From Candidatus Nanohalobium sp. (GTDB lineage Archaea; Nanohalarchaeota; Nanosalinia; Nanosalinales; Nanosalinaceae), in assembly GCA_042217545.1 (NCBI GenBank), contig JBDGSM010000065.1, positions 1 to 15,254 on the forward strand: 15,254 nucleotides of DNA. Direction: 5' to 3'. Both the position numbers and the translations under genes were made by a program. The notes beneath the pieces are model-generated. The model was not told the DNA's origin. It saw nothing but the letters and a program-made list of their open reading frames with translations, and searched no databases. Within the stretch, counting starts at the first letter, position 1. The number at the start of each line of letters is the position of its first letter. Shown piece after piece: positions 1-15,254 of this stretch.

Positions 1-113
1 TGCTCTTCTCCTCCGGAAACCTCGTATGCACAGGAGGCAAGACCTACGAAGACGTTAAGGAAGGAATCGCTACCCTCGAAGAGAACCTGAAAGAAATCGG
101 AGCACTAGACTAG
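1..113 (+). CDS. tbp: TATA-box binding protein, C-terminal fragment (truncated by window edge)
   Basis: The frame from base 3 reads LFSSGNLVCTGGKTYEDVKEGIATLEENLKEIGALD* (TAG 111-113). This matches the TBP second-repeat motif LFxSGKxVxTG-K. It is not in the ORF track. Confidence 0.85.
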   Translation, partial: LFSSGNLVCTGGKTYEDVKEGIATLEENLKEIGALD

Positions 114-120
114 CTCCTCC

Positions 121-150
121 ACATTTTCCCCCCTTAACTCTTTTTTCCAC
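121..150 (+). terminator. Pyrimidine/T-rich putative archaeal terminator after tbp
   Basis: ATTTTCCCCCCTTAACTCTTTTTTCC lies between two convergent genes. Confidence 0.4.
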
Positions 151-164
151 GTTTAATACCGAAG

Positions 165-479
165 CTAGCTCCAGTCCGTTTCGCTGACCTTCTCCTCGAT
201 CTTTTCCGCGAGTTCAAAATCTTTCTCGGTTAGGCCTTCCGCATCATGCGTGTAGAGGTCGATAGAGACTGCTCCATATTCTACCTTGACTTCTGGGTGG
301 TGAAAGGCCTGTTCCGCGAGAGAAAATACGCCGTTGGCGAAGAAGACCGCATCCCTGTAGTCGTCGAACTCTACCCGACATACAAGGCGTCCCTCGTCCA
401 GGGTCTCGATCCCCCAGATACTCAGTTCGTCCAGTTTTTCCTTTATCTCCGTTTCTGAAAGCGGTTCTGTATCAGCCAT
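165..479 (-). CDS. Pterin-4-alpha-carbinolamine dehydratase (PCD/PhhB family)
   Basis: Has the signature AEQAFHHPEV...YTHDAEGLTEKDFELAEKIE. The ATG at 479 (MADTEPLSE) is preferred to 518, giving 104 aa and a divergent intergenic gap. Confidence 0.88.
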   Translation of the reverse strand: MADTEPLSETEIKEKLDELSIWGIETLDEGRLVCRVEFDDYRDAVFFANGVFSLAEQAFHHPEVKVEYGAVSIDLYTHDAEGLTEKDFELAEKIEEKVSETDWS

Positions 480-540
480 GTTTGTTTCTGAGGCCTCGAC
501 TGTTTTCACTTTTATCACTTTTCGCCACCTTTATCCTGTT
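480..540. promoter_or_regulatory. Divergent promoter region for pcd and mcm
   Basis: A 61-bp T-rich spacer with TTTTAT about 30 nt upstream of the mcm ATG at 541. It contains AGGCCT at 491. Confidence 0.4.
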
Positions 541-3500
541 ATGGACTACGGGGAGGCGGTCAGCGAGTTCGAGGAATTCTTTGATGAGACGTACTACAGC
601 CAGGTATCCGCAGCCGTAAAGAATGGAGACGGCGCAGTAGTAGTCGATTTCCAGGATCTTGACATGTTCTCACCCGAAGTTACTGACTACCTAACAGATA
701 ATCCTGATAGCGCAGTTGAGGCTGCAGAGGAAGGCCTCCAGGTCCATGACCAGGTTAACGACGAAGATCTTGGCGTAAGGATTGGCAACTTCCCGGAGCA
801 TGACTATGTCCTCCTGAGAAACCTGCGTTCTGAACATATCGGAAAGTTCGTACCTGTAGAGGGAATGATCAAACGTGCCTCCCAGGTAAAGCCGGAGGTC
901 GTCTCCGCAGTCTTCGAATGCAGCCAGTGTGGCGATCTGTACGAAAAGGAGCAGGACTCCTCGAAGCTGAAATCACCTTATAAATGTGAATGCGGCTCGA
1001 AGAAGTTCGAGGTCCAGGAAAAAATCATGACAGATACACAGGTCGTTACCCTGGAGGAGAACCCGGAGTCAAGAGAAGGTTCCGAACAGCCTACATCGCT
1101 CTCCGTACGCCTGGAAGGCGCTCTAGTAGATCCGGAGTTCCAGAAGCGCGTTGTACCGGGTAACGTCGTCGAGGTAACCGGAAAAATCCGTGAAACACCG
1201 CTCCAGAAAGATTCAAAGAAATACGACATCTACATGGAAGCCAACCACGTCAATCCTACCCAGCAGGAATTTGAACAGCTTGAACTTACGCAGGAAGAGA
1301 TCGACGAAATAAAAGAAATGGCGGAAGACGAAGACATATTTGAAAGCATCAATAACTCGATAGCACCAAGTATATACGGCCACGATCGCATCAAGGAAGC
1401 GATCGCCCTCCAGATGTTTGGAGGCGTAAAAAAGACCAGGGACGACGGAGTCAAAAGCCGTGGAGACCTTCACATCCTGCTCATCGGTGAGCCAGGAACA
1501 GGAAAATGCGTAGCGCCAGATACAGAGATCATAAGTACCGAAGGCGAAAGATATGAGATAGGAGAACTAGTAAACAATCGAATTGAGAGTTCTAACGAAG
1601 TAAAAGAAATAGATGACGGAGTTTACGTAGAGGAAGAAATAGAAACCTTGGGAATCGACGATAAAGGAAAAATCGAAGAGAAAAATTCCTCTAAAATGTG
1701 GAAGAGAGATGCGCCAGAAAAAATGTTTAAGATAAAAACAAACTCTGGCCGAGAAGTTGAAGTAACGCCATCACATCCATTGTTCACACAGAAAGATGGA
1801 AATATTATAGCAAAGAAAGCTGAGGGCCTAAGTGAAGGACAATTTATTGCAGCTCCTCGTGAACTGGAAATAAGGGAGGATAATTCACTAGAGGCTTCTT
1901 ATAGAAAATCAAAAGCAAATAATGCAATAAGGTTAGATGCTCCTAAAGAGTTGAATCCTGGTTTTTCCCGGCTTCTAGGGTATATGGCGGCTGAAGGATA
2001 CATACAGAAAACAGATCATAACAGTAATACGCTATACTTTACTAACAACGATAAAGAGCTGCTAATGGATGTATCTGAGCAATTAGATCGACTGAGTGTC
2101 AACTATACTCAAAGGCCTTCTCATGAAGGAAAGTCTGCCAAGGAAATTCATTGTAGTGCATCTGAACTTATAAGCTTCTTAGAAAATGTAGCTCCATCTC
2201 TAGTTAAACGATCTAGAGAAAGGGAAATACCTGATACTGTTTTTTCAGCCTCGGATAAGAACGTTAAGAATTTCATAATGGCCTTTGTGGAATCGGAGGG
2301 GACTGTATCCCGAAAAGAAAGAGAAATATGTATAGGATCTACAAGTAAGAAGATATTAGAAGATCTTCGAACGTGCCTTCTTAGATTTGGTATACAGTCT
2401 CAGCTTAAGCCCCGAACCGGTAGTTATAGACTTCGAATTAGTGGGCATGATTTTGATGAATATGTTCAAAATTTAGGGTTCATCACTGAGAGAAAGAAAG
2501 AATCTTCAACTGCCTTTGACTCGGTAAATAATACTAATACGGATGTAGTACCGCAGATAGGGGATAAGTTAAGAGAGGTAAGAGAAGCCTTGGGAATGAC
2601 CCAGTTTGATTTTTCCATAGGTAGGGGAGCATATCAGCACTATGAAAGATTGGATAGAAATCCTAGCTTAGGTAATCTAAAGACAGTAAGTTCTGACTTT
2701 AGAGAAAGAGTAGAGTATCTAGAGAGAATAGAAGAAGAACTTAATGAGGCCTCTTGGAACAAAATTAAAGCCATAAGAAAAGAGCTCAAAATAAGTCAAG
2801 CAAATTTGGCTGAAGATATAGATACCACCCAAAGTACGGTAGGTAATTACGAAATGGGGAAGACGAAGAGTCAAAATGTAGCTTTGCTAAATGAGGCCTC
2901 TGAGGAGCTTCAAAGTGTAATCCAGCAGAAGCTGGCTGAAGTTAAAACAGAATTACATAAGATAGAACAAGTTGCTAATTCCGATATTTTCTGGGATAAA
3001 ATAGAATCTATAGAGCAAGTTGAGCCAGAATATGATTATGTTTACGATTTGGAAATACCTAAGTATCATAATTACATAACTAATGGCATATTATCCCATA
3101 ACTCTCAGCTCCTGAAATTCACGGGAGAAATCGCACCCAAAGGCCGCTACGTGGTAGGTAAATCAAGTACAGGCGCAGGCCTTACAGCATCAGTAGTAAA
3201 AGAAGAGTCTACAGGAGAGTTCTCACTGGAAGCAGGAGCCGTAGTCCTCGCACACAAAGGAATGGCAGCGATCGACGAAATCGACAAGATGGACAAGGAA
3301 GACCGCTCATCACTTCACGAAGCCATGGAACAGCAACAGATCTCCGTCTCCAAAGCCAACATCCAGGCAACACTGAACGCGGAAACTTCGATCCTGGCAG
3401 CAGGAAACCCGAAACTTGGAAGATTCGATCCATACGAACCGATCGCAGAACAGATCAACATCGGAGACACGTTGCTTTCCAGGTTCGACTTCATCTTCCC

Positions 3501-4128
3501 GGTCATGGACGAACCAGACCAGGAAAAGGATACAGAACTCGCAGACAAGATACTGCAGAACCATATAGACCCTGAAGAGACCGAAGCAGAGATCCCCGGC
3601 GAAAAACTGAGAAAATACATAGCCTTCGCCAAGAAGAACAGAAGGCCTCAACTCACACCTGCGGCCTCCGACAAGATACAGGAATTCTACGTCTCGATGC
3701 GCCAGAAAGGAGATGATGAAGGCGGAGGAGTACCTATCACCGCAAGACAGCTTGAAGCAACGATACGTACTGCTGAGGCCTCGGCAAGAGCACACCTGAA
3801 CAAAGAAGTCACTGTCGAAGATGCTGAACGGGCCATCGACCTCCTGACTTACTCACTGAAGCTTGTAGGAATGGATCCGGAGACAGGAGAGTTCGACATC
3901 GACAGGATCGAATCAGGTATCTCAAGCTCCGAAAGAAACCGGCTTCAGACAGTCAAACATATCATACAGGAACTAGCAGGAGACGAAGACTCGGCAGAGA
4001 TAGAAGAAGTGCTTGAACAGGCCGATCAAGAAGGAATAGCCGAGGAAAAAGCTGAAGAGATAATAGAGAAGCTTAAAAGAGAAGGAGAGCTCTTCGAACC
4101 CCAGCAAGGCCACATCCAGAGGATTTAG
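541..4128 (+). CDS. mcm: Replicative helicase MCM (Cdc21/Cdc46 family), intein-containing precursor
   Basis: N-terminal Zn finger CSQCG...CECG. Walker A GEPGTGK|SQ is split by the intein. Also SSTGAGLTA, Walker B IDEIDKM, arginine finger SRFD, sensor-2 ITARQLE and a C-terminal winged helix. The ATG at 541 is preferred to 478. The precursor is 1195 aa and the spliced protein 663 aa. Confidence 0.97.
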   Translation: MDYGEAVSEFEEFFDETYYSQVSAAVKNGDGAVVVDFQDLDMFSPEVTDYLTDNPDSAVEAAEEGLQVHDQVNDEDLGVRIGNFPEHDYVLLRNLRSEHIGKFVPVEGMIKRASQVKPEVVSAVFECSQCGDLYEKEQDSSKLKSPYKCECGSKKFEVQEKIMTDTQVVTLEENPESREGSEQPTSLSVRLEGALVDPEFQKRVVPGNVVEVTGKIRETPLQKDSKKYDIYMEANHVNPTQQEFEQLELTQEEIDEIKEMAEDEDIFESINNSIAPSIYGHDRIKEAIALQMFGGVKKTRDDGVKSRGDLHILLIGEPGTGKCVAPDTEIISTEGERYEIGELVNNRIESSNEVKEIDDGVYVEEEIETLGIDDKGKIEEKNSSKMWKRDAPEKMFKIKTNSGREVEVTPSHPLFTQKDGNIIAKKAEGLSEGQFIAAPRELEIREDNSLEASYRKSKANNAIRLDAPKELNPGFSRLLGYMAAEGYIQKTDHNSNTLYFTNNDKELLMDVSEQLDRLSVNYTQRPSHEGKSAKEIHCSASELISFLENVAPSLVKRSREREIPDTVFSASDKNVKNFIMAFVESEGTVSRKEREICIGSTSKKILEDLRTCLLRFGIQSQLKPRTGSYRLRISGHDFDEYVQNLGFITERKKESSTAFDSVNNTNTDVVPQIGDKLREVREALGMTQFDFSIGRGAYQHYERLDRNPSLGNLKTVSSDFRERVEYLERIEEELNEASWNKIKAIRKELKISQANLAEDIDTTQSTVGNYEMGKTKSQNVALLNEASEELQSVIQQKLAEVKTELHKIEQVANSDIFWDKIESIEQVEPEYDYVYDLEIPKYHNYITNGILSHNSQLLKFTGEIAPKGRYVVGKSSTGAGLTASVVKEESTGEFSLEAGAVVLAHKGMAAIDEIDKMDKEDRSSLHEAMEQQQISVSKANIQATLNAETSILAAGNPKLGRFDPYEPIAEQINIGDTLLSRFDFIFPVMDEPDQEKDTELADKILQNHIDPEETEAEIPGEKLRKYIAFAKKNRRPQLTPAASDKIQEFYVSMRQKGDDEGGGVPITARQLEATIRTAEASARAHLNKEVTVEDAERAIDLLTYSLKLVGMDPETGEFDIDRIESGISSSERNRLQTVKHIIQELAGDEDSAEIEEVLEQADQEGIAEEKAEEIIEKLKREGELFEPQQGHIQRI
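1507..3102 (+). mobile_element. Intein (532 aa) in MCM Walker A, with LAGLIDADG homing endonuclease and two HTH inserts
   Basis: Starts at Cys (TGC 1507, CVAPDT) right after GTGK. Block B is VTPSHPLF. LAGLIDADG motifs are LLGYMAAEG and FIMAFVESEG. Blocks F/G are VYDLEIPKYHNYITNGILSHN, followed by Ser+1 (TCT 3103). It is visibly more AT-rich than the exteins. Confidence 0.96.
2743..2901 (+). repeat. 12-bp direct repeat AATGAGGCCTCT (2743-2754, 2890-2901) bracketing the second intein HTH
   Basis: Exact 12-mers 147 bp (49 codons) apart and in frame. Both encode NEAS. Confidence 0.8.
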
Positions 4129-4141
4129 ACTTCTTTTTACC

Positions 4142-4231
4142 CTGGTTCATTCAGGAAAGATGAGGAAGCAAGGCCTTTTCTGCATCCCGTCTTTAGGTGT
4201 TCTGAACCAGTTGACAGGTTTTCCTGAGTCA
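4142..4231. other. Intergenic extended stem-loop (possible structured RNA or regulatory element)
   Basis: Nested pairings are CTGGTTCA 4142-4149/TGAACCAG 4203-4210, AAAGATG 4156-4162/CGTCTTT 4188-4194, and GGA-GCA/TGC-TCC closing a loop that contains AGGCCT. A second hairpin CAGG-TTTT-CCTG lies at 4215-4226. Confidence 0.4.
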
Positions 4232-4263
4232 CGTACTAAAGTTTTTTCAACCCATTACTGTGT

Positions 4264-5010
4264 ATGCCCCAGCAGAAGAGACAGACTGCGAAAATGACTG
4301 ATACTGAAGAGCTCAACACCGGAAAATACTTTCAGAGAGAGGGTTTCGAGCCTAACTTCCTTCTCACGGTGGATGGGCGGAGACTTTCCCGCGCAAGACT
4401 CGTAGGAACAGTAGTTGACTCATTTATCAACGATGACGAAACATACGCATCGCTGACAATAGACGACGGAAACGACACGACACAGATCAAGTTCTTCAAC
4501 GAAGTAGAACGCATGGAAGACTACGAGATCGGCGACATACTTGAAGTAGTAGGAAAAGTCCGCGAGTACCAGGGGCAGATCTATCTTGATGGTGAAGTAC
4601 TCAAAGAGGCCGGAGTCGAGAAAGAACTACTCCACCAGCTCAGAAAAAAGAAAAGCGACGAAGAATGGAGCCAGATACACGAAACCGTCAAACAACTTAA
4701 GGAAAGCGGCAAAGATCAGGACGAAATCGAAAAAGAAATGGCAGGCAAACTCGATGAAGACGAAGTCGACGCACTACTTCAGAGCTTCGGAGAGACCTTC
4801 GACACCGCAGACACAGAAGAAGACCGGGAAAACCTCGAAAGAGAAGTCCTCGAATCCATCGAAGAACTCGACGAAGGCGACGGAGCAGACTACAGCGAGA
4901 TCGTCGACCAGATCGACGAACCAGAAGACAAACTCGAAGACACCATCAACGGCCTCCTAAGCGACGGCACCTGCTACGAACCACAGCCCGGCAAGATCAA
5001 AAAACTTTAG
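4264..5010 (+). CDS. RPA32/Rpa2-like OB-fold ssDNA-binding subunit with C-terminal winged helix
   Basis: OB fold SRARLVGTVV...LTIDDG...VVGKVREYQG, an acidic linker, and C-terminal GADYSEI...INGLLSDGTCYEPQPGKIK typical of RPA32-type WH. Confidence 0.8.
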   Translation: MPQQKRQTAKMTDTEELNTGKYFQREGFEPNFLLTVDGRRLSRARLVGTVVDSFINDDETYASLTIDDGNDTTQIKFFNEVERMEDYEIGDILEVVGKVREYQGQIYLDGEVLKEAGVEKELLHQLRKKKSDEEWSQIHETVKQLKESGKDQDEIEKEMAGKLDEDEVDALLQSFGETFDTADTEEDRENLEREVLESIEELDEGDGADYSEIVDQIDEPEDKLEDTINGLLSDGTCYEPQPGKIKKL

Positions 5011-5025
5011 AAAGAGAAAGATACT

Positions 5026-5424
5026 ATGACAGACTACGAAGACCTACTTGAGAAAGGACAGGAGGAAGTTCCTGAAGACATAGGATCCGGTGACAGATTC
5101 GAGATACCGGAGATCAAGACGAGGAAGGAAGGATCCAAGACGATTGTAGAGGATTTCAAAGGCCTTGCCGAGAAGTTCAACAGGGATGAGAAACACATGT
5201 CGAAATACATCCAGAACGAGCTCGGAACCGCAGGCCACATCGAAGGCAACGAACTCGTCCTGAATGGAGATTTCCGCCGTGGCAAAGTCAACGGGAAAGT
5301 ACATCAGTACGCGGACAAGTACCTTTTCTGCCCTGAGTGCGAGAGGCCTGACACAGTTATCAAGAAGGAGAAAGGAGTGGAAATCCTGAAATGCCAGGCC
5401 TGTGGCGCCAGGACGCCGATTTAA
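5026..5424 (+). CDS. eif2b: Translation initiation factor aIF-2 beta subunit
   Basis: DRFEIP...ELGTAG and a C-terminal Zn ribbon CPECERPDT...CQACGA; 132 aa. Confidence 0.93.
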   Translation: MTDYEDLLEKGQEEVPEDIGSGDRFEIPEIKTRKEGSKTIVEDFKGLAEKFNRDEKHMSKYIQNELGTAGHIEGNELVLNGDFRRGKVNGKVHQYADKYLFCPECERPDTVIKKEKGVEILKCQACGARTPI

Positions 5425-5456
5425 GGCCTTTCTACCGGATTTTCCTCGTCTGCCTG

Positions 5457-5536
5457 TTTTAAAAGGTTTGCCGGGGATTGAATGGGTAACGGATACATCG
5501 GGATAGACGATTCCTTGTATCTGATTTCAGAGGTGA
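5457..5536 (+). promoter_or_regulatory. TATA box, leader hairpin and RBS for the 5544 gene
   Basis: TTTTAAAA at 5457-5464, a hairpin GGATACA..GGGAT/ATTCC..TGTATCT at 5491-5522, and GAGGTGA at 5530-5536. Confidence 0.5.
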
Positions 5537-5543
5537 ATTATTT

Positions 5544-5783
5544 ATGCCAGATCAACCAGAGGAAGTAGGTCCTCAGCAGGCAATGCAGATGTTCCAGCAG
5601 AAACTCGGCAACCTTGAGCTTACAGTACACGCTCTTCTCTCCGTACTTGAGGAGAACGACGTCGTTGACCAGGAAGAGATCAACGAAGAAGCTCAGGCAA
5701 TCGTCGAAGAGATGCAGGAGCAGCAGGCACAGGCAGCTGAAGGCCTCGGCGACCTAGAAAACGAACTCGAAGACGACGAGTAA
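5544..5783 (+). CDS. Small acidic hypothetical protein (79 aa)
   Basis: Strong GAGGTGA RBS upstream, host-like codon usage, E/Q-rich helical sequence. Confidence 0.75.
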   Translation: MPDQPEEVGPQQAMQMFQQKLGNLELTVHALLSVLEENDVVDQEEINEEAQAIVEEMQEQQAQAAEGLGDLENELEDDE

Positions 5784-5829
5784 AAAATTCCCCCTTCTTT
5801 CCACCAACACATATTTTTCTTATATTTCT

Positions 5830-6645
5830 CTAGATCCTCATCAGAAGCCAGTAAACTATGTAAAGCGAGCATACCCCGGCCCACAGATACATCATCTTCT
5901 TCATGTTCTTCTCCGTTACCAGAGGATAAAACGAGAACAGCAGCGAGATCCCAAGTAACGTACGGGTCTCCATACTCCAGCTCTGCAGTATCAACGCCAT
6001 AACCAGCAAGGCCTGTCCAAGCAGTACGATACCACGCCGTCCCAGGACCACTGCAGAAGTCATGATATCAGACTTCATGTCAGATTCCCTGTCAACGTAC
6101 GAAGCAGCCATATGACCCGGTCCTCCGAATATCAGCGCGAACCAGAAAGCACCAGGGATAACATCGTCGAGAAAACCGCCTGCAAGGCCTACACCGATAC
6201 AGAAAGTAGCGTAAAGGATAACAATGTTACACGCGGAATCCAGGAAAGGCCTCTCCTTCAAACGGAAAGGCGGAGCAGAGTACAGGAAAGATGCGACAAC
6301 TACTGCAATACTGCCCAGGAAGGAGAAAACAGGTAGAAAAGCAGCAAGGCCCAGAAGCAGGACATGCGAGATCGCCGCCACGTATTTAACAAAGTTCTCG
6401 TTTTCTCCAGTCACTACAGCTCCTTCAAGACCTCCTTTCCGATCGTTATCCGCATCTGAATCCCTGTCAAAGTAGTCATTGAGCGAGAAGACCGCGAGAT
6501 GTCCAAGAACCGTGAACGCAGCCAGGGTAGGCAGCATCGTCACTGAGAAACTTCCGGTCGTGACAACGCCCGCTGCCAGCACCCAGAACGTGAAGACTGC
6601 GAAAGGAGGCCTTACAAGCTCTGCAAGCAGTCTCCACCGTTTCAA
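5830..6645 (-). CDS. UbiA-superfamily membrane prenyltransferase, CrtEb/LyeJ (lycopene elongase)-like
   Basis: Multi-TM protein with Asp-rich motifs NDYFDRDSDADNDRKGGLEGAV and DRESD...TSAVVLG, plus YSAPPFRLKERPFLDS. The TTG start overlaps the nth stop. Confidence 0.85.
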   Translation of the reverse strand: MKRWRLLAELVRPPFAVFTFWVLAAGVVTTGSFSVTMLPTLAAFTVLGHLAVFSLNDYFDRDSDADNDRKGGLEGAVVTGENENFVKYVAAISHVLLLGLAAFLPVFSFLGSIAVVVASFLYSAPPFRLKERPFLDSACNIVILYATFCIGVGLAGGFLDDVIPGAFWFALIFGGPGHMAASYVDRESDMKSDIMTSAVVLGRRGIVLLGQALLVMALILQSWSMETRTLLGISLLFSFYPLVTEKNMKKMMYLWAGVCSLYIVYWLLMRI

Positions 6646-7316
6646 ACCTCTTCACCCTCCAGAGGCTGACAGAGCTCGGGAATAGGGCCTTCATCACAGG
6701 TTGGATTCCGGGCCTTACAGTGCGCACGACCGTGCTCGATCAACAAACGGTGGAACTCGTACTTTATATCATCGGGCACCTTCTCCTCCAGGATCTCATG
6801 CGCCTTCTTCCTCGAAGCATTCCGGGGGATAAGGCCTAAACGCTTGCTGACCCTGTGAACATGCGTATCGACCGGCATCACGGGCTTCCTGAAGTAGAAA
6901 CACAGGATTATCGCGGCGGTCTTGGGCCCTATACCCGGAATATCCGTCAACCAGGCCTTGCCATCTTCAACGCTCATATCCCCGATAAACTCCAAACTGT
7001 ACTTGTTCTGGTCTTCACGTACGATTCTGAGAGCTTCCTGAATCCTCTCCGCTTTTGTAGGCCCCAAACCGGCAATACGAATAGTATCTATAAGCTCCTC
7101 ACGGTCCGCGTTCTCCACTTCCTCCCAGGTCTCGTATCGCTCCTTCAACTGCCTGAAGGCCTTGTCCCTGTTGATATCATTCGTGTTCTGTGAGAGAATG
7201 GTCTCAACCAGATAGTCTATCCCGGACTGTTCCTGCGGCGGTTCCGGTTCGCCGTAGAAATCCTTCAGCCGCTGGTTGATATCTCTTATTTTCTCTTCCT
7301 CGTTTTCGTAATCCAT
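6642..7316 (-). CDS. nth: Endonuclease III-family (HhH-GPD) DNA glycosylase
   Basis: ILSQNTND, HhH IPGIGPKTA, PVDTHVHRV, and a degenerate C-terminal FeS motif CKARNPTCDEGPIPELC. Confidence 0.9.
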   Translation of the reverse strand: MDYENEEEKIRDINQRLKDFYGEPEPPQEQSGIDYLVETILSQNTNDINRDKAFRQLKERYETWEEVENADREELIDTIRIAGLGPTKAERIQEALRIVREDQNKYSLEFIGDMSVEDGKAWLTDIPGIGPKTAAIILCFYFRKPVMPVDTHVHRVSKRLGLIPRNASRKKAHEILEEKVPDDIKYEFHRLLIEHGRAHCKARNPTCDEGPIPELCQPLEGEEV

Positions 7317-7347
7317 AACTGAAACTTCCGGTTCAGAGTTAAAAACT

Positions 7348-8226
7348 TCAGAACCGCTTTAACCTGAATCCGTAGAACTGCTCAGGCCTTGACATGTTCC
7401 GGTCGAAACCGCCTAATCTCCTGCCCGGAACCTCCTCACAGAAACGTGGATCGCCCAGCAGGAACGCTTCTCCTGAAAGGCCTTCAACAACTTCTTTTAC
7501 CTGGTCCAGGTGCTGCTGGATCTGCTCCTCTCTCTTTCTCTCGAACCGGCCCTGGGAGAAACCACCTTTCGAATGCTTCTTCTCCACACGTGACTTCAGG
7601 TGCTCAACTTCCTTCACTTCTCCTGAAGACTCCGTGAAAATCTGCGTGTCGCCCGCGGATACCAGGACCCAGAACTTCTCCCTCTCGATAAAATCAAGGA
7701 GTTCAGAGGCCTCGAAGTTTCCGGAGATCTCCAGTTTCTCCGTGAAGAAAGGCCTTGTCTCAAGCATCCAGTTACCCAGATCCTCGTCCATGAAAGCGGC
7801 GAAGCTCTTCCTGGACGAAAGCTGCTGGAAATCTTCCCGGTTCACGGAGTTCTTCAGGTCCTTTCTTCTATCAAAACTTTCGAACTTCCTGGGGCAGTAA
7901 ACAGTTACCAGCTCCTCTTCTTTATCACTGACTGTGGAAAGCTTCTTCAACAGGTTGAAGGCCTTCCGGAAGCCGATTTTCTGCAGTTCCTGCTCTTCCT
8001 GCTCTTCCTCTGTTTTCTTTTCTCCTTTCAGGCCTTCAAGTTTATCTTCAAGCCTGTTAAGCTTCTCCTGAGCTTCCTGTTTTTCACTGGACAGTTTGCT
8101 TCTTCTCTCCTTCTCGGCCTGGTACTGGTTCTCCAGCTTCATTTTTTCCTCCTCCAGTTCCCCGATTTTTTCCCGGAGTCTCTGTATTTCCTTGTCTTTT
8201 TCTTCGGTGTTCCAGGGCAGTTTCAT
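7348..8226 (-). CDS. Archaeal Vms1/ANKZF1-like release factor 1 (VLRF1) protein
   Basis: N-terminal coiled coil and the catalytic-loop motif KHSKGGFSQGRFERKREEQ characteristic of the VLRF1 clade. Confidence 0.82.
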   Translation of the reverse strand: MKLPWNTEEKDKEIQRLREKIGELEEEKMKLENQYQAEKERRSKLSSEKQEAQEKLNRLEDKLEGLKGEKKTEEEQEEQELQKIGFRKAFNLLKKLSTVSDKEEELVTVYCPRKFESFDRRKDLKNSVNREDFQQLSSRKSFAAFMDEDLGNWMLETRPFFTEKLEISGNFEASELLDFIEREKFWVLVSAGDTQIFTESSGEVKEVEHLKSRVEKKHSKGGFSQGRFERKREEQIQQHLDQVKEVVEGLSGEAFLLGDPRFCEEVPGRRLGGFDRNMSRPEQFYGFRLKRF

Positions 8227-8326
8227 ACCGAGAACTTGGCGTTCGATGCTTTAAACTGTTGATCCACAGGACTTCTCGGCGGAAAGCTTTTAAGATTAGC
8301 AAGTTGTGGTTTTCTTAGTGGTATAG

Positions 8327-8635
8327 ATGCCCGAAATGACAGTTGAGGAACTTGACCCAGAGTCTGATGATGTCGAAATCACAGGAACAATCAAGGAGCT
8401 ACCAACTCCACGCGCCGTTTCCACTCGTTACGGCCAGAAAAAGATAGTGACCGCAGTATTCGAGGACGATACAGGAGAAATTGACCTGACACTGTGGGAA
8501 GAAGAGATTGAAGCGATCGAGGAAGGAGCAGAAGTTCACATCACAGGAGCATACGTCAGGGAATGGGCTGACGACATTCAGCTCAACATCGGCAGAGACG
8601 GCAACATAGAGATGGTCGAAGAAGCGGAGGAATAA
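8327..8635 (+). CDS. Single OB-fold ssDNA-binding protein (SSB/RPA-like)
   Basis: DDTGEIDLTLW...GAYVREW...QLNIGRDG OB-fold motifs; 102 aa. TTTTAA lies upstream at about 8288-8293. Confidence 0.85.
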   Translation: MPEMTVEELDPESDDVEITGTIKELPTPRAVSTRYGQKKIVTAVFEDDTGEIDLTLWEEEIEAIEEGAEVHITGAYVREWADDIQLNIGRDGNIEMVEEAEE

Positions 8636-8690
8636 GCTCGCAAAAATTTTCCACTTTTATTTCCATATCTCTATTTTCTATATCTCCATT

Positions 8691-9336
8691 TTATGTATCA
8701 AGGCCTTCAGTATCAAGCCAGTCGTACTGATCAGGATCCTCGAAGGCCTCCTCAATCAACCATTCTGCGTCCCCTTCGTTTACCTCTTCTATAAGGTCCT
8801 GCCGTTCTACAGGAGGATGGGCCCTGTTCTCCTTCTTGGTAAGTAACTATAGATCCGTCCTCAGCACTCAAGACTTCGGTCCACCAGATACTGGGTATCG
8901 TGGAGACCGCCTTCGCAGACTTGTGCTTCGACCCTTTCTCCGCGGTGGTGTCAACTTTGTCGTGGACCTCGTCAGGGACGTAGAAATGCTGGTTTTAATC
9001 CATAGGCTCGCCGTGAGGCGTACTTACTGTCGCTCCATCCGGTAGAACGGACTCCTCCATCAACCGGTAGACACCCCAGGCATCGTCGTCCAAGTAGACG
9101 TCCGTACCATTGTTAAGATCGTACCGGGCGTTAGGCTCGGATCTCTCCGCGAAATCGTCCTTCCCTTCGTCCAGCTTCTGAACAAGGAAAAGGCCTGGAC
9201 CAGTTTCCTTCGTGTACTGTAAAGTAGGATACTCCGAAGTCACGCTCAAAGTTTTCAGCACCTGGTTTACAGTATTCTCGTATGCATTGAACCTCGAACT
9301 ATCTTCGAGATCGACAGCAAGTTCCATATCCTCCAT
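8691..9336 (-). pseudogene. Probable pseudogene of an ~214-aa acidic hypothetical protein (nonsense plus frameshift)
   Basis: The 113-aa ORF stops at TAA 8995-8997, but the frame continues NQHFYVPDEVHDKVDTTAEKG...TYQEGEQG. Removing one base near 8820 joins it to HPPVERQDLIEEVNEGDAEWLIEEAFEDPDQYDWLDTEGLDT* (TAA 8691-8693). The span is 646 bp, i.e. 215 codons plus 1. Confidence 0.6.
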
Positions 9337-9434
9337 CGAACTATAATTGTGACTGAAGAATTATAAAATTCTTTCAGGCCTCTACATATCTCCGTCCGTA
9401 ATTTAAAATTCCAAGACATCTTTTCAGCATAAGG

Positions 9435-10520
9435 ATGGGCATCGAAGACAGGATACAGGAACTGGAAGAGAAACTTGAGAAGACGCCGGTCAACAAGGCG
9501 ACAGAAACAGAGAGAGGCCGTATAAAGAGCCAGATCGCCGACCTGAAAGAGGAGAAACAGAAGAAGCAGAAAGGGACTGGAGAGACCTCAGGCTACGCAG
9601 TAAAGAAGAAAGGCGACAAAACAGTTGCGCTAGTCGGATTCCCATCGGTCGGAAAAAGCACGCTTCTCAACCAGGTGACCAACGCAGAATCGGACACAGG
9701 AGCGTACGAGTTCACAACGCTCGACGTCAACCCGGGCATGCTCAAACACAAAGGCGCGAAGATACAGATACTCGACGTACCAGGCCTTATAGGTGGAGCG
9801 GCAGACGGAAGAGGAGGCGGAACACAGGTACTATCGGTAGTAAGAAACGCAGAATTCGTCGTAATTTTACTGGATTCTGAGGAGATGAGGGAAGACGAGA
9901 TCAAATCCGAATTATACAACGCAGGCATAAGGATTAACACAAAGCCTCCGAACATGAAAGTCGAGAAGAAAGGCAAAGGCGGCATCAACATCTCCACAAC
10001 CGTCGACCTTGACATCGAAGAGGAAACTATCAAGCAGATCATGCACCAGAGAGGCTATAAAAACGCCGAAGTAATCATAAGAGAACAGATGGATCTCGAC
10101 AGATTCATCGACGGTCTCATGGAGAACAGGAAGTATGTGCCGGCCATCACAACGGTCAACAAGTCCGACATGCTGTCAAGAGAAGAAAGAGAGGAGTACG
10201 AAAAAGAATACGAACTTCTGATGTCTGCGGAGACGGGTGAAGGCCTCGATAAACTGAAGGACAAGATCTTCGAAGGCCTCTCCCTAATGAGGATCTACAT
10301 GAAGGAGAAAGGAGAGGATCCGGACAGGGAGGATCCGCTTATCATGACAGAAGGAGCGACTGTAGGCGATGCTCTTGACGAACTTCCAGGCGATATGAGG
10401 GACAGGTTCAAGGACGCGAAAGTGACTGGAGAGAGTTCCAAGTTCCCGGAGCAGAAGGTCGGAACCGACCACGAACTTGCGGACGAAGATGTGCTACAGC
10501 TGAACCTGAGACACGTATGA
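9435..10520 (+). CDS. drg: DRG/Rbg-family (OBG class) ribosome-binding GTPase with TGS domain
   Basis: NKATE N-terminal motif, G1 GFPSVGKST, G2 YEFTT, G3 DVPG, G4 NKSD, and TGS QKVGTDHELADEDV. Confidence 0.93.
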   Translation: MGIEDRIQELEEKLEKTPVNKATETERGRIKSQIADLKEEKQKKQKGTGETSGYAVKKKGDKTVALVGFPSVGKSTLLNQVTNAESDTGAYEFTTLDVNPGMLKHKGAKIQILDVPGLIGGAADGRGGGTQVLSVVRNAEFVVILLDSEEMREDEIKSELYNAGIRINTKPPNMKVEKKGKGGINISTTVDLDIEEETIKQIMHQRGYKNAEVIIREQMDLDRFIDGLMENRKYVPAITTVNKSDMLSREEREEYEKEYELLMSAETGEGLDKLKDKIFEGLSLMRIYMKEKGEDPDREDPLIMTEGATVGDALDELPGDMRDRFKDAKVTGESSKFPEQKVGTDHELADEDVLQLNLRHV

Positions 10521-10617
10521 GAGGAAAAGTTCTCAGAAGGCCTTAAATTAGCTGAAAAACTCTTAGCTCTGGTCTCACCATCACAGTTTATAAAAATTCA
10601 GGCCCTGTTCTAGGTTG

Positions 10618-10734
10618 ATGGCAGCTGATTTCATGGACGACACCGGGCATCAGATCTCGGTGGAGTTTGAAAGTGGAGGCCTTTCAACCAGGCTATTCAC
10701 GTACATCAGACAGAAAGTAACGACAAGTAAGTAA
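10618..10734 (+). CDS. Putative leaderless small protein (38 aa)
   Basis: MAADFMDDTGHQISVEFESGGLSTRLFTYIRQKVTTSK*. TTTATAAA at 10587-10594 sits about 24-31 nt upstream of the ATG, and a T-rich tract follows. Confidence 0.45.
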   Translation: MAADFMDDTGHQISVEFESGGLSTRLFTYIRQKVTTSK

Positions 10735-10769
10735 ACCTGCCGACCCCCATACTTTTCTACTCTTTATTT

Positions 10770-11222
10770 TCAGCCTGAACCCGCATCCTCAACTTGCCGG
10801 ATAAACCTCTCCGCCTCATCGCCAAGATCATCACGACCTATCACCAGCACAACAAGATCCTCGTCTTCAAGGCCTTCTCTTTCTTCCTGAGTCAGGTAAC
10901 GGGCCAGAACATTCGAGTTCCTGGCCTTGCATATCCTGATCTCCATGTTAGGCCTCTCCTCTGAACCGAACTCCAGTTTTACAACGTCTCTCCTCGCCTT
11001 CAAGTGGTGTTTGATAGCCCTTGCTGCCCGTGAATCAAAACTAGGGAACTCGTGGACAGTCCATACATGATCGTCCGGATGCGTCCTCTGTATCTCCACC
11101 TCGTAGAACTCACATCTGTCACCGTACTCGCCGAGACAGAACTCCGTCGCCAGTTCGGATAGCTCTTCAAGGCCTCCGGTGTACACGGTGTAGAAAGCAC
11201 TCTTCTTCGAGGACTGGTTCAT
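10770..11222 (-). CDS. Hypothetical protein (150 aa)
   Basis: Acidic ORF with AT-rich upstream sequence; no family recognised. Confidence 0.65.
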   Translation of the reverse strand: MNQSSKKSAFYTVYTGGLEELSELATEFCLGEYGDRCEFYEVEIQRTHPDDHVWTVHEFPSFDSRAARAIKHHLKARRDVVKLEFGSEERPNMEIRICKARNSNVLARYLTQEEREGLEDEDLVVLVIGRDDLGDEAERFIRQVEDAGSG

Positions 11223-11269
11223 AGAAAGTAATTGGGATATGAGAAAGTAAAAAGATATATGCGCCTGGT

Positions 11270-11647
11270 TTACTCTTCCACGAGTTCGGCGTTGACTACT
11301 CCATCCTGTCCAGGCCTTGAAGTGACTCTCGCCTTACCTTCTGAGGTCTGGATGATCGTTCCCTTCGTCAAAAGTGATCTTCTGACATAGTTGGGATTCG
11401 CAGGATTCTCCTCAACTGATTCGATCTCTGCGTTCTTTACATCTCCATTTACTGAAACGTTAACAGTCTCTGCTCTCTTTACAACTGTTTTCTGATTCCC
11501 GCCCCGGATTCTCCTCTTGATACGTTTGTCTTCACCGACGCTCGGCTCAGAGAACTCGTTACCTTTGTCATGCTTCCTGGACTTCCTGTAACTGCGGGTT
11601 TTACCTCCTGTCTTCTTAGTCTGCGAACGATCTTGCCAAACAGCCAT
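11270..11647 (-). CDS. rps8e: 30S ribosomal protein S8e
   Basis: MAVWQDRSQTKKTGGK...RIRGGNQK...NPANPNYVRRSLLTKGTII...VTSRPGQDGVVNAEL. The true start is ATG 11647, with TTTATAAAA about 25 nt upstream. Confidence 0.96.
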   Translation of the reverse strand: MAVWQDRSQTKKTGGKTRSYRKSRKHDKGNEFSEPSVGEDKRIKRRIRGGNQKTVVKRAETVNVSVNGDVKNAEIESVEENPANPNYVRRSLLTKGTIIQTSEGKARVTSRPGQDGVVNAELVEE

Positions 11648-11667
11648 ACAACTCAAGGCGCGACTAA

Positions 11668-11778
11668 ATTTTATAAAAAGAACATTCTCCCAGGCAGCAG
11701 AAACCCGGTCAAAACACCCCTGCTCAGAGGCCTCGGGTAGGTTTATATAACTTGTCAAGAAGTTCTCGTTTACAGGTG
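11668..11778. promoter_or_regulatory. Divergent promoters for rps8e and the lsm operon
   Basis: TTTTATAAAA at about 11668-11678, TTTATATAA at 11742-11750, and AGGTG RBS at 11774-11778. Confidence 0.55.
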
Positions 11779-11788
11779 CCTAATTTCA

Positions 11789-12034
11789 ATGTCTGACAAC
11801 CACAGTAACAGGAGGCCTTTTGACGTACTCGATGATTCAAAGCAGGGAAACGTTCTAGTAAAGCTGAAGGGATACTCAGGAAAAGATACTACAGTATCCG
11901 GAGAGCTACAGGCGTTCGACAAACACCTTAACATCTGGCTGGACGATGCTTCAGTCAAGACTGAGGATGGACAGACCGACTACGGAAAGCTATTCGTCCG
12001 TGGAGACAACGTCCTCTTCGTCTCACCAGAATAA
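11789..12034 (+). CDS. lsm: Sm-like archaeal protein (Lsm/SmAP1)
   Basis: RRPFDVL...[14 protein letters not shown] (Sm1) and [12 protein letters not shown] (Sm2). It sits directly upstream of rpl37e, the usual euryarchaeal arrangement. Confidence 0.93.
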
Positions 12035-12054
12035 ACTTATCAGGTGAAACTTTC

Positions 12055-12216
12055 ATGGGAATGAACAAAGGAAAACGAAACAAGAAGACGCACGGCAAAT
12101 GCCGCAGATGCGGAGAAAAGGCCTACCATCTACAGAAAGGCCAGTGCGCACACTGCGGATTCGGCAAGACCAAGAAGCGCAACGACTTCAACAAGGTAAA
12201 ACCCCGCAAAGAATAG
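12055..12216 (+). CDS. rpl37e: 50S ribosomal protein L37e (53 aa)
   Basis: [41 protein letters not shown] with a C4 Zn finger and AGGTGA RBS at 12042-12047. It is below the ORF track cut-off. Confidence 0.93.
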
Positions 12217-12225
12217 AGAAGGAAA

Positions 12226-12444
12226 ATGGAATTCTCCGTCATAATTCTCAGTACAGCAGGAGACTTCATGGTAGAAGACTCCACACAGGTAGAAAGAACT
12301 GACAACGGAGTCAAGGCCTCACAGCCATACATCATCAACGAAGACGAACAGGCACAGGAGATCCAAGCCGAAAAAGTCTTCATCCCGTACGAAGCGATCG
12401 AGAACGTGCAGTACGGTGAATTCGAGCACGAAACAACAGAATAA
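12226..12444 (+). CDS. Small acidic hypothetical protein (72 aa)
   Basis: Begins 9 nt after rpl37e with host-like codons and a beta-rich pattern ending VFIPYEAIENVQY. Confidence 0.7.
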   Translation: MEFSVIILSTAGDFMVEDSTQVERTDNGVKASQPYIINEDEQAQEIQAEKVFIPYEAIENVQYGEFEHETTE

Positions 12445-12602
12445 GGGCTCGTAGCTCAGTCTGGCAGAGCACCGGCCTTTTACCTAAGCTGGAGCCCTCC
12501 AGCTTCTGGGTCATTACGGTTCCATTTCCGCGTCCGCGGAAATCCGCTTGACGGTCTTAGGACGATAGCCGGTAGTCGCGGGTTCAAATCCCGTCGAGCC
12601 CA
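12445..12602 (+). tRNA. tRNA-Lys(UUU) with 84-nt intron (12483-12566) at position 37/38
   Basis: Acceptor GGGCTCG/CGAGCCC-A, D-arm GCTC..GAGC, anticodon stem CCGGC/GCCGG with CT-TTT-A, T-loop TTCAAAT. The BHB is relaxed: CTTT/GACG with one mismatch and a CTAAG/CTTAG closing helix. CCA is not encoded. Confidence 0.92.
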
Positions 12603-12653
12603 TCCACGCCTCACAGCCCTTAAAAACTTTCATGAGGCCTAAAAAATTACCCA

Positions 12654-12788
12654 GGACCGGTAGCTTAGCCAGGTTAGAGCGCCACGCTGATAACCTCATC
12701 TTTCCCACCGGAAAGATGCTCTGATCCGACTTTTCCGTCGGAAAAGTCAGAGACGTGGAGATCCCCAGTTCAAATCTGGGCCGGTCCA
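12654..12788 (+). tRNA. tRNA-Ile(GAU) with 60-nt intron (12693-12752) at position 37/38
   Basis: Acceptor GGACCGG/CCGGTCC-A, anticodon stem CCACG/CGTGG with CT-GAT-A, T-arm CCCAG-TTCAAAT-CTGGG, central helix CTGA/TCAG. TTAAAAA lies about 30 nt upstream. Confidence 0.92.
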
Positions 12789-12792
12789 CTCC

Positions 12793-13479
12793 TCACCTGT
12801 TTCTACATGGCTTCTCTTTCAGGCGTAGTAAGGCCTTTTTCCGGTGTCTTCTGAGATTAGTGAGGGTGTTGCTGAGTTCAGGAGTTTTTCTGTTATCTCT
12901 GGCAAGGCCTTCTCTTTCGTACTGGCTGTCTGCTTTCTGGTACTGTCTTTCAAGGGTTGCCAGTTTTCTATGGTCTTCTGTTCTGAGTTTCTGTCTCATC
13001 TGTTTTGCTTCTTCGAGGCTGTAGTTTACTTTTTCGTTGGAGTAGATGATGTTCTGGTCTTTCCACCAGCTGTGTATGTCTTTTTCGCTGTTTCCTTTCT
13101 GGTTTTCTGCCTGTAGAAGTAGTTTGTTGTCGGCTTCAGGGTTTTCGAAGTTCCAGCGGCAGACAGTTACGTCTTCGAAGTCTATGTTCAGTTCGTAGAG
13201 GCCTTCGGAGACGTTTCTTTCCTCTATGTACCTGTTTACAAGTTTTTCTGCTGATTTCTGTCTTCCTTTCCTGTAGTTTTCTTTTTCCTTCTTCATTGAG
13301 TCGTAGATCTCGGTTAGTTCTCCTATATCCAGGCCTTCCTCTGGCCTGGCGTTTTCTGCGACCATGTAGGTTTCCGCGGTCGTGTACTCTACTGATTTCT
13401 CTTTCCGGTAGTTTCCTTTGAAATTCAGTTTGTCCCCGAACTTGTTTCTGGAGGCTGTTTTAACTCCGGGTTCTAACAT
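12793..13479 (-). CDS. Hypothetical protein (228 aa), possibly the remnant of a longer 5'-degraded gene
   Basis: K/R/E-rich ORF with no recognised family. The frame stays open upstream of the ATG to a TGA at 13591-13593. Confidence 0.55.
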   Translation of the reverse strand: MLEPGVKTASRNKFGDKLNFKGNYRKEKSVEYTTAETYMVAENARPEEGLDIGELTEIYDSMKKEKENYRKGRQKSAEKLVNRYIEERNVSEGLYELNIDFEDVTVCRWNFENPEADNKLLLQAENQKGNSEKDIHSWWKDQNIIYSNEKVNYSLEEAKQMRQKLRTEDHRKLATLERQYQKADSQYEREGLARDNRKTPELSNTLTNLRRHRKKALLRLKEKPCRNR

Positions 13480-13735
13480 GTCTCTCTGTAGAAGAGTGAG
13501 GTCGCTTGTTCCTGCTTCAAGGATCTGGTCTATGAATCCTTTCTCTGTAACGCTTTTGAAAGATTCCAGGACTGCCAGGTAATACTTCTCTCAGGAACTA
13601 TTAAACTGTTGCAGCAGGGCACAGTTGAGGGGTCGAACTCCGTTTCCAGTAAAGCCATACCCTTTATAAGGTCCTTGACGTGTTTCGATCCGAAAGGGTT
13701 TTGTATTAAACTTCTTTTGTTTAATGTTGTGTAAT

Positions 13736-15067
13736 ATGGAAGGGAAGCCAGCAGAGGAAATGGATTTCTCTTTGAGAAGTTTTGCTATTTACGCTGTTAT
13801 CGGTATAGGCCTGATAGGCGTTATCGTTGTTCCGGGCCTTTTCTCGAACGTGTATTTGAGGGCTTTGAATACTGTCTGTCTTGTAGCGCTGGGAGGCCTT
13901 GTAGGGCGTACTCTTCTGGGCGTGTTTTTCTCTTTCAAGGAGGTTGAGAAGCCCGGGGTTCCTGATGAGCTACCTTCTGTCAGTATTCTTGTTCCGGCGT
14001 ACAATGAGGAGGGTGTTCTTGGTGGGACTATCGAGTCATGTGCCGACCTGGATTACCCTGCGGATAAGTACGAGGTCATTGTCTGTTACGAGGATGACTG
14101 TACGGACAGGACTGGTGAGATTGCTGAAGAAGCTGCTGAGAAATATGACTTTGTTAAAGCACTGGAAAGGACTGAGGAAGGCGGTGGAAAGGCCCGTGCT
14201 GTAAATTATGCTCTTGAACGAGCTGATAATGATGTTATAGCTTTGATAGATGCTGACCACCAGTACAAGCGTGACGCGTTGAAGAAGGCGGTAAGATGGT
14301 TCCAGAAGGATGATGTCTGGTGTGTTAAGGGCCGTTGTTACGGCAGGAATCCTGATAGTTCTCTTATTACGCTTCACGCTACTCTTGAACGTCATATCAC
14401 GGAGCGGATCGATATACCGGCTCGTTACGTGATGGGTGGTTACACGTTCTTCGGTGGAGGCCAGGCCTTCTTCAGGAGAGAGGTCTTTGAGGAGATAGGG
14501 CCTTTCTCCGAGAGCACACTGGTTGAAGATATCGATATGTCGACCGAGATCCAGAGGAGAGGTAAGGAGATCGCGATCGACATGGATGTCGTCAGTTTCG
14601 AGGAGAATCCTGGTGACCTGAATGCCTGGTGGCGTCAGAGAAGGCGCTGGAGCCGGGGCTGGATGCAGGTCGCAGAGAAACATCTGAAAGGTTTTTCCTC
14701 GGACAACAAGCTTCCATTGAGGAAGAGAATTGACGGCACCTTCACATTAAGCTATGCGATAATTCCGGCGTTCCTGGTTACTCTGCTACCGCTCACTGCA
14801 CTTACGCTACTGGGATACGATACCAGAACGTTCATACCATACTCGAAGTACCTGTGGACGTTCATTGCCTTTGTACCTGTCACTCTGTCCGCCATAATGT
14901 TTGGCATGGATGTGGGAAAGTACAGGCATCAGCTCAGGGAGTACCTGGCTTCGATAACACTCTGGTTCTACCTGTTCTTCCAGGCGGTAGTCCACATATC
15001 GGCCTTCATAGATGAATTCATCCTGGATAAGAAGAACGTCTTCGTAACAACCACCAGAGCAAGCTGA
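13736..15067 (+). CDS. Processive membrane GT2 glycosyltransferase (cellulose synthase-like, PgaC/IcaA type)
   Basis: ILVPAYNEE, GKARAVN, DAD, VEDID and QRRRW motifs with N- and C-terminal TM helices. ATG 13736 is preferred because TATTAAA lies at 13704-13710. Confidence 0.9.
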   Translation: MEGKPAEEMDFSLRSFAIYAVIGIGLIGVIVVPGLFSNVYLRALNTVCLVALGGLVGRTLLGVFFSFKEVEKPGVPDELPSVSILVPAYNEEGVLGGTIESCADLDYPADKYEVIVCYEDDCTDRTGEIAEEAAEKYDFVKALERTEEGGGKARAVNYALERADNDVIALIDADHQYKRDALKKAVRWFQKDDVWCVKGRCYGRNPDSSLITLHATLERHITERIDIPARYVMGGYTFFGGGQAFFRREVFEEIGPFSESTLVEDIDMSTEIQRRGKEIAIDMDVVSFEENPGDLNAWWRQRRRWSRGWMQVAEKHLKGFSSDNKLPLRKRIDGTFTLSYAIIPAFLVTLLPLTALTLLGYDTRTFIPYSKYLWTFIAFVPVTLSAIMFGMDVGKYRHQLREYLASITLWFYLFFQAVVHISAFIDEFILDKKNVFVTTTRAS

Positions 15068-15199
15068 AAGGCCTTGAAAGCCAGAGAATCCTGACCGGTC
15101 ATTTGTTCACAACGGCACAGGGATCAGGATATTTAAACCCGGAACAGAAAAATTATGTTATGGAGATGAGCACCGCATTCTACGAGGTGAAGATTTGAG

Positions 15200-15254
15200 A
15201 TGTCGAGTAAGGAAGAGAAGCTTAACGAGCCTCTTGACGATCTTGGTGATGTTC
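15200..15254 (+). CDS. Start of an unidentified CDS (truncated by window edge)
   Basis: GAGGTGA RBS at 15184-15190, then MSSKEEKLNEPLDDLGDV. TTTAAA lies at 15132-15137. Confidence 0.6.
   Translation, partial: MSSKEEKLNEPLDDLGDV

Follow-up and report, generated by a model that had tools for sequence, protein, structure and literature searches.

The window analysed here, a whole stretch of 15,254 nucleotides from the Candidatus Nanohalobium sp. genome G000 (1,032,751 bases, 82 contigs), encodes a pterin-carbinolamine dehydratase, an intein-bearing MCM protein, aIF2-beta, a GTPase and a glycosyltransferase, and is strewn with the palindrome AGGCCT (Table 1). There are 55 exact copies (3.6 per kb), against 3.87 ± 2.02 and a maximum of 10 in 200 dinucleotide shuffles; 45 lie in called genes, in all three frames and on both strands, and 10 are intergenic. 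The original prediction, which had counted about 55 copies, far above chance, in genes on both strands, in every frame and in non-coding DNA, thus stands. The most frequent 8-mer around the sites is AAGGCCTT (14 of the 55). A stop codon followed by GGCCT is a frequent intergenic context of the motif.

Table 1 Features of the window and of the candidate gene pair in the same genome
Feature	Position	Strand	Remarks
AGGCCT, 55 dispersed copies	232..15074		Exact matches; genes on both strands, all frames, and spacers
AGGCCT in pterin-carbinolamine dehydratase gene	491..496		Gene at 165-518, minus strand
MCM gene with intein	478..4128	+	Intein at about 1507-3102; 3 sites in intein, 5 in remaining ORF
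AGGCCT at end of aIF2-beta gene	5424..5429		Gene at 5026-5424; first A is the final base of the stop codon
Intergenic AGGCCT, 3' of GTPase gene	10538..10543		Gene at 9435-10520
Intergenic AGGCCT past glycosyltransferase gene	15069..15074		Two bases past gene end (15067)
addB-like gene	41792-44359	minus	Contig C17 of G000, outside the window
addA-like gene	39063-41795	minus	Contig C17 of G000, outside the window

Genome-wide excess and distribution

Across G000, AGGCCT occurs 3,699 times, on all 82 contigs at 1.3–5.9 per kb, and tops all hexamers, two-fold ahead of the next. Coding copies by frame number 540/1,068/1,563, compared with 93/172/221 in a genome-wide synonymous-codon shuffle (an excess of approximately 6-fold) and 127/206/266 when codons were shuffled within genes, while spacers hold 478 copies against 21 expected (approximately 20-fold). 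Since the excess over these synonymous-codon nulls appears in all three frames and extends to intergenic DNA, it answers the objection of codon or dicodon bias and bears out the proposed genome-wide, codon-independent force acting at the DNA level. Sites occur once per 250–500 bp and fill 70–85%, about three quarters, of the coding positions able to hold them. Confinement to the window and an assembly artefact, either of which had been named as fatal to the claim, do not apply: every contig carries the motif, and the family has 11 further rich genomes, four of which are single-contig.

Among the 50 family genomes, 12 are AGGCCT-rich (2.0–4.8 per kb), 1 is intermediate and 37 are not rich. A viral scan of 80 of at least 123 loci returned no locus both AGGCCT-dense and with an acidic proteome. 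No report of AGGCCT enrichment was found among the matches listed in the literature searched, supplements and subscription papers lying outside it, and the available excerpts of PMC11001535 do not contain the motif.

Architecture of the site

The log-odds of AGGCCT in three rich genomes are 3.2, 4.0 and 2.9, and those of AGGCCC 1.5, 2.5 and 2.1, with inner one-off words near background; on this scale, the palindrome is worth roughly two one-sided sites. Every single-base neighbour is depleted: at position 4, A/G/T occur 37/21/59 times versus 704 for C, and the other bases number 37/21/36 versus 1,068 at position 5 and 14/30/18 versus 539 at position 6. These counts exclude the one-step conversion implied by the earlier suggestion of a Vsr-like nuclease.

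Sites avoid one another within approximately 45 bp (observed/expected (O/E) for both positions occupied, 0.3–0.7 at distances below 30 bp, rising to about 1 past 55 bp). Other inverted hexamers give 0.99–1.04, so the exclusion is specific to AGGCCT and is not generic inverted-repeat avoidance. One-sided sites 7–25 bp apart in G054 number 11 versus 34 expected when facing opposite ways and 31 versus 43 when facing the same way. No spacing periodicity was found up to 400 bp. The flanks carry a 10-bp A/T phase with an amplitude of -0.020 to -0.033; control words within the same genomes give -0.007 to -0.010, and those in the AGGCCT-poor genome G021 give -0.0155. A near-flank T bias also surrounds unenriched words, and flank asymmetry failed to separate a single-strand from a dimer reading. 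Positional conservation across genera, at saturated divergence, is weak (0.84 versus 0.65). Density is 3.28 per kb in core genes versus 3.60 per kb in genes without a homologue, and one-sided sites in the single-contig genome G003, itself without clear GC-skew replichores, show no replichore switch. Protein sequences also appear to be rewritten, aligned codons holding 1,897 compatible contexts in G000 versus 1,185 in G021.

An AddAB-like gene pair accompanies the motif

A comparison of 4 genomes supplied the lead, a gene (A) encoding 906–913 amino acids in three rich genomes and a 759-residue form without the nuclease domain in the poor G021; full-length A was then profiled in all 50 family genomes. 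A has the composition of AddA, an SF1A UvrD helicase (PF00580, E 3e-53; PF13361) with a C-terminal PD-(D/E)XK nuclease (PF12705 at 821–898), whose motifs D...D.K and Q...Y are invariant in 21 long forms, and its structural matches are PcrA, AddA 3u44 and other UvrD/REP chains. Directly upstream and co-oriented in rich genomes, the arrangement of addB and addA, lies a second gene (B; 4-bp overlap in G000) that joins a putative degenerate-helicase part (UvrD_C 24.5 bits, below the cut-off of 25.6) to a PF12705 nuclease and bears a weak helicase likeness to A by hhalign (E 9e-4, probability 23%). B matched neither AddB family models nor solved PDB chains, and it has no four conserved cysteines for an Fe-S cluster, a feature of Bacillus-type AddB that is not universal.

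Full-length A is present in 12/12 rich genomes, including those only 68–82% complete, and in 10/38 others (Fisher 5e-6, with kin not independent). B adjoins it upstream in all 12, although split over two contigs in G043. Both genes occur in 2/2 rich and 0/4 poor genomes of genus g2. The 7 poor genomes of genera g19 and g20 have a 758–774-residue form of A (5 genomes) or no A that we could find (2 genomes); in G051 a full-length copy occurs as well, and G052 has a fragment that includes the nuclease. Gene trees were built from 30 loci, a set that overlaps in part with the 50 genomes. All 6 rich rows group there in a single nanohaloarchaeal clade (support 99–100), together with 5 poor rows lacking the nuclease and 1 poor row of full length; the poor loci L227 and L229 have full-length copies that branch outside this clade. 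At residues 212–213 of B, QS is found in the 6 rich rows and in no other row. The exceptions are 10 genomes with full-length A yet no high density, including G005 and G014 in the same supported clade. G042, also one of the 10, has 0.95 sites per kb against 3.5 in its sister G043, and its B lies in pieces at contig ends. No alternative motif was found in such genomes; CCCGGG was considered and rejected, being high in the pair-less G012 too.

Profiling covered approximately 10 of the approximately 90 genes common to G000 and G003 and absent from G021. The full-length A/B pair tracked AGGCCT, and nine further candidates did not. On a panel of 12 rich and 12 poor genomes (genera g1, g2 and g18–g21), B alone was present in 12 and 7, tracking the motif less well than full-length A; the corresponding counts were 8 and 8 for PolB2, which two single-contig rich genomes lack, 10 and 12 for NucS (46/50 genomes overall), 6 and 5 for a SPEARE-type ATPase, 8 and 8 for a DUF483-like protein and 8 and 5 for an HD dNTPase-like protein. 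No NucS residue was found to separate 4 rich from 11 poor sequences. Histones are present in 50/50 genomes and near-identical between G000, G003 and G021, and pilus and HerA-type ATPases also occur in G021. In 5-genome panels, an Mre11-like gene was absent from the rich G019 and G054, a SWIM protein was absent from both and present in the poor G056, and a coiled-coil gene and a Cdc6 paralogue were each present in poor genomes.

The search for methylases gave no shared enzyme. C5 methylases were not found in G000 or in four single-contig rich genomes, and the N6/N4, D12, Eco57I and N6_Mtase families had no member common to rich genomes; across the five Pfam families, the only match in G000 was a tRNA methylase and single-contig G054 gave weak matches only, to methylases of the tRNA and HemK types. 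Nor did G000 and G003 share a candidate when their proteins were scanned for motifs. The suggested methyltransferase therefore found no counterpart in these searches, and of the likeness to cyanobacterial HIP1 originally proposed, the abundance survives and the methyltransferase link does not.

Discussion

The filling of 70–85% of permissive positions and the co-occurrence with a full-length AddAB-like pair lead us to favour, on balance, the reading that AGGCCT is probably a palindromic Chi-like site of an AddAB-like helicase-nuclease, spread by biased repair. The evidence now favours the recombination signal from the list of mechanisms first put forward. A and B would together form an AddAB-type machine recognising AGGCC(T>C>G,A) along the tracked strand, the palindrome being legible from both directions in a chromosome without clear replichore polarity. 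During repair of a break from a sister copy or incoming DNA, resection would halt where the broken molecule carries a site and run past a site-less allele, so that the site-bearing allele would win either way, a drive possibly aided by selection for protection of self DNA. Upon loss of the AddA nuclease domain or of the pair, sites would decay at about the synonymous rate. Against this reading stand the exceptional genomes and the short-range exclusion: the latter also affects one-sided sites that face opposite ways, and a toy resection model yields a gradual slope, unlike the observed sharp drop under 45 bp followed by a plateau.

As with B. subtilis AddAB (Chi AGCGG) and E. coli RecBCD/Chi, the word is short and over-represented genome-wide. 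The candidate pair further resembles AddAB in its linked genes, a UvrD helicase with a nuclease at its C terminus and a partner bearing another nuclease (excerpts of PMC7326373), and in a phenotype that appears to depend on the nuclease domain of AddA; in B. subtilis the Chi pocket spans AddB and this domain (excerpts of PMC4614115). Polarity and enrichment in core genes mark the known Chi sites, as described in parts of PMC8022716, whereas AGGCCT is archaeal and palindromic, shows neither leading-strand polarity nor core-gene enrichment, and fills 70–85% of permissive positions at one site per 250–500 bp; B, unlike Bacillus AddB, lacks a detectable AddB family match and the Fe-S cysteines. 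No Chi site in archaea was reported among the matches listed in the literature searched. More tentatively, and a little short of what we would call probable, we postulate that an archaeal AddAB-like enzyme evolved a self-driving palindromic Chi site that fills three quarters of permissive positions, adds proteome-wide amino-acid changes and vanishes upon loss of the nuclease domain; this would be the first archaeal Chi system and would show concretely how a highly iterated palindrome can arise without a methylase.

An unlikely alternative, although the best of the rivals, is that a dyad-symmetric chromatin or nucleoid protein with a footprint of approximately 45–60 bp binds AGGCCT and weak selection for binding sites fills the genome, the AddAB link being incidental. 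The AGGCCT-specific exclusion and the A/T phase, stronger than around control words, speak for such a protein, and a dimeric binder would account for the additive half-site pattern as readily as a Chi-like site would. Against it, histones are ubiquitous and no chromatin protein was found to co-segregate with the motif, the phase extends to poor G021 and the T bias to unenriched words, spacing shows no periodicity up to 400 bp, and positional conservation is weak.

Somewhat less likely still is another gene co-lost in the same lineages, or a mutational bias that makes the site in one step (deamination, Vsr-type repair or error-prone PolB2). The profiling covered a minority of the lineage-specific genes, and our comparisons covered 380 of the 916 kb of G054, which leaves room for the former; under a one-step bias, neighbours that cannot be converted should keep their background share, yet all are depleted, and PolB2 is distributed without regard to the motif.

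We consider improbable Elhai's model for HIP1 (GCGATCGC), a mismatch ratchet directed by methylation or nicks, in which the strand with the perfect site is kept via an unrecognised modifying enzyme, perhaps with NucS. It predicts that filling is allele-blind, that outer positions are looser and that saturation is local, all as observed here (excerpts of PMC4390886), and sporadic gain and loss are typical of methylases; the absence of a shared methylase from the families and motif scan above, and a near-ubiquitous NucS with no discriminating residue, speak against it. AGGCCT does resemble HIP1 and alternate HIPs as a hyper-abundant palindrome in all frames and spacers, with the outer bases loosest and sporadic loss among relatives (parts of PMC4390886 and PMC5861425). 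It differs in being a hexamer for which no cognate methylase was found, with no periodic spacing up to 400 bp and with weak positional conservation at saturated divergence, and in having a candidate reader of a different class.

The uptake sequences (DUS/USS) of Neisseria and Pasteurellaceae are asymmetric words of 9–12 bp whose allele-blind, genome-wide drive alters codons and amino acids and decays upon loss of the competence machinery. That AGGCCT is such a sequence, raised by recombination after a surface receptor prefers site-bearing fragments, seems to us the least credible reading: the rewriting of proteins is shared, as drive and decay would be, and a link between HIP1 and genes for type IV secretion has been described (excerpts of PMC13756078), but AGGCCT is a 6-bp palindrome, neither the SPEARE-type, pilus and HerA-type ATPases nor any other uptake gene was found to co-segregate (ComEC/DprA-type genes being covered by motif scan only), and kilobase fragments would not yield a 45-bp exclusion.

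To our knowledge, highly iterated palindromes have been without a proven cause for three decades. The Chi-like reading names two proteins as the candidate and a 6-bp word as its substrate, and close relatives without the nuclease or without the genes serve as natural knock-outs. If true, a repair enzyme shapes the genome at log-odds of 3–4 per site and shifts protein sequences, and AGGCCT would provide a practical rule for DNA delivery into these symbionts as well as a binning marker.

Abundance and placement of AGGCCT

The enrichment of AGGCCT is real and strong. The hexamer occurs 55 times in the window (3.9 expected) and, in G000, the genome holding the window (1.03 Mb in 82 contigs, 92% complete, with an acidic proteome and, judged by its homologues, an archaeon of nanohaloarchaeal kind), 3,699 copies are present on all contigs, making it the top-ranking hexamer, 5.1-fold over a second-order Markov model. 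The original prediction of a hyper-abundant motif that no single codon bias explains is borne out: with 1,158 genes called for this analysis, coding copies exceed synonymous-codon shuffles approximately 6-fold in each frame, intergenic copies number 478 against 21 expected, and the site is used in 76% of Arg-Pro pairs and 86% of Glu-Gly-Leu. The 22 tRNA genes hold one copy.

On the closed chromosome of G003, sites are evenly spread around the circle, with no spacing periodicity up to 400 bp. Density in genes without homologues is as high as in core genes, and position is only weakly conserved across genera. Sites avoid one another at distances below ~45 bp, a short-range effect not found for other inverted hexamers. 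What signal their flanks carry is mostly the 10-bp A/T phase found generally in these genomes; this periodicity, seen at synonymous positions in coding DNA of G000, G003, G054 and AGGCCT-poor G021 alike, is consistent with histone wrapping, and most genomes encode at least three histone paralogues.

The window also carries an intein and two tRNA introns. The MCM intein combines two LAGLIDADG domains with an extra XRE-type helix-turn-helix; the G003 MCM (663 aa) is intein-free.

Intein- and intron-containing genes of the window
Feature	Position	Strand	Remark
MCM helicase gene with intein	478-4128	+	intein ~530 aa
tRNA Lys-TTT, intron-containing	12445-12602	+	intron-mode scan; missed by default scan
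tRNA Ile-GAT, intron-containing	12654-12789	+	intron-mode scan; missed by default scan

Distribution across the family

Some related genomes share the enrichment: by densities based on rounded genome sizes, 12 of 50 family genomes are rich (2.0–4.8 sites per kb), G042 stands at 0.95 and the other 37 lie between 0.06 and 0.69. Among 16 genomes sampled from the order's other families, there is no rich one. An RpoA′ tree of 48 of the 50 (without G004 and G062; quick search, SH-aLRT only) places every rich genome inside one 26-genome clade (support 100), shared with 14 others. In the RpoA′ gene itself, the share of opportunities that carry the site is 74/95 in rich genomes, 4/89 in 12 poor relatives and 6/179 in 24 others. 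The sisters G042 (1/9 filled) and G043 (6/8) contrast at a fourfold-site difference of 0.43, so site content changes fast. The simplest reading is that an ancestor gained the trait once and that it was lost at least four times; recurrent gain is a possible alternative.

Nature of the force

AGGCCT resembles cyanobacterial HIP1 (PMC4390886, PMC5861425, PMC13756078) in pattern but lacks its methylase association; the suggested HIP-style methyltransferase link falls away, no DNA methylase family common to the rich genomes having been found. Comparison of G000 and G003 with G021 yielded 91 candidate genes (115 G003 proteins annotated); nine candidates were profiled and none tracked the motif. PolB2 and two small adjoining genes (G000, C37:1863-5787) are patchy in the family.

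Single-base neighbours of AGGCCT are all drained, at positions 1, 2, 4, 5 and 6 alike. Conversion of a single kind of mismatch would not alter the background share of the remaining bases, so the perfect site is favoured whatever the competing allele. When synonymous choice was fitted with a logistic model that included codon and trinucleotide terms, the log-odds in G000, G003 and 380 kb of G054, respectively, were 3.2, 4.0 and 2.9 for AGGCCT, 1.5, 2.5 and 2.1 for AGGCCC, and 0.2–0.3, 0.7–0.8 and 1.1–1.5 for AGGCCA/G; inner variants lie near the level of G021. Amino-acid contexts able to hold the motif are 60–70% commoner than in aligned G021 codons, a figure inflated by G021's GGCC avoidance. 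All nGGCCn words are strongly depleted in G021 (log-odds −0.7 to −2.5), where a C5 methylase adjoins a likely restriction enzyme (L179 region, 840–842 kb); a GGCC-specific system may have purged its sites.

An AddAB-like gene pair

A UvrD helicase (A) spans 906–913 aa in three rich genomes versus 759 aa in G021, where its C-terminal PD-(D/E)XK nuclease is missing. Across all 50 genomes, full-length A occurs in 12/12 rich and 10/38 others, including 4 of the 14 non-rich members of the 26-genome clade (G042, G051, G005, G014); its upstream partner B occurs in 12/12 rich genomes. In genus g2 the two rich genomes alone have the pair, the four poor ones lacking it (assemblies 77–89% complete). In gene trees (FastTree, 30 loci partly overlapping the 50 genomes), one clade unites all rich rows, those without the nuclease and a single poor row whose copy is full length (L207); outside it lie other full-length copies of nanohaloarchaea (L227, L229), Halobacteria and Thermoplasmata, in AGGCCT-poor DNA. 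The intact enzyme of this one lineage therefore looks necessary but not sufficient.

B residues Q212-S213, common to the six rich rows and present in 0/23 others, are a candidate lead for specificity, nothing more. Where A-type helicases lack the nuclease (L204, L205, L216, L231, G021), the paired B has also lost the G-x-F stretch near residue 43–45; such pairs represent a derived form of the putative machine with one nuclease. In Natrialbaceae loci (L218, L219, L228), CTCGAG in the neighbourhood of the A/B pair reaches 2–3 times second-order Markov expectation, which may merely reflect Leu-Glu codon pairs.

A proposed Chi-like mechanism

By domain layout, the A/B pair appears AddAB-like (PMC7326373). 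Chi sites are short words at which such helicase-nucleases stop degrading a broken DNA end; in B. subtilis the word is AGCGG, a pentamer that a pocket lying between AddB and the nuclease of AddA recognises in single-stranded form (PMC4614115). The A/B enzyme would read AGGCC(T>C), and a palindrome would serve enzymes arriving from either direction; in G003, a genome without clear replichores, the one-sided variants are not polar. Resection would halt where the broken molecule carries a site, whereas a site-less allele there would be removed and then copied from the donor, so that drive would follow: allele-blind, local, acting in any gene and over once the nuclease is lost.

Opposite-facing sites likewise show the sharp exclusion below 45 bp; a toy model of the mechanism gave only a gentle slope, and a Chi-like mechanism leaves this exclusion unaccounted for. 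AGGCCT also differs from classical Chi sites in polarity and core enrichment. Among the top matches of our search of openly accessible literature, none reports AGGCCT enrichment or an archaeal Chi. With modest confidence, we consider the most likely cause to be an archaeal AddAB-like enzyme, of predicted binding and activity, acting with a palindromic Chi-like site; if this mechanism holds, AGGCCT would work as Chi sites do.
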